From IMG/VR virus record IMGVR_UViG_3300020021_000008, positions 1 through 63,215 of that record: 63,215 nucleotides of DNA; one strand, 5' to 3'. This DNA comes from a virus. Lineage: Duplodnaviria > Caudoviricetes. Below the pieces are notes generated by a model. The model saw nothing but the letters and a program-made list of their open reading frames with translations, made no database searches and was not told where the DNA came from. Positions 1-63,215 of the stretch are shown one piece after another. The stretch's first letter is position 1, and each line of letters starts with the position of its first letter. A program made the position numbers and the translations under genes.

Positions 1-137
1 TGGATTGAGTTCCACACCAATGAGCGTCGTATCCACGAATAGAAACGAGCTGAGATCCCTGGTACGCTGGAGTGTCGCATCCATTTCGCTCGTCGGAAAC
101 ACCTGAGCAACCAGCGCCCTGGGCCGGAGGTTCAGCA
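1..137. repeat. Terminal overlap (circular assembly), copy 1
   Basis: Identical to 63079-63215 except one mismatch (T at position 11, G in the other copy); an ORF reads through the join. Confidence 0.95.
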
Positions 138-354
138 GTTCACACTCAACATCACTAGTGCTGTGGTACGCAGGATCCACGACGCGAGTGGGGGTATTGA
201 TCGGCACCATTCCAGGCGTTGGCAGGTGGATTGCTGGACTCGGCTCACCCTGTTCCACTGGAGTTTGCTGGATGTAGAGATTGAGACTCCGCTGCATCCC
301 AGCGATAACACTGCGCGCTACGTATGCCCCACCAAGGAGTTGGATCTTAGCCAT
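1..354 (-). CDS. 5' part of the tailspike gene; continues across the circular join into 63078..61348
   Basis: ATG at 354 gives MAKIQLLGGAYVARSVIAGMQRSLNLY...LVAQVFPTSEMDAT, in frame with ORF 61348..63180; absent from the ORF track because of the window edge. Confidence 0.85.
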   Translation of the reverse strand, partial: MAKIQLLGGAYVARSVIAGMQRSLNLYIQQTPVEQGEPSPAIHLPTPGMVPINTPTRVVDPAYHSTSDVECELLNLRPRALVAQVFPTSEMDATLQRTRDLSSFLFVDTTLIGVELNP

Positions 355-355
355 C

Positions 356-1579
356 TCAGTCCAACACCACGAGGAATGGCCGAGTTTGTCCACCGCCAGC
401 ACGGGTAAGAGCAACGGCACTGAGGGGCGTGATTGGGTTTGGTACCAGGGGAGTGGAGCGGCCCAGCGAGGCCGCAGGCAATGCCGAGGGCCGAATTGCT
501 TCGCGAAGCGAGCGACTTCGAGCCACGGCACACACAAGCGCACTGGCAGGCCGCACGGCCTCGGTCATCCCAATAGCAATGTTGGGGAAGCAGTTCAGCA
601 GCGAGACTGGCGCAACATTCTCAGTAAGCGCCCGGCTACGAGCCAACGCCGCCGTCAACAGCGATGTAGATGCCAAATCTGCTTGGAGGGTGCGAGTCCG
701 CGCAACCAGCACCGACACCGGCGTAATAGCCTCCACCAGAGCCCGTCGACGTGCAATCGAAGCAGTCAACGCACTGACTGGTATAATCGCCTCGGCGAGA
801 TCCTTACCCTTCTTGAGCACCGGTGCCACAATCGCACTGGTCGGTACCAACGCTTCACTCAGCACTCCATGCTTGTGCAGCCCAGCAACAAGCAAGCTCA
901 CAGGAATATTTGCGGCGGAGATGTTGCCCGTACGCGCAAGGGCCGCGGCAAGTAGACTAGTCGGGAATACGGCCTCGGCGATTGGTCGTGCTACACCAGT
1001 TGGATCCCAACTGGTAAAACCACTGGGCACCGTACCAACATAGGTGGAGGCACCAAAGTTAACCGTAGCGGTATCGCCTACAGTTTGCAAACTAACTGCC
1101 GCGAACATTGCCCCGGTAGAGCCGTAGCTGAAACCGGAAGTTCCAGTTGCTGGATTGGGAGTTGCAGATGCCGTGAGGTTCCAGTTGGTTGGCGTGCCCT
1201 GTAGGTTAGCTTTAATCCAGAAAAGCTTATTCGTAAAATCTACGGCTACCCCGATAACAACACTCGAGGCCGTCAGCCAAGAACCACTCAGTGCATTCGA
1301 ACCATTGTAGAAAATTCCGAGATCCTGAAATGCCGAGACCCCATTAGTGTCAATGCCAGCATAGTTCGTCAGCGCAGCCGTTGCATTTGCAATACCCACA
1401 CTGATGCGGGCGCTGACCTGATGCACCGCTACTTCGAAATAAAACTTCCCAGAGGATTTACTTGTGGTGCTGCGACAGCTTTTCCAGGCAGAGATGCCCG
1501 TGATGCCAGTGGCAATTAGATTGCCACCTGACATGGTGATATGACTGTCAGTGTCGGACGGGTTCCATGTTGTGGCCAC
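356..1579 (-). CDS. Virion/tail protein with N-terminal SPRY/ConA-like domain and Ala/Leu-rich repeats
   Basis: SGKFYFEV..VGIA..VIGVAVDFTNKLFW..TVNFGAS..PSGF is a SPRY pattern; structural module. Confidence 0.65.
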   Translation of the reverse strand: MATTWNPSDTDSHITMSGGNLIATGITGISAWKSCRSTTSKSSGKFYFEVAVHQVSARISVGIANATAALTNYAGIDTNGVSAFQDLGIFYNGSNALSGSWLTASSVVIGVAVDFTNKLFWIKANLQGTPTNWNLTASATPNPATGTSGFSYGSTGAMFAAVSLQTVGDTATVNFGASTYVGTVPSGFTSWDPTGVARPIAEAVFPTSLLAAALARTGNISAANIPVSLLVAGLHKHGVLSEALVPTSAIVAPVLKKGKDLAEAIIPVSALTASIARRRALVEAITPVSVLVARTRTLQADLASTSLLTAALARSRALTENVAPVSLLNCFPNIAIGMTEAVRPASALVCAVARSRSLREAIRPSALPAASLGRSTPLVPNPITPLSAVALTRAGGGQTRPFLVVLD

Positions 1580-1603
1580 GGCAGAGCCTCATTTGTGGAG
1601 GCC

Positions 1604-1993
1604 CTAGGTGAGCGTGATGGTCAGCGCCCCAATGGCGATCGTAGCAGTGTCGCCAACAGCATAGCTCACCGCCGCACTCACCGTGCCCTGGGCGAGGCAC
1701 ACCCCCGTGGTGACACTGTCCCAGATGGTAATATCCGTGACCGAGCCCCAGTTGCCAGTAGTGTCTGGGCCAAACGAGATGGCACCGCTATTGCTAGCGA
1801 CATTGCCGCTTACCGTGAACGCTACGGCCTGCCGAGCATAGCCGTTGCCACTGATCTCATTGCTCGCACCCGCACCGCCATTCGCGCCAGTGTGCAGCGC
1901 GAGAAACCACGTGGTGGGCCGGGTGGGACTCGAGGTGGTGAAGATCCAATTCAACACCCGGTTTTCGGCAGTGGCTGTGAATGAACCTGCCAT
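1604..1993 (-). CDS. Small tail-associated structural protein
   Basis: WFLALHT..EISGNGYARQAV pattern common in phage tail-fibre-adjacent proteins; gene context. Confidence 0.55.
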   Translation of the reverse strand: MAGSFTATAENRVLNWIFTTSSPTRPTTWFLALHTGANGGAGASNEISGNGYARQAVAFTVSGNVASNSGAISFGPDTTGNWGSVTDITIWDSVTTGVCLAQGTVSAAVSYAVGDTATIAIGALTITLT

Positions 1994-2019
1994 GAAGGGA
2001 ACTCCTCAGTGTTATTGGA

Positions 2020-3081
2020 TCAGGTTCGGTTACCCGATACTGTGACCCATGCGTCGGTGGGAGTGCCCACCACAGAATTAATCGTAAGCGTCACAGTGGC
2101 GCCAATGCCAACGTAGCCATTACCGGGAGTAGTGGTTTTCTCCACGGCCGAGACGAGAATATCACTGAGGCTCACAATCGGCACCCCATCAATGGAGAGG
2201 GTGAAAGTGAACTGGCCCCCGAGACTTCCAACCGAGGTCTCAACGCTCATGATGTTGAAGGCATAGGGGGCGGACCCCGTGAGCACATAGTCCCCGAGCG
2301 TAACCAGAGAGCCTCCGGCCCAGTTTTCGGTGAAACTAACTCCGGTCCAACCACTACCACCGCCAAAGAGCCCAATTCCCAATCCCAGCGGCATCACTCC
2401 CGGCAAGTCCATCGGCATCTGGAGCGTGGCCAACTGGAGGTCCGCCCCTCTCACCACATTGAGCGCATCTCGCGCAAGTCCATCCAGGCCCGTGTCCGCA
2501 GGGAGCTGATAGCTCACTCGCAACCGTCGAGCCAAATTGAAGTGCAGCGCTGCATAGTACTCCGCTGGGAGCACAATGTCATCGTTCACGGTGGAGAATT
2601 GGGGGAGGGTATCTTTGATCGCGAGATGGATCTCGAATAGGCCCGACGCAGGCGTGGGGGTGAATAGCACGTTGCCGAGCGGAAAAGCACTGTCGTAGAA
2701 AATGCTACTCGGGAATGAGGGATAGTCCTTGAGCGTGATGAGGTTGTAGTCCTCTCGGGCCTCGATAATCTCCAGTCCAAAGTCGGCCCGCAGAGATGGA
2801 CTGGCTACCATCTGCCTCACAAATGCACTGGCAATTTTCTCCGGCCGAAGAGGCATGTCGAAATCCCCTCCTGGCCCGATCGTATAGCTGTTGTGGCCGT
2901 TCGACACCAGCGCCATGTCAACCAGATGATACACCAACCAGCGCTTGCGCTGCCATTGGCTTAGCATCCAGTTCATGTCCGTGAGCGCGTCAGCGGTGTC
3001 CTCGGCGAGGGCCGTCTGCCCTACGCCAAGCACTCCCGCTGTCTTGAGCGCCCGCTTGATAATGTCGCCGGCAGTGGGCAC
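2020..3081 (-). CDS. P22 gp4-like head-tail adaptor with C-terminal extension
   Basis: TAGDIIKRALKTAGVLGVGQT..DALTDMNWMLSQW N-terminus; lies downstream of the coat gene. Confidence 0.7.
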   Translation of the reverse strand: MPTAGDIIKRALKTAGVLGVGQTALAEDTADALTDMNWMLSQWQRKRWLVYHLVDMALVSNGHNSYTIGPGGDFDMPLRPEKIASAFVRQMVASPSLRADFGLEIIEAREDYNLITLKDYPSFPSSIFYDSAFPLGNVLFTPTPASGLFEIHLAIKDTLPQFSTVNDDIVLPAEYYAALHFNLARRLRVSYQLPADTGLDGLARDALNVVRGADLQLATLQMPMDLPGVMPLGLGIGLFGGGSGWTGVSFTENWAGGSLVTLGDYVLTGSAPYAFNIMSVETSVGSLGGQFTFTLSIDGVPIVSLSDILVSAVEKTTTPGNGYVGIGATVTLTINSVVGTPTDAWVTVSGNRT

Positions 3082-3084
3082 GGG

Positions 3085-3399
3085 TTATGCTCCGCGCTTC
3101 GCAGGCGTGTAACCGGAAGTCGCCTTTGGCGAGTCCTCCGCCCGGATCTTGCCCAGGGAGGCCGAGACCGTAGCAATTGCATCAGCGCTAAGCGGCGCCG
3201 ACTCCACCTCAGCCCGGGCCTCAGCCAGGGCCACCTGCGTGTACCAATCCGCTTCTTCCGCCTCGCTCAGCACGGTCGTTCCGACGCCCTCCGCGTCATA
3301 GAGCATCCGGGGATACGGCCGATACTCATAGTCCGGAAACTTGATATGGCTGTACATGTTGTTGGCTTTAACATCACTCTCAGGCACAGAGACCTCCAT
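3085..3399 (-). CDS. Hypothetical protein
   Basis: Fills the operon on the structural strand; YPRMLY motif. Confidence 0.6.
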   Translation of the reverse strand: MEVSVPESDVKANNMYSHIKFPDYEYRPYPRMLYDAEGVGTTVLSEAEEADWYTQVALAEARAEVESAPLSADAIATVSASLGKIRAEDSPKATSGYTPAKRGA

Positions 3400-3422
3400 G
3401 AGTTAATGAGGGGCGAAGCCCC

Positions 3423-3794
3423 TCATGCTGGGTTGGTGTACCACTGCAAAGACACCGGACAAATGAACTCCACGTTCTTGCCCGCCGCCAGCGCATACAC
3501 AGCGTTCGCTGAGAGAGCATTGATCTTGTCCCCGAGCGCAGGAAACACTCCCATCGAATTGGCGCTGCCGTTGATCACATAGTACTTGGCACCAGCCGTT
3601 GCTACCGGCAGCACCGCGCTGTCCGCTGCCGTGGTAACGGTGGTGAACTGCGATATGTCAGCAGAGATCTGGAAGCTATTTCCCTGTACTCCACTGGCCG
3701 TAGCGGTGAGTCCCGCCGCGGTGGAGGGATAAAAATCCTCTCCCTTCATCAGTCGATAACCTGGGGCCTGTCGTGGCATCACACGGTACTCCAT
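3423..3794 (-). CDS. Hypothetical virion (possible decoration) protein
   Basis: Ala/Thr-rich beta-type protein downstream of the coat gene. Confidence 0.55.
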   Translation of the reverse strand: MEYRVMPRQAPGYRLMKGEDFYPSTAAGLTATASGVQGNSFQISADISQFTTVTTAADSAVLPVATAGAKYYVINGSANSMGVFPALGDKINALSANAVYALAAGKNVEFICPVSLQWYTNPA

Positions 3795-4027
3795 AAAAGG
3801 GGCAAGGCCCCAAGTCGCAGTCGTTGTACCCCACCACCATCAATCAACGACAACAGGGCTCCGATGCAAATCAGTGCGATCAGCACTATGAGAACCACCC
3901 TGGCGACTTGCTGAATGGGCGGCGGGATCAGCGTGATGATAGCATTGCCTGCCCACCAGAGCAGCCACAACACCAACACGAAAATCAGTGCGTACACCAG
4001 CAAGTACACCAGGGATGCTATGGTCAT
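3779..4027 (-). CDS. Small two-TM membrane protein
   Basis: Two long hydrophobic segments; GGAGG RBS. Confidence 0.7.
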   Translation of the reverse strand: MTIASLVYLLVYALIFVLVLWLLWWAGNAIITLIPPPIQQVARVVLIVLIALICIGALLSLIDGGGVQRLRLGALPLLWSTV

Positions 4028-4039
4028 AGCGGCCTCCCG

Positions 4040-5245
4040 TTACGGCACCACGTCAGGGATCACCACCGCCCACTCTGGACGAACGAACAGATAGCCATAC
4101 AGGATATCCATTCTGGTGATGAACGCATCGGTAAGCACTGCATAGGCAGTGATCATACGAATGCTGATACCATCGTACGACTGTCTCGCTGCCTCGTGAA
4201 CACCGCGCGGGAGTTCCAAGTCCGCCGTCGCCATGGTGATGGCCTCAGGGACGAATGCGAAGTTCTTCCGATAAGTGCCAGTAGCAACGAGCCGAATGGC
4301 AGCAGCATCCGCTGGAAGCGACGCCACCGTCTGGTACGCCACGGGGTTGCCACCGCTCGGCCCAATCACCGCCGGATAGAGCGACAGACTCGTGGCCGCC
4401 GTGAGTGCCGCCGCCGTGAGCACGAACTGGGCCAACTGCCCAGTGTCCTGCTTGGTAATGCGGTTCACGGAGTTCACTCCGTCGATGGTCACAATGTCGC
4501 CGACCTTGAGCGTGCCGGTCGTAGCATTGGTCGTCATCGTGAGGCCGCTTTGACTCGCCCCATTGATCGTGCCGGCAGTGAATGTGCCACTGACGTGCAC
4601 CAGAGTCGTTTGGTCCATCATCCACTCAAAACCCAGAGCGGACTTCATGATTCCAGTTTCATACTGCTTGGAGATTGCGGGAGCAGGGTTGAACAACCCG
4701 GCCAGACCGGCGATAACGCGGGCCTCCGTGAACTGCGAGTTCACGATTTTCCGATCATTCATCGGCGAGCTATAAGTGCTGAGTACGGCACCAGCGGTGA
4801 GGTACGTGGTGGCGGTGGGGGTGCTGACCACCTGCGAGGTGATGTTGCCCGCCATGTTGCTGACGCCACCTTCGGCGCCAGACATAATGTCCGCCGCGAC
4901 CGCACCAGCGAGATTGTTCACCGCCGGCCGCAACACCCGCTTGCTGTAGTCGTCCAGCTGCATTGTGCGTTCCACCGAACTAAACGACACGTCGACGCCC
5001 TTCTGAGTGGCGAGCGTCAGCGTGGTGTTCTTTTCAGTGGTGTCCTGCGGAGTCGCCGTCGCACCACTTCTCACCGTATAGTCGTTCGGGAGGCGAATTC
5101 TCAGCGCCGTGCCGATTTTCGCGCCTGTGCGTGCGAACGCATCATCGTACTGCGTGTCGATATTCATCAGAAACGCGTTGGAGTTCTTCCAGAGGCGAAT
5201 TGCCTCCCGCGTAATTTGGCTGATAGTGAGGATTGTGTTGGCCAC
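4040..5245 (-). CDS. Major capsid protein, P22 coat (gp5)-like
   Basis: MANTILT..ITREA..AKIGTALRIRLPNDY..RMDILYG pattern; follows the scaffold gene. Confidence 0.9.
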   Translation of the reverse strand: MANTILTISQITREAIRLWKNSNAFLMNIDTQYDDAFARTGAKIGTALRIRLPNDYTVRSGATATPQDTTEKNTTLTLATQKGVDVSFSSVERTMQLDDYSKRVLRPAVNNLAGAVAADIMSGAEGGVSNMAGNITSQVVSTPTATTYLTAGAVLSTYSSPMNDRKIVNSQFTEARVIAGLAGLFNPAPAISKQYETGIMKSALGFEWMMDQTTLVHVSGTFTAGTINGASQSGLTMTTNATTGTLKVGDIVTIDGVNSVNRITKQDTGQLAQFVLTAAALTAATSLSLYPAVIGPSGGNPVAYQTVASLPADAAAIRLVATGTYRKNFAFVPEAITMATADLELPRGVHEAARQSYDGISIRMITAYAVLTDAFITRMDILYGYLFVRPEWAVVIPDVVP

Positions 5246-5417
5246 GAGTCCTGTCCTAACCGGGGGCGCTCCAGCGCCGGGGATTGAGTTGGACGGGACT
5301 CACTGTTGGCGTCCAGAGGACAGAGCACTTGCTGCTCAGGGAGCGCACGAGGCTAGATGGTTCCTCGGATAACCTGCACGGGATTACGCCCCCGGAGCGG
5401 TGAGGCCCAAGTGCGCC

Positions 5418-6278
5418 TCAGTGAAAGCCCTGTTCGCGCTTTTCCTTCAAGCCCTTTTCTCTCCACGCAAGCCACTCCTTCATCGGCATCTTATCCGGAT
5501 CTTTCTCGACGGACGTTCCGCCGGAACCGATGGACTTGATGGGAGGGGGAGCGGAAGAGGTCTTAGGAGCAGCAGTGAGCTTGGCAGCGACCTTGGCGAG
5601 CGCCACGGCCTGGCGTGTGGGAGAGAGGACCATGATCCTTGAGGCCTCATCCATGTCCTGAGCCAGCGATTGCAGTATCACATGCGCATCGCCGGCCTCC
5701 ATGGTGGCCTCGATGAACGCCGGAGTGAGGCCCCCCAAATTCGCATAACTCTTGAGCGAGTCATCGAAATCCGGGTACTGTTCCTTGCCCTTGGAGTAGA
5801 TTTCGTTGCAGCTACGATCGAACTCCCTTTGCGCAGCGATTTGCGCAGCACGGCTCTCAACATCGCCGTCGCTCGCGCGCTGCGGCTGTTGCCGCTGCTG
5901 CTGCTGGTCCTCGGGCTTAGCCTCTGGATTTGCTCTGGTGCTGAGGGCCTCTCTTAGCTGCCGGTTTTCTTCGGCGATAGCCGCCGCCTGTCGGATAGTC
6001 TCAGACTTCTCTCGAGTAAGTGCATCGATGCGTCGCTGGAACCATGGGACCTGGCCTTTGGGCTTAGGCCCACCTTCGGCGGGCTTGGCCTCGACGGGAG
6101 GCTTTTCTCCATCAGCTTGTTTGCCAGTGGCATCAGCGTCGCCCTCGGTGTTGGCATCAGACTCGCCGCCTTCCTCTTCCGTGAGTTGTGGAGTCGGCGT
6201 TTCGACCAGACCAATGTCCTCAGTACCCTCAGCGTCTCCGCCTGTGGCCTCGGCATTCGGTTCCGTCTCTCCAGCCAT
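5418..6278 (-). CDS. Scaffolding protein
   Basis: Acidic N-terminus, PWFQRRIDALTREK coiled coil and SAPPPIKSIG..MKEWLAWR C-terminus; ATG 6278 preferred as start. Confidence 0.75.
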   Translation of the reverse strand: MAGETEPNAEATGGDAEGTEDIGLVETPTPQLTEEEGGESDANTEGDADATGKQADGEKPPVEAKPAEGGPKPKGQVPWFQRRIDALTREKSETIRQAAAIAEENRQLREALSTRANPEAKPEDQQQQRQQPQRASDGDVESRAAQIAAQREFDRSCNEIYSKGKEQYPDFDDSLKSYANLGGLTPAFIEATMEAGDAHVILQSLAQDMDEASRIMVLSPTRQAVALAKVAAKLTAAPKTSSAPPPIKSIGSGGTSVEKDPDKMPMKEWLAWREKGLKEKREQGFH

Positions 6279-6374
6279 TGCTGCAACTCCAGTGAGAATG
6301 ATTGGGCTGTATAATACGCGCGCGAGGCCATACGGCCAACCCACCAACGGTCACAACAGCCCGACAGCGTGGGC

Positions 6375-6665
6375 TCAGTGGAACGCCCCGATAACGCGAC
6401 GACCACCAATCCGCAGTTGGTTATCCAGTATCAATGCCTCCGCCACGAGTTCCTTCTGGTCCTCCGGCAACAGCGAGCCCTCACCAAGCGAGCCCGCGAG
6501 TACCTCTCGAGCCTGCTCTAGCAGCTTCGGCCAGAGCAATCTCACGAAGCGCTTCCTCGAGGGGTTGAGTCGTCGAAACTCGTTGTGGTAGGCAAGGACC
6601 TCGTAGTACTCCTCGGCCATCCCTACGGCGGTATCACGGATCATGGGGTGAGCGACTGTAGCCAT
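6375..6665 (-). CDS. Hypothetical protein
   Basis: Translationally coupled to the upstream gene. Confidence 0.65.
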   Translation of the reverse strand: MATVAHPMIRDTAVGMAEEYYEVLAYHNEFRRLNPSRKRFVRLLWPKLLEQAREVLAGSLGEGSLLPEDQKELVAEALILDNQLRIGGRRVIGAFH

Positions 6666-8527
6666 TATTTTGTCTCCGTGGGAAGGAGGTCCTGCTTGGG
6701 TGAGTTAGTTAAGACACTGCCTCGTATTCTACGGTTTTGATTCTCTAACCAGGCAGGATACCAATCCCTAGTAATACCCGGCCGAGCAACTTCACCAGGA
6801 TTAAGTCTAGTAGGATCGGAGAGCCCCTTAGGAACGACACTTACTTTGTCCTCATCTGGGAAGCCACGAGCAATTAGATCCTCTGGAGACTTGCCATAAA
6901 GAACCGGAGTTCCATTCGGCGATACCAATGTGTGAGAACTGTCACTAAAGTATTTTGCCATGTCCCCTCCCAGTGGGGCACTGTGGTCTTTGTAGACAGT
7001 ATAGCCGTTGCTGAGTGTGTGGGTTGGGTAGTAGCCTTGGCGCACGAGATCCTTTTGATTGTCACTTTTGATCCCGGCAATGAGGCGAGCGTTCTGGATA
7101 TCCTGTATAGAGGTCACTGGACCAACGTTCTGGTTACTGATCGCTGGATCCACTCCCCATCCGCTAGTTTTAAGCCTGTCGCGGATCATGCTGTAGGCTG
7201 GGTCGAATGGGTCGCCATCTACTGGCTCAGCCGCCATGGCACTACCATCAGCACTCTTGGTGTAGAACCGTACAATTTGACCACTTGACGGATAGCCCGA
7301 GGTATCTAGTGGATGGACCGCCCTTGGATCCTCTAACCCCGCTCGGGCCTGTACATTCCTCGCCTCGACCTCACCAGCAATACTCTTGTACTTTGCCATG
7401 GCGTTATCGCTCATACCGCGAAGCAACTTATAATAGTCCATGGCCTTGATGTAAGGACTCAGTACACCATTCTGCATCGCCGCGCCTAGCGTCGCTTGTT
7501 CGCCTGGACTTACATACCCGCCGGACTTGCTGCTCATCACGGCATTCTGGAGATCCATCGGATTCATCGGCGCCCCGGTCACTGGATCTGGAATTTGCTT
7601 GATCTGGGAGTGCAATGCCACGAGTTTATTGATGGCTCCCTGCTCCACTTCTGTGTGCCCCGCAGGCAGAAATTCCATAGGACTGCCGCCAGTAGCGAAT
7701 CCCTCTTTATTTTGGATCTGGTGCTGGACCTCGTGCAATAGCGTGGATTTCATGTCGTCAGGATGACCTGGAGCCAGAGAGATACTTCCGTCCTCATGAG
7801 CAATGCCAAGAATACCTTGGTCAACCAACTTCTGATCAAGTGGCTTGATCGTGGTGTTTTCGAGTTCAGGATAGGCATTGAACAACTTTTCATGCTGCAG
7901 CATATCTCCGAGCTTAGTTGGTCCGTCTATGCTCACACGAGGACTTGGATCGGAGATATCCCATCTGGTCATATCAGCTGGAGCCTGGTCTGGCAGCTTT
8001 AGCTTGGCGTCTTGATCGGGGATCTCGAACTTCCACTTCCCATCCACATCCTGAAACCAGCCAGTACCTCCCCATGAGTCTCCCTCGGCACCTTGAATCC
8101 GCTGTGCTTGCATGAAGCGATTCAACCCGCCCTGTGCGCCGCCCTTACCTCCAGGAAGTGACTCGGCGCTGGCACCTCGTCCGGCAAAAATTCCAGCCGT
8201 GGCATCATCCGCCACCGGGCCTGCCACCACGCCACGTCCCAACGCCACGCTCGCGAGCGCCTGCGTCGCCGCGGGAGTCACCTCGCCGGTCTTAGTGCCC
8301 TGGAGCAGATCCAGAATCCCATTCCCAAAATCTCTCAGTCCGGTCGGAATCCCAAAACCCTGGTCGAGAATTTGCCCCGTATCTGGGTCCTTGCGCATTT
8401 TGATCGGCAACTGATTACCATACGTCCAACCGGGGTCTGGCGTCAACGCGTTACGGAGCGGAGTGAAAAAGGAGTCCGACTGAGCCCCTGCCGTCAGGTC
8501 ATTCTGAACCCCAGTGTCGTCGGCCAT
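6665..8527 (-). CDS. LPD23-like domain protein with HExxH zincin motif
   Basis: GWFQDVDGKWKFEIPD..LLHEVQHQIQNKEGFATGG..AGEVEARNVQAR. Confidence 0.7.
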   Translation of the reverse strand: MADDTGVQNDLTAGAQSDSFFTPLRNALTPDPGWTYGNQLPIKMRKDPDTGQILDQGFGIPTGLRDFGNGILDLLQGTKTGEVTPAATQALASVALGRGVVAGPVADDATAGIFAGRGASAESLPGGKGGAQGGLNRFMQAQRIQGAEGDSWGGTGWFQDVDGKWKFEIPDQDAKLKLPDQAPADMTRWDISDPSPRVSIDGPTKLGDMLQHEKLFNAYPELENTTIKPLDQKLVDQGILGIAHEDGSISLAPGHPDDMKSTLLHEVQHQIQNKEGFATGGSPMEFLPAGHTEVEQGAINKLVALHSQIKQIPDPVTGAPMNPMDLQNAVMSSKSGGYVSPGEQATLGAAMQNGVLSPYIKAMDYYKLLRGMSDNAMAKYKSIAGEVEARNVQARAGLEDPRAVHPLDTSGYPSSGQIVRFYTKSADGSAMAAEPVDGDPFDPAYSMIRDRLKTSGWGVDPAISNQNVGPVTSIQDIQNARLIAGIKSDNQKDLVRQGYYPTHTLSNGYTVYKDHSAPLGGDMAKYFSDSSHTLVSPNGTPVLYGKSPEDLIARGFPDEDKVSVVPKGLSDPTRLNPGEVARPGITRDWYPAWLENQNRRIRGSVLTNSPKQDLLPTETK

Positions 8528-8530
8528 AGC

Positions 8531-9481
8531 CTATGCTCCTGGAGGTGCAAACGGATCGTGGTCCACAGGGTTGTAGCCGTAGCCGGCACTCGCCAGAGGG
8601 CTGTATGCCGCCCCTCCCATTTGCATCAGCGAGTTGGGATCAGACTGCTGCGGAACGTATCCACCGCCCATGGACTGCATCGTGGGGTTGGACTGTTGTG
8701 GAGTGTACCCCGGACCCATCGGTTGCATGCCACTGGTATTGGGTCCAGACATTTGCGGAGTGTATCCGCCTCCCATTTGCTGCATCCCGCTGCTATCGGG
8801 TCCGCCCGTCGAGGGGGCCGTGAAACCCGGCATCTGCTGCATCATAGTGTTGCCACTCAAGTCCAGCGGCAGCGGTTGCTGCATCGGTACGTTGCCGTTG
8901 CCGGGCCAAGCAGTCAGTCCAAAATCAGCAGGGTTTTGCGGTCCCCCTCCACCGAGTCCCGTATGCCCAGGCAATTGCCAACTAGCTGCGCCGGTGTCTC
9001 TTGGGCCGGGTGGTAGCCATCCCCCCGGAGCCGCTGTCGAGCCCCAAGTCCCGGTACCAGTTCCGCCCGTCCCGCCAACTGGAGTAGGACCTCCAACTGC
9101 ACCGCCGACACCAGCGGGGACCGAGCCCAATCCGGTGCCGAACGTGCCGGTGGCCCAGGAATTCGCCGGAGTCACCCCAGAGTTCTGTGCGTACTGCCCC
9201 TGGAGTTGTGACACCGGGTCCCCTCCACTCGACGGACCTCCAGCCAGACTCTGTGTCGTTAGTGGATTGGGAGGGGTGCCGGCGGAGGGAGCGTATTGAG
9301 TTGGCCCCGGTTGCATCGCCGAGGCAGCGGGTGATGCTGCTGTGGGCATATTCATGTAGTAGGTAGGGGAACTGCCGTCAGCACCGTTGATGGTGTTGAT
9401 CATTGGAGCGTCGCCGGTTCCACCCGCCGCCGCCCACTGTTGCATCAACGAGTCCCGGTTGTCAGAGTATGCTTGTGACAT
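8531..9481 (-). CDS. Gly/Pro/Gln/Met-rich low-complexity protein
   Basis: Abuts the portal gene; repeated MQ.MG.GY.PQ units. Confidence 0.65.
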   Translation of the reverse strand: MSQAYSDNRDSLMQQWAAAGGTGDAPMINTINGADGSSPTYYMNMPTAASPAASAMQPGPTQYAPSAGTPPNPLTTQSLAGGPSSGGDPVSQLQGQYAQNSGVTPANSWATGTFGTGLGSVPAGVGGAVGGPTPVGGTGGTGTGTWGSTAAPGGWLPPGPRDTGAASWQLPGHTGLGGGGPQNPADFGLTAWPGNGNVPMQQPLPLDLSGNTMMQQMPGFTAPSTGGPDSSGMQQMGGGYTPQMSGPNTSGMQPMGPGYTPQQSNPTMQSMGGGYVPQQSDPNSLMQMGGAAYSPLASAGYGYNPVDHDPFAPPGA

Positions 9482-9482
9482 C

Positions 9483-11828
9483 TCAGCGTCCCCTCTTCAC
9501 GAGCTTGGCGTACTTGCCAGGTCGAGTAGGATCAGGAATGTACCACTCCCCATCAGGGGCTCGGCGAGCGCCGTGGACCGGAGGGAGATCAGATCCGGGT
9601 GCAGCAGGAAGAGGCTGTGGGCCTCCCGGTAGCATTCCACCAGGGCCGACGCCAGGAGGGGGCATGTCGCCCAGATGCTGTGGTAGCGTTGCCCCGACAG
9701 GAGGGGGTGCGGAGCCCATCTGCTGTGCTGGAGGCGTAGGTCCGGTCCCTGGTACCGCCGTACCTCCGGGGCCACTCCCAGCCGCCTCGTCTGCCTGGTT
9801 CATCTGCTGAATGCTGTCGAGGTGGCTTTTGAGCGAGTCCCCCACCAGCTGATGAATCATCGCCGCCAGGCCCTGCGGATCGGTCGGCAGCATTTTCTGC
9901 AGCGCTGCCATGCGCTTGGTCTCGGCCTCATAAACGTCGATATCCCGCATCTGGTCCTTCGAGGCAAGCTTCGCCTTGGCAAAGTCGATCTCCTGTTGCT
10001 GCTGTTGCACTTTACCTGCGAGCATCTTGAGCTGTTGCTGGGCTTGGAGTAGCTGCGGATCGGGAGCATCGCCAAGTGCCTGAGGTGGAACCATCCTTTT
10101 CAGCCGCAGTGCCGCCTCGTCCGCACCGGGGAAGTCTCCAGCCCTGAACAGAATGTCGCCAATCAGTGAGGCCATCTGTGGTGCCTGGGTGAGGATCAGA
10201 GTAAAGGCGTTGAAGGCCTCCTCGCGCCGAGTCGAGTACGCAGGACCCACGTCAGCTTGGACCTCATAGCGTCCGATGTTCGGGTTGAATATCCGCTGGA
10301 CGACCTTGTTAGTGTGGGAGAGCTTTTCGGCATATGCCTTCTGGGCTTGTGGATCAATCTCTACGTCCTGAGTGGTTCCGTCCTCGGCCATAATGAGCAT
10401 CAGGCGTTTGGTGTCGTAGATCTTAGGCACCAGATCCAGAATAATCTTCCCGGTAGTCCGAATTGCTATCGCGAGGTTGTCAATAAAATGGTAAGTGCTG
10501 TTGTCGCCCTTCCGCTGCCTCGCGTTGATGGCCGCCCCGGTCCGCTCTGAACCCTGTTGGCCCATCTGGGGCTCGTATTGCCCCGAGACCATCTGCATTT
10601 CCATACCAGCCGTCTGCATACCCTGGATGTAGGCCTGGGCCATGGTGGGCGGCTCTTGCCGCACCGGCGGAGCGAGTTGTTGGCCCTGATCATCATAGGC
10701 GTTGTACGGCAACACCGCGTAATTCTCTCTATTTCCGGTTTCCCAGTACTTTTCTTGGCCCTCAATGCTCTCAGCACTTGCGATGTAGGGAATTTTGTTC
10801 TGCAGCGCCACATTCTCCACCGCACTCGAGGTCCAGTAGTTGTACATCCGCTGAGCATCCTTGAGTGCCCTCGTGTGGCCCTTCCGATCGAGCTTTCCGT
10901 CGATCTTAGTCTCTTCCCCGACCACCCTCACGAGCGGAATGTACTTTCCAGGCCAAGTTTTGTGCTCCGCAATCTTGTGACCGACGATCTTATACCACTC
11001 CACGGTGGACGACACGGTTTCCCTGGTGGTGGTTTCGGGGTGATCGAGCACACTTTCGCGTAGTTCCTTTGGAATATCCGAGCGAAGGGTTGTTACTCGC
11101 TCTCCAGTTGAGGGATTGGTGAAATTCACCACCACACCTGGAGTGTCGACCTTGCGCCAGTAAGCGGCAATCCTTACAGTATCACCTCTCACCCACTGGT
11201 TTTCATTGCCGAACGGAGGGCTCGGCATATCGTCCACGTACTCGGGGTACTCTTTTTCGAACTCCTTACGCGAAATGTCAATAAACTCAAAAGCGTACTT
11301 CGCGTCCAGGCCATCTTTGCGTTTAATATCCGGGTCGAGGTAGATTAGTAGTGGGTCCGGGACCTCTTCAATGCAAATGTCCTGGTCGCTCGAGGTGTCG
11401 TCGATGTAATCAGTGGAAATTCGCCAATAACCTATGCCCGCTTTGACCTGGAACTCCGTAGCGGTGTCATACGCCACAGATGCGGCGCTCTGATACTCGA
11501 TATAGCGAACCAGCGCAGCGAGAACCTGGGCAGACTCGTAGCTCGCCCCGCCTCCAACCGGGCGCACACTTACGGAGGCCTTGTTCTGCTTGCTATCGTT
11601 GATGATTTGGAGATTGTGCTGGCGAGTTTTGTTGATCGTCAGGCAGGGCTTTTGGTCACTGACTCTCCCCTGCCACAGCATGTCCGGCCACTGCCAGTTA
11701 TTGTCGCTGTCCCCGTTCGCGAACTTGAGGTCCTCCATAAAGAGTTCCCGAGCCGTTGACTCGTAATCCTCGCACCGCTGAAAACGGTCCATTGCCTCGT
11801 CAAGAATGTCGTCGTCCTTCTCACTCAT
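9483..11828 (-). CDS. Portal protein, P22-like
   Basis: EDLKFANG..QW..KPCLTINK..KDAQRMYNYW..DVGPAYSTRREE; follows terminase. Confidence 0.92.
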   Translation of the reverse strand: MSEKDDDILDEAMDRFQRCEDYESTARELFMEDLKFANGDSDNNWQWPDMLWQGRVSDQKPCLTINKTRQHNLQIINDSKQNKASVSVRPVGGGASYESAQVLAALVRYIEYQSAASVAYDTATEFQVKAGIGYWRISTDYIDDTSSDQDICIEEVPDPLLIYLDPDIKRKDGLDAKYAFEFIDISRKEFEKEYPEYVDDMPSPPFGNENQWVRGDTVRIAAYWRKVDTPGVVVNFTNPSTGERVTTLRSDIPKELRESVLDHPETTTRETVSSTVEWYKIVGHKIAEHKTWPGKYIPLVRVVGEETKIDGKLDRKGHTRALKDAQRMYNYWTSSAVENVALQNKIPYIASAESIEGQEKYWETGNRENYAVLPYNAYDDQGQQLAPPVRQEPPTMAQAYIQGMQTAGMEMQMVSGQYEPQMGQQGSERTGAAINARQRKGDNSTYHFIDNLAIAIRTTGKIILDLVPKIYDTKRLMLIMAEDGTTQDVEIDPQAQKAYAEKLSHTNKVVQRIFNPNIGRYEVQADVGPAYSTRREEAFNAFTLILTQAPQMASLIGDILFRAGDFPGADEAALRLKRMVPPQALGDAPDPQLLQAQQQLKMLAGKVQQQQQEIDFAKAKLASKDQMRDIDVYEAETKRMAALQKMLPTDPQGLAAMIHQLVGDSLKSHLDSIQQMNQADEAAGSGPGGTAVPGTGPTPPAQQMGSAPPPVGATLPQHLGDMPPPGVGPGGMLPGGPQPLPAAPGSDLPPVHGARRAPDGEWYIPDPTRPGKYAKLVKRGR

Positions 11829-12030
11829 CGAGGTTACTCCGAGGAACGGGGAAGTAGATCAGCGGAATCACATGCACCCAGATATCTCGCAACACATCGT
11901 AGTGATAGTTTGGGTTCTCGCGCACGATCTTCAGCAGTGCCACATCGTGGAACACATCCATAGCGGTGATGAGTGAAGGTAACACCATCACTGCTGGGGC
12001 TGGAGGTAAAGGTAACACCCTGGCCATCAC
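11821..12030 (-). CDS. Hypothetical protein
   Basis: Overlap-coupled between terminase and portal. Confidence 0.5.
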   Translation of the reverse strand: MMARVLPLPPAPAVMVLPSLITAMDVFHDVALLKIVRENPNYHYDVLRDIWVHVIPLIYFPVPRSNLDE

Positions 12031-13388
12031 ATTTTCATCCAGTCGTGCTGGTTGCTGGGGGTGTTGTCGCGCGAGAGTCTTAGCGCCGCCTTCACCCGGT
12101 CGAGCACCGCCGCACCGCCTTTCGCAGGCTTTTCACGCAATCCGACCGCGAGATACCGAAACCCATCTGCTCCGTGTGAGGCCCAATCATGAACCGGTTG
12201 ACGGGACAGAGTACCAAGCTCCCCGGCCCGTTGAGGCTCAGAAACGATTTCATACCTGTAGTGACGGAGGGCATTGAGTCCATCAACGCATCGCTCACTG
12301 TCGAAGTAGATATTAGGGAACATGGTTCTGGCGGCATTGATCCCATCCTCCACACTTAGCCTTGGAATGATCCGGACCGTACGACCGGAGGCACGGACTA
12401 TTTCCTCGATACTTTTGCCAGTACCAAGGCTCTTCGCCCGCGCATCTGGCGGCAGCCAGAAGTCCCCATAAATGTAGGGCCGCTGCTGGCACTCCATGAG
12501 GTACCAGCCGATGGGCTTCTGAGTGTTTTCCACATAATCAATAATCCTGATTTCGAACCCCACGAGCTGGGCAAACCAGAGCGAGGTGCTGTCCGCCCAG
12601 CCCAGATCCCAGAACACATGGACGGGTTTGAGCGGCTCGTATGGCACCTTGGTGATGTGACCGCTCATAGTCGCCACCCGCAACTCTGTGGCGTAGACCG
12701 CGCCCTCCATCATCACCCGGCACTTGCCCTCCCAGACATTCAGGTACGCATCTGGGTCCTGGGCCCTCAGGTAGTCCTTCTCCCGCCTCATAGTCTCGGT
12801 GAACCAGGGGTTATCGCGCCACCCGATCTCCATGACCACGCCGTCATTGGGAGGCCGCACTACGAACCGCTGATAGGTGTCATCGGTCTCGAGCATGGGG
12901 TTGAACGAGACCCAAATTTCGCTGCCGATCTTACGTACTGTCGGAATCAATATGTCCCAGGAGGTCTTGGTGACCGCATGGGCCTCTTCCACCCAACAAA
13001 CATCGATGCCCTCGTAGGATTTAATCTTGCTCACATTCTGGCGAATACCCTCGAACGAGAATTCCGTTCCGGTGTTCCGACACTTGATGCTCGTCAGTTG
13101 CACCTCATAGTCGTCCTCCATGCCCAGCAGCACGATCTGATCGCTCAGCAGCTTATGCACCGAGTCCTTGATGGAGTTCTGAAACTCTCTGGCACAGAGC
13201 ACCCGGATGGTGCGCTGGTTGCCGATAATCAGTAGCGCCCTCGCAATACCCCAAGACTTCGCACCGCCACGGCCTCCCCACAAAACCTTATAGCGATGAG
13301 GTTGGAAGAGGAACTGCAGTTTCACCGGGAACTGGGCGATCGGGCCGGAGGGCGTAGCTGCTGCTGCTCCGTGGGGGGCAGTGGTCAT
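12027..13388 (-). CDS. terL: Terminase large subunit (PBSX-like)
   Basis: YKVLWGGRGGAKS Walker A, CAREFQNSI, WVEEA Walker B, WDLG nuclease motif, HDWASHGADGFRY. Confidence 0.95.
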   Translation of the reverse strand: MTTAPHGAAAATPSGPIAQFPVKLQFLFQPHRYKVLWGGRGGAKSWGIARALLIIGNQRTIRVLCAREFQNSIKDSVHKLLSDQIVLLGMEDDYEVQLTSIKCRNTGTEFSFEGIRQNVSKIKSYEGIDVCWVEEAHAVTKTSWDILIPTVRKIGSEIWVSFNPMLETDDTYQRFVVRPPNDGVVMEIGWRDNPWFTETMRREKDYLRAQDPDAYLNVWEGKCRVMMEGAVYATELRVATMSGHITKVPYEPLKPVHVFWDLGWADSTSLWFAQLVGFEIRIIDYVENTQKPIGWYLMECQQRPYIYGDFWLPPDARAKSLGTGKSIEEIVRASGRTVRIIPRLSVEDGINAARTMFPNIYFDSERCVDGLNALRHYRYEIVSEPQRAGELGTLSRQPVHDWASHGADGFRYLAVGLREKPAKGGAAVLDRVKAALRLSRDNTPSNQHDWMKM

Positions 13389-13885
13389 GGAACTGGACCC
13401 ACGTTCATTCCGTGAATGAACCCACGTTTGCCTGCCGGTTTCGGAGGCCAGGGCCAGTGCAGCGTCGGCAAATGCGAGGACGCAAGTGCGTTCTCAAGCG
13501 TGCCGACCACATTGGTGCTCTCGGGGGTGAGATTACGAGCGACGATAACACCTCTCGCTGGCCGCCCAAACAGGTGCCTCATTACCGGGAGGTACAGCCC
13601 AAGCAACTGCGCCTTGGCTTCCATCACATCGGTGAGCTTACATTCCATCACAAGCACCACGGTGGGCGTGACTCGCAGAAAGTCCGGCTGGCAGTACCCA
13701 ATTCCGCCCTCATCACAGAATTTAAACCACTGGCCGTGGAGCCATCCCGCGCCAAGAGCGCGGGATACCGCACGCTCGTACTGCAGGCCCTTGAGCTTTG
13801 CGCCTCTTGCGCGGGGAGTGCCGAAGGTGCTCGGTCGCTCCGCATGCGCCGTCCACTCGATCTCCCCAGTGATTCTCCGTCCCAT
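13385..13885 (-). CDS. PD-(D/E)XK nuclease-like protein
   Basis: GLQYE..QPDFL..VMECKL motif. Confidence 0.6.
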   Translation of the reverse strand: MGRRITGEIEWTAHAERPSTFGTPRARGAKLKGLQYERAVSRALGAGWLHGQWFKFCDEGGIGYCQPDFLRVTPTVVLVMECKLTDVMEAKAQLLGLYLPVMRHLFGRPARGVIVARNLTPESTNVVGTLENALASSHLPTLHWPWPPKPAGKRGFIHGMNVGPVP

Positions 13886-14529
13886 CAGGGGACCTCCTCG
13901 GAGTCCAGATCAATAACAGTGCGGGTAGTGTCGCGGCCCCCTTCGGGGGCCTCCGGAGTCGGAGTAACGAACTGCACCGTGAGGGACATGGACCCCGGGG
14001 GCTTTTGCGCAACGCCCTTAGTTAGTGACCGGTCGAGTGCCATCTCGGCGATTTCCTTTACCTCGCGGTTGGTGATCTTGTGGGGCTCCTCGTCAAGGCG
14101 CTGCTGGAGTTCCTCGACCGCCGTGATCGCCAGGGTGCCGAGGCGCTGGTGCACGTCGAGATAGATCGCCTCCTTCTGAGTCCGGTAGTATTCGATAAGC
14201 TCCTGAAACGCAGGGTCCCCTTTGAGTATGCTGATCCGCGATTGGCTATACCCCGTGATTGCCGAGATCTCTACCTGCTTGGTCCCATCTGCAAGTAACC
14301 TCGCGATGGTGTGGTGCCCGTGGCGGAGTTCCAACACCGTAGGAGTCTGACTCCCCACCTCGGGTGGGTCCAAAATCGCCGGCAGATCCCCATCATCCAA
14401 GTCCCTGACCTTGGCGATCTTTACCGCCCCGCCATGTGTCGGCCGAGCCTTCCGCGATCCCCTGGCGCTCCCGATCACCAGCGTCCGTGCGATCTCCTCG
14501 ACTTCCCGATCCAACTCGTCCATCACCAC
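13885..14529 (-). CDS. HTH protein, probable terminase small subunit
   Basis: HHTIARLLADGTKQVEISAITGYSQSRIS HTH; upstream of terL. Confidence 0.6.
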   Translation of the reverse strand: MVMDELDREVEEIARTLVIGSARGSRKARPTHGGAVKIAKVRDLDDGDLPAILDPPEVGSQTPTVLELRHGHHTIARLLADGTKQVEISAITGYSQSRISILKGDPAFQELIEYYRTQKEAIYLDVHQRLGTLAITAVEELQQRLDEEPHKITNREVKEIAEMALDRSLTKGVAQKPPGSMSLTVQFVTPTPEAPEGGRDTTRTVIDLDSEEVP

Positions 14530-14541
14530 AGTCCCATCACT

Positions 14542-14940
14542 CTATTGGTGCCTCAGCGCCCCATCCTGCGTCACTAGCGCATCCTCTGCTGGCCGATACT
14601 CATGCACCGTGTAGGGGTCCTCGCCCGGACCGTGAAGCGGAGCGAACGGGAGTTCCCCACCAATTCGAAACCACTCCCCAAGCTCATGGTTCTCAACCCT
14701 CCTACAGACCTCAAACATCCAGCGAAGCCAAGTGCGTTCGTTGTACGTGGCAGTCGGTACCGGGAAGTAGTGGTCCACCGTGTAGCGCGTGAGCTTATCG
14801 GGCTTCGCCGAGTCCCACCCTTCCACCCTCACCACCAACCTCAACGCCCCATCCTCGTCCTTCAACCTAAACCCCCACCCAGGTTTGCACTTCACCTTCT
14901 CCGCCAGTTCCCAGAGAATCTTATGAGTGTCCTGTGCCAC
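14542..14940 (-). CDS. Hypothetical protein
   Basis: GGAG RBS before GTG; first gene of the late strand. Confidence 0.65.
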   Translation of the reverse strand: MAQDTHKILWELAEKVKCKPGWGFRLKDEDGALRLVVRVEGWDSAKPDKLTRYTVDHYFPVPTATYNERTWLRWMFEVCRRVENHELGEWFRIGGELPFAPLHGPGEDPYTVHEYRPAEDALVTQDGALRHQ

Positions 14941-15561
14941 GGCTCCACTCCATCATGACTATCGCCGCATCTCGCCGCTATTGCGCGCGCGCGCGCGAGT
15001 GTGCGCAAGCGCGTTTGAAGAGGTGTGGGGAGGTTCGTGGGTCGAGGAACCTTCTGCTTCTCGTCGGCAATTGCTGTGCCGCCTCTCGGCGGTACTGGTG
15101 TGCTGGTGCATGAGGGGGCGAGGCTGTGGTACGAGTTGGTGGGCCGAAGGCCCACCGGAACGCCCCAGTTGGGTGTGACGTTTGTGGGTAAGCATAAACT
15201 GAAGCTCCGAGTAAAGCGTCTGGGGCCAGGCAATGCAAACCCACTCTCCATGGGTCAGGCCCCCGGCTGCAATCTGCAGTGGAACCCGGTGGGTTCCATC
15301 CCAAGCTGTGGTGTTGGCCGCTGCAATCTGGAGCTGGGTTGGCACGCCGCTTGCAAGGACCTTCGGTCCCCAGTCGGCGGAACAAACTGGGAACAAAAGG
15401 TGTCCGAATGCGATACATCGCAGCGGCCGGGGCGTTGTGGCGGACCCCAGCACCGAACGCGTCCACGGTGCCTTGCGGGCGTGTTTCCGGGCAAGTCCGC
15501 AAGGGGAGGGGCGAAAGCCCCTCTGTTCACATCGCTTCAATGTGACGCTTTAGGCCAAAGT

Positions 15562-15750
15562 CGGTCGGACGGCCGGACGGACAGAGCGATTGGCATGATG
15601 TTTGCAGGGCATGCAAGAAGCGTGCCAGGATTTGTAATATGTCTGTTGTCAGACAAATTTTTTTTTTGAAACCAAACTAGAAAACCCTCCCCAATCTCAC
15701 TCGACCCACAATCCGCCAAGGGGCGGATCGTCCGTCCGGCCGTCCGACCG
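15562..15750. repeat. Perfect 21-bp inverted repeat around an AT-rich/T10 core at the strand switch
   Basis: CGGTCGGACGGCCGGACGGAC (15562-15582) and GTCCGTCCGGCCGTCCGACCG (15730-15750); T10 at 15658-15667. Confidence 0.85.
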
Positions 15751-16124
15751 CGGACGGCCTTTCGGGTAATAACCACACCATATGAACGCGCGCCCTTCGG
15801 GCGCGTCCTGACGCGCCTAGCACGTGGCGCAAGGGCGCCCCCGCGCACGCACGGGCACGCACGTGAGGGAAACTCGCCCCAAAACTATTTTCGAAAGTTT
15901 GTGAGAAACCCCTTGAACCCGACACACCTACGCACCACATACCTATTGTGGGTGATACGAACCACGCGGCGCAGAACGCGCCACCTACGCGGACGTTGCG
16001 CACGGCCAAGGCCCTTCGGGCTGTTGGGTTATTTGAACCGCAAAGAACCATCGCTCCACGAACGCAGGATTGCGTTCGCAGATGGATCGCGCGGCAGGGC
16101 GCAAGCGCCCTGTTGTTAAACCCC

Positions 16125-16475
16125 GATGATCATGCCTCACAAGGGACGCGCACAACGCAAGGAACCTGTGATGCAAACTAAACAAACAGACTTCAAAGAT
16201 CCCACCTGTCGGACCGAAGTAATCGTTTACTTAGGTGCAACAGAAACCGTCAGTCTTATTGCCCATCGCAAAAATGCCAAGTTTGAAATTTGGGTGTGGG
16301 CAGACTCCAACGGAGATGGATACGTTACGAAACAACTGGGCAAACGTGCCTTTGGTTGGAAGCTGCATCGCGAAGCCTTCCAATCTTACCCTGCCAATCG
16401 CGGCGATATCTTCGCTGCTTCTAATCGCATTCCTTTCATCTAGCAACACTGCGTCCCTTATGAGGCATGATCATC
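16125..16475. repeat. 25-bp inverted repeats enclosing ORF 16171-16443
   Basis: GATGATCATGCCTCACAAGGGACGC (16125-16149) and GCGTCCCTTATGAGGCATGATCATC (16451-16475), 1 mismatch. Confidence 0.85.
16171..16443 (+). CDS. Early hypothetical protein
   Basis: AAGGA RBS, ATG 16171. Confidence 0.6.
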   Translation: MQTKQTDFKDPTCRTEVIVYLGATETVSLIAHRKNAKFEIWVWADSNGDGYVTKQLGKRAFGWKLHREAFQSYPANRGDIFAASNRIPFI

Positions 16476-16530
16476 AAAACCTGCCATCATGCCTCACAGC
16501 GCGCTTATGCACGCAAGGAGGCACAACGCA

Positions 16531-16785
16531 ATGTCACTTAACCGTAGGCTCTCCAATATCTACCGCGAACTCGGACTCAATCCGAACGCGCACCTACCGG
16601 ACCAAGGGCTCGCGCCCAGGTTTATCAACCACGTTCTCATTTGGGTTGCGCCAAAACACTTATCGAGGCGCATTGCACACCGAGTCATGTGTAGGTGCCC
16701 GATATGCGGAACAACTCTTTCCGCCGGTCGCCTTTACCAACACCAAGGCACCCAAACCTGCACCAACACCCTCAACCACAACTAA
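16531..16785 (+). CDS. Small Zn-finger-like early protein
   Basis: AAGGAGG RBS; CPICG..HQ....C. Confidence 0.65.
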   Translation: MSLNRRLSNIYRELGLNPNAHLPDQGLAPRFINHVLIWVAPKHLSRRIAHRVMCRCPICGTTLSAGRLYQHQGTQTCTNTLNHN

Positions 16786-16817
16786 TCCCCACAACTAATC
16801 CCCCACAACTACTCCCC
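16776..16817. repeat. Short tandem repeat CCACAACTAATCC, about 3 copies
   Basis: Read directly from the sequence. Confidence 0.7.
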
Positions 16818-16865
16818 TAGGCGCGCTTTGAAGCATGATGGCACAACCGAAAGCCGAGTATCATC

Positions 16866-17648
16866 ATGAGCATACTAAAGTTCGAGTCGCGGAACGTATC
16901 AATCCTCTCGCGTACCGTGGACTCCACAGCCGTTGATCCCATCAACGGTATCCCCTACCTCCTCAATTACGGCTTCGCTCAGTCCCTCCAAGACTCCATC
17001 GCGGGTCTTGTCAAGAACCTCAAGCTGGAGTTGCGGGAGGATGGCAAGCGCCACGTGCTCACCAATACCACCAAGGGCATGAGCAACGCGGAGCGGACCG
17101 ATCTCCACACCATCGCCGGTCAGACCTACGGTTACCGCTATTTCACGGCGGCAGCCATGGAGTCCGTCGCTTCCGGTTCGTTCTCCAAGGAGCAATTCAC
17201 GGAAGACGAACTGGCCAAACCGGCCCAGGAGAACCTTTACGACATGGCCGCGATCTACGCCGTGGTCAACGAAACCACCCAGGAGCGGATGGACGATATC
17301 ATCGCCGGCACCGTTGCCGTACGTGCTGCCTCCTCCGCCCCGAAGCTCGACCCTGTTACTCGTCGCATGAAGGAACTGGCTCTCGCCGAAGTGCAGAAGC
17401 GCATCAAGGCCCGAGCCGCTGCCGACCCCACCGCTCCGACCATCCCCGAGGCGGACGTGACCGGTTATGTGGAGTTGTACTTCACGAAGAACTACGAGCG
17501 GCTCAACACCGAAGCCCTGGCGTTTTTCAATCCGCCCAGCGCAACGATCGTTAAGACCCTTGATCTGTCGACCCTTTTTGGGGACGAGCCTGACGAAGGG
17601 GCGTCCGAGCAGTCCAATACCGACGAACCGAAGGAGGATGTTGCGTAA
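16866..17648 (+). CDS. Hypothetical helical protein (possible distant paralog of 36943-37548)
   Basis: Long ORF with typical codon use, followed by a terminator. Confidence 0.8.
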   Translation: MSILKFESRNVSILSRTVDSTAVDPINGIPYLLNYGFAQSLQDSIAGLVKNLKLELREDGKRHVLTNTTKGMSNAERTDLHTIAGQTYGYRYFTAAAMESVASGSFSKEQFTEDELAKPAQENLYDMAAIYAVVNETTQERMDDIIAGTVAVRAASSAPKLDPVTRRMKELALAEVQKRIKARAAADPTAPTIPEADVTGYVELYFTKNYERLNTEALAFFNPPSATIVKTLDLSTLFGDEPDEGASEQSNTDEPKEDVA

Positions 17649-17654
17649 TCCAGT

Positions 17655-17683
17655 GAGGGAGGCGAAAGCCTCCCTCTCTTTTT
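17655..17683 (+). terminator. Intrinsic terminator
   Basis: GAGGGAGGC-GAAA-GCCTCCCTC followed by TCTTTTT. Confidence 0.8.
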
Positions 17684-17726
17684 CCGCACCTCGAAGGTGT
17701 TACCTTCTACTCCAGGAGTCCGTCAC

Positions 17727-17984
17727 ATGAAAAACACCACCAGTGTTTCTGCATCCCTGCCGCGTATCATCGGCAGCATTTCCATCGCAATCATCAAGCA
17801 CGTAAACGTGCCCGTCGAGAGCGATCCGTCCGGCCGCTCCATTGGCGAGCTAATCGACGCTCACCTCACCGAGCAGTACAACCAGGGCAACGCGGTACAA
17901 TCCGTCACCCTGGAGTTGAGCGAGCCCCAAGCCCGTCTGGAGGAGTTCCACCAGCACAGTCCCTACGCCCGCGCCGTCGAGTAA
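17727..17984 (+). CDS. Hypothetical protein
   Basis: AGGAG RBS, ATG 17727. Confidence 0.6.
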   Translation: MKNTTSVSASLPRIIGSISIAIIKHVNVPVESDPSGRSIGELIDAHLTEQYNQGNAVQSVTLELSEPQARLEEFHQHSPYARAVE

Positions 17985-18177
17985 CTCCTCATGGTTCAAC
18001 TCCTGGCGTTTCTCGCAATCGCCACAGGGTGTCTCATTCTTGTGTCAGTTGTGCGTATCATCGAGACAATACAACGGGCGTTCAAACGCCCCCACCGTTA
18101 CAAACGCCCGCCACCTCCACCCTAACCTAAATCCCCCACCAAGCGGTGGGGGATCCTTTCACCTCCAGGGTGTTACC

Positions 18178-18501
18178 ATGGTGTTACCACCAGCCATCCG
18201 CAATACCACCTTCCGAGCCGCACTTACCTTCATCGGCATCGCCCAGGCACTCGACGTGCTATCCACCCAAACCGCGCTAGCGCACGGCTCAATCGAGCTA
18301 AACCCCGCCGCCCTCTACCTCCAGCAAACCCTAGGTCCAGTGTATTGGGGTGCCCCCAAACTCTTGATGGGAGCCATCGCCATCGCCATCGCGGCGCGGC
18401 TTTCTCCTCACCTCATCACCCCACCAGTCTTCTGGACAGCCCTAGTCATTGCCAAACTCTACGCCATCGTAATCCTCAACAACTACCTCCAACTGGTGTG
18501 A
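18178..18501 (+). CDS. Small membrane protein (DUF5658-like)
   Basis: LDVLST..G.IELNP motif and three hydrophobic helices. Confidence 0.6.
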   Translation: MVLPPAIRNTTFRAALTFIGIAQALDVLSTQTALAHGSIELNPAALYLQQTLGPVYWGAPKLLMGAIAIAIAARLSPHLITPPVFWTALVIAKLYAIVILNNYLQLV

Positions 18502-18773
18502 CACCAGCCAAAGCCCTGCACCAGTGTGCAGGGCTTTTCTCTGTGGTGTTACTTTCAGCTGTGCTTCTCAGCAAATCAAATCTCCAGTTAGCCAAAACCC
18601 TCCAGCACTAATCACACCTGCGCACGTGCAACACCCACACCCGACCCACCATTCGCCAAAAGAATATGTGTCCACCCCTATACCTCTTGCCAGTTCACAC
18701 CACCTATGCAACAATACAACTCAAGAGGTGCGTTCCGCACCTCTCTCCCCCTCAACTACTGAGGAGCACTCTC

Positions 18774-19235
18774 GTGCCCATCCCCAAGGAGCGACTCTTC
18801 GCTCTAATCGACGCCAGCCGTGAAATCCTAGCCACCAGCAAAAACCGTGATGCTGCCATCACCACAGCATTAATCCAGCACTCCGCCCAGCTAATTTCCA
18901 CTTCCCAGTTGGTTCAGCAAATTTACGAGGCCCTCGCGTTTCATCAGCCAGAAGCCCCAGCAATTCTCACCATCCAGCAAGAACACGCGTGGCGCATAAC
19001 CACTGGTGCTCGCAACGAGTACCGCAAGCTCTGGACTCAACAGCACCGGGCCGGACACTGGGCAGAGGCCGCGAGCGGCCTCGCTACTCGTGGATTCTCC
19101 CGAGAAGAGATCCTCGCCGAGTTCCGCCGTGAGAACAACATACCAGACCCCTCAACTATTACCCTCGAGACGCTTGGTCTCGCGGAGCCGCTTGGCTCTG
19201 CCACAATTACACTTAGTGAGGACGACCAGTCATGA
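18774..19235 (+). CDS. Hypothetical protein
   Basis: GAGGAG RBS before GTG 18774. Confidence 0.6.
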   Translation: MPIPKERLFALIDASREILATSKNRDAAITTALIQHSAQLISTSQLVQQIYEALAFHQPEAPAILTIQQEHAWRITTGARNEYRKLWTQQHRAGHWAEAASGLATRGFSREEILAEFRRENNIPDPSTITLETLGLAEPLGSATITLSEDDQS

Positions 19236-19711
19236 CCACAGGCCACGTCACCCCAGCCTCGCTCCTCAACCCAACGAACTTTCCCCCTCGCATCGACCGA
19301 TCCACTTCCATTCCCCCTGGCACCAAGCTTATCCTCGCCGCCGACCTCTCCCATCGAGACCTAACCTCCGCCGAGAAGCACGGATTACACTGGGGCACCC
19401 ACATCCTCATTACCCAGGATCGCGTTAACCAGCGCTTTTCAACCTGGGACGAAATCGACCACGCCCGCGCAGTCGTAGCCAGAGCCCTCGCCGACGAGCG
19501 GCGCAAAGCCACCAGAGCAGCGGAACTGGCCGAACGCGCAGTAGCCGGCGAAGCCCCACCACTCAAGCGCGAAACAAGCTCCAAAACACAGTGGCGAGCT
19601 AACCGCTCGCCAGAACAAATTGCCACTGACCGCCAGCGAGATGCAGAGCGCAAGCGGGCGGCACGGAGTGCCGCCAAAGCGGCACCAGTTAGCCAAGGCC
19701 ATTCCAGCTAA
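19232..19711 (+). CDS. Hypothetical basic protein
   Basis: ATGA overlap with the upstream gene. Confidence 0.6.
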   Translation: MTTGHVTPASLLNPTNFPPRIDRSTSIPPGTKLILAADLSHRDLTSAEKHGLHWGTHILITQDRVNQRFSTWDEIDHARAVVARALADERRKATRAAELAERAVAGEAPPLKRETSSKTQWRANRSPEQIATDRQRDAERKRAARSAAKAAPVSQGHSS

Positions 19712-19797
19712 CACCGACACCCCACTCCGGGCAGCCAAGGCGGAATCAGCATTGACCGCAATCCACCTCCTACAACCTAAGGTTGAGTAGATACCGG

Positions 19798-19825
19798 TTG
19801 CATATGTGTGTCATTGTGGTATCAT
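19798..19825 (+). promoter_or_regulatory. Putative sigma70-type promoter
   Basis: TTGCAT-N16-TATCAT with a TG extended -10 in an intergenic gap. Confidence 0.4.
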
Positions 19826-19861
19826 TGGGTTGCGGTCCCATGCCGCCACAGCGCTCCAGCT

Positions 19862-19887
19862 GGAGTCGAGTCCTAGGACTCGACTCC
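19862..19887. repeat. Perfect 26-bp palindrome
   Basis: GGAGTCGAGTCCTAGGACTCGACTCC. Confidence 0.8.
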
Positions 19888-19912
19888 CCGCAAACTAGGG
19901 AGTACCCAACCA

Positions 19913-20371
19913 GTGTCGCTTAGCCCAACCGGCCTGACCCTCAGCCTAACCTTCGATCTCGGCCCCAGGCACTTCCGAGTGTGGAGCGATCCGCTCTACC
20001 GCACAGCCCTCACCATACAGGAACTCGAACCCGGCGCTCCGCCCCTCCAGCTGCCATTTCAGCGCCACTGGGCCGGGTTCGACCCAGAGCTTATCGTCAA
20101 GCGCGCCCTCTACATCATTGCCCAGGCAGACTATTTCGGCGAGGCTAAGGCCTCGTCCAGCCATGCCCCAGTCCACTACATCCCAGCCCGACAGGCAGCA
20201 GGCCACCGCGACGATTGCACCACCTGCGGTGGCTTTGCCCTAGCCTACAAGCGCAAACACAACCACAGTTGCCCCGGATGCGCAGGCACCGGAGTGAAAT
20301 CCCCCAAGGGGGCCACTTCCAAGCCGTCCAGCCGCAAACCCGCCCTCTCCCTCGCGGACATAGGGCTATGA
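19913..20371 (+). CDS. Zn-ribbon protein ending SLADIGL
   Basis: CTTCGG..CPGCAGTG; GGGAG RBS. Confidence 0.65.
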   Translation: MSLSPTGLTLSLTFDLGPRHFRVWSDPLYRTALTIQELEPGAPPLQLPFQRHWAGFDPELIVKRALYIIAQADYFGEAKASSSHAPVHYIPARQAAGHRDDCTTCGGFALAYKRKHNHSCPGCAGTGVKSPKGATSKPSSRKPALSLADIGL

Positions 20372-20534
20372 GCATCATATACCTCACATTCCCAAACTAC
20401 CGCCGGAGCAGTCCTATGCCACCTGCCCCAACCACCGAGGGCATAGCAGGGATTATCCTGCTGGTGTTCTCAGCCATCATAGTGGTGACACTCGTCAGCC
20501 TCTTCGCCCTCGCGCTTTTCTCATAGGTGTTGTC

Positions 20535-20795
20535 ATGGCCCCTGTTCCGTTCTCCGTTCACGAGCATATTGCAGAACGTGCCCACCACGCTCGACGTGGC
20601 CATCCTGCAATCCCTGCCGGAACCAAGCTATTTCTCATAGCCCTCCCAGGTGGAGGATGGTTCTCCTACTCCTATGTGTTCGAGGATGCTGCAAGGGCAG
20701 TTGCAGATAAGCTCGATCGCGATCGCTCCCTCGATCCTAACTTCAACCGCCGTGCTGACCCTGAGCATTGCCTGCACTCTCACATTCGCGAGTGA
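20535..20795 (+). CDS. Hypothetical protein
   Basis: AGGTG RBS; early strand. Confidence 0.45.
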   Translation: MAPVPFSVHEHIAERAHHARRGHPAIPAGTKLFLIALPGGGWFSYSYVFEDAARAVADKLDRDRSLDPNFNRRADPEHCLHSHIRE

Positions 20796-20906
20796 GTACG
20801 CGCGCCGAGGCGCGTAACGCGCGCACAGGTGTTCTATTCTTATGGTGTTACGGGCGATCTTCGATCGCCTCCGTCCAACCAAAACCCCAGCCAAGGAGCA
20901 CCTCCA

Positions 20907-21143
20907 ATGAACACCGAATACGATTATCCCGAAGGCTCCGACCCCGACTGGACCGACGAAGAGGGCCACCAGTTCGCCGACCCAGGCGGCCGAAGTGCCC
21001 TGCGCGCCTCTTCGGCCCGCAATCCTCGCAACCTCCCATGTCCGAACTGCGAGGAGCCCAATCGGCTTACTCCCCGTGACCATGCCCTGGGCTACCAGTG
21101 CGACAGCTGCGCCGACTGCGCAGAGCGTGGAGGGGAGTACTAG
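20907..21143 (+). CDS. Small Zn-finger protein
   Basis: AAGGAG RBS; CPNC..CDSCADC. Confidence 0.7.
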   Translation: MNTEYDYPEGSDPDWTDEEGHQFADPGGRSALRASSARNPRNLPCPNCEEPNRLTPRDHALGYQCDSCADCAERGGEY

Positions 21144-21147
21144 CACC

Positions 21148-21366
21148 ATGGAAAAGCGCCTTACCATGCTTGGCGAACTCCAGTTCGCCTTCCTCAATTT
21201 CGCCGAGGCCGGAAACCTCCTCCACGAGGCCATCGACGCCTATCGCGTCGCAAACGAGGACTTTCCAGGTGACTCAATGCTCGAAGCGGTGCAAGTGTAT
21301 CTCGAAACCGCTCCGGATTTGCCTGATATCGAAGGAGATACCTGGCAACCGTATGTAGGACCATAG
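21148..21366 (+). CDS. Hypothetical protein
   Basis: Tight operon spacing. Confidence 0.6.
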   Translation: MEKRLTMLGELQFAFLNFAEAGNLLHEAIDAYRVANEDFPGDSMLEAVQVYLETAPDLPDIEGDTWQPYVGP

Positions 21367-21368
21367 CC

Positions 21369-21560
21369 ATGACCATTCCCGAGATCAAACTCCTACCCAC
21401 CTGGGAGGAGTGCGAAACGGCCAGCGCTGCTGGTTCCGCCACTCCCCTCCAACTCTTCATCTACCTCGAGGAGACCGCCGAGCCCGACACGCACCTCTTC
21501 CGCGAGCGCCTAATCGCCCTACTCAACTCAATCACCACAGACACCTGGCAGGAGTCCTAA
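21369..21560 (+). CDS. Hypothetical protein
   Basis: AGGA RBS; operon spacing. Confidence 0.6.
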   Translation: MTIPEIKLLPTWEECETASAAGSATPLQLFIYLEETAEPDTHLFRERLIALLNSITTDTWQES

Positions 21561-21562
21561 TC

Positions 21563-21748
21563 ATGCAAACCATCTCCATCATGAAGCCCACTCGCGGTAA
21601 CTCTGGTTGGATCGTCTGGATCCAGGTGGATGGCCACCAGTCGGTAGCGGTATTGCACTCTAATGCCGACACCGCAACGCTCCGCGCCTCCACCATCGCC
21701 GGCGTCCTCCGTGATACCCTTTCCCTCCACCCCCACCTAGAATTCTAG
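21563..21748 (+). CDS. Hypothetical protein
   Basis: AGGAG RBS; followed by a UUCG hairpin TAGAATTCTAGCCC-TTCG-GGCTAGAATTCTA. Confidence 0.55.
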   Translation: MQTISIMKPTRGNSGWIVWIQVDGHQSVAVLHSNADTATLRASTIAGVLRDTLSLHPHLEF

Positions 21749-21798
21749 CCCTTCGGGCTAGAATTCTACCCACCACCTGTAACCACGGAGCACCTCCA

Positions 21799-22167
21799 AT
21801 GTATGTTCATGTCGGGAACGAGTGTGATGGCCGCTGGGTCAAAGCCTTCAACACCGAGGCCGAGGCACGCACCAGCATCAAAGCCTATGCTATTATCGAC
21901 GAGTCCGACGCCCTCCCCCGTCGAGGAGTAAGTTACCACAGTGATATCGGCGGAACCCACTCCTACCACCGCCTCCCCCCAATTACTCACGCCACTCTCG
22001 TCGCGGCGCAATTCGAGTCCCTTCTCGATGCCTTCGACTCCCGCGAATGCGGCACCCTCACCGCCGCCCAGGTGGAGTTGTTGGCTCGAGTGGAACCGAC
22101 CTATGCCGAAGAAGAGCGCGGTGCCGCCATTCCAGAGCCGCCGAGAGGCGGCTCGCCCCAGCGCTGA
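21799..22167 (+). CDS. Hypothetical protein
   Basis: GGAGCACCTCCAATG leader, identical to the leader of 20907. Confidence 0.6.
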   Translation: MYVHVGNECDGRWVKAFNTEAEARTSIKAYAIIDESDALPRRGVSYHSDIGGTHSYHRLPPITHATLVAAQFESLLDAFDSRECGTLTAAQVELLARVEPTYAEEERGAAIPEPPRGGSPQR

Positions 22168-22285
22168 TAGGAGCACATTTCATGAGCACATTGCAGAGCA
22201 CCTTACTAGCCTATGCTGTTGAGCGAGCGATCACGAGACTCTTCCGAGGGCTTCGCCCTCTCCCTCTTACTCCGGAGTCATTGCA

Positions 22286-22714
22286 ATGCCTTTCGATGCA
22301 GCACCAGAGACCGGCAAAGCCGGTCTCGCTCCCTGGCAAACCCTTCTCCTCGACGCCGCTGATATCATGGAGCGTCGAGGCGGATGTAAAGGCGAGCTTG
22401 TCAACAAGCGTGGCGAGGTGTGTTTCCTCGGCGCCCTGTCCGCCAGCGCATACGGCGATCCCTTCGCCCTCCATCACACCGGGGGTCGTTGTGACCATAA
22501 CTCCCCTTTAATGCAAGCTGTCAGCGCAATGGCTCGCCACACTCACGCACCTCGCCCCCACGACGCCGAGCAGTACGCTCGCCAGATGAGCCACACAGCT
22601 ACGTGGAACAACTACTACGCGCATACCACCCAGTTTATCGTTGCCACCATGCGAACAGTCGCCGTCCACGGCAGGCCTCACACCAGTCCCTGGGAGGAGG
22701 TCGCCCCGCTCTAG
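22286..22714 (+). CDS. DUF6197-like protein (MPFD start)
   Basis: LLDAADIMERRG..G..C.LGAL..WNN. Confidence 0.6.
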   Translation: MPFDAAPETGKAGLAPWQTLLLDAADIMERRGGCKGELVNKRGEVCFLGALSASAYGDPFALHHTGGRCDHNSPLMQAVSAMARHTHAPRPHDAEQYARQMSHTATWNNYYAHTTQFIVATMRTVAVHGRPHTSPWEEVAPL

Positions 22715-22760
22715 TCACCACTTATCCTGACGCTCAACCGCCTTTCTCGGAGCACTTCTC

Positions 22761-22985
22761 TTGCAGCTCTTTTACATTAACTACACCGAACGGAGCCCGT
22801 CGGGCTCCACTGACACGGATTACCAAGCGGGACCATTCCCCACACCAGCGATAGCGGAGCAACGTATCGCCGAACTCGAATGTGAACCCCGCGTGAGAGC
22901 AATCTATGTCAGCGACTTCCGAAATTGTCGCCGAGCGTTAGTTTCAACCCAAACCACGGAGCCACTCCAATGCCCTTCGACCTAA
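22761..22985 (+). CDS. Hypothetical protein
   Basis: GGAG RBS before TTG. Confidence 0.45.
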   Translation: MQLFYINYTERSPSGSTDTDYQAGPFPTPAIAEQRIAELECEPRVRAIYVSDFRNCRRALVSTQTTEPLQCPST

Positions 22986-23344
22986 GCCCTCCAGAGCCCA
23001 CTCCCCGCACCATCTCCACGGTACTACTCAAGGCCGCAGAGTTAATCCGCACTCATGGCCTCGCCAAGTTCCTCCGCCAGGACGACGCCGGCCAGCTCTG
23101 CATCCATGGAGCCATCTGCATGGCCCTCTACAACAACCCTTACGGAGCCAACCGGGACTGTGACATGTACGATCCTGCACAGCACAAAATTGGTCAGCTC
23201 ATCCGACGTGAACTGGGACACGTTAGCTGGCCAGGCGATTGGGGCTGTGCTTACTGGAACAACGCCCCAGAGCGCACCGCCGAGGAGGTCATCGCAGTGC
23301 TCATCAAAACGGCCGCCGCCGAGCACGCCGCAGCAGCGCTCTAG
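22970..23344 (+). CDS. DUF6197-like protein (MPFD start), paralog of 22286
   Basis: LLKAAELIRTHG..G.LCIHGAI..WNN.PERTAEEVIAVL. Confidence 0.65.
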   Translation: MPFDLSPPEPTPRTISTVLLKAAELIRTHGLAKFLRQDDAGQLCIHGAICMALYNNPYGANRDCDMYDPAQHKIGQLIRRELGHVSWPGDWGCAYWNNAPERTAEEVIAVLIKTAAAEHAAAAL

Positions 23345-23437
23345 GACGAAACGGAGCCCTCTGGGCTCCGTCACGAGGTATTGCCTCGTCTGATGAGTCC
23401 GAGCGGGCCTTCGGCCCGCTCCTATGGAGTAATTGCT

Positions 23438-24796
23438 ATGCGAACATCTACAGCAATAGGCTTGGCCCTAGTGGCGTTCGCATACGCCATTCCGCCCAAT
23501 GCCCTTGCGCAGACTGCCAGCCCCACCACCATCAACGCCTGCACCACCGCCCCCAGTGGTGTTAAGGCCTGCGTCACCGGAACCCTCACCATCACCGTGA
23601 CCCCTGCTGCAGTGAGCCCTCCTCCTCCACCTCCCCCACCTCCTCCACCACCGCCCCCACCGCCACCATCGACCAGCTACGTCTGCCTCCGCAACTGGTA
23701 CGTCAGTCCCGGCGGAGGCGGCGCAGGCACCAGCGCCAGTCCGTGGCCCAGCATTTCTGCCGCCGACACCAGCGGAAAGCTCGCCGCCGGCGATTGCATC
23801 AATGTGGCCAGCGGCACCTACAGCAGCGGCCCGACAACACTGTCGCATGGTGGCAACGCCAATGCCGTCAGCGGCTACGTCGTCTATCGGAGCGCTACGA
23901 AGGGCGCCGCTCACCTCGTCGCCACTGGCAGCATGCAGAACTGGATCCAGGTAAACGCCCCCTACGTAGTGTTCGACGGGTTCGACCTCAACGGTGGCAA
24001 CAGCGGGCGAAGCAGTTCCCCTGTGACTGCTGGCGCATGCCTCACCGGCCAAAGCCATCATTTCCAGGCCCTCAACAACACCGCTCACGACTGCGGCGGG
24101 GCCGGCATCGGAGCCCTCTACCAGGATTGGTACTGGTTTGTTGGCAACGTGGTGCATGACTGCGCCAAGTTCTCTGGCTACCAGGAGTCCGGGATCAGCA
24201 TCTACGAACCAGCCAAGGTCACGTTTACCGCAACAGCACTTGACACCAGTGCCACCTACCACATCCAGGTCACCGGGAACACCACCTACTCCAACGCCGA
24301 GACCTACCTCCCAGGAACCGGCCACACGGATGGCAACGGAATTATCCTCGATGATTTCCTAGACGCTCAGGGCAACAATCCCAACGTCCCAGCCGGTACG
24401 GTCTACCCCTACAAGAGCCTGGTTAGCGGCAACACCAGCTACAACAACGGTGGGAGGGGGATACATAGTTTCTCCAGCACCGGGATCACCATAACCGCCA
24501 ATACAGTATACAACAACGTGCTCGACACCTCACTCCTGGGCCAAGAGCGCGGAGGCCTCTCCGTGGTCAACAGCACCAACACCACCATTACTGCCAACAA
24601 AGCCGCAGCACCAACGAGTTCCACGGGCCTCCTCCAGTACGGCACCGCCGCTATGGACAAGCGTTCCAGTGGCTCCACCTGGAGCGGCAACGCCACCTTC
24701 GACCCTCGCAACGGCCAACGCAGCATGAACACCGACAACTCAGCACTTTCCAGCTCATTTCCCGGCAACAACCCACTCGGTGGTCCGTTGCCATAG
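23438..24796 (+). CDS. Secreted right-handed parallel beta-helix (pectin-lyase-fold) protein, paralog of the tailspike C-terminal domain
   Basis: Signal peptide ending NALA-Q, poly-Pro linker, HDCGGAGI, HTDGNGIILDDF, NNGGRGIH; ends FPGNNPLGGPLP like 61348. Confidence 0.85.
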   Translation: MRTSTAIGLALVAFAYAIPPNALAQTASPTTINACTTAPSGVKACVTGTLTITVTPAAVSPPPPPPPPPPPPPPPPPSTSYVCLRNWYVSPGGGGAGTSASPWPSISAADTSGKLAAGDCINVASGTYSSGPTTLSHGGNANAVSGYVVYRSATKGAAHLVATGSMQNWIQVNAPYVVFDGFDLNGGNSGRSSSPVTAGACLTGQSHHFQALNNTAHDCGGAGIGALYQDWYWFVGNVVHDCAKFSGYQESGISIYEPAKVTFTATALDTSATYHIQVTGNTTYSNAETYLPGTGHTDGNGIILDDFLDAQGNNPNVPAGTVYPYKSLVSGNTSYNNGGRGIHSFSSTGITITANTVYNNVLDTSLLGQERGGLSVVNSTNTTITANKAAAPTSSTGLLQYGTAAMDKRSSGSTWSGNATFDPRNGQRSMNTDNSALSSSFPGNNPLGGPLP

Positions 24797-24835
24797 GCGT
24801 GCAAGCGCGCCTACCCTTCACCTGGGAGACTAGCC

Positions 24836-25021
24836 GTGATTGATCTAGCAGACCTTTTCGTCGGGTACGTTATCATCTGCGCGATAATCTATGGCGTGTA
24901 TCGCGTACTCGTAGCGGTCCCGCGCCTCCAGCGGCATAAACCAACTCTCCTGTTGGTGCTCCGCACCAGCGTCATTCTCACGGGCATCCTGTTTCTCATC
25001 AGTGCCATAATCCCCGAGTAA
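24836..25021 (+). CDS. Small membrane protein
   Basis: Two hydrophobic helices; GGGAG RBS. Confidence 0.55.
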   Translation: MIDLADLFVGYVIICAIIYGVYRVLVAVPRLQRHKPTLLLVLRTSVILTGILFLISAIIPE

Positions 25022-25037
25022 GCGCGGAGGCATTCTC

Positions 25038-25286
25038 ATGGACCCTAATCCTCCGACGGAGTTCGAAATCGAAGTATGGAAGCAGAAAATTGCCCGCCTC
25101 ACTCGCGAGGAGTGTGCTCGACTATACCGCTTCGCCCCGACTGGCCATCCGGTATTCAACTCCGAGCTTCCGCTCTACGCCTTGTTCACCGAGCGCTATT
25201 CGGCGCTCGGCGGACTGGACGCAGAACTTTCCCACAAGATCGGATGGAGCGAGGGTCCTCAGGGCATTCCAACCGTGGAGCTGTAA
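25038..25286 (+). CDS. Hypothetical protein
   Basis: GGAGG RBS; RLYRFAPTGHPVF..GG..LSHKIGW. Confidence 0.65.
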   Translation: MDPNPPTEFEIEVWKQKIARLTREECARLYRFAPTGHPVFNSELPLYALFTERYSALGGLDAELSHKIGWSEGPQGIPTVEL

Positions 25287-26236
25287 CCAACAATTTCGAC
25301 CTAGCCCGACTACTGTTGGCACTGGATGTAGTCGCCACCCATACCCAAACTCTGTTGCACCTTCCGAGAAGCACTGCAAGTGCAGTGCTTCTCCGTGGCG
25401 ACCTCGCAGTCTACGGATTTTTCATCATCTCGGGGTTTCTGATCTTTCGGAGTGCCCGCCGGAGCGACCTAAAGTCGTATGCACTGAAGCGTCTCCGACG
25501 AGTGTTACCGGCCTATGCGGCCGTAGGAGTGGTCTGTGTGCTGGTCGGTTCACTCATCACCACAGCACCAGTTACGGTCTACTGGATCGACGCTACAAAG
25601 TACCTTCTAGCTCATCTCGCATTCGCCACCTTCGCCCACCCAGGCCTCCTTGGTGTGTTTACCTCGAACGAATTCCACTACGTGAACGGAGTCCTCTGGA
25701 CCCTCAAGATCGAAGTCGGGTTCTACGCCCTGGTGCCGCTACTACTACGAGTTCGGGTTCCATTCAGCGTCACCGCCCCCGTTATTTACGCCGGAGCAAT
25801 CTTGTGGTTTACATTCCTATCCACAACGCACTACACGCTGGCCACCCAGTTGCCCGGTCAACTCTCCTACTTTATGGCAGGAGCGCTCATCGAGCGGTAC
25901 GAGCGAGCCTTCCGCCGCAGCTATGGCGGAGTACTTTGCGTGGCCCTAGCCATCATAGCGTCACAATGGTATCCACTGTTCCCGGCCGCTCTCGCGGTGT
26001 TGGTATTGGGCTTCTGCATAGTATTGCCGCCCCTGGCTCACGCCTCACGCTTCGGAGACTTTTCATACGGAACTTACATCTGGCACTTCCCGACTCTCCA
26101 GCTCATTGCAACGCAACACTGGCCCGCTACTACCAGCACAGCCGTCGCACTTATCGCCATAGGTGTTGCGACAGTGTTCTCTTGGCACGTTATCGAAGAG
26201 CCCTGGTTACGGGGCTCCCCTCGAACCCAGTCCTAA
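25244..26236 (+). CDS. Acyltransferase-3 (OafA-like) membrane O-acyltransferase
   Basis: NNFDLARL, AVYGFFIISGFLI, KRLRRVLPAY, NGVLWTLKIEVGFY, GDFSYGTYIWHFP, SWHVIEEP; start uncertain. Confidence 0.9.
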   Translation: MERGSSGHSNRGAVTNNFDLARLLLALDVVATHTQTLLHLPRSTASAVLLRGDLAVYGFFIISGFLIFRSARRSDLKSYALKRLRRVLPAYAAVGVVCVLVGSLITTAPVTVYWIDATKYLLAHLAFATFAHPGLLGVFTSNEFHYVNGVLWTLKIEVGFYALVPLLLRVRVPFSVTAPVIYAGAILWFTFLSTTHYTLATQLPGQLSYFMAGALIERYERAFRRSYGGVLCVALAIIASQWYPLFPAALAVLVLGFCIVLPPLAHASRFGDFSYGTYIWHFPTLQLIATQHWPATTSTAVALIAIGVATVFSWHVIEEPWLRGSPRTQS

Positions 26237-26246
26237 GGATAAGCTC

Positions 26247-26459
26247 ATGCCTTTCATCGCCGACAGCATAGCCATCGCACCACCTCCAGCCGACGACGGC
26301 GAGGAGTGGGTCATCTGCGAGGACGAGTACGGCGACCCCTGGGAGTGCGAGTTCTGCCACAACACTGGCTGGTTGATTTTCCGCAACCACATCACCAAGG
26401 CCGAGCGCGCCGAGGTGTGTAGTGAGTGCGGCAACCCCCACGACCTCCCGAAGCCATAA
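26247..26459 (+). CDS. Small Zn-finger protein
   Basis: AAGGA RBS; CEFC..CSECGNP. Confidence 0.6.
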   Translation: MPFIADSIAIAPPPADDGEEWVICEDEYGDPWECEFCHNTGWLIFRNHITKAERAEVCSECGNPHDLPKP

Positions 26460-26475
26460 CCCAGGAGTTACCTTG

Positions 26476-26718
26476 ATGCCTGACACTTCGCCCCCGCCTC
26501 CTTCCGACGACGGCATCCAGCGTGCTTTCGAGGCCATCTTCAAAACCAGCAAAGAGCTTACCGAGGGTCCAGACCCGGTGAATGTCCCGCAGGTCATCCT
26601 CGCCATTACTCGCCTCCTTGGTATCACTCTCGACGCACTGGAGTCCCAGGACCCCGTAAGCGGCTCTCTCCTTCGCCTCGTCGCCCGCGTTACTCTTTTC
26701 TCGGAGCACAAGTTATGA
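26476..26718 (+). CDS. Small helical hypothetical protein
   Basis: AGGAG RBS; coupled operon. Confidence 0.55.
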   Translation: MPDTSPPPPSDDGIQRAFEAIFKTSKELTEGPDPVNVPQVILAITRLLGITLDALESQDPVSGSLLRLVARVTLFSEHKL

Positions 26719-27011
26719 CCGACGCACCCGACGGCCCAACTATGCTTGCAGTCATTCGCGCTCTGGATATTCTCGAGGATGCCGCTGATGGCGAGTCCAT
26801 TCGCTTCCTCAATCTCACTCTTATGGTCGTAGTGAACGTGCTGAACAAGATCGGTGTGGAGGAGCGTATGCCAGAGTTGGTCGATGCTTTCAGCGACAAG
26901 CTGCGAAAGAGCATAGCGCTGGTTGCCCAGGCCAAAGCAACAGGCGACATGAGCGACTACGAACGGAGAGTGGAGCGCGATCATGGAGAGGAGCGCGATC
27001 ATGGAGAATAG
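26715..27011 (+). CDS. Small helical hypothetical protein
   Basis: ATGA overlap. Confidence 0.6.
   Translation: MTDAPDGPTMLAVIRALDILEDAADGESIRFLNLTLMVVVNVLNKIGVEERMPELVDAFSDKLRKSIALVAQAKATGDMSDYERRVERDHGEERDHGE
26972..27007. repeat. 18-bp tandem duplication of an RBS plus start codon
   Basis: GGAGCGCGATCATGGAGA twice. Confidence 0.85.
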
Positions 27012-27276
27012 CATAAGTCGTCTCAAAGTCCTCCAGATCACCGCCGAGCTTATGGCCATCCATGACTCAGCCGAGGCCCTTATAATTCTCGAGGGAGTTG
27101 CCGTCGGAGTGCTTTTTCTGTGCGCAAAGTCGGGCCATCACGACGAGGTGGCGAAGCTGTTTTGCGAGGACGTGCTGAAGCAGATGAAGAGTTTCGAACG
27201 CTTCCACCGAGCCGCTGTGGAAGCCCGCAAGGCAGGTCCCACCGCTCCCACTCCGCCAGAGGATCCCCTAGCATGA
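27001..27276 (+). CDS. Small helical hypothetical protein
   Basis: Start at 26983 or 27001 (duplicated RBS). Confidence 0.6.
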   Translation: MENSISRLKVLQITAELMAIHDSAEALIILEGVAVGVLFLCAKSGHHDEVAKLFCEDVLKQMKSFERFHRAAVEARKAGPTAPTPPEDPLA

Positions 27277-27530
27277 TTACCGACGATCAAGGCCAAGCAA
27301 TCCTCGACCAGATAGTCGAGATCTCCAGCTCTCCACTGGAGGCCATGGAGTTGTGTGCCTCCATGCCAGCCACCTTTATCTACCACCACATCCCAGTATC
27401 TTCCACCGAGAACTTTCTCGTGGAGTACCTGGCCTCTATCCGCAGGTGCATCGAGGAGCACCAGCGTCTACACAACGCCCCAGACGGAACAGTCGACACT
27501 CCCGATACCGAGGCCAAGGAGCCCCTGTGA
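27273..27530 (+). CDS. Small helical protein, paralog of 36160-36387
   Basis: TDDQGQAILDQI versus TAEQGQALVDQI. Confidence 0.6.
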   Translation: MITDDQGQAILDQIVEISSSPLEAMELCASMPATFIYHHIPVSSTENFLVEYLASIRRCIEEHQRLHNAPDGTVDTPDTEAKEPL

Positions 27531-27958
27531 TGACCGAGATCCACCTAGTCGCCACCCTCGTTGGAATGCACTTCCGCCCACCAGCCAAGGCCGTGCTCGC
27601 GCACCTCCCCGCCGAAGCCCAAGTCGATCTAATCCCGGAGCCGGACAATCCCTACGACGAGTTCGCGGTCAAGGTGTTAGTCGATCCCGATGCAGTCCCT
27701 GAGGACGAGTACGAGGCGCTGAGAGAGGATCTCGCCGCAAGCGGCTTCGACCTAGAGGAGCTACTCGGTGGCCCCTTCCTCCAGCTTGGTTACGTCGGCT
27801 CCAAACCAGGCAAAGCCGGACCAGTCTTTGGTGTCACCTACGCCCCGGAGTTGCAACCTCAGCTGCTCTCCGCCGAGGACTACAAAGCCACTCTCGGGTT
27901 CGACGTAAGCGGCGATCCTCTAGTCCACATTACAATTATCACCGAGGAGGCAACCTGA
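27530..27958 (+). CDS. HIRAN-domain protein
   Basis: LVGMHFR..VDLIPEPDNPYDEFAVKV..LGYV; TGATG overlaps at both ends. Confidence 0.75.
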   Translation: MTEIHLVATLVGMHFRPPAKAVLAHLPAEAQVDLIPEPDNPYDEFAVKVLVDPDAVPEDEYEALREDLAASGFDLEELLGGPFLQLGYVGSKPGKAGPVFGVTYAPELQPQLLSAEDYKATLGFDVSGDPLVHITIITEEAT

Positions 27959-28824
27959 TGCCTACCAATCCCAACGACCTCAGACCTGATCTGGATCCAG
28001 TCGCGAGGCTGACTCGCGACATTCGCAACGCGGCAAGGACTCTCTCCACCGCCGAGGCGAGGTTCCTCGTCGATAGTTACTACCAAATGCAGCGGGATCG
28101 CATCCGTGCTGCTCACCAAGAGCGAACCCTCTCCGAAGGTGCCGAGCCCCACGACACCATGATGTGGCTGATGGGCCAGCGAGTCACCCTGGAGCAGCAG
28201 GTCGCCAGGGCACTGGACGCCTACAGCGCCAGCCATCCAGTAGGCGACTGGGCACGGAGCATATGCGGCATCGGCCCAGTGATCGCCGCCGGTCTCCTTG
28301 CTCACATCGATATCACCAAAGCCCCCAGCGTCGGTCATATCTGGCGCTTCGCCGGGCTGGACCCAACCGTGAAGTGGACCAAGGGCAACAAGCGCCCTTG
28401 GAACGGCGCGCTCAAGAGGCTCTGCTGGCTCATCGGCGAGTCGTTCGTCAAAGTGTCCAGCAATGAGAACGACATTTACGGCCAGATCTACAAGGCCCGC
28501 AAGGAACTCGAGATCCAGCGCAACGAGGCCGGTCGGTTCGCTGACCAGGCCAAAGCCGCGCTCGCCGAGAAGAAGTTCGGTGCCGACACCGAAGCTCGGA
28601 AGTGGTACGAGCTGGGAAAGTTACCGCCGGCAAGGATCCACCTGAGGTCCGAGCGTTACGCAGTTAAATTGTTCCTATCCCACCTCCACCACGTGATGTA
28701 CGAGAACCACTTTCACAAACCTCCTGAGAAACCCTACATCTTCAACGAGGGAGCAGCTATCGCCACGGGGACCGGACCGCATACCCATTACCTCGCCCCA
28801 CCGAACTGGCCCCGGAGCACCTAG
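27958..28824 (+). CDS. tasA: IS110-related Nop-domain RNA-guided DNA-binding protein (TasA-like, no nuclease domain)
   Basis: Coiled-coil N-terminus, GIGPVIAAGLLAHID..IWRFAGLDP..WNGALKRLCWLIGESFVK..YKARK..RYAVKLFLSHL; no DEDD RuvC and no IS110 SG motif; adjacent dual-spacer array. Confidence 0.8.
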   Translation: MPTNPNDLRPDLDPVARLTRDIRNAARTLSTAEARFLVDSYYQMQRDRIRAAHQERTLSEGAEPHDTMMWLMGQRVTLEQQVARALDAYSASHPVGDWARSICGIGPVIAAGLLAHIDITKAPSVGHIWRFAGLDPTVKWTKGNKRPWNGALKRLCWLIGESFVKVSSNENDIYGQIYKARKELEIQRNEAGRFADQAKAALAEKKFGADTEARKWYELGKLPPARIHLRSERYAVKLFLSHLHHVMYENHFHKPPEKPYIFNEGAAIATGTGPHTHYLAPPNWPRST

Positions 28825-28826
28825 AG

Positions 28827-28994
28827 GTGCTCCGGCAGTGGCGACACCCAATACTGAAACTAGCATTCCTGTCGGTGTTGGCAGGAGGAGTGGGTTACGT
28901 ACTTGGTGTAGCGTTTCCGCTGCCTTGGAATATAATTGCGTCAACTGTCAGTGGTGTATGTTTCGGGAGGTTCTACATACGCTGGAGCCGATAA
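28827..28994 (+). CDS. 55-aa two-TM membrane protein between the Tas gene and the array (below the ORF-track cutoff)
   Basis: GTG 28827: MLRQWRHPILKLAFLSVLAGGVGYVLGVAFPLPWNIIASTVSGVCFGRFYIRWSR*. Confidence 0.5.
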   Translation: MLRQWRHPILKLAFLSVLAGGVGYVLGVAFPLPWNIIASTVSGVCFGRFYIRWSR

Positions 28995-31106
28995 TGTCGA
29001 GAGTACCGTTATAACGGAGTAACTGAGACCACCGTAGCCAGGAGGCGCGAGTGTGCTAATAGTGGAGAGCAGGCCAAGGCCACTTGAGCCATCATCCACG
29101 AGTGTACCAATGAATGGGAGCGAGCCGCAAGCTATGAGTGTACCGGTATTCTGGAGCGAGCTGGAAAACGTGAGTGTACCGTTCTGGACGAGCCGGGGCC
29201 AGACGAAACTACCGAGTGTACCGATTAAGGTGATCGAGCCCAGTCGAATGAGTGTACCAAACTAGGCGAGCCAGCAGAGGTGAGTGTGCCATCAACGCTG
29301 AGCAAGCCGAGAAGTTGGAGTGTGCCGAAAGCTCTGTGCGAGCCGCGTTGTAGGAGTGTACCGCGTCCCACGAGCCCAGACGTGATATCTGAGCGTACCG
29401 ATTAAGGTGATCGAGCCACCACCTTTGAGTGTACCATGTTTGTAGAGCCCGAAGTTGTGAGAGTACCATCTATGGAGAGCATCTAACCGTGTAGTGAGAG
29501 CGTACCGTGCAAGAAGAGCGAGCCGGGAGTCTCGAGTGTGCCATGTTTGTAGAGCGAGCCCGAGGCTTTGCCTCAGCCAGCGACGATGAGAGTACCGCCG
29601 ACATGAAGCAGAGCACTTCGTGCTTCAGCCGTCATACTCGAGTGTTCCGGAGTATCTGAGCAAGCCAGCCCTCGTGAGTGTACCGTCGAACCTGAGCGAG
29701 CCAGGGGACATGAGTGTTCTGGAAGTGTGGAGCGGCAAGTCGAAGCGAGCCGGTAAGTGTGAGTGTACCGTGTGGAGCGAGCCGAGACGTGTGAGTGTGC
29801 CGAAAACTCTGAGCCACGCGCAGCCGTCGTTCGAGAGTGTGCCACAGCTATTGAGCCGGAGCGCGTGAGAGTACCATGTATCGCGAGCAGCCGAGAACTG
29901 CTAGTGTGCCGTGCAGTTCGAGCGGGCCACAGAACCTGAGCGTACCGTGCTATTGGAGCAGGGGCAAAGCCCACTCAGCCCCAACGGCTGAGAGTACCGT
30001 GGCAAACGAGCCGAGAGATGTGAGTGTGCTAGGGCATTTGAGCCAAGATACAGGAGTGTACCGCCCGCAGCGAGCCGAGGCCGCGAAGCGGCCTCTCTAG
30101 CCAATGATATCGAGTGTACCGTGAATAGGGAGCCCCAGAGCCGAGGCCATCGAGAGTACCAAGTTTCGCGAGCCAAAAGCACAGTGTGTACCGTACTGGA
30201 CGAGCCCCGACAGTTGAGCGTGCCGAGGTATCTGATCGAGCCGGATAGCAGGAGTGTACCGAGTTTGGAGAGCCAGGGTACGGGAGTGTACCGCCTGACA
30301 GGAGCTCCAGCGTGAGGCCAGCCGGATTGTCGGAGTGTGCCGCTTCCCACGAGCAAGCCCGGGTTGTTGAGTGTGCCATTTGGGCTGAGCCAAGCCAACA
30401 CCCGTGAGTGTACCAATGTCCTTGAGCGAGCCGACATGTTTGAGTGTACCGGAGTGTCAGAGACCACCAGCCGTGTCCTATAAGTGTGCCACAACTGTCG
30501 AGCCGATAGTCTTGAGTGTGCCAACATTACAGAGCAAGCCAACTGGCGCGAGTGTACCAAGCCTCTGGAGCAATAGTTGCTGCCCTAGCCGGAACAGCTG
30601 AGTGTACCGCCTTGCATGAGCAGCCGCCAAGCTTGAGTGTACCGTAATTACGGAGCCAACTGGTGTGAGTGTGCCAATCCTCTGGAGCCAACTCATGCGA
30701 GTGTACCGTACTTGTGGAGCAGCCGTCGGCCGTGTAGTGTACCGAGTGATGTGAGCAGCCATTTGATGGGAGTGTACCGTGCTGTTAGAGCAGCGAAGCC
30801 ACCTTTAGCCACAACTACTGAGAGTACCGGAATTCTGGAGCGAGCCAAGTGGAGTGAGTGTACCATGACTGCAGAGCCCCACAGACGAATGTCCCGAGTG
30901 TACCATGATTGCTGAGCCGCAAGGTCCGAGTGTGCCAAGGCAATAGAGCCGAGTCGAGGCCCGAAGGGCCTCTAGCCTGAAATCGTGAGTGTACCAAACC
31001 ATAGGAGCTGGGCTTCACCATCAGCCACAAGGGTAGAGTGTACCAAAGTCATGGAGCGGCGAAGCCGCTCTCAGCCAAAACACCAGAGAGTACCATCGAT
31101 ATGGAT
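28985..31106 (+). ncRNA. TIGR-like tandem dual-spacer guide-RNA array, about 54 units
   Basis: Unit AGCC-N9-GAGTGT(A/G)CC-N9-GAG(C), e.g. gagcgagcc-gcaagctat-gagtgtacc-ggtattctg-gagcgagct; 36-nt basic period; 54 central repeats counted by hand. Confidence 0.88.
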
Positions 31107-32633
31107 CGCGCTGACATTATCCCTACCCCAGAACAATCCGCCATCATCGACGCAGCGATCAATTCTCCGCTGTCCCTCATGATCAGCGCCGATGCCGGTT
31201 GTGCCAAGACCACTGCGCTTGAACTCGCCGCATGGGCCATGCCTCCAGGGCCATCGCTCGCCCTCGCCTTCGGAGTGAAAAACAAAACCGAACTCGAGCG
31301 TCGGTTCCCTCCTCACTTCACGGTGCTGACGCTGAATGGCCTCGGCCACCGGGCTTGGGGCCGAGCGTCCCGCCAGACCCTAATAGTCGATGAGCGTAAA
31401 GTCGGAAGGTTGTTAACTGCTGTGGCTAAGGACCAGGGCTATGCACTGTCGAAAGAGCAGTGGAGTGACGTCCGCTCTATCGTGTCGCACGCTCAGCACT
31501 TGGGCCTGGTCCCCAGTGACTATCCTCACAAGGGTCTCATGGTGGACACGCCGGAGAGCTGGGTGGACATTGCCGATGCGCTGCTCGTCACCGACGCCGA
31601 GCCCCTCCTGCCATTGGCCAGATCCGTGCTCTGTGCTGCCATTGCCGAGTCGTTCACGGGCCTGATCTCCTACGACGACCAGATCTACATGAGTGCTCTG
31701 TTCAACGGGAATTTTCCTCGCTTCCCGAGGGTGTTCGTGGACGAGGCCCAGGACCTCTCCCCCATCAACCACCTCCAGATTAAGCGAACCCTCCTCGACC
31801 GTCTCATTGTCGCCGGAGATGACAAGCAGGGGATATACGCCTGGAGAGGTGCCGACAGTAGTTCCATGCGCTCCATGCGAGCACTCCGCAAGGATTGGCT
31901 AGACCTGAGGCTCTCGGTGACCTTCCGCTGCCCGCGAGTCGTAGTGGCTCGCCAGCAGTCCCACGCCCCAGGTTTCACGGCAGCACCAGCCAACGCCGAC
32001 GGCGAGATCTGGGACTGGAGCTTCAACCACGACCGTTGGACCTGGGCCACCATTGGCGCCGAGCCCAAGCAGTCCGTAGCCATTCTCTGCCGCAACAACG
32101 CTCCCCTCATGGCGATTGCCATGAAGCTCATTCGCCAGGGTGTCGGGGCGGTGATGCTTGGGAGAGAGATCGGAAAGGGCCTAGTCTCGCTGGCCAAAAA
32201 GATCATCCCTCTCGATAGCATTCCCGCCTCCGAGTGCCGAAGGTTGATCCTGCAGTGGGCCTCGGACCAGATCGAAGTTGCTGCCGCCAACGACAAGCAC
32301 GAGAAAATCGCCGGTTTCGAGGATCGCCGAGACAGCCTCCTCGCTGTGCTGGACTCCGGTCCGCCTAACTCCGGTGCCATGCGCAAGGCGCTCGACGAAT
32401 TGTTCTCCCGTGCCTCTGGCCGAGTGACCCTCTCCACCATCCACAAGTTTAAGGGCCTCGAAAGTGATATTGTCGTCCACCTCGATCCGTGGCGAGTCCC
32501 CTCGAAGTGGGCGCGCTTAGCGTTGTCTGCCGGCGACGACAGACCCATGATGCAGGAGTTGAACCTTCGCTACGTAGTGGAGACTCGTACTCGCCATACT
32601 CTAATACTTGCCAACTTGGAGGATTTCCAATGA
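31101..32633 (+). CDS. UvrD/Rep-like SF1 helicase
   Basis: PTPEQ, ADAGCAKTT (variant Walker A), VFVDEAQD, GDDKQGIYAWRGA, TFRCP, STIHKFKGLE, YVVETR. Confidence 0.9.
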   Translation: MDRADIIPTPEQSAIIDAAINSPLSLMISADAGCAKTTALELAAWAMPPGPSLALAFGVKNKTELERRFPPHFTVLTLNGLGHRAWGRASRQTLIVDERKVGRLLTAVAKDQGYALSKEQWSDVRSIVSHAQHLGLVPSDYPHKGLMVDTPESWVDIADALLVTDAEPLLPLARSVLCAAIAESFTGLISYDDQIYMSALFNGNFPRFPRVFVDEAQDLSPINHLQIKRTLLDRLIVAGDDKQGIYAWRGADSSSMRSMRALRKDWLDLRLSVTFRCPRVVVARQQSHAPGFTAAPANADGEIWDWSFNHDRWTWATIGAEPKQSVAILCRNNAPLMAIAMKLIRQGVGAVMLGREIGKGLVSLAKKIIPLDSIPASECRRLILQWASDQIEVAAANDKHEKIAGFEDRRDSLLAVLDSGPPNSGAMRKALDELFSRASGRVTLSTIHKFKGLESDIVVHLDPWRVPSKWARLALSAGDDRPMMQELNLRYVVETRTRHTLILANLEDFQ

Positions 32634-33031
32634 CCAGCAAGTCCGGAGTGTCTCGGCGGACTACTCGGCCCTCCGAGCCCATCAACCACAACCCCTCTCC
32701 AGCCGTCGAGTACGTCGCAATCCACCCCTCAGGGCGCGAGGACCGCTTTATCGCCCGACTCCCGATCCGCCCCACCTACAACGAAATTGCCAAGGTGGTC
32801 GCCCCGCACTTTCCCAATGCCAAGTTCGAGCACGTAAGTGTCCTCTGGGATCACAAGCCTCTTGATATGTTCGTGGATGAGAGCAGTCAGATTAAAGGCC
32901 TTCCAAAGAACATTCGCGCTACGAAAATCTATCGCAACAACTGGATGCAAACTCACCCAGCAGCAGACCCCGAAGCGTTGCCCGACATTGCTGGACTGGC
33001 GCTATTGTTCTTCCGTCGCATCTGGTACTGA
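32630..33031 (+). CDS. Hypothetical protein (DUF3846-like)
   Basis: GGAGG RBS; DMFVDE...KGLPKNIRAT..IAG. Confidence 0.65.
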   Translation: MTSKSGVSRRTTRPSEPINHNPSPAVEYVAIHPSGREDRFIARLPIRPTYNEIAKVVAPHFPNAKFEHVSVLWDHKPLDMFVDESSQIKGLPKNIRATKIYRNNWMQTHPAADPEALPDIAGLALLFFRRIWY

Positions 33032-33070
33032 GGCGCACTTGCGCCTCACTTTAACTCAGGAGTAACTGTA

Positions 33071-33508
33071 ATGCCCTTCGATGCAACACCAGCGATCGTC
33101 GACACTTACGTCCCCGAGGACCACACCTGGGCCAGCAAACACCTGAGCCCCCGTGAGCACGGAGCCCTGGTTTGCGTTCGCGATGATCTCCGCTCGGGCA
33201 AAATCCCCTCGGAGAACTTCAACATGAACACCTTCACCAGTTCACGAAGCTGCGGCACAGTCCACTGCATTGGCGGCTGGATGACCACCTACATGAGAAT
33301 GGAGTTCAGCGAGGCCGAAGTGCTGCACACCGACACTCGCTTTCAGTCGCTATTCTTCGGCTATTCAAACTGTAGCGATTTCAGTCCGACGGCTGCCGCC
33401 GATACCATCGACCACTTCTTTGCCACCGGGGTTGGCTGGCAACAACTAAGCATCTTTCCCTCACCAGACCAAGGCTACTTAATCCCTCTCAACCTACTTT
33501 TGTTCTAG
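33071..33508 (+). CDS. Hypothetical protein (MPFD start)
   Basis: AGGAG RBS; FNMNTF..CGTVHCIGGW. Confidence 0.7.
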   Translation: MPFDATPAIVDTYVPEDHTWASKHLSPREHGALVCVRDDLRSGKIPSENFNMNTFTSSRSCGTVHCIGGWMTTYMRMEFSEAEVLHTDTRFQSLFFGYSNCSDFSPTAAADTIDHFFATGVGWQQLSIFPSPDQGYLIPLNLLLF

Positions 33509-33518
33509 GAGCCCCATC

Positions 33519-33875
33519 ATGCCCTTCGACGCCACTCCCTCCTACGCCCTTCTTAATCTCACTGACGCCGAGCGTGATGCTCTCACTCATGTCCGCGATG
33601 CCCTAGCCTCCGGCTGGATTTCTCCACAGGACTTCGACATGCGTCGCTACGGCAGTGGTCCCTGCTGCATCGGCAAGCACATGCAAAAGATCATGTACGA
33701 TCGCTGCGGAAGCGGTTTTGATCTAATGGACTCTCGCTTCGCAGAACTTTTCCATTTTTGCCAGACTGGCGACAGCCTCGTATACGCTGCCACTCCTGCC
33801 CAGGCCGTTGTCGCCATCGATAGCTTTCTGGCTACCGGCCGTCCCCATTGGGCTCGAGCCCTAGCGTCGGTATAG
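33519..33875 (+). CDS. Paralog of 33071 (MPFD start)
   Basis: AL..VRD.L.SG.I....F.M..CIG..LF..ID.F.ATG shared with 33071. Confidence 0.7.
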   Translation: MPFDATPSYALLNLTDAERDALTHVRDALASGWISPQDFDMRRYGSGPCCIGKHMQKIMYDRCGSGFDLMDSRFAELFHFCQTGDSLVYAATPAQAVVAIDSFLATGRPHWARALASV

Positions 33876-33889
33876 GAGCACCTCTCGCC

Positions 33890-34216
33890 ATGCCCCGCGA
33901 TTACCGCTTCATCGACAAAGACCCAGTAGTGGACCTGTTGCGAACCCTGCTGGAGGGGCGCCTTCCTCGTGGCACCATCAACCGCCTCGCAGTCGACGCC
34001 CACCTAGCACCCAGCACCATCATGAAGCTCTTCTACGGTGACACCAAGCGCCCGCAGAACTTTACCGTGGACAACCTGCTGAGAGCGATGGGGTACGAGC
34101 GACAGCTGGTGCGATTTGAGGTTCGCACTGTGGTGGATAATGGAGAGGCCAAGGCGGACGAGGTGTCCACCAAGGCCACCACTCCCATTCGGCGCAAAAC
34201 CAAGGAGAAACCCTAA
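33890..34216 (+). CDS. XRE-type HTH regulator
   Basis: INRLAVDAHLAPSTIMKLFYGDTKRPQNFTVDNLLRAMG. Confidence 0.7.
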   Translation: MPRDYRFIDKDPVVDLLRTLLEGRLPRGTINRLAVDAHLAPSTIMKLFYGDTKRPQNFTVDNLLRAMGYERQLVRFEVRTVVDNGEAKADEVSTKATTPIRRKTKEKP

Positions 34217-34557
34217 TGCCAGCTTACGACGAAATCGCCTGGGAGAAAATCCCAAACCAGCAAAACTCCTTCATGACCACCGCGGTGCAGGAGTACATCA
34301 TGCACGGCAATCACCCAGGAGACTTTTTGCGGTGTTTCCTCTGCAATGACCTCAAAGGTGCTGCCGAGCACGCTGACGACGTGAACGGCCCCTTGCTGTT
34401 CGAATGGGTCAAGTGGTTCTACAACCAGGCCCCCTACGAGTGCTGGGGCTCGTCGCAACGTTTCTACGCCTGGATCCAGAAGGGTGGAGTCCTGGGACGA
34501 GCGCCCCAGGACAACGAGCCCACCACCCCAGAAGTCGAACCGAGGGAACTGCCATGA
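34216..34557 (+). CDS. Hypothetical protein
   Basis: HGNHPGDFLRCFLCNDL..A..AD..N..APYECWGS conserved-looking phage motif. Confidence 0.7.
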   Translation: MPAYDEIAWEKIPNQQNSFMTTAVQEYIMHGNHPGDFLRCFLCNDLKGAAEHADDVNGPLLFEWVKWFYNQAPYECWGSSQRFYAWIQKGGVLGRAPQDNEPTTPEVEPRELP

Positions 34558-34814
34558 CCGCCCCCAACACCATTTCCGAGGTCTGGGCCTGGATATCCTC
34601 CAACGAGGAGGGCGAGGGAGTGCTCGCAATCCAGGCACTCATGGATGGGGAGTTGATGTGGATGCCCCTCATCAGCGCCGACCAAGAGCGCATGGCAGCA
34701 CTCCGCCCTCAGGCGATCGGCATCGCCCAGCGCAAGCAGATGACCATCAAGCTCATCCACCTGAGCACCAGGGAGGATCTCGAGACCATCGAGCCTGGAG
34801 AGCCACTCCCATGA
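34554..34814 (+). CDS. Hypothetical protein
   Basis: ATGA overlaps. Confidence 0.65.
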   Translation: MTAPNTISEVWAWISSNEEGEGVLAIQALMDGELMWMPLISADQERMAALRPQAIGIAQRKQMTIKLIHLSTREDLETIEPGEPLP

Positions 34815-35275
34815 CCCGCCACACCGACGAGCTACTCGAAAACGCCGTGAGGTTCGCCCACGACTACTACACCACGCAGGAGGAGTTGCTACCGCAGCTG
34901 CTGTTCGAGGACGGCGAGGGCACACCAGTGGTTGTGGTGTTCCCATTCACTAACGATACCGAGAAGCACGCCTCTCTCAGCATTCTCCACGAGATGCTCA
35001 TCAACCATGAGGCCACTAGCTACACCGTGATGACCGAGGAATGGGTATCGATGCACCCAACTCCAGAGGCCAAAGCAGCGGCCGTTAGGCCGTCTCTGGA
35101 CCCGAACCATGTCGAGGTACTCACCATTGCCGTAGTGACGCGGAGTGGCGAACGCGCTGGTGCCATCTACGCAATCGAGCGTGAGGCAAGTGGCAAGGTC
35201 ACTAACCTCATCGACACCGGCGCTGAGGTAATGGCCGGAGGTACGTTCTCGCAGCTTTTCGAGCCCCAGCCATGA
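34811..35275 (+). CDS. Hypothetical protein
   Basis: ATGA overlaps. Confidence 0.65.
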   Translation: MTRHTDELLENAVRFAHDYYTTQEELLPQLLFEDGEGTPVVVVFPFTNDTEKHASLSILHEMLINHEATSYTVMTEEWVSMHPTPEAKAAAVRPSLDPNHVEVLTIAVVTRSGERAGAIYAIEREASGKVTNLIDTGAEVMAGGTFSQLFEPQP

Positions 35276-35463
35276 CCAGGCATCAGCTATTGGCCATTCG
35301 CAAGGCCATTCACGGTGCCTCAGTCGCCATTGAAACCACTCCAGACTACGACGATATCCTACCCTCTACCGCGTTCTGGCTTGGCCGAGTATTAGGCGCA
35401 GCTGGTGCCGCCATCGAGCAGATTGACCGAGACCTTGAAGCAGGTACACCACCCAGGTTATAG
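35272..35463 (+). CDS. Hypothetical protein
   Basis: ATGA overlap. Confidence 0.55.
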   Translation: MTRHQLLAIRKAIHGASVAIETTPDYDDILPSTAFWLGRVLGAAGAAIEQIDRDLEAGTPPRL

Positions 35464-35473
35464 GGAGGATAAA

Positions 35474-35710
35474 GTGAAGCATACGCTAACCACAACTTAT
35501 CAATTGGCAGATGATGAACATCTTCCAGTTGATATTACATTCAGACACTATACTGACAGTGATACGTTAGAATTCATCTGGGCCACTATCCCAGAGAGTC
35601 AACACGCCACCACTCCAAAACTCCGCATCACCATCGAGCGGTGGGCGGCGAACTGGCTCCAGGAGCACAGGGCTGAAGCCCTCGCCATCGCCAAAGGAGA
35701 GGGGCCGTAG
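35474..35710 (+). CDS. Hypothetical protein
   Basis: GGAGG RBS before GTG. Confidence 0.6.
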   Translation: MKHTLTTTYQLADDEHLPVDITFRHYTDSDTLEFIWATIPESQHATTPKLRITIERWAANWLQEHRAEALAIAKGEGP

Positions 35711-35720
35711 GCCCCTCTCC

Positions 35721-35930
35721 GTGGCCAACGAGTACAAACTCACAATCGTGCGCAAGTGCAAGCGGTGTGGCCTCCGAGGCCGTCACACTATAATTCGCAT
35801 GCGCGCGTACTACGGCCGCGAAGCCACAGCAGGGTGTTTGCACTGCGGACGGATCACCAGGGTGTATCTTACGAGGACAGAGCAGGCAAGCTACCGCTAC
35901 GGACTAAGCATAAAGGAGCCCCTAAGATGA
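35721..35930 (+). CDS. Small Zn-ribbon protein
   Basis: CKRCG..CLHCG. Confidence 0.55.
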   Translation: MANEYKLTIVRKCKRCGLRGRHTIIRMRAYYGREATAGCLHCGRITRVYLTRTEQASYRYGLSIKEPLR

Positions 35931-36016
35931 AGTGGCTAGCTCTTGTACTCGTTGTAGCATTTTTGATCATATTCCTGCTGTTGATTGCGGGACCTGAAGA
36001 CTAGAGAGGTGTTACT

Positions 36017-36160
36017 ATGGCCGAAGCTGCAGACGACGTTCTCGACGGATCGTGCTGTCAACTCTGTGGAGAGTGGTTTGACGATGTGCTTAGCGGCGAC
36101 GAACCTCCAGGGTTCCCACGTACCTGCGAGGCGTGCGAGCAGAGCGGAGTGTCCGAGTGA
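36017..36160 (+). CDS. 47-aa Cys-rich protein (not in ORF track)
   Basis: GAGGT RBS; MAEAADDVLDGSCCQLCGEWF..GFPRTCEAC. Confidence 0.55.
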   Translation: MAEAADDVLDGSCCQLCGEWFDDVLSGDEPPGFPRTCEACEQSGVSE

Positions 36161-36387
36161 TGGGCCTCACCGCAGAGCAAGGCCAAGCCCTCGTCGACCA
36201 GATTCTCACTCTGGCCAACAACGACGTAGAGGAGGCCGCGCACATGCTCGTGGAATTATCCGCTACAATGATCTGCGCCGTAATTTGGGACCCGGAACAG
36301 CGTATAGCCTCCGCGGAAGTTTTCCACCGCGGCATGCTCCACTTGATTGCACAACTCCCCACAAAGATCGAGGAGGACACCCCATGA
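36160..36387 (+). CDS. Small helical protein, paralog of 27273
   Basis: TGATG coupling. Confidence 0.6.
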   Translation: MGLTAEQGQALVDQILTLANNDVEEAAHMLVELSATMICAVIWDPEQRIASAEVFHRGMLHLIAQLPTKIEEDTP

Positions 36388-36725
36388 ACTACTACGACGA
36401 GGGACGACCGCGAGTCAGCTACCGCCCAGCCTACGTCGACAGTGTTGGTCGGCCAATTGCCCCACTTCCCAGCCTGTCGGTGTTACCGCTGCTGAATGGC
36501 GGCTACCGTATTGGAGTATGGGTGCGTACTGATTTCCACTCTGCGCGAGAGCTACACTACAAAGCCGACAGCCCCGATGACCTGTTGCAAATACTCACGA
36601 GCTTTATGAACGACCCAGAAGCTACACTGTTCAATGTGTTCGGCTACGAGGGCATGCTCCGCAACGACCCACCAGCAGGTGCGCCAGTAAAACCCACCTT
36701 ACGACTGAGCGATATCGGACTGTAG
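36384..36725 (+). CDS. Hypothetical protein ending LSDIGL
   Basis: GAGGAGG RBS, ATG 36384. Confidence 0.65.
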   Translation: MNYYDEGRPRVSYRPAYVDSVGRPIAPLPSLSVLPLLNGGYRIGVWVRTDFHSARELHYKADSPDDLLQILTSFMNDPEATLFNVFGYEGMLRNDPPAGAPVKPTLRLSDIGL

Positions 36726-36747
36726 GCGCGATCGGACTGTAGGCGCG
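36714..36747. repeat. 17-bp tandem duplication
   Basis: ATCGGACTGTAGGCGCG twice, spanning the stop codon. Confidence 0.85.
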
Positions 36748-36942
36748 GTACTCCAGTAAGGTGGTATCCACTTAGGTTTGTGGGTCAATTCATTCCTTGA
36801 ATGTGTGCCGGGCACTTTTCCCTTGCGCTCGGTCCCCATTGTGTGTCAACATACCCATACAATAAATTGATTGCCTAACTGCTTTCCCCGCCGTACCTTG
36901 CGCCCGAGGCAATCCGTCTCTATTCAGCCCAAAGGACCAATC

Positions 36943-37548
36943 ATGGCTAAGCCTGCCACCAAGCCCACCACCAATGGCGACAACTCCGCTGACTCTGGCA
37001 CCCAGACAATCCTCATCCAGGGCCTGCAGTTTTCTGCCCCCGCTCCGTACAACGAGGGCCACGTGCTCTCTGAGGCCGAGGCCAACGTGCTGAACCAGAC
37101 CTTCGGCGAGAACCTCCGCAACAACTTCGCCTCGGTGGTCAAGGCGGCTCGGACCGCACTCAATCTCCCTGACAAGACCGACCTCACCGATCCGACGGTA
37201 CTGGGGGAACTGACTGCCAAGTTCGCCGAATACGCCTCCAGCTATACGTTCTCCGGCCGACGGGCGCCGAGGATCGTGGCTGACCCTGTGGAGCGTGAGG
37301 CGATCCGCATTGCCAAGTCCATCGTCACGGAGCACCTGGCTGCTCACAAGGTCCTGGTCAAGAACCTCCCCGAGGGCCGGATGGACTCCCTAGTGTCGGA
37401 ACTCCTCTCGAAGCGCCCTGACATTCGCGTCGAGGCGAAGCGTCGGATCGATGTGACCAAGGACGCTGCGACGGAGGTGCTGGACGATCTGATCGCCAAG
37501 GCCACCGCCCCGGCGACACCGGCTGAGGCTGAGCAGCCCCAGGCCTAA
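36943..37548 (+). CDS. Hypothetical helical protein
   Basis: AAGGA RBS; APYNEGHVLSEAEANVLNQTFGENLRNNF. Confidence 0.8.
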   Translation: MAKPATKPTTNGDNSADSGTQTILIQGLQFSAPAPYNEGHVLSEAEANVLNQTFGENLRNNFASVVKAARTALNLPDKTDLTDPTVLGELTAKFAEYASSYTFSGRRAPRIVADPVEREAIRIAKSIVTEHLAAHKVLVKNLPEGRMDSLVSELLSKRPDIRVEAKRRIDVTKDAATEVLDDLIAKATAPATPAEAEQPQA

Positions 37549-37552
37549 CACT

Positions 37553-37628
37553 CTGCGGGGATGGTGATACGGCTCGGGTACTTCATCCAACGAAGCGTCC
37601 CCGATCCAGACTTTGTTCCTCTCTGCAG
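37553..37628 (+). ncRNA. Y-RNA-like unit 1
   Basis: Closing stem CTGCGGGGA/TCTCTGCAG; TGGTG..GGGTACTTC..TGTTCC motifs. Confidence 0.65.
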
Positions 37629-37636
37629 TTCCCATT

Positions 37637-37704
37637 GGGAGGTGGTGTTACGCAACGGGTACTTCTTTGGTGAAGCGTTCCCGTAGCACGGTTGTTCCCC
37701 TCCC
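37637..37704 (+). ncRNA. Y-RNA-like unit 2
   Basis: GGGAGG/CCTCCC stem; same motifs. Confidence 0.65.
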
Positions 37705-37718
37705 GCTTTCGCAACCCC

Positions 37719-37785
37719 TGGCGAGTGGTGTTCGGCACGGTTACTTCAGCGGTGATGGTACCGTACCAGCAGTGTTCCCTCGCCA
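37719..37785 (+). ncRNA. Y-RNA-like unit 3
   Basis: TGGCGAG/CTCGCCA stem; same motifs. Confidence 0.65.
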
Positions 37786-37793
37786 CCTCACCT

Positions 37794-37874
37794 GTTGGGT
37801 GGTGTTTGCCGCAGTTACTTCGATCCTCGCCATACTTGAGGCTTTACGTACTGTGGCTGCCGTATTCCCCCAAC
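37794..37874 (+). ncRNA. Y-RNA-like unit 4
   Basis: GTTGGG/CCCAAC stem; TGGTG..AGTTACTTC..TATTCC. Confidence 0.6.
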
Positions 37875-37887
37875 GCCTCTTCCCTGG

Positions 37888-38012
37888 GTGGATGGTGTAG
37901 TTATCGGTTACTTCAACTTTGGGTCGAGGGTTCAAATCCCTCCAGGTGGTGACACCTGTAGCTCAGTTGGTAGAGCAAAAGTCCTCGTGCCGTAACACTG
38001 CTGTTCCTCCAC
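37888..38012 (+). ncRNA. yrlA: YrlA-type Y RNA (tRNA mimic), unit 5
   Basis: T arm GAGGG-TTCAAAT-CCCTC precedes capped acceptor CAGGTG-GTGA-CACCTG and D arm TAGCTCAGTTGGTAGAGC; next to the Ro60 gene. Confidence 0.8.
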
Positions 38013-38014
38013 TG

Positions 38015-38040
38015 GAGGGCCGAAAGGCCCTCCCCTTTTT
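38015..38040 (+). terminator. Intrinsic terminator within the Y-RNA cluster
   Basis: GAGGGCC-GAAA-GGCCCTC followed by CCCTTTTT. Confidence 0.7.
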
Positions 38041-38060
38041 GCCCACAGTCACAACCTAGC

Positions 38061-38202
38061 GTTGCGTGGCGTATGGGTCGGTTACTTCGGTTAGAGCGCC
38101 GACGTCCGCTTGTGTCGGAGGTTGTGGGTTCGAGTCCCACTGAGGGTGGCAGTGATGCTGCGCTTATAGCTCAATCCCAACTGTCCCTCCTGTTCCCGCA
38201 AC
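38061..38202 (+). ncRNA. Y-RNA-like unit 6 with a tRNA-like domain permuted at the D loop
   Basis: GTTGCG/CGCAAC stem; GGTTAGAGC, CCGAC/GTCGG arm, T arm GTGGG-TTCGAGT-CCCAC, hairpin, then TAGCTCAAT. Confidence 0.7.
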
Positions 38203-38222
38203 TCGGAGCCCCGGAGCCCATC

Positions 38223-39533
38223 ATGGAACTCAACCGCACAGTCGGTCCCGTCACTTTCGAGGGAGCCCCCGCAGCGCCCACCACTCCCGAGCAGGCTCTC
38301 CGCCGCTCGGTAATGTCGTGCCTGTTGTGGGAGCGTGAGTTCTACGAGGATGGAACAGCAATTGCGGACCGCATAGAGATACTCTGTGCCAAGGTTCCCC
38401 ACAGCGTCATCGCGGCACTCGCCATCGAGGCCAGGCATAAAATGCACCTGCGGCACGTGCCGCTCCTGCTGTTGGCAACGCTTGCCAAGCTGGCCCCGGG
38501 GTCATCTCTGGTGTCCGACACCATCGAAACCACCGTGGCGAGAGCGGACGAGCTTACCGAACTCCTTGCCATCTACTGGCGCCGTGGCAAGTGCCCGCTG
38601 AGTGCCCAACTCAAGAAGGGCCTCGCCAAGGCATTCCGCAAGTTCAACTCCTACCAGCTGGCCAAGTACAACCGCCCGAAGCCAATTCGCTTGCGGGATG
38701 TGATGTTCCTCGTCCACGCCAAGCCGGACGCCGAGAGCGAGTCCACCTATCGGGACCTCGCAAACAAGACTCTTGCCTCGCCCGACACCTGGGAGGTCGC
38801 TCTGAGTGCCGGTGCGGACAAGTGCGAAACGTTCACTCGGCTCATCAAGGCCGGAGAGCTGGGGTATTTGGCGCTCCTCCGTAACCTCCGCAACATGGCC
38901 GAGGCGGGAGTGGACACAGAGCTAGTCCGCAACGCCATTGTCGCAGGGAAGGGGGCGCATCAGGTCCTCCCTTTCCGCTACGTTGCGGCGCTGAGAGCCG
39001 CCCCTCAGTTCGCGAACGAACTCGACTACGCCTTACAGCAGTCCATCGCGAAGCTGCCCCTGCTACTCGGAACCACTCTGGTGGTGGTGGATGTGTCGGG
39101 CTCGATGAACGATACGCTGTCCCAGCGTTCGGACCTCACTCGCATGGACGCCGCTGCGGCCCTCGCCGCACTCATCAACGGGAGTCGCCTCAGGGTATTT
39201 ACCTTCTCCGACAAGGTGGTCGAGTGTGCTCCGTGGCGCGGCCTCGCTGGGATCTCCGAGATCCTTGGCTCCCAGCACCACTCGGGCACGTACCTCGGCC
39301 AGGCCCTTGCCACCATCCTCGCCGCAACAGAGAACCAGTGGGACCGCCTGATTGTCATCACTGACGAGCAGTCCCATGATCGTGTGAGGCACCCTGGCCG
39401 GGGCCGCTGTTACATGATCAACGTCGCCAGTGCGAAGCACGGCGTCGGCTACGGCGAGTGGCTTCACATCGACGGCTTCAGCGAAAATGTGATCCGCTAC
39501 ATCGCCGAGTTCGAAGCAGCTTTGGCCCGGTAA
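38223..39533 (+). CDS. rsr: Ro60/Rsr TROVE-domain RNA-binding protein with vWA domain
   Basis: TFEGAPA, SCLLWEREFYEDG, RHVPL, RADEL, YQLAKY, TWEVALS, ALLRNLRN, PFRY, VDVSGSM, IVITDEQ; start 38223 (GGAG RBS). Confidence 0.92.
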   Translation: MELNRTVGPVTFEGAPAAPTTPEQALRRSVMSCLLWEREFYEDGTAIADRIEILCAKVPHSVIAALAIEARHKMHLRHVPLLLLATLAKLAPGSSLVSDTIETTVARADELTELLAIYWRRGKCPLSAQLKKGLAKAFRKFNSYQLAKYNRPKPIRLRDVMFLVHAKPDAESESTYRDLANKTLASPDTWEVALSAGADKCETFTRLIKAGELGYLALLRNLRNMAEAGVDTELVRNAIVAGKGAHQVLPFRYVAALRAAPQFANELDYALQQSIAKLPLLLGTTLVVVDVSGSMNDTLSQRSDLTRMDAAAALAALINGSRLRVFTFSDKVVECAPWRGLAGISEILGSQHHSGTYLGQALATILAATENQWDRLIVITDEQSHDRVRHPGRGRCYMINVASAKHGVGYGEWLHIDGFSENVIRYIAEFEAALAR

Positions 39534-39540
39534 ATCCTCC

Positions 39541-39777
39541 ATGGAAGAGTACGAAATCCTAGCGCTGCTTTACGATGCTCTGGCCTCGAAGCTGGGGATT
39601 GCAGTCCGAGTGTCACACTTTTCTACAGCGAGTCAGATGCTCGGCAACGCCAGGAAGAAGTGTGGCGATCCGGCCCTACAGTCGCTCCAGTTTCGAGCTA
39701 GCCCATACGCCGAGGACGAGTTGTGGATTGTCCGGGCCGGCGCGGTAAAGCTGCCGCCAGGGGAAGACGACAAGTGA
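39541..39777 (+). CDS. Hypothetical protein
   Basis: Operon spacing. Confidence 0.65.
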   Translation: MEEYEILALLYDALASKLGIAVRVSHFSTASQMLGNARKKCGDPALQSLQFRASPYAEDELWIVRAGAVKLPPGEDDK

Positions 39778-39962
39778 CCTTGTACTGGATGAAAGTTCTC
39801 GAGGTTGGAGGAAGCGCGATAGTAATTGCGTTGGGCACGTGGATGTGTTTTCTGCTGATAGAGTGGATGGTGAACGGCCCAACTGTGAAAAATTTACTGC
39901 TGATCGGTGTGCTGGCAATTGCAGTTATTTTAGGCACCGCAGCACTAGCACTGTTGCCGTAA
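39774..39962 (+). CDS. Small membrane protein
   Basis: GTGA overlap; two hydrophobic helices. Confidence 0.5.
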   Translation: MTLYWMKVLEVGGSAIVIALGTWMCFLLIEWMVNGPTVKNLLLIGVLAIAVILGTAALALLP

Positions 39963-39977
39963 CCAGAGGGACGAGTA

Positions 39978-40229
39978 ATGCCAAAGTACGAAAGTGAAGA
40001 GATTGCTCGGCGCCACATCTGGTTGTATGCGAGGGATATAGAGCGAACAGAGTTGCTGTTTGGTCGAACGCTGGGCTTCAGTAAAGCGATCCGCCTCATG
40101 GTCAGGAAGTTCCTGAACTCTGTCGAGGCAAAGGGCCTCATCGAGGCCCATCACCCCATCGTCACCGAGAGTGACCTCAAGCTCATGGAAGAGATGGTGG
40201 ACGGAAGCGAGGAGGACACAGTTCTATGA
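39978..40229 (+). CDS. Small protein, possibly ribbon-helix-helix type
   Basis: RRHIWLY..SKAIRLMVRKFL. Confidence 0.55.
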   Translation: MPKYESEEIARRHIWLYARDIERTELLFGRTLGFSKAIRLMVRKFLNSVEAKGLIEAHHPIVTESDLKLMEEMVDGSEEDTVL

Positions 40230-40429
40230 CAGCCCTTAGCGAGGCGTCACCACAGAGTCTCGACGAACTTTTTAGTCGGGACCCTCTCAAGCTCTCCGAC
40301 GCCGACATTACTGTCATTGTCGTGGAACTCCGCAGACAGCGAGAGAAATGGGAACTGAGCGGAACCAAGAGCAAAGACCCTGACGCCAAGCGTGTTGTTC
40401 CAAAATCACTATCTGACATAGGCCTCTAG
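40226..40429 (+). CDS. Hypothetical protein ending SLSDIGL
   Basis: GAGGAGG RBS; ATGA overlap. Confidence 0.7.
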   Translation: MTALSEASPQSLDELFSRDPLKLSDADITVIVVELRRQREKWELSGTKSKDPDAKRVVPKSLSDIGL

Positions 40430-40431
40430 CC

Positions 40432-41370
40432 ATGGTCAACAGCTCCTTCTCCACCGTATTGCCAACCCTGCAATTGGCCTGGGACTCCACCAGTCTCGGC
40501 GCCCTCAAAACCTGCGGGAGGTTCTACCAGTACGAACTGATTGAGGGCTGGACTCCCAAGCGCCCCAGCGTCCACCTCGTGTTCGGACAGATTTTCCACT
40601 CGGCTCTCGAGGAGTATGACCGGGCGAGGTTCCTGGGTGTGGACCACGAGGGAGCAACCATCGTTGCCGTGAGGGTGGTCTTGGAGCAGACCTGGAACAA
40701 GAGCCTCAACCGCCCTATCACCTGGGACGACAAGAACAAGAACCGCTTCACCCTGCTCCGCTCGATAGTCTGGTACCTCGAACAGTTCAAAATCGACCCC
40801 ATTGAGACCGTCCGGCTCGCCAACGGCAGACCTGCCGTGGAGTTGTCATTCCGCTACGAGAACGGCTATACCAGCACTCTGACCGGAGAGCCGTTCCTCT
40901 CGTGCGGTCACATGGACCGCCTCGGTACACTGAACGGCCAGACCTACATAGTTGACCGGAAAACGACTAAGTCCACGATCTCCCAGGACTTTTTCGGCAA
41001 GTTCAGCCCGGATAATCAGTTCAGCCAGTACGTGTTGGCGAGTAAGATCGTCTATGGCCTCCCCGTAGCCGGACTGATTGTCGACGCCGCCCAGGTCGCC
41101 ATCACGTTCAGCGCCTTTCAGCGGGGCTTCATCACCCGCACCCCGGCACAGATCGAAGAGTGGCACCAGGACCTTGGCCACTGGTTACAGCTCGCCGAGC
41201 GCTATGCCGCCAATAACTATTGGCCGATGAACGACAAAAGCTGCAACAACTACGGCGGCTGCAGGTACCGGGGGATCTGCAGCAAATCTCCGCAGGTGCG
41301 CCAGCAGTGGCTAGAGGCGGACTACAATAAGCGGGTGTGGGACCCACTCCAAATCCGAGGAGACGTGTGA
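40432..41370 (+). CDS. Cas4-like PD-(D/E)XK exonuclease
   Basis: KTC, FGQIFHSALE, VELSF, GHMDRL..IVDRKTT, QFSQY, C....GC.YRGIC Fe-S cysteines. Confidence 0.85.
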   Translation: MVNSSFSTVLPTLQLAWDSTSLGALKTCGRFYQYELIEGWTPKRPSVHLVFGQIFHSALEEYDRARFLGVDHEGATIVAVRVVLEQTWNKSLNRPITWDDKNKNRFTLLRSIVWYLEQFKIDPIETVRLANGRPAVELSFRYENGYTSTLTGEPFLSCGHMDRLGTLNGQTYIVDRKTTKSTISQDFFGKFSPDNQFSQYVLASKIVYGLPVAGLIVDAAQVAITFSAFQRGFITRTPAQIEEWHQDLGHWLQLAERYAANNYWPMNDKSCNNYGGCRYRGICSKSPQVRQQWLEADYNKRVWDPLQIRGDV

Positions 41371-41642
41371 TGTTAAGTCATTACTTTGGAGTTGACGCCA
41401 TAGAACGTTACCTCAAGGAATTGCAGCAGCAGTGTGCTGCGAACATCAACCAAGCAGGCATGCAGCCCAACGACCCATTCGAGGGTGATCCTGCGGCCAA
41501 GGCACTCCACGACCAGCTTGCCGCGGAGGAGGCCGAGACCGCTGTGTGCCCTCTGTGTCGCGACACCGTTCCGCGCTCCAAACCCCAATGTACCTCAGTC
41601 GCATTCTGCAACTCGATGCCAGTCAGGAGAGCCCCGCTATGA
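41370..41642 (+). CDS. Hypothetical protein
   Basis: TGATG coupling; CPLC..C....C. Confidence 0.55.
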   Translation: MLSHYFGVDAIERYLKELQQQCAANINQAGMQPNDPFEGDPAAKALHDQLAAEEAETAVCPLCRDTVPRSKPQCTSVAFCNSMPVRRAPL

Positions 41643-41986
41643 GCACAGGATGGATCGGAGTGGACCTCGACGGCACTCTAGCTCACTATGACGGATGGGT
41701 GGACAGCAGCCACATAGGAGCCCCAATACCCGTCATGGTGGATCGAGTTCGTCGGTGGATCGACAGTGGACTCACGGTCAAAATCTTCACAGCTCGTTTC
41801 CACAACGGCCCAAAGGCCATAGCAGTTATCAACGAGTGGAGCCTGTTCCACCTGGGCCAAGTCCTCGAAGTCACCGCAACCAAGGACTTTCGCATGGTGG
41901 AACTCTGGGACGACCGAGCCATTCGAGTTCGCATCAACACGGGAGAAATCATCCTCGGTTCCGATCTATTAGGAGAGCCCTCATGA
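41639..41986 (+). CDS. HAD-superfamily phosphatase-like protein
   Basis: IGVDLDGTLA, IFTAR, K..LWDDRA. Confidence 0.8.
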   Translation: MSTGWIGVDLDGTLAHYDGWVDSSHIGAPIPVMVDRVRRWIDSGLTVKIFTARFHNGPKAIAVINEWSLFHLGQVLEVTATKDFRMVELWDDRAIRVRINTGEIILGSDLLGEPS

Positions 41987-42118
41987 CCTGGGAAAAGCCC
42001 CCTCCACCTCCAGTGCCGTTCGAAGTCCCCACCTCCGTCAACTGGCACTGCACTGCTTGCGGAGCCCGCAATCGCAACCACTGGGACCACTGCTCAGAGT
42101 GTGGTTCGGAGAAACCTC

Positions 42119-43024
42119 ATGCCCCCTCTCAGCCAGCACCAGTCCGCCACAACCACCAAGCTTCTACTTATTGGCGACTCGGGCAGTGGCAAGACGGGGG
42201 CGCTGGCATCCCTAGCTTCTGCGGGGTTCAATCTCCGAGTGCTGGATCTGGACAACGGCCTGGACGTGCTGCACAACCTCCTATCGGATCCAAGAAGTCC
42301 GTATGCGAAGGACTCCCTGGACCGAGTAAAATTCGTCACTCTGACCGAACCTATGAAGATGGTAGGGAAGACCCTGCAGCCGGTCCGAGTGGACGTGTGG
42401 CCCAGGACCATGAACATGCTCTACCACTGGATGGAGCCAGCCACGCCGGACTCCCCGGCCCTGGACCTCGGTTTGTTGACCTCGTGGACTCCGCAGGACG
42501 TACTTGTTATAGACTCGCTATCGACCTTCTCAACAGCCGCGATGAACTTCGTGCTCTCCATGAACGGTCGAGTGGGCAAGGCCCCCTTTCAGTCCGACTT
42601 CGGACAGGCACAGAACCTAGTCGAGTCGGCGTTGCAGATGCTCTTCGACAGCACAATAAAGTGCAACGTTATTGTGACTGCTCATATTGCGTTTATTGGC
42701 GAGGACAACGGGCCACTCCGGGGATACCCGGCCAGCCTCGGGAAAGCACTACCACCGAAGGTCGGGAGGTACTTCAATACTATGTTGGGTGTAAAAAGCA
42801 CGGGGCAGGGCAGTGCGGTCCGGCGCAAGATCCACACCAACACCCAGGGAGTGATCGACCTCAAGAACACGGCGCCCCTCCGCGTCCCGCCGGACTTTCC
42901 CATCGAGACTGGGCTAGCAGAGTACTTCAAACTGGTCCGAGGGGCCGGAACTTCGGTCCCCGTTACAACTGGTAACACCGTCGAGCCAACCCCTGCCATG
43001 GCTGCACTGGAGCCGCCGCGATGA
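42119..43024 (+). CDS. AAA_24/Sak4-like ATPase (recombinase-type)
   Basis: LLIGDSGSGKTG, LDLDNG, VLVIDSLS, VTAH. Confidence 0.8.
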   Translation: MPPLSQHQSATTTKLLLIGDSGSGKTGALASLASAGFNLRVLDLDNGLDVLHNLLSDPRSPYAKDSLDRVKFVTLTEPMKMVGKTLQPVRVDVWPRTMNMLYHWMEPATPDSPALDLGLLTSWTPQDVLVIDSLSTFSTAAMNFVLSMNGRVGKAPFQSDFGQAQNLVESALQMLFDSTIKCNVIVTAHIAFIGEDNGPLRGYPASLGKALPPKVGRYFNTMLGVKSTGQGSAVRRKIHTNTQGVIDLKNTAPLRVPPDFPIETGLAEYFKLVRGAGTSVPVTTGNTVEPTPAMAALEPPR

Positions 43025-43154
43025 ACCGTCGTCACAGGCACGACACTCAATACCTCTCCATCCGTGAGGTAGAGCGCTGGGCGTGGCCGGATCGCACTCT
43101 CATGACCCCTGCCATAGTGCTATTGCACCAGCGCCCTCTCTCGGAGATCCAACT

Positions 43155-43409
43155 ATGCCAACTCCTTCGGACTTGCGTCACTCCGATATCGAAGAAAAGC
43201 ACCGTACACAAATGAACGCCCTAGCCGCACTTCTTCAAGACGAGTTCCCCGAGTACGGCTTCGCCCTACTGGTTTTCGACTTCAACAGCCCAGGGAGGAT
43301 GAACTACATCAGCAACGCACAACGAGCCGATATGGTCAACGCACTCAAGGAGCTTATCACCAAGTTCGAAAGTCAAACACATGGCCAAGCACGCACCCCC
43401 ACAACCTAG
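43155..43409 (+). CDS. Hypothetical protein
   Basis: GGAG RBS; GFALLVFDF..NYISNAQRADM. Confidence 0.7.
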   Translation: MPTPSDLRHSDIEEKHRTQMNALAALLQDEFPEYGFALLVFDFNSPGRMNYISNAQRADMVNALKELITKFESQTHGQARTPTT

Positions 43410-43437
43410 CGCAACAACCTCCACGGAGTCCACTCCC

Positions 43438-43881
43438 ATGTCCGACAGCAACATCGCCACCGACTTCCGCGCCCTGCTCTCGAAGCCCGCCGACTCGATC
43501 GAGCGTCCGAAGCCCCTCCCTGCCGGAACCTATGAGGGGACCATCACCAAGTACGAATACGGCAAGTCCAAGGAGAAGAAGACCCCCTACGTGAGGTATT
43601 TCGTCCAGGTCAACTCCGCAGGCGAGGATGTGGACCCCGTTGAGATGGACGGAATCGACCTCAGCAAAAAGCAACTCCGTCGCGACTACTACCTCACCGA
43701 CGACGCCGAGTACCGAGTGAAGGAACTGTGGGAGTCCTGTGGCATTGACGGCACGGGGAGGGCTCTCGGCGAAATCCTCCCAGACCTCATCGGGTGCCAG
43801 GTGCTCTTGGAGGTCACTACGCGGAACAGCGACGACGGCAAGGACACCTACAACGACGTAGGCAACCTCAAAGGCGTGTAG
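43438..43881 (+). CDS. DUF669-like single-strand DNA-binding protein
   Basis: PLPAGTYEGTI..KSKEKKTPY OB-like pattern; beside the AAA and nuclease genes. Confidence 0.65.
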   Translation: MSDSNIATDFRALLSKPADSIERPKPLPAGTYEGTITKYEYGKSKEKKTPYVRYFVQVNSAGEDVDPVEMDGIDLSKKQLRRDYYLTDDAEYRVKELWESCGIDGTGRALGEILPDLIGCQVLLEVTTRNSDDGKDTYNDVGNLKGV

Positions 43882-43886
43882 CTAGG

Positions 43887-43906
43887 GTGGGGGCGAAAGC
43901 CCCCAC
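43887..43906 (+). terminator. GC hairpin (terminator or processing site)
   Basis: GTGGGGGC-GAAA-GCCCCCAC; weak U tail. Confidence 0.5.
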
Positions 43907-43932
43907 TTCCGCACTCTGTAGGAGCCCTCGCT

Positions 43933-45324
43933 ATGCCCATCACCGACGACTTCCAAGTAATCCACACTGCCTCCATTATCATCAATCGTGACGAGCGCCA
44001 GCGCAGCAAAATCGACACAGGGTCGCTTCGCGACAGCATCCGGCGCAACGGCCTCATCAGCCCGGTCGTAGTGACCAGGGATCTGGTGCTGGTGGCCGGT
44101 GAGCGCCGCCTTACGGCGTGTCGAGAACTCGGTCACGAGACCATTGCAGTGAGGTTCGTGGAGGATCTCTCGCCCCTGGAACTCATGATCATTGAGCTAG
44201 AGGAGAACCTCAAACGGAGTGATTTGCCGTGGCAGGACGAAGTGAAGGCCGTGGCGAAACTTCACGAGTTGTACTGCACCATCACCCCTGGATGGTCGCA
44301 GGTTCAATCCGCCGAGGCCCTCTCCATCGCCGGCTCGTACTTGAGTTCCATTCTACGCGTAGCACGAGAACTCGATGACCCCCGTATCTCGACGGCTACT
44401 GGGGTGATGCCCGCGTACAACGTCCTCGCACGCATTGATGAGCGCAGGATCGGCGATGCAGTAGGCGCCATCATGGATGCCGGGGAGGAGATATTTGCGC
44501 CGCCATCAATCCCGGCGCCACCGCTCAAGCCCGGCGAGAAAGCCCCACCTAAGGCCACCGTGATCGCCGCTCCGGCAGAGTCAATTCTCCAAACATCCTT
44601 TTTCTCCTGGGCACCCCAGTACACCGGACCCAGGTTCAACTTCATCCACTGCGACTTCCCCTACGGAATGAACGTGTTCGGTGGGGCTATGAGCGGCCGT
44701 GACAAGTGGGCCACCACAGCCCAAGGGAAGGCACCGTATAGTGATAGCAAAGAGGACTACTGGAACCTCATCGCGTGTCTCTGCGATAACCTCGACCGAA
44801 TAATGAGCCCGCAAGGGCATCTGATGTTCTGGTTCTCCATGGAGCACTACGTGGCGACTCTCGAGGCTTTCCGCAAGCAAGCACCATCACTGATATTCAG
44901 CCCTTTCCCCCTAGTGTGGGTAAAGAGCGACAACGTGGGGATCCTCCCCGACTCCAACCGTGGTCCCCGGCGAGTGTACGAGACCGCCCTAGTCGCCTCG
45001 CGAGAGGACCGCTTCATCGTCAAACCTGTTGGCAACGCCATCTTCGCTCCCACCAACAAGGACCACCATCCCAGCACCAAGCCCGAGCCCGTGCTCAAGC
45101 ATTTCTTCCAGATGTTCGTGGACGAGAACACCACCCTGTTCGACCCAACGTGTGGGAGTGCCAGTGCTCTACGCGCGGCGGAGTGCCTCGGAGCGAAACG
45201 AGTCCTTGGCCTCGAGTCCGACATCGAACACCACGCAAATGCGTGCTCAGCGCTCAAGCTCTTTCGCACTCTCCGCGCTGCGGCGAACCTGCTGGCGAAG
45301 CCCGAACCCCTGCCGGCACCATGA
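43933..45324 (+). CDS. ParB-N domain fused to an N4/N6 DNA methyltransferase-like domain
   Basis: LVAGERRLTA..ELEENLKR; CDFPYG (DPPY variant), HPSTKP, FDPTCGSAS. Confidence 0.8.
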   Translation: MPITDDFQVIHTASIIINRDERQRSKIDTGSLRDSIRRNGLISPVVVTRDLVLVAGERRLTACRELGHETIAVRFVEDLSPLELMIIELEENLKRSDLPWQDEVKAVAKLHELYCTITPGWSQVQSAEALSIAGSYLSSILRVARELDDPRISTATGVMPAYNVLARIDERRIGDAVGAIMDAGEEIFAPPSIPAPPLKPGEKAPPKATVIAAPAESILQTSFFSWAPQYTGPRFNFIHCDFPYGMNVFGGAMSGRDKWATTAQGKAPYSDSKEDYWNLIACLCDNLDRIMSPQGHLMFWFSMEHYVATLEAFRKQAPSLIFSPFPLVWVKSDNVGILPDSNRGPRRVYETALVASREDRFIVKPVGNAIFAPTNKDHHPSTKPEPVLKHFFQMFVDENTTLFDPTCGSASALRAAECLGAKRVLGLESDIEHHANACSALKLFRTLRAAANLLAKPEPLPAP

Positions 45325-46385
45325 GCGGGCTTGCGCCGCCGTTCGCTCACACCAGTGGGCCAAGGGACGCCTCCGTGGTGCTGGTCGGTGAGGCATGGGG
45401 AGAACAGGAAGAACTAACCGGCTATCCATTTGTAGGTGCATCGGGCCAGGAGTTGTCGCGGATACTACTCGACGCTGGCCTTAAGCGCCAGGACCTCCTG
45501 CTGACGAATGTCCTCGCCAAGCGCCCTCCCAACAATAACATCGATCTCCTCTGCGGTCCCAAGAAAGACGCCGGGTTCAACTATGCACTTGCTCCGCTCC
45601 GACAAGGCAAATACCTCATGCCCGAGCATCTCCCAGAACTCGACCGTCTGGGCGAGGAGTTGGCGTTTGCTCCGCGCACTCTTGTTGTGGCTCTTGGGGC
45701 TACTGCTTGCTGGGCTCTGTTGGGCCGTGGTGCTATTGGGAGTTTACGTGGTGTCGTGGCTCGGGGAGTGGGTCCTGGGGAACACCTAAAAGTGCTCCCG
45801 ACCTACCATCCAGCAGCAGTGTTGCGCAACTGGTCCCTCCGCGTAGTGGTGTTGCAGGATCTGCTCAAAGCCAAGCGGGAGGCGCTGTTCCCCGAGATTC
45901 GCCGTCCGCATCGCGAGGTGTTAGTCGATCCGACACTCCCGGAGATAGCGGAGTGGTATCAGGAGGCTTCCCGTGCTGAGTTGCTCGCTGTTGACATTGA
46001 GACTATGCACAAAACAATCTCCTGCGTGGGCTTTGCACGCAGCGCCAATCGGGCTATCTGCATCCCTTTTGCTGATGATCGATTTCTGGCTCGAAGTTAC
46101 TGGCCTACTGTCGCTGATGAGGTAGCGGCGTGGGAGTGGGTGAGGGCGCTACTGCAACTTCCGGTCCCCAAGGTGTTCCAAAACGGAGTGTATGACATTT
46201 CGTACCTCTGGCGGATGGGCCTCCCCGTCCGCAACAGCCTCCACGATACCATGCTTCTTCACCACTCGATGTTTCCGGAATTGCAGAAGAGTCTCGGGTT
46301 TATGGGCAGCATTTATACCTCGGAGAGTTCATGGAAATTAATGCGGCAGAGGAAGAAGGAAGAAGATTTGAAGAGGGAGGAGTGA
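45321..46385 (+). CDS. Uracil-DNA glycosylase (family 4-like) fused to the N-terminal part of a PolA 3'-5' exonuclease
   Basis: LVGEAWG..PFVGASG..TNV..PTYHPAAVLR; then AVDIET (ExoI), QNGVYD (ExoII), HDTMLL. Confidence 0.85.
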   Translation: MSGLAPPFAHTSGPRDASVVLVGEAWGEQEELTGYPFVGASGQELSRILLDAGLKRQDLLLTNVLAKRPPNNNIDLLCGPKKDAGFNYALAPLRQGKYLMPEHLPELDRLGEELAFAPRTLVVALGATACWALLGRGAIGSLRGVVARGVGPGEHLKVLPTYHPAAVLRNWSLRVVVLQDLLKAKREALFPEIRRPHREVLVDPTLPEIAEWYQEASRAELLAVDIETMHKTISCVGFARSANRAICIPFADDRFLARSYWPTVADEVAAWEWVRALLQLPVPKVFQNGVYDISYLWRMGLPVRNSLHDTMLLHHSMFPELQKSLGFMGSIYTSESSWKLMRQRKKEEDLKREE

Positions 46386-46775
46386 ATGCCAGGAGTTATT
46401 CACAGTGTTCCATGCGTTACGAAGCGCTTCAAGCGTCGTCGTTGCAGTGAATGCAAAGAGTTTTTCTCTCCGCGCAAATATGGGCAACGGTGCTGTTCAC
46501 GGAAATGTCAAGGGAGTTGGAACAAAGCACTTAGGAATGCCCTGGCGGAACCGCGATCGGGACCATCACCGGAACCCATCCACGGAAACCCGGTAAATTT
46601 GACCGCCACGGTGGCACGTCCCCTTTCGATTGGGGTAAGACCGTCAAAAGGGGTTGCCCCTTCCTTGCCCGTTTATCCGGGGTTTCCGGCGGGGTGGGCA
46701 AACTGGCCCCGACACCGCCGTCTCCTACACGAGACAGCTAGATTTGGAATTTTGCTCGAAGATATTGGACTATAG
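46386..46775 (+). CDS. Cys-rich hypothetical protein ending LEDIGL
   Basis: CSEC..F....Q.CCSRKC. Confidence 0.55.
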   Translation: MPGVIHSVPCVTKRFKRRRCSECKEFFSPRKYGQRCCSRKCQGSWNKALRNALAEPRSGPSPEPIHGNPVNLTATVARPLSIGVRPSKGVAPSLPVYPGFPAGWANWPRHRRLLHETARFGILLEDIGL

Positions 46776-46793
46776 CTTAAGAGGAGATCTTCC

Positions 46794-47135
46794 ATGCTGT
46801 GCGTCTTCATTTGCTCTCCCTACCGTGCCGCCAATTCCGGCACCCATCTCCGCAACACCGACTACGCCCGCCAGGCCATGTTCGACAGCTTTGCCCGAGC
46901 TGAGGCCCCATTCGTACCGCACATCCTCTACCCCCAGATCCTGAACGACGACGACGAGGTGGACCACAATCTCGCGATCGCTGCGGCTAACGCCTGGATG
47001 GAAATGGCCGACACTCTCGCGGTGTATGAGGATCTGGGGATTAGCGCTGGAATGGCGGCGGAGATTAAACTGGCGCAGGAGTTGGACATTCACGTAGAGT
47101 ACCGCTCAATTGCCACAGAAGGAACTGCAGCATGA
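46794..47135 (+). CDS. Nucleoside 2-deoxyribosyltransferase-like/DUF4406-type small protein
   Basis: FICSPY..APFVPH.LYPQ..AVYEDLGISAGMAAEI. Confidence 0.65.
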   Translation: MLCVFICSPYRAANSGTHLRNTDYARQAMFDSFARAEAPFVPHILYPQILNDDDEVDHNLAIAAANAWMEMADTLAVYEDLGISAGMAAEIKLAQELDIHVEYRSIATEGTAA

Positions 47136-47154
47136 CCGTTCGGGATAACTAGCC

Positions 47155-48666
47155 GTGCCAGTCATCCGCACCGACGAACTCGTCGAGGGCCAGCGCACCC
47201 CACAGCAGGAGCAGATTTACAATGGTCTGGACTGCTGTGTGACGTTCGAGGTACATGAGGCGCTCCAAACGCTCTTCAACGTGGAGCCTGAGGTCTATGG
47301 GTTTGAGCGGGCGCTCCAGGGACCAGCGCTCGAAATGTCGATGAGAGGGTTTAGGATTGATGAAACCGAGAGGCGAATTGGTGCAGCGGCGCTAAGGCGC
47401 AAGCTCGTCAGGTTAGACAACGTGTTGCAGCAACTCGCGTTCGCCGTGTGGGGAAAGGGCCTTAACCCCAGGTCACCCAAACAGCTGATCGACTTCTTCT
47501 ACGGCACGATGCACCTGCCGGAACAATGGTCCAGCAAGAAGGGCGTGAGGCGGCTCTCCACCGATAGGGAGACCCTGGAGAAGCTCCAGATCTACTTCCA
47601 CGCCCTCCCCATCATCACCACCATTTTGGCAGTTCGTGATTATGCAAAGCAATTGGAGGTACTGGAGACCGAGATCGACCCGGACGGCCGGTTTCGTACA
47701 AGCTTTAATATCGCAGGAACTGAGACATGGCGGTTCAGCAGCTCAGGTAGTGTCACTGGAACGGGGAGAAATATCCAAAACATTGCTCCCGAATTACGCA
47801 AAATGTTCGTGGCGGACCCCGGCTACATTCTGGTCGGTATCGATCTGGAGCAGGCGGAGAGTCGAGAGGTGGGTTGGCTCTGCGGCACCATTCTGGGCGA
47901 TTGGACCTATCTCGATGCGTGTTACAGTGGAGACCTGCACGTTACCACAGCAAAGCTTATCTGGAGAGATCTCGGTTGGACTGGAGATCCGAAGCGCGAC
48001 CGAGCTTTGGCTGACGTCAAATTCTATCGTGAGTTCTCATATCGGGACCTGGCCAAGCGAGGGGGACACGGTAGTAACTATATGGGTACGCCGTGGACTA
48101 TGGCGAGGCATCTCAAAGTGGTGCTTCGTCTTATGGAAGATTTCCAAAGGGCGTATTTCACTGCGTACCCGGCCATTCCCAAATGGCACAGGTGGGTTGC
48201 TACGCAAATCCAAACCACGCACCAGCTCACTACTCCGTGGGAGGTGACGAGGACGTTTTTCGGCAGGCCGAGCGACGACACCACGCTCCGCGAAGCGATA
48301 GCATTCAGCCCACAGAGTTCTACTGCGATGCGGATGAACCTCGGCATGTGGAGGGTCTGGAATGAAATGGGATCGGACGTTCAACTTCTCGCTCAAGTCC
48401 ACGACGCCATTTACTTCCAGGTCCCCATCACCAGCGACATTCCAGCGATTTGTTCTCGTGCCCTCAGTCTCATCGATATCCGTCACAGTCACGGTGGACG
48501 TGAGTTGGTCGTGCCGGGAGAATGCAAGGTTGGATTCAACTGGGCCGCGCACCACGTCCACGACGAGAAGTGTCAGCCCGGTTGCACTCTAACTGTCAAC
48601 CCTAATGGACTGCGGAAGGGCACCGCCCTTCGACCCAGACTGGAGGGCCTCGACCGCGTGTTCTAA
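47155..48666 (+). CDS. polA: Family A DNA polymerase (ExoIII plus polymerase domain)
   Basis: YNGLD, TETWRFSS, DLEQAESR (motif A), RDLAKRGGHGSNY (motif B), QVHDAI (motif C). Confidence 0.92.
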   Translation: MPVIRTDELVEGQRTPQQEQIYNGLDCCVTFEVHEALQTLFNVEPEVYGFERALQGPALEMSMRGFRIDETERRIGAAALRRKLVRLDNVLQQLAFAVWGKGLNPRSPKQLIDFFYGTMHLPEQWSSKKGVRRLSTDRETLEKLQIYFHALPIITTILAVRDYAKQLEVLETEIDPDGRFRTSFNIAGTETWRFSSSGSVTGTGRNIQNIAPELRKMFVADPGYILVGIDLEQAESREVGWLCGTILGDWTYLDACYSGDLHVTTAKLIWRDLGWTGDPKRDRALADVKFYREFSYRDLAKRGGHGSNYMGTPWTMARHLKVVLRLMEDFQRAYFTAYPAIPKWHRWVATQIQTTHQLTTPWEVTRTFFGRPSDDTTLREAIAFSPQSSTAMRMNLGMWRVWNEMGSDVQLLAQVHDAIYFQVPITSDIPAICSRALSLIDIRHSHGGRELVVPGECKVGFNWAAHHVHDEKCQPGCTLTVNPNGLRKGTALRPRLEGLDRVF

Positions 48667-48691
48667 TGAACAACGAGAGGGGAACCCCTGG

Positions 48692-49876
48692 GTGGATTGG
48701 ATTGACGACTACTTGGTGTCCACGGAAAATGTGGCCTCGCCAGAGATCTTTCGTCTCTGGGCGGGGATCAGCTGTATCGCCGGGGCGCTCGAGCATCGAG
48801 TCACCGCGAGAACCTCCATGGGGGAGATATTTCCGAACCTCTATGTGCTGTTGGTGTCACCTCCAGGCATTGGTAAGAGCGAGGCACTCAAACCAACCCG
48901 AGACCTCTGGATGGGAACCAAGCATATTAAAGTTGCCCCCAACAGCACCACCAAAGCAGCACTGTTGGACGTGCTCGAGTCCAGCCACCAGATCGAGACG
49001 AACAACCCACTCAAGCTCGTGGAGTACCACTCACTGTCGATGGCCAGCAGTGAGTTCGGAGTGTTGCTCCCCTCGCATGATATGGAGTTCCTCTCGGTAC
49101 TCACCGACATTTACGACAACCCAAAAGTCTTTTCGGAGAGCCGCCGTACCAGCAAATCCGTTGACATTATCAACCCTCAGCTCAACATTATCGCCGGCAC
49201 CCAGCCAGGGTATCTCGCCTCGCTCTTTCCGGAGGAAGCGTGGAGCATGGGGTTTATGAGCCGCGTCATTATGGTGTACGCCGGAGCCGCTCCCCGCCTG
49301 GGGCTCTTCGATGACTACACTCGGCTCTCCACGGATGCACTGCTCACCGGGCTGAAGCAGATGATCACCACCAATGCCGAGTGTGGTTGGGCGCAGAGCG
49401 CCCAGGACGAGCTGTCGCGGTGGTACGACGCCGGGCTGCCACCCATTCCGTCCCACTCCCGCCTGAGCAATTATTGCGCCAGGCGACTGGTCCACGTCAT
49501 CAAGCTCTCGATCATCTCCACCGTCAGCCGTACCAATGGTAGTGGTAATCCCCTGGTGATCACGCTCTTCGACGTCGATCGGGCTCGAAATTGGCTGCTG
49601 GCTGCCGAGGTCGTAATGCCGGATGTGTTCCGAGCTATGGCTGGGAAATCCGACATGACGCTACTGATGGAGATGCACTTCTACTTCTGGCGCTCGTATG
49701 TCGTGGACAAGGCCCCCATCCACGAAGCCAAACTAATCCAGTTCATCTCGGCGAAAACCACTTCAGAGCGTGGCCCGCGACTGCTGGATATTGCCGTGCG
49801 AGTCGGAATGTTCGCTAAAATCCCCGGAACTGATCTCTACACCCCACGCCCACATAGTGACTTCGGAATGGAATGA
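48692..49876 (+). CDS. DUF3987/YfjI-like P-loop protein (replicative helicase-like)
   Basis: PNLYVLLVSPPGIGKS, SSEFG, GFMSRVI; GTG 48692 preferred as start. Confidence 0.75.
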   Translation: MDWIDDYLVSTENVASPEIFRLWAGISCIAGALEHRVTARTSMGEIFPNLYVLLVSPPGIGKSEALKPTRDLWMGTKHIKVAPNSTTKAALLDVLESSHQIETNNPLKLVEYHSLSMASSEFGVLLPSHDMEFLSVLTDIYDNPKVFSESRRTSKSVDIINPQLNIIAGTQPGYLASLFPEEAWSMGFMSRVIMVYAGAAPRLGLFDDYTRLSTDALLTGLKQMITTNAECGWAQSAQDELSRWYDAGLPPIPSHSRLSNYCARRLVHVIKLSIISTVSRTNGSGNPLVITLFDVDRARNWLLAAEVVMPDVFRAMAGKSDMTLLMEMHFYFWRSYVVDKAPIHEAKLIQFISAKTTSERGPRLLDIAVRVGMFAKIPGTDLYTPRPHSDFGME

Positions 49877-49897
49877 GGCGGCCCTAGGGCCGCCTCA
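49872..49897. terminator. Hairpin at the convergence of the replication and lysis modules
   Basis: ATGAGGCGGCCCTAGGGCCGCCTCAT palindrome. Confidence 0.6.
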
Positions 49898-49959
49898 TCA
49901 CACATTCATTCACCGCATGGTGGGCCTGCTATTTCCAGACCCCCATTACTCCCACCCAA

Positions 49960-50403
49960 CTACGGTGCAGGAGTCGGCGGAGTGGTTGTAACCGTTCCGT
50001 CGGTGGCAGTGGTGGTAGTGCTTCCGTCGGAAAACGTCACCGTGACGCTGCCGTCTGCATTGGTCACGGTGGACACCACAGTGGGTGTTCCGACGGAAGC
50101 CGCCGCAGGAGTGTTCGCGACAACCGCCGCCGAGAGTCCTGCCGTGTTCGCCTGGATGTTGGTGAGGATAGCGGTGAGCTTGGTCGGATCGCCGCTAGCA
50201 ATCGCCGCAGTGAGATCAGCGCTTAGCTCGTTGAGCAGCGCAATGACGCTGGCCTCTACGGTTGCTTCCGCCGCTACCGCTGCCGCAATGTCGTCCAAAT
50301 TCGCCATAACCTGTGACTCCTTGATCGTGAGTTGCTGTACCAGTTGAATCAAGTGATCCAACTTGGCATCGGTGTCTCCGTGGACGTAAATGTCGAGTCT
50401 CAC
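49960..50403 (-). CDS. Hypothetical coiled-coil protein of the lysis region
   Basis: GGGAG RBS before GTG; Ala-rich helix with Thr-rich tail. Confidence 0.7.
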   Translation of the reverse strand: MRLDIYVHGDTDAKLDHLIQLVQQLTIKESQVMANLDDIAAAVAAEATVEASVIALLNELSADLTAAIASGDPTKLTAILTNIQANTAGLSAAVVANTPAAASVGTPTVVSTVTNADGSVTVTFSDGSTTTTATDGTVTTTPPTPAP

Positions 50404-50430
50404 CTCCCTATCCTCCCGGGCTGTTGATGA

Positions 50431-51357
50431 TTACTGAGACTTGAGTGGCCGATTGCAAATCTGCGGGTAGAGCGCATTGTCGGTCGGCATTACGGAGTCT
50501 GGAAAGGTCTTGTGCCAGATTATCGAGGTGATCCGCATATCGCTAGCATGGATCAAATTTCGCACAATATCACTCGCACAGAACTGCGTTTCCACCTCAG
50601 CAAGCCGTGAGTCTATCGTCTGCATCTGGCCGTTCCGTGCCTGCTGACCAGCACTGAACATATTTTCAAGGTTTCTGACTCGATCATTGAGTTGTCCTCG
50701 ATCAGACCTACTTTGCACATCAGCCGCCACGGAGCCGTTTGTTACGTTTTCGAGTTGGCTTATCCGCGTCACATCAGTGTTGATCGTTGATTGCATACCA
50801 CTCTGTTGCACAACAACCGGGGTTATGACTGCATCGATTTTGAGTCCAATGATCAACCAGACCCCACTCACCATGAGCAGGAAGAGCGAGCCGACCGAGG
50901 CCATGAGTGGCCAATTGGGCTTGCTCTGATTTTCGATCTTCTCGGAGATAGGTTTAATCTCGGAGTCAAACCGGTTCCCCAGTCCCAAAATCTTGCCATC
51001 GAGCCGCTCAGCTACTGAGCTGATCGCTTTTTGCAGCCCATCCGTTACAATATCGTGCTCGGACCGATTAATGAACTTCGAGGCCTGATCCGTCAGCGTT
51101 CCCCGAAACTCATTAACACTATCAAAGCGCTTCTCATTGGCGACCTCGGCTTTACTAACTGCCCGATCGGCTGCGGCCAGTGCTGCTGCCACCGCCTTTT
51201 CCGCCGCATCAAGCGCCGCACCCAAAGCTTCTTGCTGAGCCGCAAACCGTTGCTCATATCGCAAGTCCCGCTCGCGGTTAATTCGAATAAACAGTTCTCT
51301 CAGTCCTCCAACTGTTAGAGCACCTGCCTCGAGTTCGGTTTCGGTTTCGTCGGGCAC
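50431..51357 (-). CDS. Coiled-coil protein with one TM helix
   Basis: EKRFDSVNEFRGTLTDQ; TM segment WPLMASVGSLFLLMVSGVWLII. Confidence 0.7.
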   Translation of the reverse strand: MPDETETELEAGALTVGGLRELFIRINRERDLRYEQRFAAQQEALGAALDAAEKAVAAALAAADRAVSKAEVANEKRFDSVNEFRGTLTDQASKFINRSEHDIVTDGLQKAISSVAERLDGKILGLGNRFDSEIKPISEKIENQSKPNWPLMASVGSLFLLMVSGVWLIIGLKIDAVITPVVVQQSGMQSTINTDVTRISQLENVTNGSVAADVQSRSDRGQLNDRVRNLENMFSAGQQARNGQMQTIDSRLAEVETQFCASDIVRNLIHASDMRITSIIWHKTFPDSVMPTDNALYPQICNRPLKSQ

Positions 51358-51359
51358 GG

Positions 51360-51908
51360 TTACGCTCCGGGAGACAATAATGGCGGAGTGGACTGTGCCA
51401 GGAGTTCGGTCTTGCGGTCACTTCCAGCACTGGTCCCAAAGTAGTACCCTACACACGAGATCCAGGCAGTACCCAGCACTCCAGTCATTGCAACCAGAAG
51501 ATCGTGGGAGGTCGTTGGGACAGAGGCAAAGCACAAAAATGTGAGCAGGCCAAAAAACCCCACTGTCAAGCCATACGCCAATATCGCTGGGGTGCGATCC
51601 TTGACAGCAGTTTCGCGTTCACGCGCACTTGCGCGGTCCCCAGCAGCTACAGTCTCAGCACTCACATCGAGTTGTTTGAGCGCCAGTGTGAATTGTTGTT
51701 CCGCGCTCTTGATGGCAAGGAGTTGGTCCGGAGTCGCTCCTACGATCGCCGCCGCTACAGCAGGTGCTGGCGTAGTAGGATCCAACCCAAGCGCCCCCAC
51801 CAGCAAATTCGCGGCCAATCCACCGAGAGGTCCACCAACAGCACTACCCAAGGTCGGTGCCACCACACCGAGTACCTGCTTAGCCTCATCCCAAAAAGAG
51901 TTTACCAT
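51360..51908 (-). CDS. Holin-like membrane protein
   Basis: APTLGSAVGGPLGG..DRASARERE..two TM..YYFGTSAGS; follows the endolysin gene. Confidence 0.7.
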   Translation of the reverse strand: MVNSFWDEAKQVLGVVAPTLGSAVGGPLGGLAANLLVGALGLDPTTPAPAVAAAIVGATPDQLLAIKSAEQQFTLALKQLDVSAETVAAGDRASARERETAVKDRTPAILAYGLTVGFFGLLTFLCFASVPTTSHDLLVAMTGVLGTAWISCVGYYFGTSAGSDRKTELLAQSTPPLLSPGA

Positions 51909-51914
51909 GGTCAG

Positions 51915-52391
51915 CTACCCCAGCGGCTTCGCCGCCACAGAGTGAAATGCCAGCGAAACGCCAGCAGCCACCACGGCGCTGCTGTACCACTCCGGCCGAC
52001 CGTATTTCAGCGGATCCCCGAGTTCGAACCGAATGAGGGCCTCGATGAACGCCGGCGCAGTGGCCTCGGTAATGCTGATCGTCTGGTCTGGGCTCAGTCC
52101 CAGTTGCACCGCTACGAACGTGATGTACTGGTCAGTTGGATTGTCGTCGCTAGACGGTGCCCAGCGGTTCATGATCTGGCGAATGGTGTGGAGTCCGTAG
52201 TTCTCCTCGTATCGCAGGAGGATCCGCACTCCGGCCCGAATGCCGTGTTCAGCGTCACCAAACATCAAGTACCCCGGTTCACCGCCTGTGGTGTCGGTTC
52301 CCACTATGCCCTCCCAGGGCTGGCTGGGGCGCAGGTTGAGCGGATTGTTATTGCGATAGCCGCGAGGCAGAGGCTTAGGTGCTGTTGTCAT
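51915..52391 (-). CDS. Lysozyme-like endolysin/virion muramidase
   Basis: PRGYRNNNPLNLR..F....GIRA..TIRQIMNRWAP..DNPTDQY. Confidence 0.75.
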   Translation of the reverse strand: MTTAPKPLPRGYRNNNPLNLRPSQPWEGIVGTDTTGGEPGYLMFGDAEHGIRAGVRILLRYEENYGLHTIRQIMNRWAPSSDDNPTDQYITFVAVQLGLSPDQTISITEATAPAFIEALIRFELGDPLKYGRPEWYSSAVVAAGVSLAFHSVAAKPLG

Positions 52392-54136
52392 CGCTGTTGT
52401 CCATTCAAGGCGTTGCGGACTTTCGGCTCACCGTACAGGTCAGTCCCTGCCACCGGGGCAATAGCCCCCGCGGCATCAAGGGCATTTATTTGCCCGAGTG
52501 CCCGACGAATGAGTGTGTTGGTGAGTGCGGGAGAGCCCTGGACCTGCCGCCGAGTCGCTTCGAGCAGATACTTGGACCCCGCTGTGGCCAGGCCCGTAAG
52601 CACTGCCTCATGTGGATCGTTCCTCGCAGCGAAATCGACCGCCCCACTCAGCGCTCCGGTAGTAGCACTCTCCCTTGCTGATGGCAGTTTAACTCCGCCA
52701 CCAACCGTAGGAGATGCCAAGAACTTTCCAACCTGCGCCAACTGGTCCATGTCATCCGAACCCCGACCAGCCTTGGCCGCGTTCTGGAGCGTCTGCGGAT
52801 TGATAATTCCAGTCGGACCTGCCGCAAGCGCAGGCTTCTCCAGCCTTAGCGTATCAGCATATTGTTGCCGTAACTGCCCCCAACGGCCTGCATCAGCACC
52901 AGCACCCTGTTCGAACTGGTCGTGGATTAGGTCGAGGAGATCTCCGGAGATGTGAGCGGTGGGAGAGCCGCTCCGGGCATCGCGGCCAAGCATCGAGTGC
53001 GAGTCAGCCAGGCTCTGCAGCGTCGGACCGTCGATTTGCCCAGGGATCAACTGACCGGTGGTCTGGTCATAGCGAGCATTACCGACGGCCCCTCTCAGGC
53101 GATCGAACATCCCGAGCACCTTAGTGCGTTCTGCCGTATCGGTCAGCGAAACCTGCTGCCCACCCTGACTGACAGTTTTACTCGGTTGGAACTCCTCCAG
53201 GGCCTGGTTCCGCAGTGCCGATACTCTGCTGCCAAAATCTGGTGTGGCAATGAGTCCATGCTGCCCCATCAGATCATCCATGCCCTGGCCTACGGCCTGG
53301 AGATTTGCCTGGACCGCTTGCGGAGTCACCCGGTTTCCAGGCATTCCTGCTACATCGGTTGCAGCCTTAGTGAAGTCCTGTAACTGCTCCCGTGTCCCAC
53401 CAACTGGCGCACCTTCGTTGCTAATTTGCGAGGGCAGTAACTTCACCCCAAACCGCTGATCCGCAGCCCGGGCCATCAGTGCCACATCAGGATCCACTCT
53501 TGGCAACAAATAGTTCCCAATCGCTCTACCACCAACTGCCAACGGACCGCCGAGGAGCGCTCCGGTTGCCATCTGCTCTCCAACCGGCACGTCAGGATGC
53601 GCAGACGAGGTTGCCGCCGCCGCAAGTCCACCTTGGAGTGCTCCGGTCAGTGCAGCACCAGTAAGTCCAGTTCCGGCCAGTGCAGTCACTGGCGCCGCCA
53701 CAGCAGCGATTGGTAGCGTCCCAGCTACCTGTCCGGCAAACCGTCCCCACTGCCCAGCATTGCTTTTGCCCTCCGGCGAGGCCTCATAAGCGGTCCGTGC
53801 AGCAGTGCCCTTCGTCGCCAATGCATCAGGGTCGATACCAAGTGCGTCATCAATACGCTTCGCCATCGGGAACTTTTCGTCGGTCCACTTCCCGAGATTA
53901 ACAACCGAGTTTCCAACGTCCTGTAGTCCCTGGTAAGCGCCGCGAACCTGGGCACCAGTCACACCAGCGGGAGGGGGGACCGAAGGTCCCCCCGCTGCCA
54001 CCTCCGCCGGCGAGGGCGTCACATCGGTGCCAAACGCGAGCTTCTCAAACGAGTTTGCTGGGACGGGACCTGGGTCAGGAGTAGCGGGAGCGGCCTTGCC
54101 ACTCCCGAATGCCATGGTTTCGAAATCATCTGCCAT
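52388..54136 (-). CDS. DNA ejection (internal virion) protein
   Basis: Ala/Gly-rich, third gene of the ejection-protein cluster. Confidence 0.6.
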   Translation of the reverse strand: MADDFETMAFGSGKAAPATPDPGPVPANSFEKLAFGTDVTPSPAEVAAGGPSVPPPAGVTGAQVRGAYQGLQDVGNSVVNLGKWTDEKFPMAKRIDDALGIDPDALATKGTAARTAYEASPEGKSNAGQWGRFAGQVAGTLPIAAVAAPVTALAGTGLTGAALTGALQGGLAAAATSSAHPDVPVGEQMATGALLGGPLAVGGRAIGNYLLPRVDPDVALMARAADQRFGVKLLPSQISNEGAPVGGTREQLQDFTKAATDVAGMPGNRVTPQAVQANLQAVGQGMDDLMGQHGLIATPDFGSRVSALRNQALEEFQPSKTVSQGGQQVSLTDTAERTKVLGMFDRLRGAVGNARYDQTTGQLIPGQIDGPTLQSLADSHSMLGRDARSGSPTAHISGDLLDLIHDQFEQGAGADAGRWGQLRQQYADTLRLEKPALAAGPTGIINPQTLQNAAKAGRGSDDMDQLAQVGKFLASPTVGGGVKLPSARESATTGALSGAVDFAARNDPHEAVLTGLATAGSKYLLEATRRQVQGSPALTNTLIRRALGQINALDAAGAIAPVAGTDLYGEPKVRNALNGQQR

Positions 54137-56127
54137 TACTGAGCCCCCTCAATGAGGCCCTGGTCATGACCAAGATGCCAACTGGCTTGGAACGCAGCCT
54201 TCTTCGCCGCAGAGAGGCCCTGGTAGTATTTCTGGGTATCGCTTTTGCTGAGGTCCGTCATGAAAGCATGTGGGTCCACCAGCGGTGCATTCTGTGCCAT
54301 CCAGTCGGAGTATTGTGCTGGTGCCGTTTGGGTGTTGGGATGCTGGGTGATGAACTCCTTGGTGAGGGCCTGGTTCATCCGAGTCATGGCGATGTTAGCA
54401 CCAAGAACCGTCTTGGCCGCCTCCGGAGAAATATCCACTGTCGGATTGGCACTCTCTCGAGTGTTCAATTCCTCCACACTCATTCGCCCATTCTTCAGGA
54501 TCAAGCCTTGGAGGTACTTGTTGGCCTCTTCCCGTTTCGCCACGTCCGGCTCACTCATGACGAACGGAATGAGGTTTGCGATCATCGAGGGTGTCATGGT
54601 GCGGATAATAGCGGAGGCCCGATACAGTTGTTCCGACCCTCGACCAGTAGTGGGAGTGCTGCTATCGAGTGCGTTGTACGCCGCCTGCATGGGATAGATT
54701 GCAGTCTGGTAGTTCGCGGCCGCAGTTCGAGCAATGCCAAAATCCTTGGCCGACTGTGCCATCGCCTCATCAGCACCGACCGGCAGTCCAACCGGCATGG
54801 CGCCAGGGACACCACCAGCAGCGGTAGCGGTGGGAGTGGCGGTCGGCCCCGCTGTCGGCGGCAGCAGTGATGGTGCTGTTGGTGCCGCCCCCTTGCCGCC
54901 AGGCATCAACTCACGTCCACCAGCATTCTGCGCCGCCTGAGTCAGCACATCTGACACGGTCATTCCAGCAAGCTTGGGATTTGCGCTCATTGCACTGGCA
55001 CTCAGCACCTGCGACGCTGGTTCGTATCCCGGAGCTTTCAGCAGCGCTGTTGCTCCAGCCGCTCCAAACCCATGCGCAAGGTAGAGGGTGTCAGCCCGAA
55101 TCCCACTCGCCGGAATGCCCCTATTCATCATGTCCTGGGCATTGGTTTGCATATACTGCTGGACCACATCCTTTGTGAGTTGGAGATTCTGGGGATCTAT
55201 GCGCATGGCGTAGATTTGCTGATCGGTTTTCCCCGTCACCAGTTCCGGATGAACTTTCGTAAGCTCTTGTTTCCAAGTGCTGTTAATCATGGCTGCCGCC
55301 CCGGCGGCACTGGAGTTTGGATCCTGCGCCGTCATGCCATAGATGGTGTTCTCGTGGCCGATAATGTGATTGACGAGATCGTCGGCAGTGCGAGTAGGAG
55401 CGCCAGCAGCACCAGGGGTGGGCGCCGGACCAGGACCTGGTGTTGGTACCACTGGTGGTGACGCCGGTGCTCCGAGTCCCCCGATAGGCGGCGGGCCTCC
55501 AGCCAATGCTCCCGTGATCGTCGGGGCTCCCACCAGCCCAGGCGCCACACCCGGTGCCGTAACTGCTGGCACCGTCTGTGCCACACCACCAGGACCCGGA
55601 GGACCAGTAACTCGCGAAGCCTGCTCGGCAGGTCCAGCTTGATTTTGCACCCAAGACTGTACAGGACTAATTGCTCCCGTAAGTTTGTTTCTCAGTGCTC
55701 CGTAGCCGGTCTGCGCACCAGTGTCGACGTTGAAGCCCTCAGGCACTTGGTAGCCGCCCCTGGTGTCGGCGCTCATGAGCGCCCCATTCACCGTGCGTAA
55801 TGCAGCGTCTCGTGCTACCCGATCCTTTTCGGCGTTGCCAGTAGCTGTTGGTAAGTTCGCTGCCATCGCCGCCGCGATGCGATCGGACTGAGGGTCGTTC
55901 AGTGACTTTGCTGCGAGTGTCAGCGCCTTGGCCCCATCTGCGGTTGTGGATCCAGGGTCCTGGAGCGCTCCCGCCAGGGCATTTCGCAGGAAATTCGTTT
56001 TGCCCTGTGCCACATCGAATTGAGTCGCAAGCGTCGATGCCTGCGCCCGGTTCATCTCGGCGCCTTCCAGCGACATTTTCATAATGTCGGGAGGCACATA
56101 CGCAGGGGCGATTGGGAGTGATGACAT
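54136..56127 (-). CDS. Ejection protein with a lytic transglycosylase-like domain
   Basis: IIGHEN..SSAAG....INSTW..LYLAHGFGAAGA..ANP. Confidence 0.65.
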   Translation of the reverse strand: MSSLPIAPAYVPPDIMKMSLEGAEMNRAQASTLATQFDVAQGKTNFLRNALAGALQDPGSTTADGAKALTLAAKSLNDPQSDRIAAAMAANLPTATGNAEKDRVARDAALRTVNGALMSADTRGGYQVPEGFNVDTGAQTGYGALRNKLTGAISPVQSWVQNQAGPAEQASRVTGPPGPGGVAQTVPAVTAPGVAPGLVGAPTITGALAGGPPPIGGLGAPASPPVVPTPGPGPAPTPGAAGAPTRTADDLVNHIIGHENTIYGMTAQDPNSSAAGAAAMINSTWKQELTKVHPELVTGKTDQQIYAMRIDPQNLQLTKDVVQQYMQTNAQDMMNRGIPASGIRADTLYLAHGFGAAGATALLKAPGYEPASQVLSASAMSANPKLAGMTVSDVLTQAAQNAGGRELMPGGKGAAPTAPSLLPPTAGPTATPTATAAGGVPGAMPVGLPVGADEAMAQSAKDFGIARTAAANYQTAIYPMQAAYNALDSSTPTTGRGSEQLYRASAIIRTMTPSMIANLIPFVMSEPDVAKREEANKYLQGLILKNGRMSVEELNTRESANPTVDISPEAAKTVLGANIAMTRMNQALTKEFITQHPNTQTAPAQYSDWMAQNAPLVDPHAFMTDLSKSDTQKYYQGLSAAKKAAFQASWHLGHDQGLIEGAQ

Positions 56128-56139
56128 GGAAATTCTCCG

Positions 56140-56928
56140 TTACACAGGTCCGGCCAGCAGTCCGCCCGGCCCAGTCGACACCTGAGGCGTGTACGGGGTG
56201 CCAGTCCCACTACCGCCAAACAGTGAGCCGATGCCCGACGCCAGCGATCCGAGCGCCCCACCACCTTGGATAGTGCTTGCCGCTCCGCCAGGTGCGAACG
56301 CGGCAGTAAGAGGGCCGGTCCCCGTGGCGATGCTACTGCCCAGCGCATTCGCTCCCATAGTATTGTATGCACCAGACGCTCCGGCACCCTGCATACCAAA
56401 TCCGGCCTCGGCCTGGCCGGCGCCAATGACCTGGTTGCCCTGCTGAAGCGCGCCCGAGAGGCCCGTGTTCGTAAGGCCGGTCAGCATGTTATAGTCCTGC
56501 TGGTTCTGGGTGAGGTAGTTCTGTAACTGCTGGTTGTAGGTGGTACTCGCGAGGTTCTGGGCGTATTGGTCTCCGGCTTGGATAGCAGGGCCGCTAACCC
56601 CTAATCCTCTCGCCGTTTGGCTGTTCTGGGTGGCCTTGAGGCCCTGCTGCAGCTGAAACTGATAGCCCGGTGTGGAGGCCAAGTCTGTTGGATTGAACTG
56701 CGCCGTGTAGCCCGGTAGGTTGGCAGCCAGCATTGGCAACGCCTGTTGCGACGGAGCAAAGTATGGGTTCTCCGTATTCGTCGCAGCATTCACATGATCC
56801 TGGAGGTTCTTGGTCCAAGTCCCCACCGCGTTGTTGAGAATGCCTTGGCTACCACCAGTCCCACTGCTCGAGATGGCCCCACCAACGATACTCCCAACCG
56901 CTCCAATAGCTGCACCCCAAGGCATCAC
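56140..56928 (-). CDS. P22 gp7-like DNA transfer protein
   Basis: TPGYQFQLQQGLKATQNS..ARG..SG; Gly-rich ends. Confidence 0.75.
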   Translation of the reverse strand: MMPWGAAIGAVGSIVGGAISSSGTGGSQGILNNAVGTWTKNLQDHVNAATNTENPYFAPSQQALPMLAANLPGYTAQFNPTDLASTPGYQFQLQQGLKATQNSQTARGLGVSGPAIQAGDQYAQNLASTTYNQQLQNYLTQNQQDYNMLTGLTNTGLSGALQQGNQVIGAGQAEAGFGMQGAGASGAYNTMGANALGSSIATGTGPLTAAFAPGGAASTIQGGGALGSLASGIGSLFGGSGTGTPYTPQVSTGPGGLLAGPV

Positions 56929-57272
56929 AGATCTCCAGTCAATTCATGCTGCTCCATCACCTCGACCGCACCACTATGCGAGAGGTTATGGATGCAGTAG
57001 AGCGTGGTGTTGTCTTCGAGGGTCTCGAACAGATGTTTGGTGCCGCGCTTGATGACGAGCATGTACGGGGCACTGTAGTTGCCCGTTGGCTCGCCATCGA
57101 TCCAGATAGACACTCGACCAGTAGCGATAAGGGTGCTGTGGTCGTAGCAGTGGGAATGCTGAGGTATGAATGTTCCAGCCTTGCGCACCACCATCTGCTT
57201 CACAAACACACCGTCGACAGTCGTGAAATCCAGCTGTACCGGTTGCACTGCGAGCCGTTGGTACTCGGTCAT
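56925..57272 (-). CDS. Cupin-domain protein
   Basis: PQHSHCYDHSTLIATG..KHLF..YCIH. Confidence 0.75.
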   Translation of the reverse strand: MTEYQRLAVQPVQLDFTTVDGVFVKQMVVRKAGTFIPQHSHCYDHSTLIATGRVSIWIDGEPTGNYSAPYMLVIKRGTKHLFETLEDNTTLYCIHNLSHSGAVEVMEQHELTGDL

Positions 57273-57805
57273 CACTCTACCCTCATGCAAACAATGAGTG
57301 TCACCCGATCACTATCCCCGTGGTTTTGCACCGAGTGCTCTCGCAGATTATCGAAGTACCAAGCTTCGCCCTCACCCATCACCACGTTCTCGCCCTCGCA
57401 GATGTTAACACATCCGGGGTTCGTGGCGATCGGAACGTACAGCTTCACATTCATGTTCTCTGCGTGCCAGGTGCCCCGGTCGTTGTGAGGGAGGATCATC
57501 CCTCCAGCCGGGATGCGAGTAATCAACACCCCGCCGAGAAACGTGGCAGCGACGTGCTGCATCAGCCCGAACACAATAGGCCTCAGCGCGGAGAGTGCGT
57601 GCCAGGCGGGCATCCACTCCGGCAGGAACGGAGCTTCGCCTAGCTCCCCCTCCCGCCACCGAACCCAAATATCACTCGCCTCCCGATGCGGAGACTCCCG
57701 ACCAGTCCGAGCGCGGTGCGCGTTCCAGAGTTCCGGATGCAGAAGGAGTTGCAGTTTCACCCCCTCCACATTGATGCCCCCGGCCAGTCGATGGAAATTC
57801 TGCAT
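57272..57805 (-). CDS. Aspartyl/asparaginyl beta-hydroxylase-like 2OG-Fe(II) oxygenase
   Basis: ILPHND..GEAWYFDNLREHSVQN..DRVTLIV. Confidence 0.85.
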   Translation of the reverse strand: MQNFHRLAGGINVEGVKLQLLLHPELWNAHRARTGRESPHREASDIWVRWREGELGEAPFLPEWMPAWHALSALRPIVFGLMQHVAATFLGGVLITRIPAGGMILPHNDRGTWHAENMNVKLYVPIATNPGCVNICEGENVVMGEGEAWYFDNLREHSVQNHGDSDRVTLIVCMRVE

Positions 57806-57911
57806 CTGGAGTTCTCCACACTATGTCGGGACGCTATCACAACAGGGTGGCCAGGGCCACCCCATACCAACCCACAAACAACCCCCGTGGCCCGAGCCAG
57901 GCTTGCAGCCC

Positions 57912-58550
57912 TCATGGCCCAATCAAATGTAGTGTGGCGAGGTCCAACTCCAACGCCGCCAACCGAGTCGACAAAACCTGCACCTGCACCACCACCGCTT
58001 GAACCTCGGCCTGCGTAGGCGGGTTCGAAATGGTCTGAGTGAACCCAGCATTAAAGGTAGCGCGAGAGACCGTACCAGTTGGGGCTGTCCAGCCAGTCTG
58101 GGTGCCGAGTCCCAGGTTCGTTCGGCTCGTTGCACTGCTCAGCAAATCACCCAGGTTATTAGCCTTCTGGAGTGAGTTATCCGCTTCAGTTCCCTGGGTG
58201 GCGGTGGCAAAGTCAGTCGTGTCGTGGGTTGCCGCCGTGCCCAGGTCGAGATTAAGTCTCGCGGCTACCGCATCCGTAAGGTCGCTGAGATTGGCCGTCT
58301 TCTTGGCTCCGGCGTTCGCTGCCAGCTGGGCCACCTGAGCGGCAAGCTGAGCAATTGCTGCCGCCGTCTGCGCTGCCGCCGCCGCATCAACAGCACTCTG
58401 AGTAATCACCCCCAATGACTGCCCGGTACGGATCCAGAGCGCCCTCAGCAGTGAGTACCAGGTCCCAGTGACTTTGTTGTCCTTGTCCACGAACGGAGAG
58501 CTAGAGTCCGGAAGTCCCTGGTTGGCGGCACTTTGAACTGGATTGGCCAT
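57912..58550 (-). CDS. Tail needle/fibre-like protein (gp26-like)
   Basis: Ala-rich coiled coil, NLSDL..AR.NL repeats, QTGWTAPTGTVSRATF tip; ATG 58550. Confidence 0.65.
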   Translation of the reverse strand: MANPVQSAANQGLPDSSSPFVDKDNKVTGTWYSLLRALWIRTGQSLGVITQSAVDAAAAAQTAAAIAQLAAQVAQLAANAGAKKTANLSDLTDAVAARLNLDLGTAATHDTTDFATATQGTEADNSLQKANNLGDLLSSATSRTNLGLGTQTGWTAPTGTVSRATFNAGFTQTISNPPTQAEVQAVVVQVQVLSTRLAALELDLATLHLIGP

Positions 58551-61351
58551 TAAGTCCCCGCCCTGACTGCGTCGATCCAGGCACCTTGGAGTGCCGTCGG
58601 ACCAGACTGCCAACTGAGCTCGTACACCCGATCCCGAGCCATGCCAAGGCGGCGCCACTGAACGCTGGTGTAGAAATCTCCCTGGAGACCAAGAGTTTGC
58701 AACACCGGGGGGTTCCAGGTAGCGCCGCGAGTGTCGCTCCACCTAAGTGCCATTCCAGCATTACCGGACTCAATATTTCCTACCTGCACATCAGCCACAA
58801 ACCTGTTGTGGACCATCCTACGTCCATCATCGAGTATGTGTGGGAACGAGCGCAGGAATTTCATTGGAGCCCCGTTGTCGGTGTTAACGGTCGGATCGAG
58901 GGCGTAGATGTTGGCGTTCTCCCAGTCCCCAATGATCACCTTGTCGTAGGCAAATGCCACGCAGTTCATCCGATGCCGATGCTCGGTGATACCGTCGTTG
59001 GTGTCCAGCCAACAGCGCTCATGCCAGAACCCAGTGGTAATATCGAACACCCAAGTCTTATCGGCGGTGGGAAACGTGAGGACGTAGAACGCATGGCCCT
59101 GCTGTTGATACACCATCCCAATAGCATCATCAATCACAGCATACCCACTAATCGCCACCTCAATCGCATGAGTACTCACCCGGTTAACTGTGGTGTTTTG
59201 TCCCATCACTACCATAGCGTGGCCAGAGAGGCTCCTCGACAGCCAAATCACCGTCTCGCCGGCCTTCTGTGCCGAGTACTTAGCGGCACAGCCCATGTTG
59301 ACAACGGCGTTGGGAACTCGCTCAAACGGGAACGTCCCTCCAGCCTGTCCACCAGAGTTATACCAGATTTCACTCGTGTAGCGGCCCAGAAGCCAAATCT
59401 CCGAATGCACAATCACCACGGTAATAAGCCCATCGGCATAGGAGACCTTGCTAGCAAAATCGAGTGGATCGAACGTCGTGTCCTCACTCCCACTGCAGTA
59501 GAATATTGGGGTCTGAGGTTTGTTCAGCACAAAGAACGTGTCCACATAGTCCACCTTGTCAGCACCGTAGAACCCCTGCTCATTCGGCGTTGTCGACCCA
59601 GGGTCAATCACAAACATGATCCGAGTCGCGAGATCCACCACATACCCTCCAGTGGTGCCATCCACTAACACGAGTTTCGTTCCGTTGTCGGCCATGGAAA
59701 CTGGCGTAAGCCCCGGTGCAATGGTGCCTAGTGCGGTGAACGTGTAGGTGTCATCGACCCAATAAAGCGTGTCGTAACACACTGCATAGAGGTCGCCGTT
59801 GCCGGCAGTGTAGAGACCTCTTACCGGGCCAGATCTGGGCATAACGACTCCTGGGGCATATTGTAACTGCACGGTCAGGCGGTAGTCGAACGAGGTGGCG
59901 ATGCCGAAGTTGGGATCCGGTATCAGCCCACCAGCATTCTGTGCATAGTACGTGCTTCCAACGCTGTAGGCCATAAACTGCCAGGGCATTGCGAACGTGC
60001 CGTCAGACCCGGAGGGTCCGTCCTCCCCAGCCTCGCCAAGCAGACCAACCCAGTAGTCGCCAACAGGGAGTGCCACTCCAACCGGGAAGTGATAAATTCC
60101 AGGGAGGAACCGAGTATCATCACCTCCAAACCCATTTCCCACTGTCTGTAGTGGTGACTGCGCCAACAGGTCTCCGGGCACTCCAGCGTTATTGCTATAG
60201 ATCACCGCTCGGTATTGCGGCCAGGTAACAATTCCAGTTCCTTGGTGATACAGCACTGCAAGCACATTCGACACAAATCCCTGCTCATGCATGAACAGTC
60301 GACTTACGGCTCGCTGGTTGTAGTCTGGACGAATGTCGCCGTTAATCAGCGTATCCACAAACGGTATAATAACGCTGCTGTGAAACGGGGCAATAGTAAA
60401 GTCGGTCGGATTGCTCGTATTGAGTGATCCGACATAGCGGCTAGTTACCGTGTAGCCCTTGAAACCCTCTGGAGGTGCAAACGCAAAGGGGTCCTGACCG
60501 GAGTTGACTGTAAGCTGGTCCCCAAGTACTCCTGGCTGTGCCGATGGATATGAGGCACTGAGATTGCCGGGGGAGAATGGGTTGAGGTTGATTAGCACTC
60601 CATTCGTGGGATCTGTGCTATCCCATACGTAGTCCGCCACGGGAGTCCCATTCAACCAGGTTCCATTCTTTCCGAACCACACAGTGGATGCATTGAACGG
60701 TACTCCACCAACGTCAACGCTGGCGACCACATATGCAAACTGCAACACGTCACCAGCAACAAAAGGTATTGGACCAGGTTGAAAACTGCCAGGAAAATAC
60801 GTCCCGTCAGCCCGCCAGGCGAAACTCCCATCACTGGTATCAGCCATGGTGGTACAGAAATCTGCCGACATAGTTTCAAAGAAGCTCGTAACTCCCACCG
60901 CCGTCAGTGGCGAGGTACACACATCCACCTGCATTTCCCAATACCAGTTACCAGTATTTTTGATCTCCTGGAACACTGCAGTGGACATCTGCGGGCCAAC
61001 AGCATCGGAGTCACTGTAGGGTCCGAAAGTCCCTCCCTGATCCACCCCTCCAGTCACAGTGCGATCGAAATTACTGATCACAATGAACTCTGGATCCGCA
61101 TTCGCCGTAGTGTCCGGATCGAACGCCACCGCCGTAGGCTGCACCACAAACTGCTCCCCGAGGTTCGTCGAGCCCGGCGAAGAGTAGTAGATGTAAGCAG
61201 GGGATTGAGTGGTGGCGTTGCCAAGCTTTGGTGGAATGGGCTCTCCCTCTGGGGTGGGAATTTCCTCCGCGTAGAGGTTAAGTGAGCGCTGGGCACTCGC
61301 GATTAGCGATTGCGACACATACGACCCACCGCCGAGGAACACCTTGGTCAT
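58550..61351 (-). CDS. P22 gp10-like tail hub/DNA stabilisation protein with inserted SPRY and beta-sandwich domains
   Basis: VSMADNG, DTFFVLN, SEIWYNSG, QQGHAFYVLTFPTADKTWVFD, WRRLGMARDRVYE; ~440-aa insert after the N-terminal segment. Confidence 0.8.
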   Translation of the reverse strand: MTKVFLGGGSYVSQSLIASAQRSLNLYAEEIPTPEGEPIPPKLGNATTQSPAYIYYSSPGSTNLGEQFVVQPTAVAFDPDTTANADPEFIVISNFDRTVTGGVDQGGTFGPYSDSDAVGPQMSTAVFQEIKNTGNWYWEMQVDVCTSPLTAVGVTSFFETMSADFCTTMADTSDGSFAWRADGTYFPGSFQPGPIPFVAGDVLQFAYVVASVDVGGVPFNASTVWFGKNGTWLNGTPVADYVWDSTDPTNGVLINLNPFSPGNLSASYPSAQPGVLGDQLTVNSGQDPFAFAPPEGFKGYTVTSRYVGSLNTSNPTDFTIAPFHSSVIIPFVDTLINGDIRPDYNQRAVSRLFMHEQGFVSNVLAVLYHQGTGIVTWPQYRAVIYSNNAGVPGDLLAQSPLQTVGNGFGGDDTRFLPGIYHFPVGVALPVGDYWVGLLGEAGEDGPSGSDGTFAMPWQFMAYSVGSTYYAQNAGGLIPDPNFGIATSFDYRLTVQLQYAPGVVMPRSGPVRGLYTAGNGDLYAVCYDTLYWVDDTYTFTALGTIAPGLTPVSMADNGTKLVLVDGTTGGYVVDLATRIMFVIDPGSTTPNEQGFYGADKVDYVDTFFVLNKPQTPIFYCSGSEDTTFDPLDFASKVSYADGLITVVIVHSEIWLLGRYTSEIWYNSGGQAGGTFPFERVPNAVVNMGCAAKYSAQKAGETVIWLSRSLSGHAMVVMGQNTTVNRVSTHAIEVAISGYAVIDDAIGMVYQQQGHAFYVLTFPTADKTWVFDITTGFWHERCWLDTNDGITEHRHRMNCVAFAYDKVIIGDWENANIYALDPTVNTDNGAPMKFLRSFPHILDDGRRMVHNRFVADVQVGNIESGNAGMALRWSDTRGATWNPPVLQTLGLQGDFYTSVQWRRLGMARDRVYELSWQSGPTALQGAWIDAVRAGT

Positions 61352-63215
61352 GGCAGCGGGCCTCCCAGCGGATTAGCTCCAGGGAACGCCGATCGCACCG
61401 TAGCATCGTCAATGTTGAAACTCCGTGCCCCGGTCCTCGGATCATAGGTGGCGTTGTTGGTCCAGGTAATCGAGGTGCTTCGTGCGTGCAACACCGCCGT
61501 GCAGAACGGGTTGAACCCAGTAGTCAGTGATGTGCTCGCCCCCCTGTTGTTGCTCATGGTGCAATTGGTGCTGTTCACCGCACAAATATCTCCCCTCTCC
61601 GTGCCAGTAAGGCCCTGGTCTCGCACGTTATTGTAGGCGATATTACTGTCCATGAGCACCTTGGTCGAGCTAAACACATGGACACCCCTACCGCCATTAT
61701 TGTAGCAGGTGTTGCGTTGGCACAACGAAGTGTGGGTGTAAGCGGTGGCGGCTCCAGGAGGAGTGGTATTGGAGTTGTTTCGCTGCGCCAGCAAAAAGTC
61801 GTCCATGATAATGCCATTGCCATCAGTATGGTTGGTCGAGGTGATCCCACTACCACCCAAAATGATATTGTCATGGCATACATTGTTGATCACCTGGATC
61901 CGGTAAGTAGCGGCGATATCCGCAGCACTTGGAGTGTAAGGGATCTCGGTAGGCTCGTAGATGGAGATACCTGAGGTTTGGTTGCCATTCCAGCAGGAAT
62001 TTGCATAGCACTCATTTCCATCCATAATGTACCAGTCTTTGAAATTGGCCTGGATGCCCGAGCCTCCGCAGTCGTGGATCTTGTTGTTCAGTGCGATTAG
62101 GTGATGGCCCCAGAAGCCGAGGCCCGACCCAATAGTCCGTGCACCTCCGAGCGTCGTCACTCCAGCATTGCCACCATCAATCTCAAAGCCATCGAAAATG
62201 AGATAGTTCCCATTCACATGCACTACGTCATCGGAATTACTGCTGTTAATTACCAGCTTCGCACCATGGAGTACCGTGGAGTAATAGACCACGAACCCGA
62301 TCATCGAGTTGGTATTGCCGCCACGGGAGAGCACCTGGCTGCCAGGCAGATTGTACGTACCGGCAGCAAAATTCACCACATCGCCAGCGGCAAGCTTGCC
62401 GCTCGCATCCGCCCCGGCGAGAGTTTTCCACGGAGATACTGAGGTGCCCTGCCCGGTCGGAGGATCGTTGCCGTTGGGCGCCACAAACCAGTTCCGTACC
62501 GCAGTGTAATACTGTTGGGTGGTTTTGGGTGTGAGCGTGGCGAAAAATGCACTAAGCGGAGCAAGGCCCTCGACCAAGCGGCCAGGGCTCTTCGCCGAAC
62601 CGCTTAAGGCGGACCGAGGCAACAGCGCACCACGAAGAGGCCGCACTCTGCGGGTAGTAAGCGTTGGCACTCCCCTGGGGTTCAAGTTCGCCGCCAGCGC
62701 ATGACCGCGATGAATGCTTCCAACCACCGTCGACGTAGGTGTAAGGTGGCCCTGCAGCCGTGAACTCAGTGCCGTAGCACTAACACTGCTAGTCATCGCA
62801 AGTGTAGCTAGGAGGCGACGCCTACGACGCAGCGTCGCAGCCACAACGCTACTTGGCGTTACCGCCTCGGCAACACGACCGTGCTTGTGCACAGCACCCA
62901 CCACCGTACTGGTACTGCGAAGGGCTTCGCCTAACCCGCCCGCCACAAGTGCCTTGCCAATCGATGCTGACAGCAGTGATGTATCAGTGATGCTCTCGGC
63001 AACGAGAGCCCGAGAACGCCGTTGCGCCCCGGCCACGACGCTGGTCGGTACTGCGGCCTCGGCTAGGGGTTTGAAGAGTGGATTGAGTGCCACACCAATG
63101 AGCGTCGTATCCACGAATAGAAACGAGCTGAGATCCCTGGTACGCTGGAGTGTCGCATCCATTTCGCTCGTCGGAAACACCTGAGCAACCAGCGCCCTGG
63201 GCCGGAGGTTCAGCA
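61348..63215 (-). CDS. Tailspike-like protein (3' part; starts at 354) with a C-terminal parallel beta-helix
   Basis: HDCGGSGI, HTDGNGIIMDDF, NNGGRGVH; GTCA overlap with the gp10-like gene. Confidence 0.85.
   Translation of the reverse strand, partial: LNLRPRALVAQVFPTSEMDATLQRTRDLSSFLFVDTTLIGVALNPLFKPLAEAAVPTSVVAGAQRRSRALVAESITDTSLLSASIGKALVAGGLGEALRSTSTVVGAVHKHGRVAEAVTPSSVVAATLRRRRRLLATLAMTSSVSATALSSRLQGHLTPTSTVVGSIHRGHALAANLNPRGVPTLTTRRVRPLRGALLPRSALSGSAKSPGRLVEGLAPLSAFFATLTPKTTQQYYTAVRNWFVAPNGNDPPTGQGTSVSPWKTLAGADASGKLAAGDVVNFAAGTYNLPGSQVLSRGGNTNSMIGFVVYYSTVLHGAKLVINSSNSDDVVHVNGNYLIFDGFEIDGGNAGVTTLGGARTIGSGLGFWGHHLIALNNKIHDCGGSGIQANFKDWYIMDGNECYANSCWNGNQTSGISIYEPTEIPYTPSAADIAATYRIQVINNVCHDNIILGGSGITSTNHTDGNGIIMDDFLLAQRNNSNTTPPGAATAYTHTSLCQRNTCYNNGGRGVHVFSSTKVLMDSNIAYNNVRDQGLTGTERGDICAVNSTNCTMSNNRGASTSLTTGFNPFCTAVLHARSTSITWTNNATYDPRTGARSFNIDDATVRSAFPGANPLGGPLP
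63079..63215. repeat. Terminal overlap, copy 2
   Basis: Matches 1-137. Confidence 0.95.

What the first reader, a model, noticed from the sequence alone, without database searches (positions are those of the whole stretch)
38061..38202. A tRNA-mimic Y RNA permuted at the D loop rather than at the anticodon arm
Seen: unit 5 has the YrlA order (T arm, capped acceptor, D arm, attached through the anticodon position). Unit 6 instead reads D-loop 3' half GGTTAGAGC (38089-97), anticodon-like arm CCGAC/GTCGG with an enlarged loop, AGGTT, T arm (38124-40), a capped acceptor-like hairpin, then TAGCTCAAT, whose GCTC (38169-72) can pair with GAGC (38094-97). Inference: this is a second circular permutation that keeps an exposed anticodon-like arm, possibly a new Y RNA class and a bait for anticodon nucleases.
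Basis: partly seen in the sequence, partly recalled or inferred. Interest (0 to 1): 0.75.

Follow-up and report, generated by a model that had tools for sequence, protein, structure and literature searches.

The report
Phage Y RNA wired through D loop
This is a small non-coding RNA next to a phage Ro60 gene whose tRNA-shaped end is connected to the Ro60-binding stem through the D loop instead of the anticodon stem, a rare rewiring of a known kind of tRNA mimic.

Summary
Unit 6 (38061-38202) is the last of six Y-RNA-like units upstream of a phage rsr/Ro60 gene. Its order is: Ro-binding stem 5' strand, D-loop 3' half with D-stem 3' strand, hairpin at the anticodon position, 5-nt variable loop, T arm, capped acceptor hairpin, U8-A9 with D-stem 5' strand, Ro-binding stem 3' strand.

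- A model built from seven relatives, without the window, finds it end to end at 52.5 bits.
- Rfam YrlA gives 19.8 bits against a gathering score of 69, and only through a forced 30-nt insertion.
- ARAGORN calls a tRNA only after the module is un-permuted in silico.
- Eight members exist, in phage contigs and Acidobacteria-type genomes. They are 5 of 319 T-arm units next to rsr.
- Hairpin stems covary. The D stem is invariant, so it has conservation and folding support only.

The "anticodon-nuclease bait" idea is not supported: 0 of 7 relatives have a 7-nt loop there. The wiring was not found in the papers I could search. D. radiodurans Yrn1 partly anticipates the D, then anticodon arm, then T order.

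Verdict: a new variant of the tRNA-like Y RNA kind; function inferred only.

The parts
37555..38010 (+). Five further Y-RNA-like units. Units 1-4 are simple hairpin types. Unit 5 is the YrlA order: T arm, capped acceptor, full D arm.
   Evidence: Repeated GGTG..GGTTACTTC..GTTCC frame read. Rfam YrlA scores 42.1 bits on 37918-37980.
38014..38040 (+). Intrinsic-terminator-like hairpin and T run between unit 5 and unit 6.
   Evidence: The same element precedes rsr in the closest relative, L005, which has no unit 6.
38061..38083 (+). 5' strand of the Ro60-binding stem: closing GTTGCG, the GGCGTA motif, and GGGTCGGTT.
   Evidence: Pairs with 38179-38202 in the unconstrained fold, in the flank duplex and in the RNAalifold consensus of 8 members.
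38084..38088 (+). Conserved ACTTC linker, the end of the GGTTACTTC motif shared by all six units.
38089..38098 (+). D-loop 3' half (GG TT A), D-stem 3' strand GAGC (38094-97), and G at position 26.
38099..38118 (+). Hairpin at the anticodon position: 5 bp with a 10-nt loop.
   Evidence: The stem covaries among members. It is weak in the window's own ensemble, with pair probability 0.05.
38119..38123 (+). Five-nt variable loop AGGTT. Its last T can form an A15-U48 Levitt-type pair with A 38174.
   Evidence: Read. Relatives have AGGTC together with G15.
38124..38140 (+). T arm: 5 bp with loop TTCGAGT.
38141..38166 (+). Capped acceptor-like hairpin: 7 bp with one G-G mismatch, then 4 bp, then a GTGA loop.
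   Evidence: (stem of 11 with at most one mismatch) and the ARAGORN cloverleaf.
38167..38175 (+). TA (positions 8 and 9), D-stem 5' strand GCTC (38169-72), and AAT (positions 14-16).
38176..38202 (+). 3' strand of the Ro60-binding stem, including CTGTTCC and the closing CGCAAC.
38223..39533 (+). rsr / Ro60 gene (TROVE and vWA domains).
   Evidence: Pfam and PHROG 850. The start matches that of homologues.

Best explanation
Unit 6 is a phage-encoded Y RNA. Its 5' and 3' ends pair into the stem that the neighbouring Ro60 (Rsr) protein is expected to bind.

Its far end is a complete tRNA-shaped body. It has a 4-bp D stem, a hairpin at the anticodon position, a 5-nt variable loop, a T arm and an acceptor stem closed by a loop. 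This body is joined to the Ro60-binding stem through the D loop, between positions 16/17 and 18. In YrlA the join is through the anticodon stem.

It most likely works as the tRNA-like Y RNAs are thought to work. It would tether or gate Ro60 while presenting the conserved D-stem/T-arm core to a tRNA-recognising factor. The different wiring would change how that core sits relative to the Ro60 ring.

Shown here: the sequence architecture, its recurrence, and covariation of three of the four helices of the tRNA-like module.
Inferred: the tertiary fold, Ro60 binding, expression and function.

It probably arose, like YrlA, from a tandem tRNA pair or a duplicated module, but with break points in the D loops.
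For: - The architecture is at the stated coordinates.
- A leave-one-out model scores 52.5 bits, E about 4e-10, end to end.
- There are eight members in all: the window, L075, L011, L336, L342, L351, L369 and L370. They score 48.5-81 bits with model R1. Every other hit scored 44.7 bits or less in the window plus 193 loci (a few loci repeat the same contigs). The best non-member hits in two of the three whole genomes searched scored 34 bits.
- In the model-fitted alignment 100% of cells pair, and 8 of 15 pairs show changes on both sides.
- RNAalifold on a plain MAFFT alignment independently returns the closing stem, the D stem, the anticodon-position hairpin and the T arm. 13 of its 24 pairs are compensatory.
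- The unconstrained fold of the exact unit contains the D stem at probability 0.89. The unconstrained folds of L011, L336 and L351 give the whole architecture.
- ARAGORN calls a tRNA only after un-permutation: in 4 of 8 members, 0 of 500 shuffles, and 15 of 87 rotations.
- tRNA core residues are in place: U8, A14, A21, G26, the T-loop, and a 15-48 pair in 5 of 8 members. That pair is A-U in the window and G-C in four others (read).
- The D-stem sequence is the one that dominates ordinary YrlA-order units: 145 of 173 are GCTC/GAGC.
- TAGAGC is present in 8 of 8 units that also carry TAGCT downstream. It is present in only 1 of the 8 reduced units I noted that lack that strand.
- The unit lies on the rsr strand, 20 nt upstream of the start codon.
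Against: - The D stem, which defines this wiring, shows no covariation. Three pairs never vary and one changes G-C to G-U.
- G18 and G19 are present in only 5 of 8 members. The 15-48 pair fails in 3 of 8.
- In the window and four relatives the GG can instead pair with the bases after the D-stem 5' strand, which would extend the helix.
- The window's own anticodon-position hairpin is not the preferred local fold.
- No RNA data exist for expression or ends. No listed holder is an RNA run.
- The closest relative, with Rsr 82% identical, lacks the unit, so it is dispensable for that phage type.
- The five bacterial members share one T stem (GCAGG/CCTGC), so the eight members are perhaps four independent lineages.
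Confidence: 0.7

Rival explanations
1. Same RNA and same helices, but no tRNA-like three-dimensional fold. The 'D stem' is simply the top of the Ro60-binding stem, extended by GGUU/AAUC-type pairs with a bulged A. It ends in a junction carrying three hairpins, like the three stem-loops described for Yrn1. The tRNA resemblance would be a leftover of its origin.
For: - The minimum-energy folds extend the D stem by 3-4 pairs in the window, L011 and L336. By hand the same is possible in L370 and, weakly, in L075.
- GG is missing in 3 of 8 members.
- A14 is missing in L370.
Against: - The extension is not available in L342, L351 or L369.
- U8, A9, A14, A21 and the 5-nt variable loop are conserved although they pair with nothing in this model.
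- The 15-48 pair switches from G-C to A-U in the window.
Confidence: 0.2
2. Unit 6 is not a free Y RNA. It is part of the rsr mRNA leader, where binding of Ro60 would regulate rsr translation or stability.
For: - It lies after a terminator-like hairpin and ends 20 nt before the ATG, beside a GGAG.
- The L011 member also directly precedes rsr.
- No sigma-70-like promoter was found between the terminator and the unit.
Against: - In L075, L336 and L351 the member is followed by another unit, or lies more than 280 nt from rsr.
- The promoter scan covers one promoter type only, and the host is unknown.
Confidence: 0.06
3. A decoy for anticodon nucleases, through its free anticodon-like arm.
For: The arm at the anticodon position is free of the Ro60-binding stem in this wiring.
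Against: - 0 of 7 relatives keep a 7-nt loop there. Four have GNRA tetraloops.
- The window's loop is 10 nt and lacks the U33/R37 pattern.
- True anticodon-loop signatures occur instead in YrlA-order units of related loci.
Confidence: 0.03
4. An ordinary YrlA in which GCTC 38169-72 pairs with the downstream GAGC at 38206-09.
For: Rfam's YrlA model can be forced onto 38116-38215.
Against: - It scores only 19.8 bits (gathering score 69, E 0.23) and needs a 30-nt insertion.
- That pairing would consume the 3' strand of the Ro60-binding stem.
- No downstream GAGC exists in L075 or L011.
Confidence: 0.01

Closest known systems
YrlA (Rfam RF02553), the tRNA-like Y RNA of Salmonella, mycobacteria and many phages
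   Same: - Encoded beside rsr on the same strand.
- Ro60-binding stem formed by the two ends.
- The same conserved T arm and the same GCUC/GAGC D stem.
- Acceptor stem closed by a loop, and a Levitt-type 15-48 pair.
- Already described as resembling a circularly permuted tRNA (Wang 2018, 10.1101/312249, passages).
   Different: - In YrlA the order is T arm, acceptor, full D arm, and the module joins the Ro60-binding stem through the anticodon-equivalent stem.
- Here the D arm is split. Its 3' strand comes first, its 5' strand comes last, and the Ro60-binding stem leaves from the D loop.
- The Rfam model scores 19.8 bits on it, and 0.1 or worse in E-value on all seven relatives.
Yrn1 of Deinococcus radiodurans
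   Same: Chen 2014 (section 6; discussion passage) describe D-loop features, then an 'anticodon arm', then the T arm. This is the same 5'-to-3' order as the first half of unit 6, and the authors contrast that orientation with YrlA.
   Different: - Yrn1 is said to lack a full D arm and a variable arm, and no closed acceptor hairpin is described.
- Unit 6 has a 4-bp D stem, a 5-nt variable loop and a capped acceptor stem.
- I had no Yrn1 sequence, so no direct comparison was run.
Circularly permuted tRNA genes of some algae and an archaeon
   Same: The 3' part of the tRNA is encoded before the 5' part and the acceptor is initially closed (Wang 2018 passage). I recall, from no call, that break points other than the anticodon loop occur there.
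   Different: Those transcripts are processed into working tRNAs. Here there is no 7-nt anticodon loop and no sign of such processing, and the RNA carries a Ro60-binding stem.
Tandem tRNA genes
   Same: The stretch from the D loop of one tRNA to the D loop of the next has the same order. Two such pairs were the best false hits of model R1, at 43.5 and 45.5 bits. This fits the dimeric-tRNA origin proposed for YrlA.
   Different: Unit 6 has a short capped acceptor instead of two free ends with a spacer. It is enclosed by a Y RNA stem.

Membership tests
Y RNA (bacterial/phage, Ro60-associated) | Encoded next to a Ro60/Rsr gene on the same strand. | tested here: met
   The unit ends 20 nt upstream of the TROVE and vWA ORF 38223-39533.
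Y RNA (bacterial/phage, Ro60-associated) | The 5' and 3' ends pair into a stem carrying the conserved 5' motif (GNCGAA-like; Chen 2014). | tested here: met
   The stem is found. The motif here is GGCGTA, and relatives have GGCGAAG or GGTGAAG. The window therefore carries a variant of the published motif.
Y RNA (bacterial/phage, Ro60-associated) | Bound by Ro60 and expressed as a small RNA. | not testable with these tools
   No listed run holding the stretch is RNA.
YrlA (RF02553) | Reaches the Rfam gathering score of 69 bits. | tested here: not met
   19.8 bits, E 0.23. No hit at E 0.1 or better on the seven relatives' units.
YrlA (RF02553) | Order is T arm, closed acceptor stem, complete D stem-loop, with the join to the Ro60-binding stem through the anticodon-equivalent stem. 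| tested here: not met
   The D-stem 3' strand lies 5' of the T arm and the D-stem 5' strand lies 3' of the acceptor.
YrlA (RF02553) | Conserved T-arm and D-stem sequences and tRNA-type tertiary partners. | tested here: met
   The T arm and GCTC/GAGC are the same as in 145 of 173 YrlA-order units. A 15-48 pair is possible in 5 of 8 members. GG is present in 5 of 8.
tRNA (RF00005) | Cloverleaf in natural order with free acceptor ends and a 7-nt anticodon loop. | tested here: not met
   ARAGORN finds none in the native sequence. The Rfam tRNA hit of 25.3 bits is a chimera of units 5 and 6. The loop is 10 nt and the acceptor is capped.
Yrn1-type Y RNA | D-loop features, then an anticodon-like arm, then the T arm; no full D arm, no variable arm. 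| tested here: inconclusive
   The order of the first three elements agrees. The full D stem, the variable loop and the capped acceptor do not. No Yrn1 sequence was available for comparison.

The most novel reading that the evidence does not exclude
D-loop-wired Y RNAs are a separate, independently permuted class of tRNA mimic. They coexist with a YrlA-order unit in the same array: in the window, and in 6 of the 7 other loci. They would place the Ro60 ring at the elbow side of the tRNA body, so that a different set of tRNA-recognising host factors is recruited or blocked. Where the acceptor stem has 7 bp, as in the window, RNase P could open it into a two-piece RNA with a tRNA-like 3' end.
Probability: 0.15. 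Interest if true: 0.75.

Novelty: new variant of a known kind. Interest (0 to 1): 0.5.

Why it matters
tRNA-like Y RNAs have an unknown partner. That partner is thought to read the conserved D-stem/T-arm elbow (Wang 2018, passages).

A natural isomer that keeps this core but moves the attachment point from the anticodon stem to the D loop acts as a ready-made permutation experiment. Whatever still binds both forms reads the core. Whatever binds only one form depends on geometry relative to Ro60.

It also shows that current models (Rfam YrlA, tRNA finders) miss part of the Y RNA repertoire. It is consistent with an origin of these RNAs from tandem tRNAs with more than one break point.

Tried and rejected
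- **Exact-motif scan of viral contigs.** It returned 94 stretches. All but the L011 contig lacked the Y RNA frame and a T loop, so they were chance matches.
- **Gapped pattern.** It returned 78 stretches. 16 passed a loose 5'-motif filter, and only L075 and L077 were full members. L180 is a reduced form.
- **Structure-based scan that left the D-stem sequence free.** It found only GAGC/GCTC members, so no D-stem covariation could be obtained.
- **Expression.** No RNA holder was listed. Laying contigs of four DNA runs added nothing on unit 6 beyond a 151-nt contig of another soil run covering 38170-38315.
- **Rfam at gathering thresholds and ARAGORN on the window.** Nothing was found.
- **Neighbouring ORFs.** Pfam and PHROG searches gave no tRNA- or RNA-repair enzyme.
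- **Literature not seen.** The 2018 and 2020 Wolin-lab reviews are not held. The supplements of Chen 2014 (figures S1 and S4, tables) could not be seen and may already show such a wiring.
- **YrlA-order pairing with the GAGC at 38206-09.** Considered and rejected.
- **Literature search for this wiring.** No paper describes it. For Chen 2014 I read passages and section 6. For Wang 2018, Hu 2025 (PMC12135203), PMC12282133, PMC7824862 and the 2026 tRNA-mimic preprint I read passages only.

Full report
**Setting**

The window is a complete 63,215-base virus record. Between 37555 and 38202 on the + strand there are six units with a common frame: GGTG/GGCG motif, GGTTACTTC, a variable middle, GTTCC, and a closing stem. 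They lie directly upstream of an ORF at 38223-39533. That ORF carries TROVE and vWA domains and matches PHROG 850 'RNA-binding protein', so it is a phage Ro60/Rsr.

The surrounding genes are phage-like: a UvrD-type helicase, a PD-(D/E)XK nuclease, DUF669, a ParB-methylase and a UDG-family protein. Related Ro60 genes occur in Xanthomonas, Xylella, Caulobacter and Brevundimonas phages. Each of the three I opened has an array of such units upstream. Y RNAs beside phage Ro60 genes are known (Chen 2014 abstract and methods; Hu 2025 passages).

**The observation**

The unit reads as follows:
- closing stem and Ro-motif strand, 38061-38083;
- ACTTC;
- GGTTA-GAGC-G, 38089-38098;
- a 5-bp hairpin with a 10-nt loop, 38099-38118;
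- AGGTT;
- T arm, 38124-38140;
- a hairpin of 7 bp (one G-G mismatch) plus 4 bp capped by GTGA, 38141-38166;
- TA-GCTC-AAT, 38167-38175;
- the 3' strand of the stem, 38176-38202.

In tRNA numbering this gives U8, A9, a D stem at 10-13/22-25, A14, A15, G18, G19, A21, G26, a class-I variable loop, the T-loop consensus and a G53-C61 pair. The Ro60-binding stem is inserted between positions 16/17 and 18.

**Is it more than chance?**

- Rfam at gathering thresholds and ARAGORN find nothing in the window.
- At relaxed thresholds, Rfam YrlA scores 42.1 bits on the tRNA-like part of unit 5. On unit 6 it scores only 19.8 bits (gathering score 69). It reaches a D-stem 3' strand only by a 30-nt insertion to a GAGC at 38206-09, beyond the closing stem.
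- The Rfam tRNA model gives a 25.3-bit chimera. It takes the D 5' half from unit 5 and everything else from unit 6. This shows that unit 6 holds the 3' three-quarters of a tRNA.
- Folding exactly 38061-38202 without constraints gives the closing stem, the D stem (pair probability 0.89), the T arm (0.79-0.91) and the acceptor-like hairpin. The CCGAC/GTCGG hairpin has probability 0.05 and costs 1.8 kcal/mol relative to an alternative.
- A wider 176-nt stretch folded no better than its shuffles, with a z-score of -0.12.
- When the module is un-permuted inside a script (acceptor cap opened, D halves joined), ARAGORN at default settings calls a tRNA with an irregular anticodon loop. It calls none in 0 of 500 shuffles.

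**Relatives**

I collected 193 loci. They comprise 3 named phage records, 29 plus 80 viral loci found with the Ro60 protein, 80 genome loci, and L075. Some viral loci are the same contigs fetched twice.

Model R1 was built from five units with this architecture. It scored 71.7-81 bits on its own training units and 62.1 bits on one new unit, L351. Everything else scored 44.7 bits or less. Of the 19 next-best hits that I read, 1 was L351, 16 were YrlA-order units and 2 were ordinary tRNA arrangements.

In the three whole genomes holding L336, L342 and L351, the unit beside rsr was the top hit. The only other matches at E 0.001 or better, in two of those genomes, scored 34 and 33.7 bits. Among 151 genomes of L351's order, 5 had a hit at E 1e-6 or better. 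Three of those are members (L351 itself, L369, L370) and two are tandem tRNA genes.

There are thus eight members in all: three on phage contigs (the window, L075, L011) and five in bacterial assemblies, mostly labelled Acidobacteria. The five bacterial ones share a T stem and are probably one lineage.

A model built from the seven others alone finds the window's unit end to end at 52.5 bits, E about 4e-10, with no non-standard pair. Unit 5 is next at 28.3 bits.

In a rule-based census of 319 distinct perfect T arms upstream of rsr in the 193 census sequences (the window and 192 loci), the counts were:
- 177 with a full D arm after the acceptor (YrlA order);
- 26 with a D arm before (natural order);
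- 111 with no recognisable D arm;
- 5 with the split D arm.

Rfam YrlA gave sub-threshold hits (26-45 bits) to other units in 6 of the 7 relatives' loci, and none to the split-D units. As in the window, the variant therefore sits beside an ordinary YrlA-order unit.

**Structure support**

On the model-fitted alignment of eight members, all 120 cells pair and 8 of 15 pairs change on both sides. Sliding the partners drops pairing to 36-47%.

RNAalifold on an unfitted MAFFT alignment of the whole units returns the closing stem, the D stem, the anticodon-position hairpin and the T arm. 13 of its 24 pairs are compensatory.

The D stem itself never covaries. It is GAGC/GCTC in seven members and GAGC/GCTT in one. 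A scan that left its sequence free found no other type. This matches ordinary YrlA-order units, where 145 of 173 D stems are GCTC/GAGC and 6 are GCTT/GAGC. It also matches the published remark that D and T stems are extremely conserved (Wang 2018 passages). The D stem therefore rests on conservation, complementarity and folding energy, not on covariation.

One indirect point: all 8 units that carry TAGCT after the acceptor hairpin carry TAGAGC before the first hairpin. Of the 8 reduced units I noted that lack that strand, only 1 has TAGAGC there.

**Fold or only a junction?**

For the tRNA fold:
- U8, A9, A14, A21, G26 and a 5-nt variable loop are kept.
- The 15-48 pair is possible in 5 of 8 members. 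It is A-U in the window and G-C in four others.

Against the tRNA fold:
- GG is missing in 3 of 8 members.
- The 15-48 pair fails in 3 of 8.
- In the window, L011, L336, L370 and, weakly, L075, the GG can pair with the bases after the D-stem 5' strand. That would extend the helix.

I cannot decide this by computation. I give the junction-only reading 0.2.

**The anticodon idea**

At the anticodon position the seven relatives have:
- GAAA or GAGA tetraloops (L075, L011, L342, L351);
- a 6-nt loop (L336);
- a 3-nt loop (L369);
- a 4-nt loop (L370).

None has 7 nt. The arm is thus a capped strut, not an anticodon mimic.

By contrast, many YrlA-order units in related loci have a 5-bp hairpin before the variable loop (79 of 173), and 57 of those 79 have a 7-nt loop. 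Among all 113 such 5-bp/7-nt hairpins, T occupies the second loop position in 104 and a purine the sixth in 108. At least 60 of the 113 are built on the Y RNA's own TTCG or TTCT motif. If any units imitate anticodon arms, it is those.

**Known relatives of the idea**

- Wang 2018 already call YrlA a look-alike of circularly permuted tRNA and propose an origin from a dimeric tRNA.
- Chen 2014 note that Yrn1 of D. radiodurans has the other orientation: D-loop features, then an anticodon-like arm, then the T arm, without a full D arm or variable arm.
- Unit 6 combines that order with a full D stem, a variable loop and a capped acceptor.
- I found no description of this wiring. However, the supplements of Chen 2014 and two reviews could not be read.

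**Local history**

The closest relative (L005, Ro60 82% identical) has three units, the same terminator-like hairpin, and then rsr. It has no unit 6. In the window, unit 6 sits between that hairpin (38014-38040) and the rsr start. It is therefore a recent gain or loss. Its transcription either reads through the hairpin or starts at a promoter that the simple scan does not see.

**Verdict**

The unit is a rare wiring variant of the tRNA-like Y RNA kind. Its function is inferred by analogy only.

Noticed in passing
window 38073-39533: An ATG at 38073 opens a 486-aa ORF in frame with rsr that runs across unit 6. Homologues start at the position of 38223. Automatic gene calls may therefore swallow the RNA.
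   Followed up: partly
window 38014-38040; L005 2430-2470: A terminator-like hairpin follows unit 5 and precedes unit 6. The closest relative has the same hairpin but no unit 6.
   Followed up: yes
L001 2607-2720; L002 2085-2200; L007, L009, L028, L332 and many others: Many YrlA-order units carry, before the variable loop, a 5-bp hairpin with a 7-nt loop built on the conserved ACTTC motif. The loop shows an anticodon-loop pattern: T at position 2 in 104 of 113, and a purine at position 6 in 108 of 113. This may be the 'V' stem-loop of Chen 2014, and it looks like an anticodon arm.
   Followed up: partly
L003 2760-2834; L002 1741-1808; L351 704-771: The annotated tRNA-Ser of phage Kikimora and tRNA-Gln of CcrColossus coincide with the 5' halves of Y-RNA-like units. 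Rfam's tRNA model scores 34.4 bits, above its threshold of 29, on such a half in L351.
   Followed up: partly
L002 1330-2530: CcrColossus has about eight units in a row. They include ones with a long variable arm and Leu/Ser-type D arms, so the array imitates several tRNA types.
   Followed up: no
L003 2649-2740; L012 2077-2150; L002 1955-2040; L017 2389-2480: These are reduced units in natural order. ACTTC pairs with GAAG-like bases around a GG-containing loop (a mini D arm), followed by a hairpin and a T arm. There is no acceptor hairpin. This resembles the description of Yrn1.
   Followed up: partly
L169 about 5830-5940: A tRNA-like sequence in natural order has a 22-nt insert in its D loop. 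The insert contains GGTGGTGAACTTC, which is reminiscent of the Y RNA motifs.
   Followed up: no
L351 772-900: One unit has an insertion of about 100 nt with a second copy of the T-arm 3' part, between the T arm and the acceptor hairpin.
   Followed up: no
window 37785-37876: A contig of another soil run joins 37785 to 37876. It represents a relative lacking unit 4.
   Followed up: no
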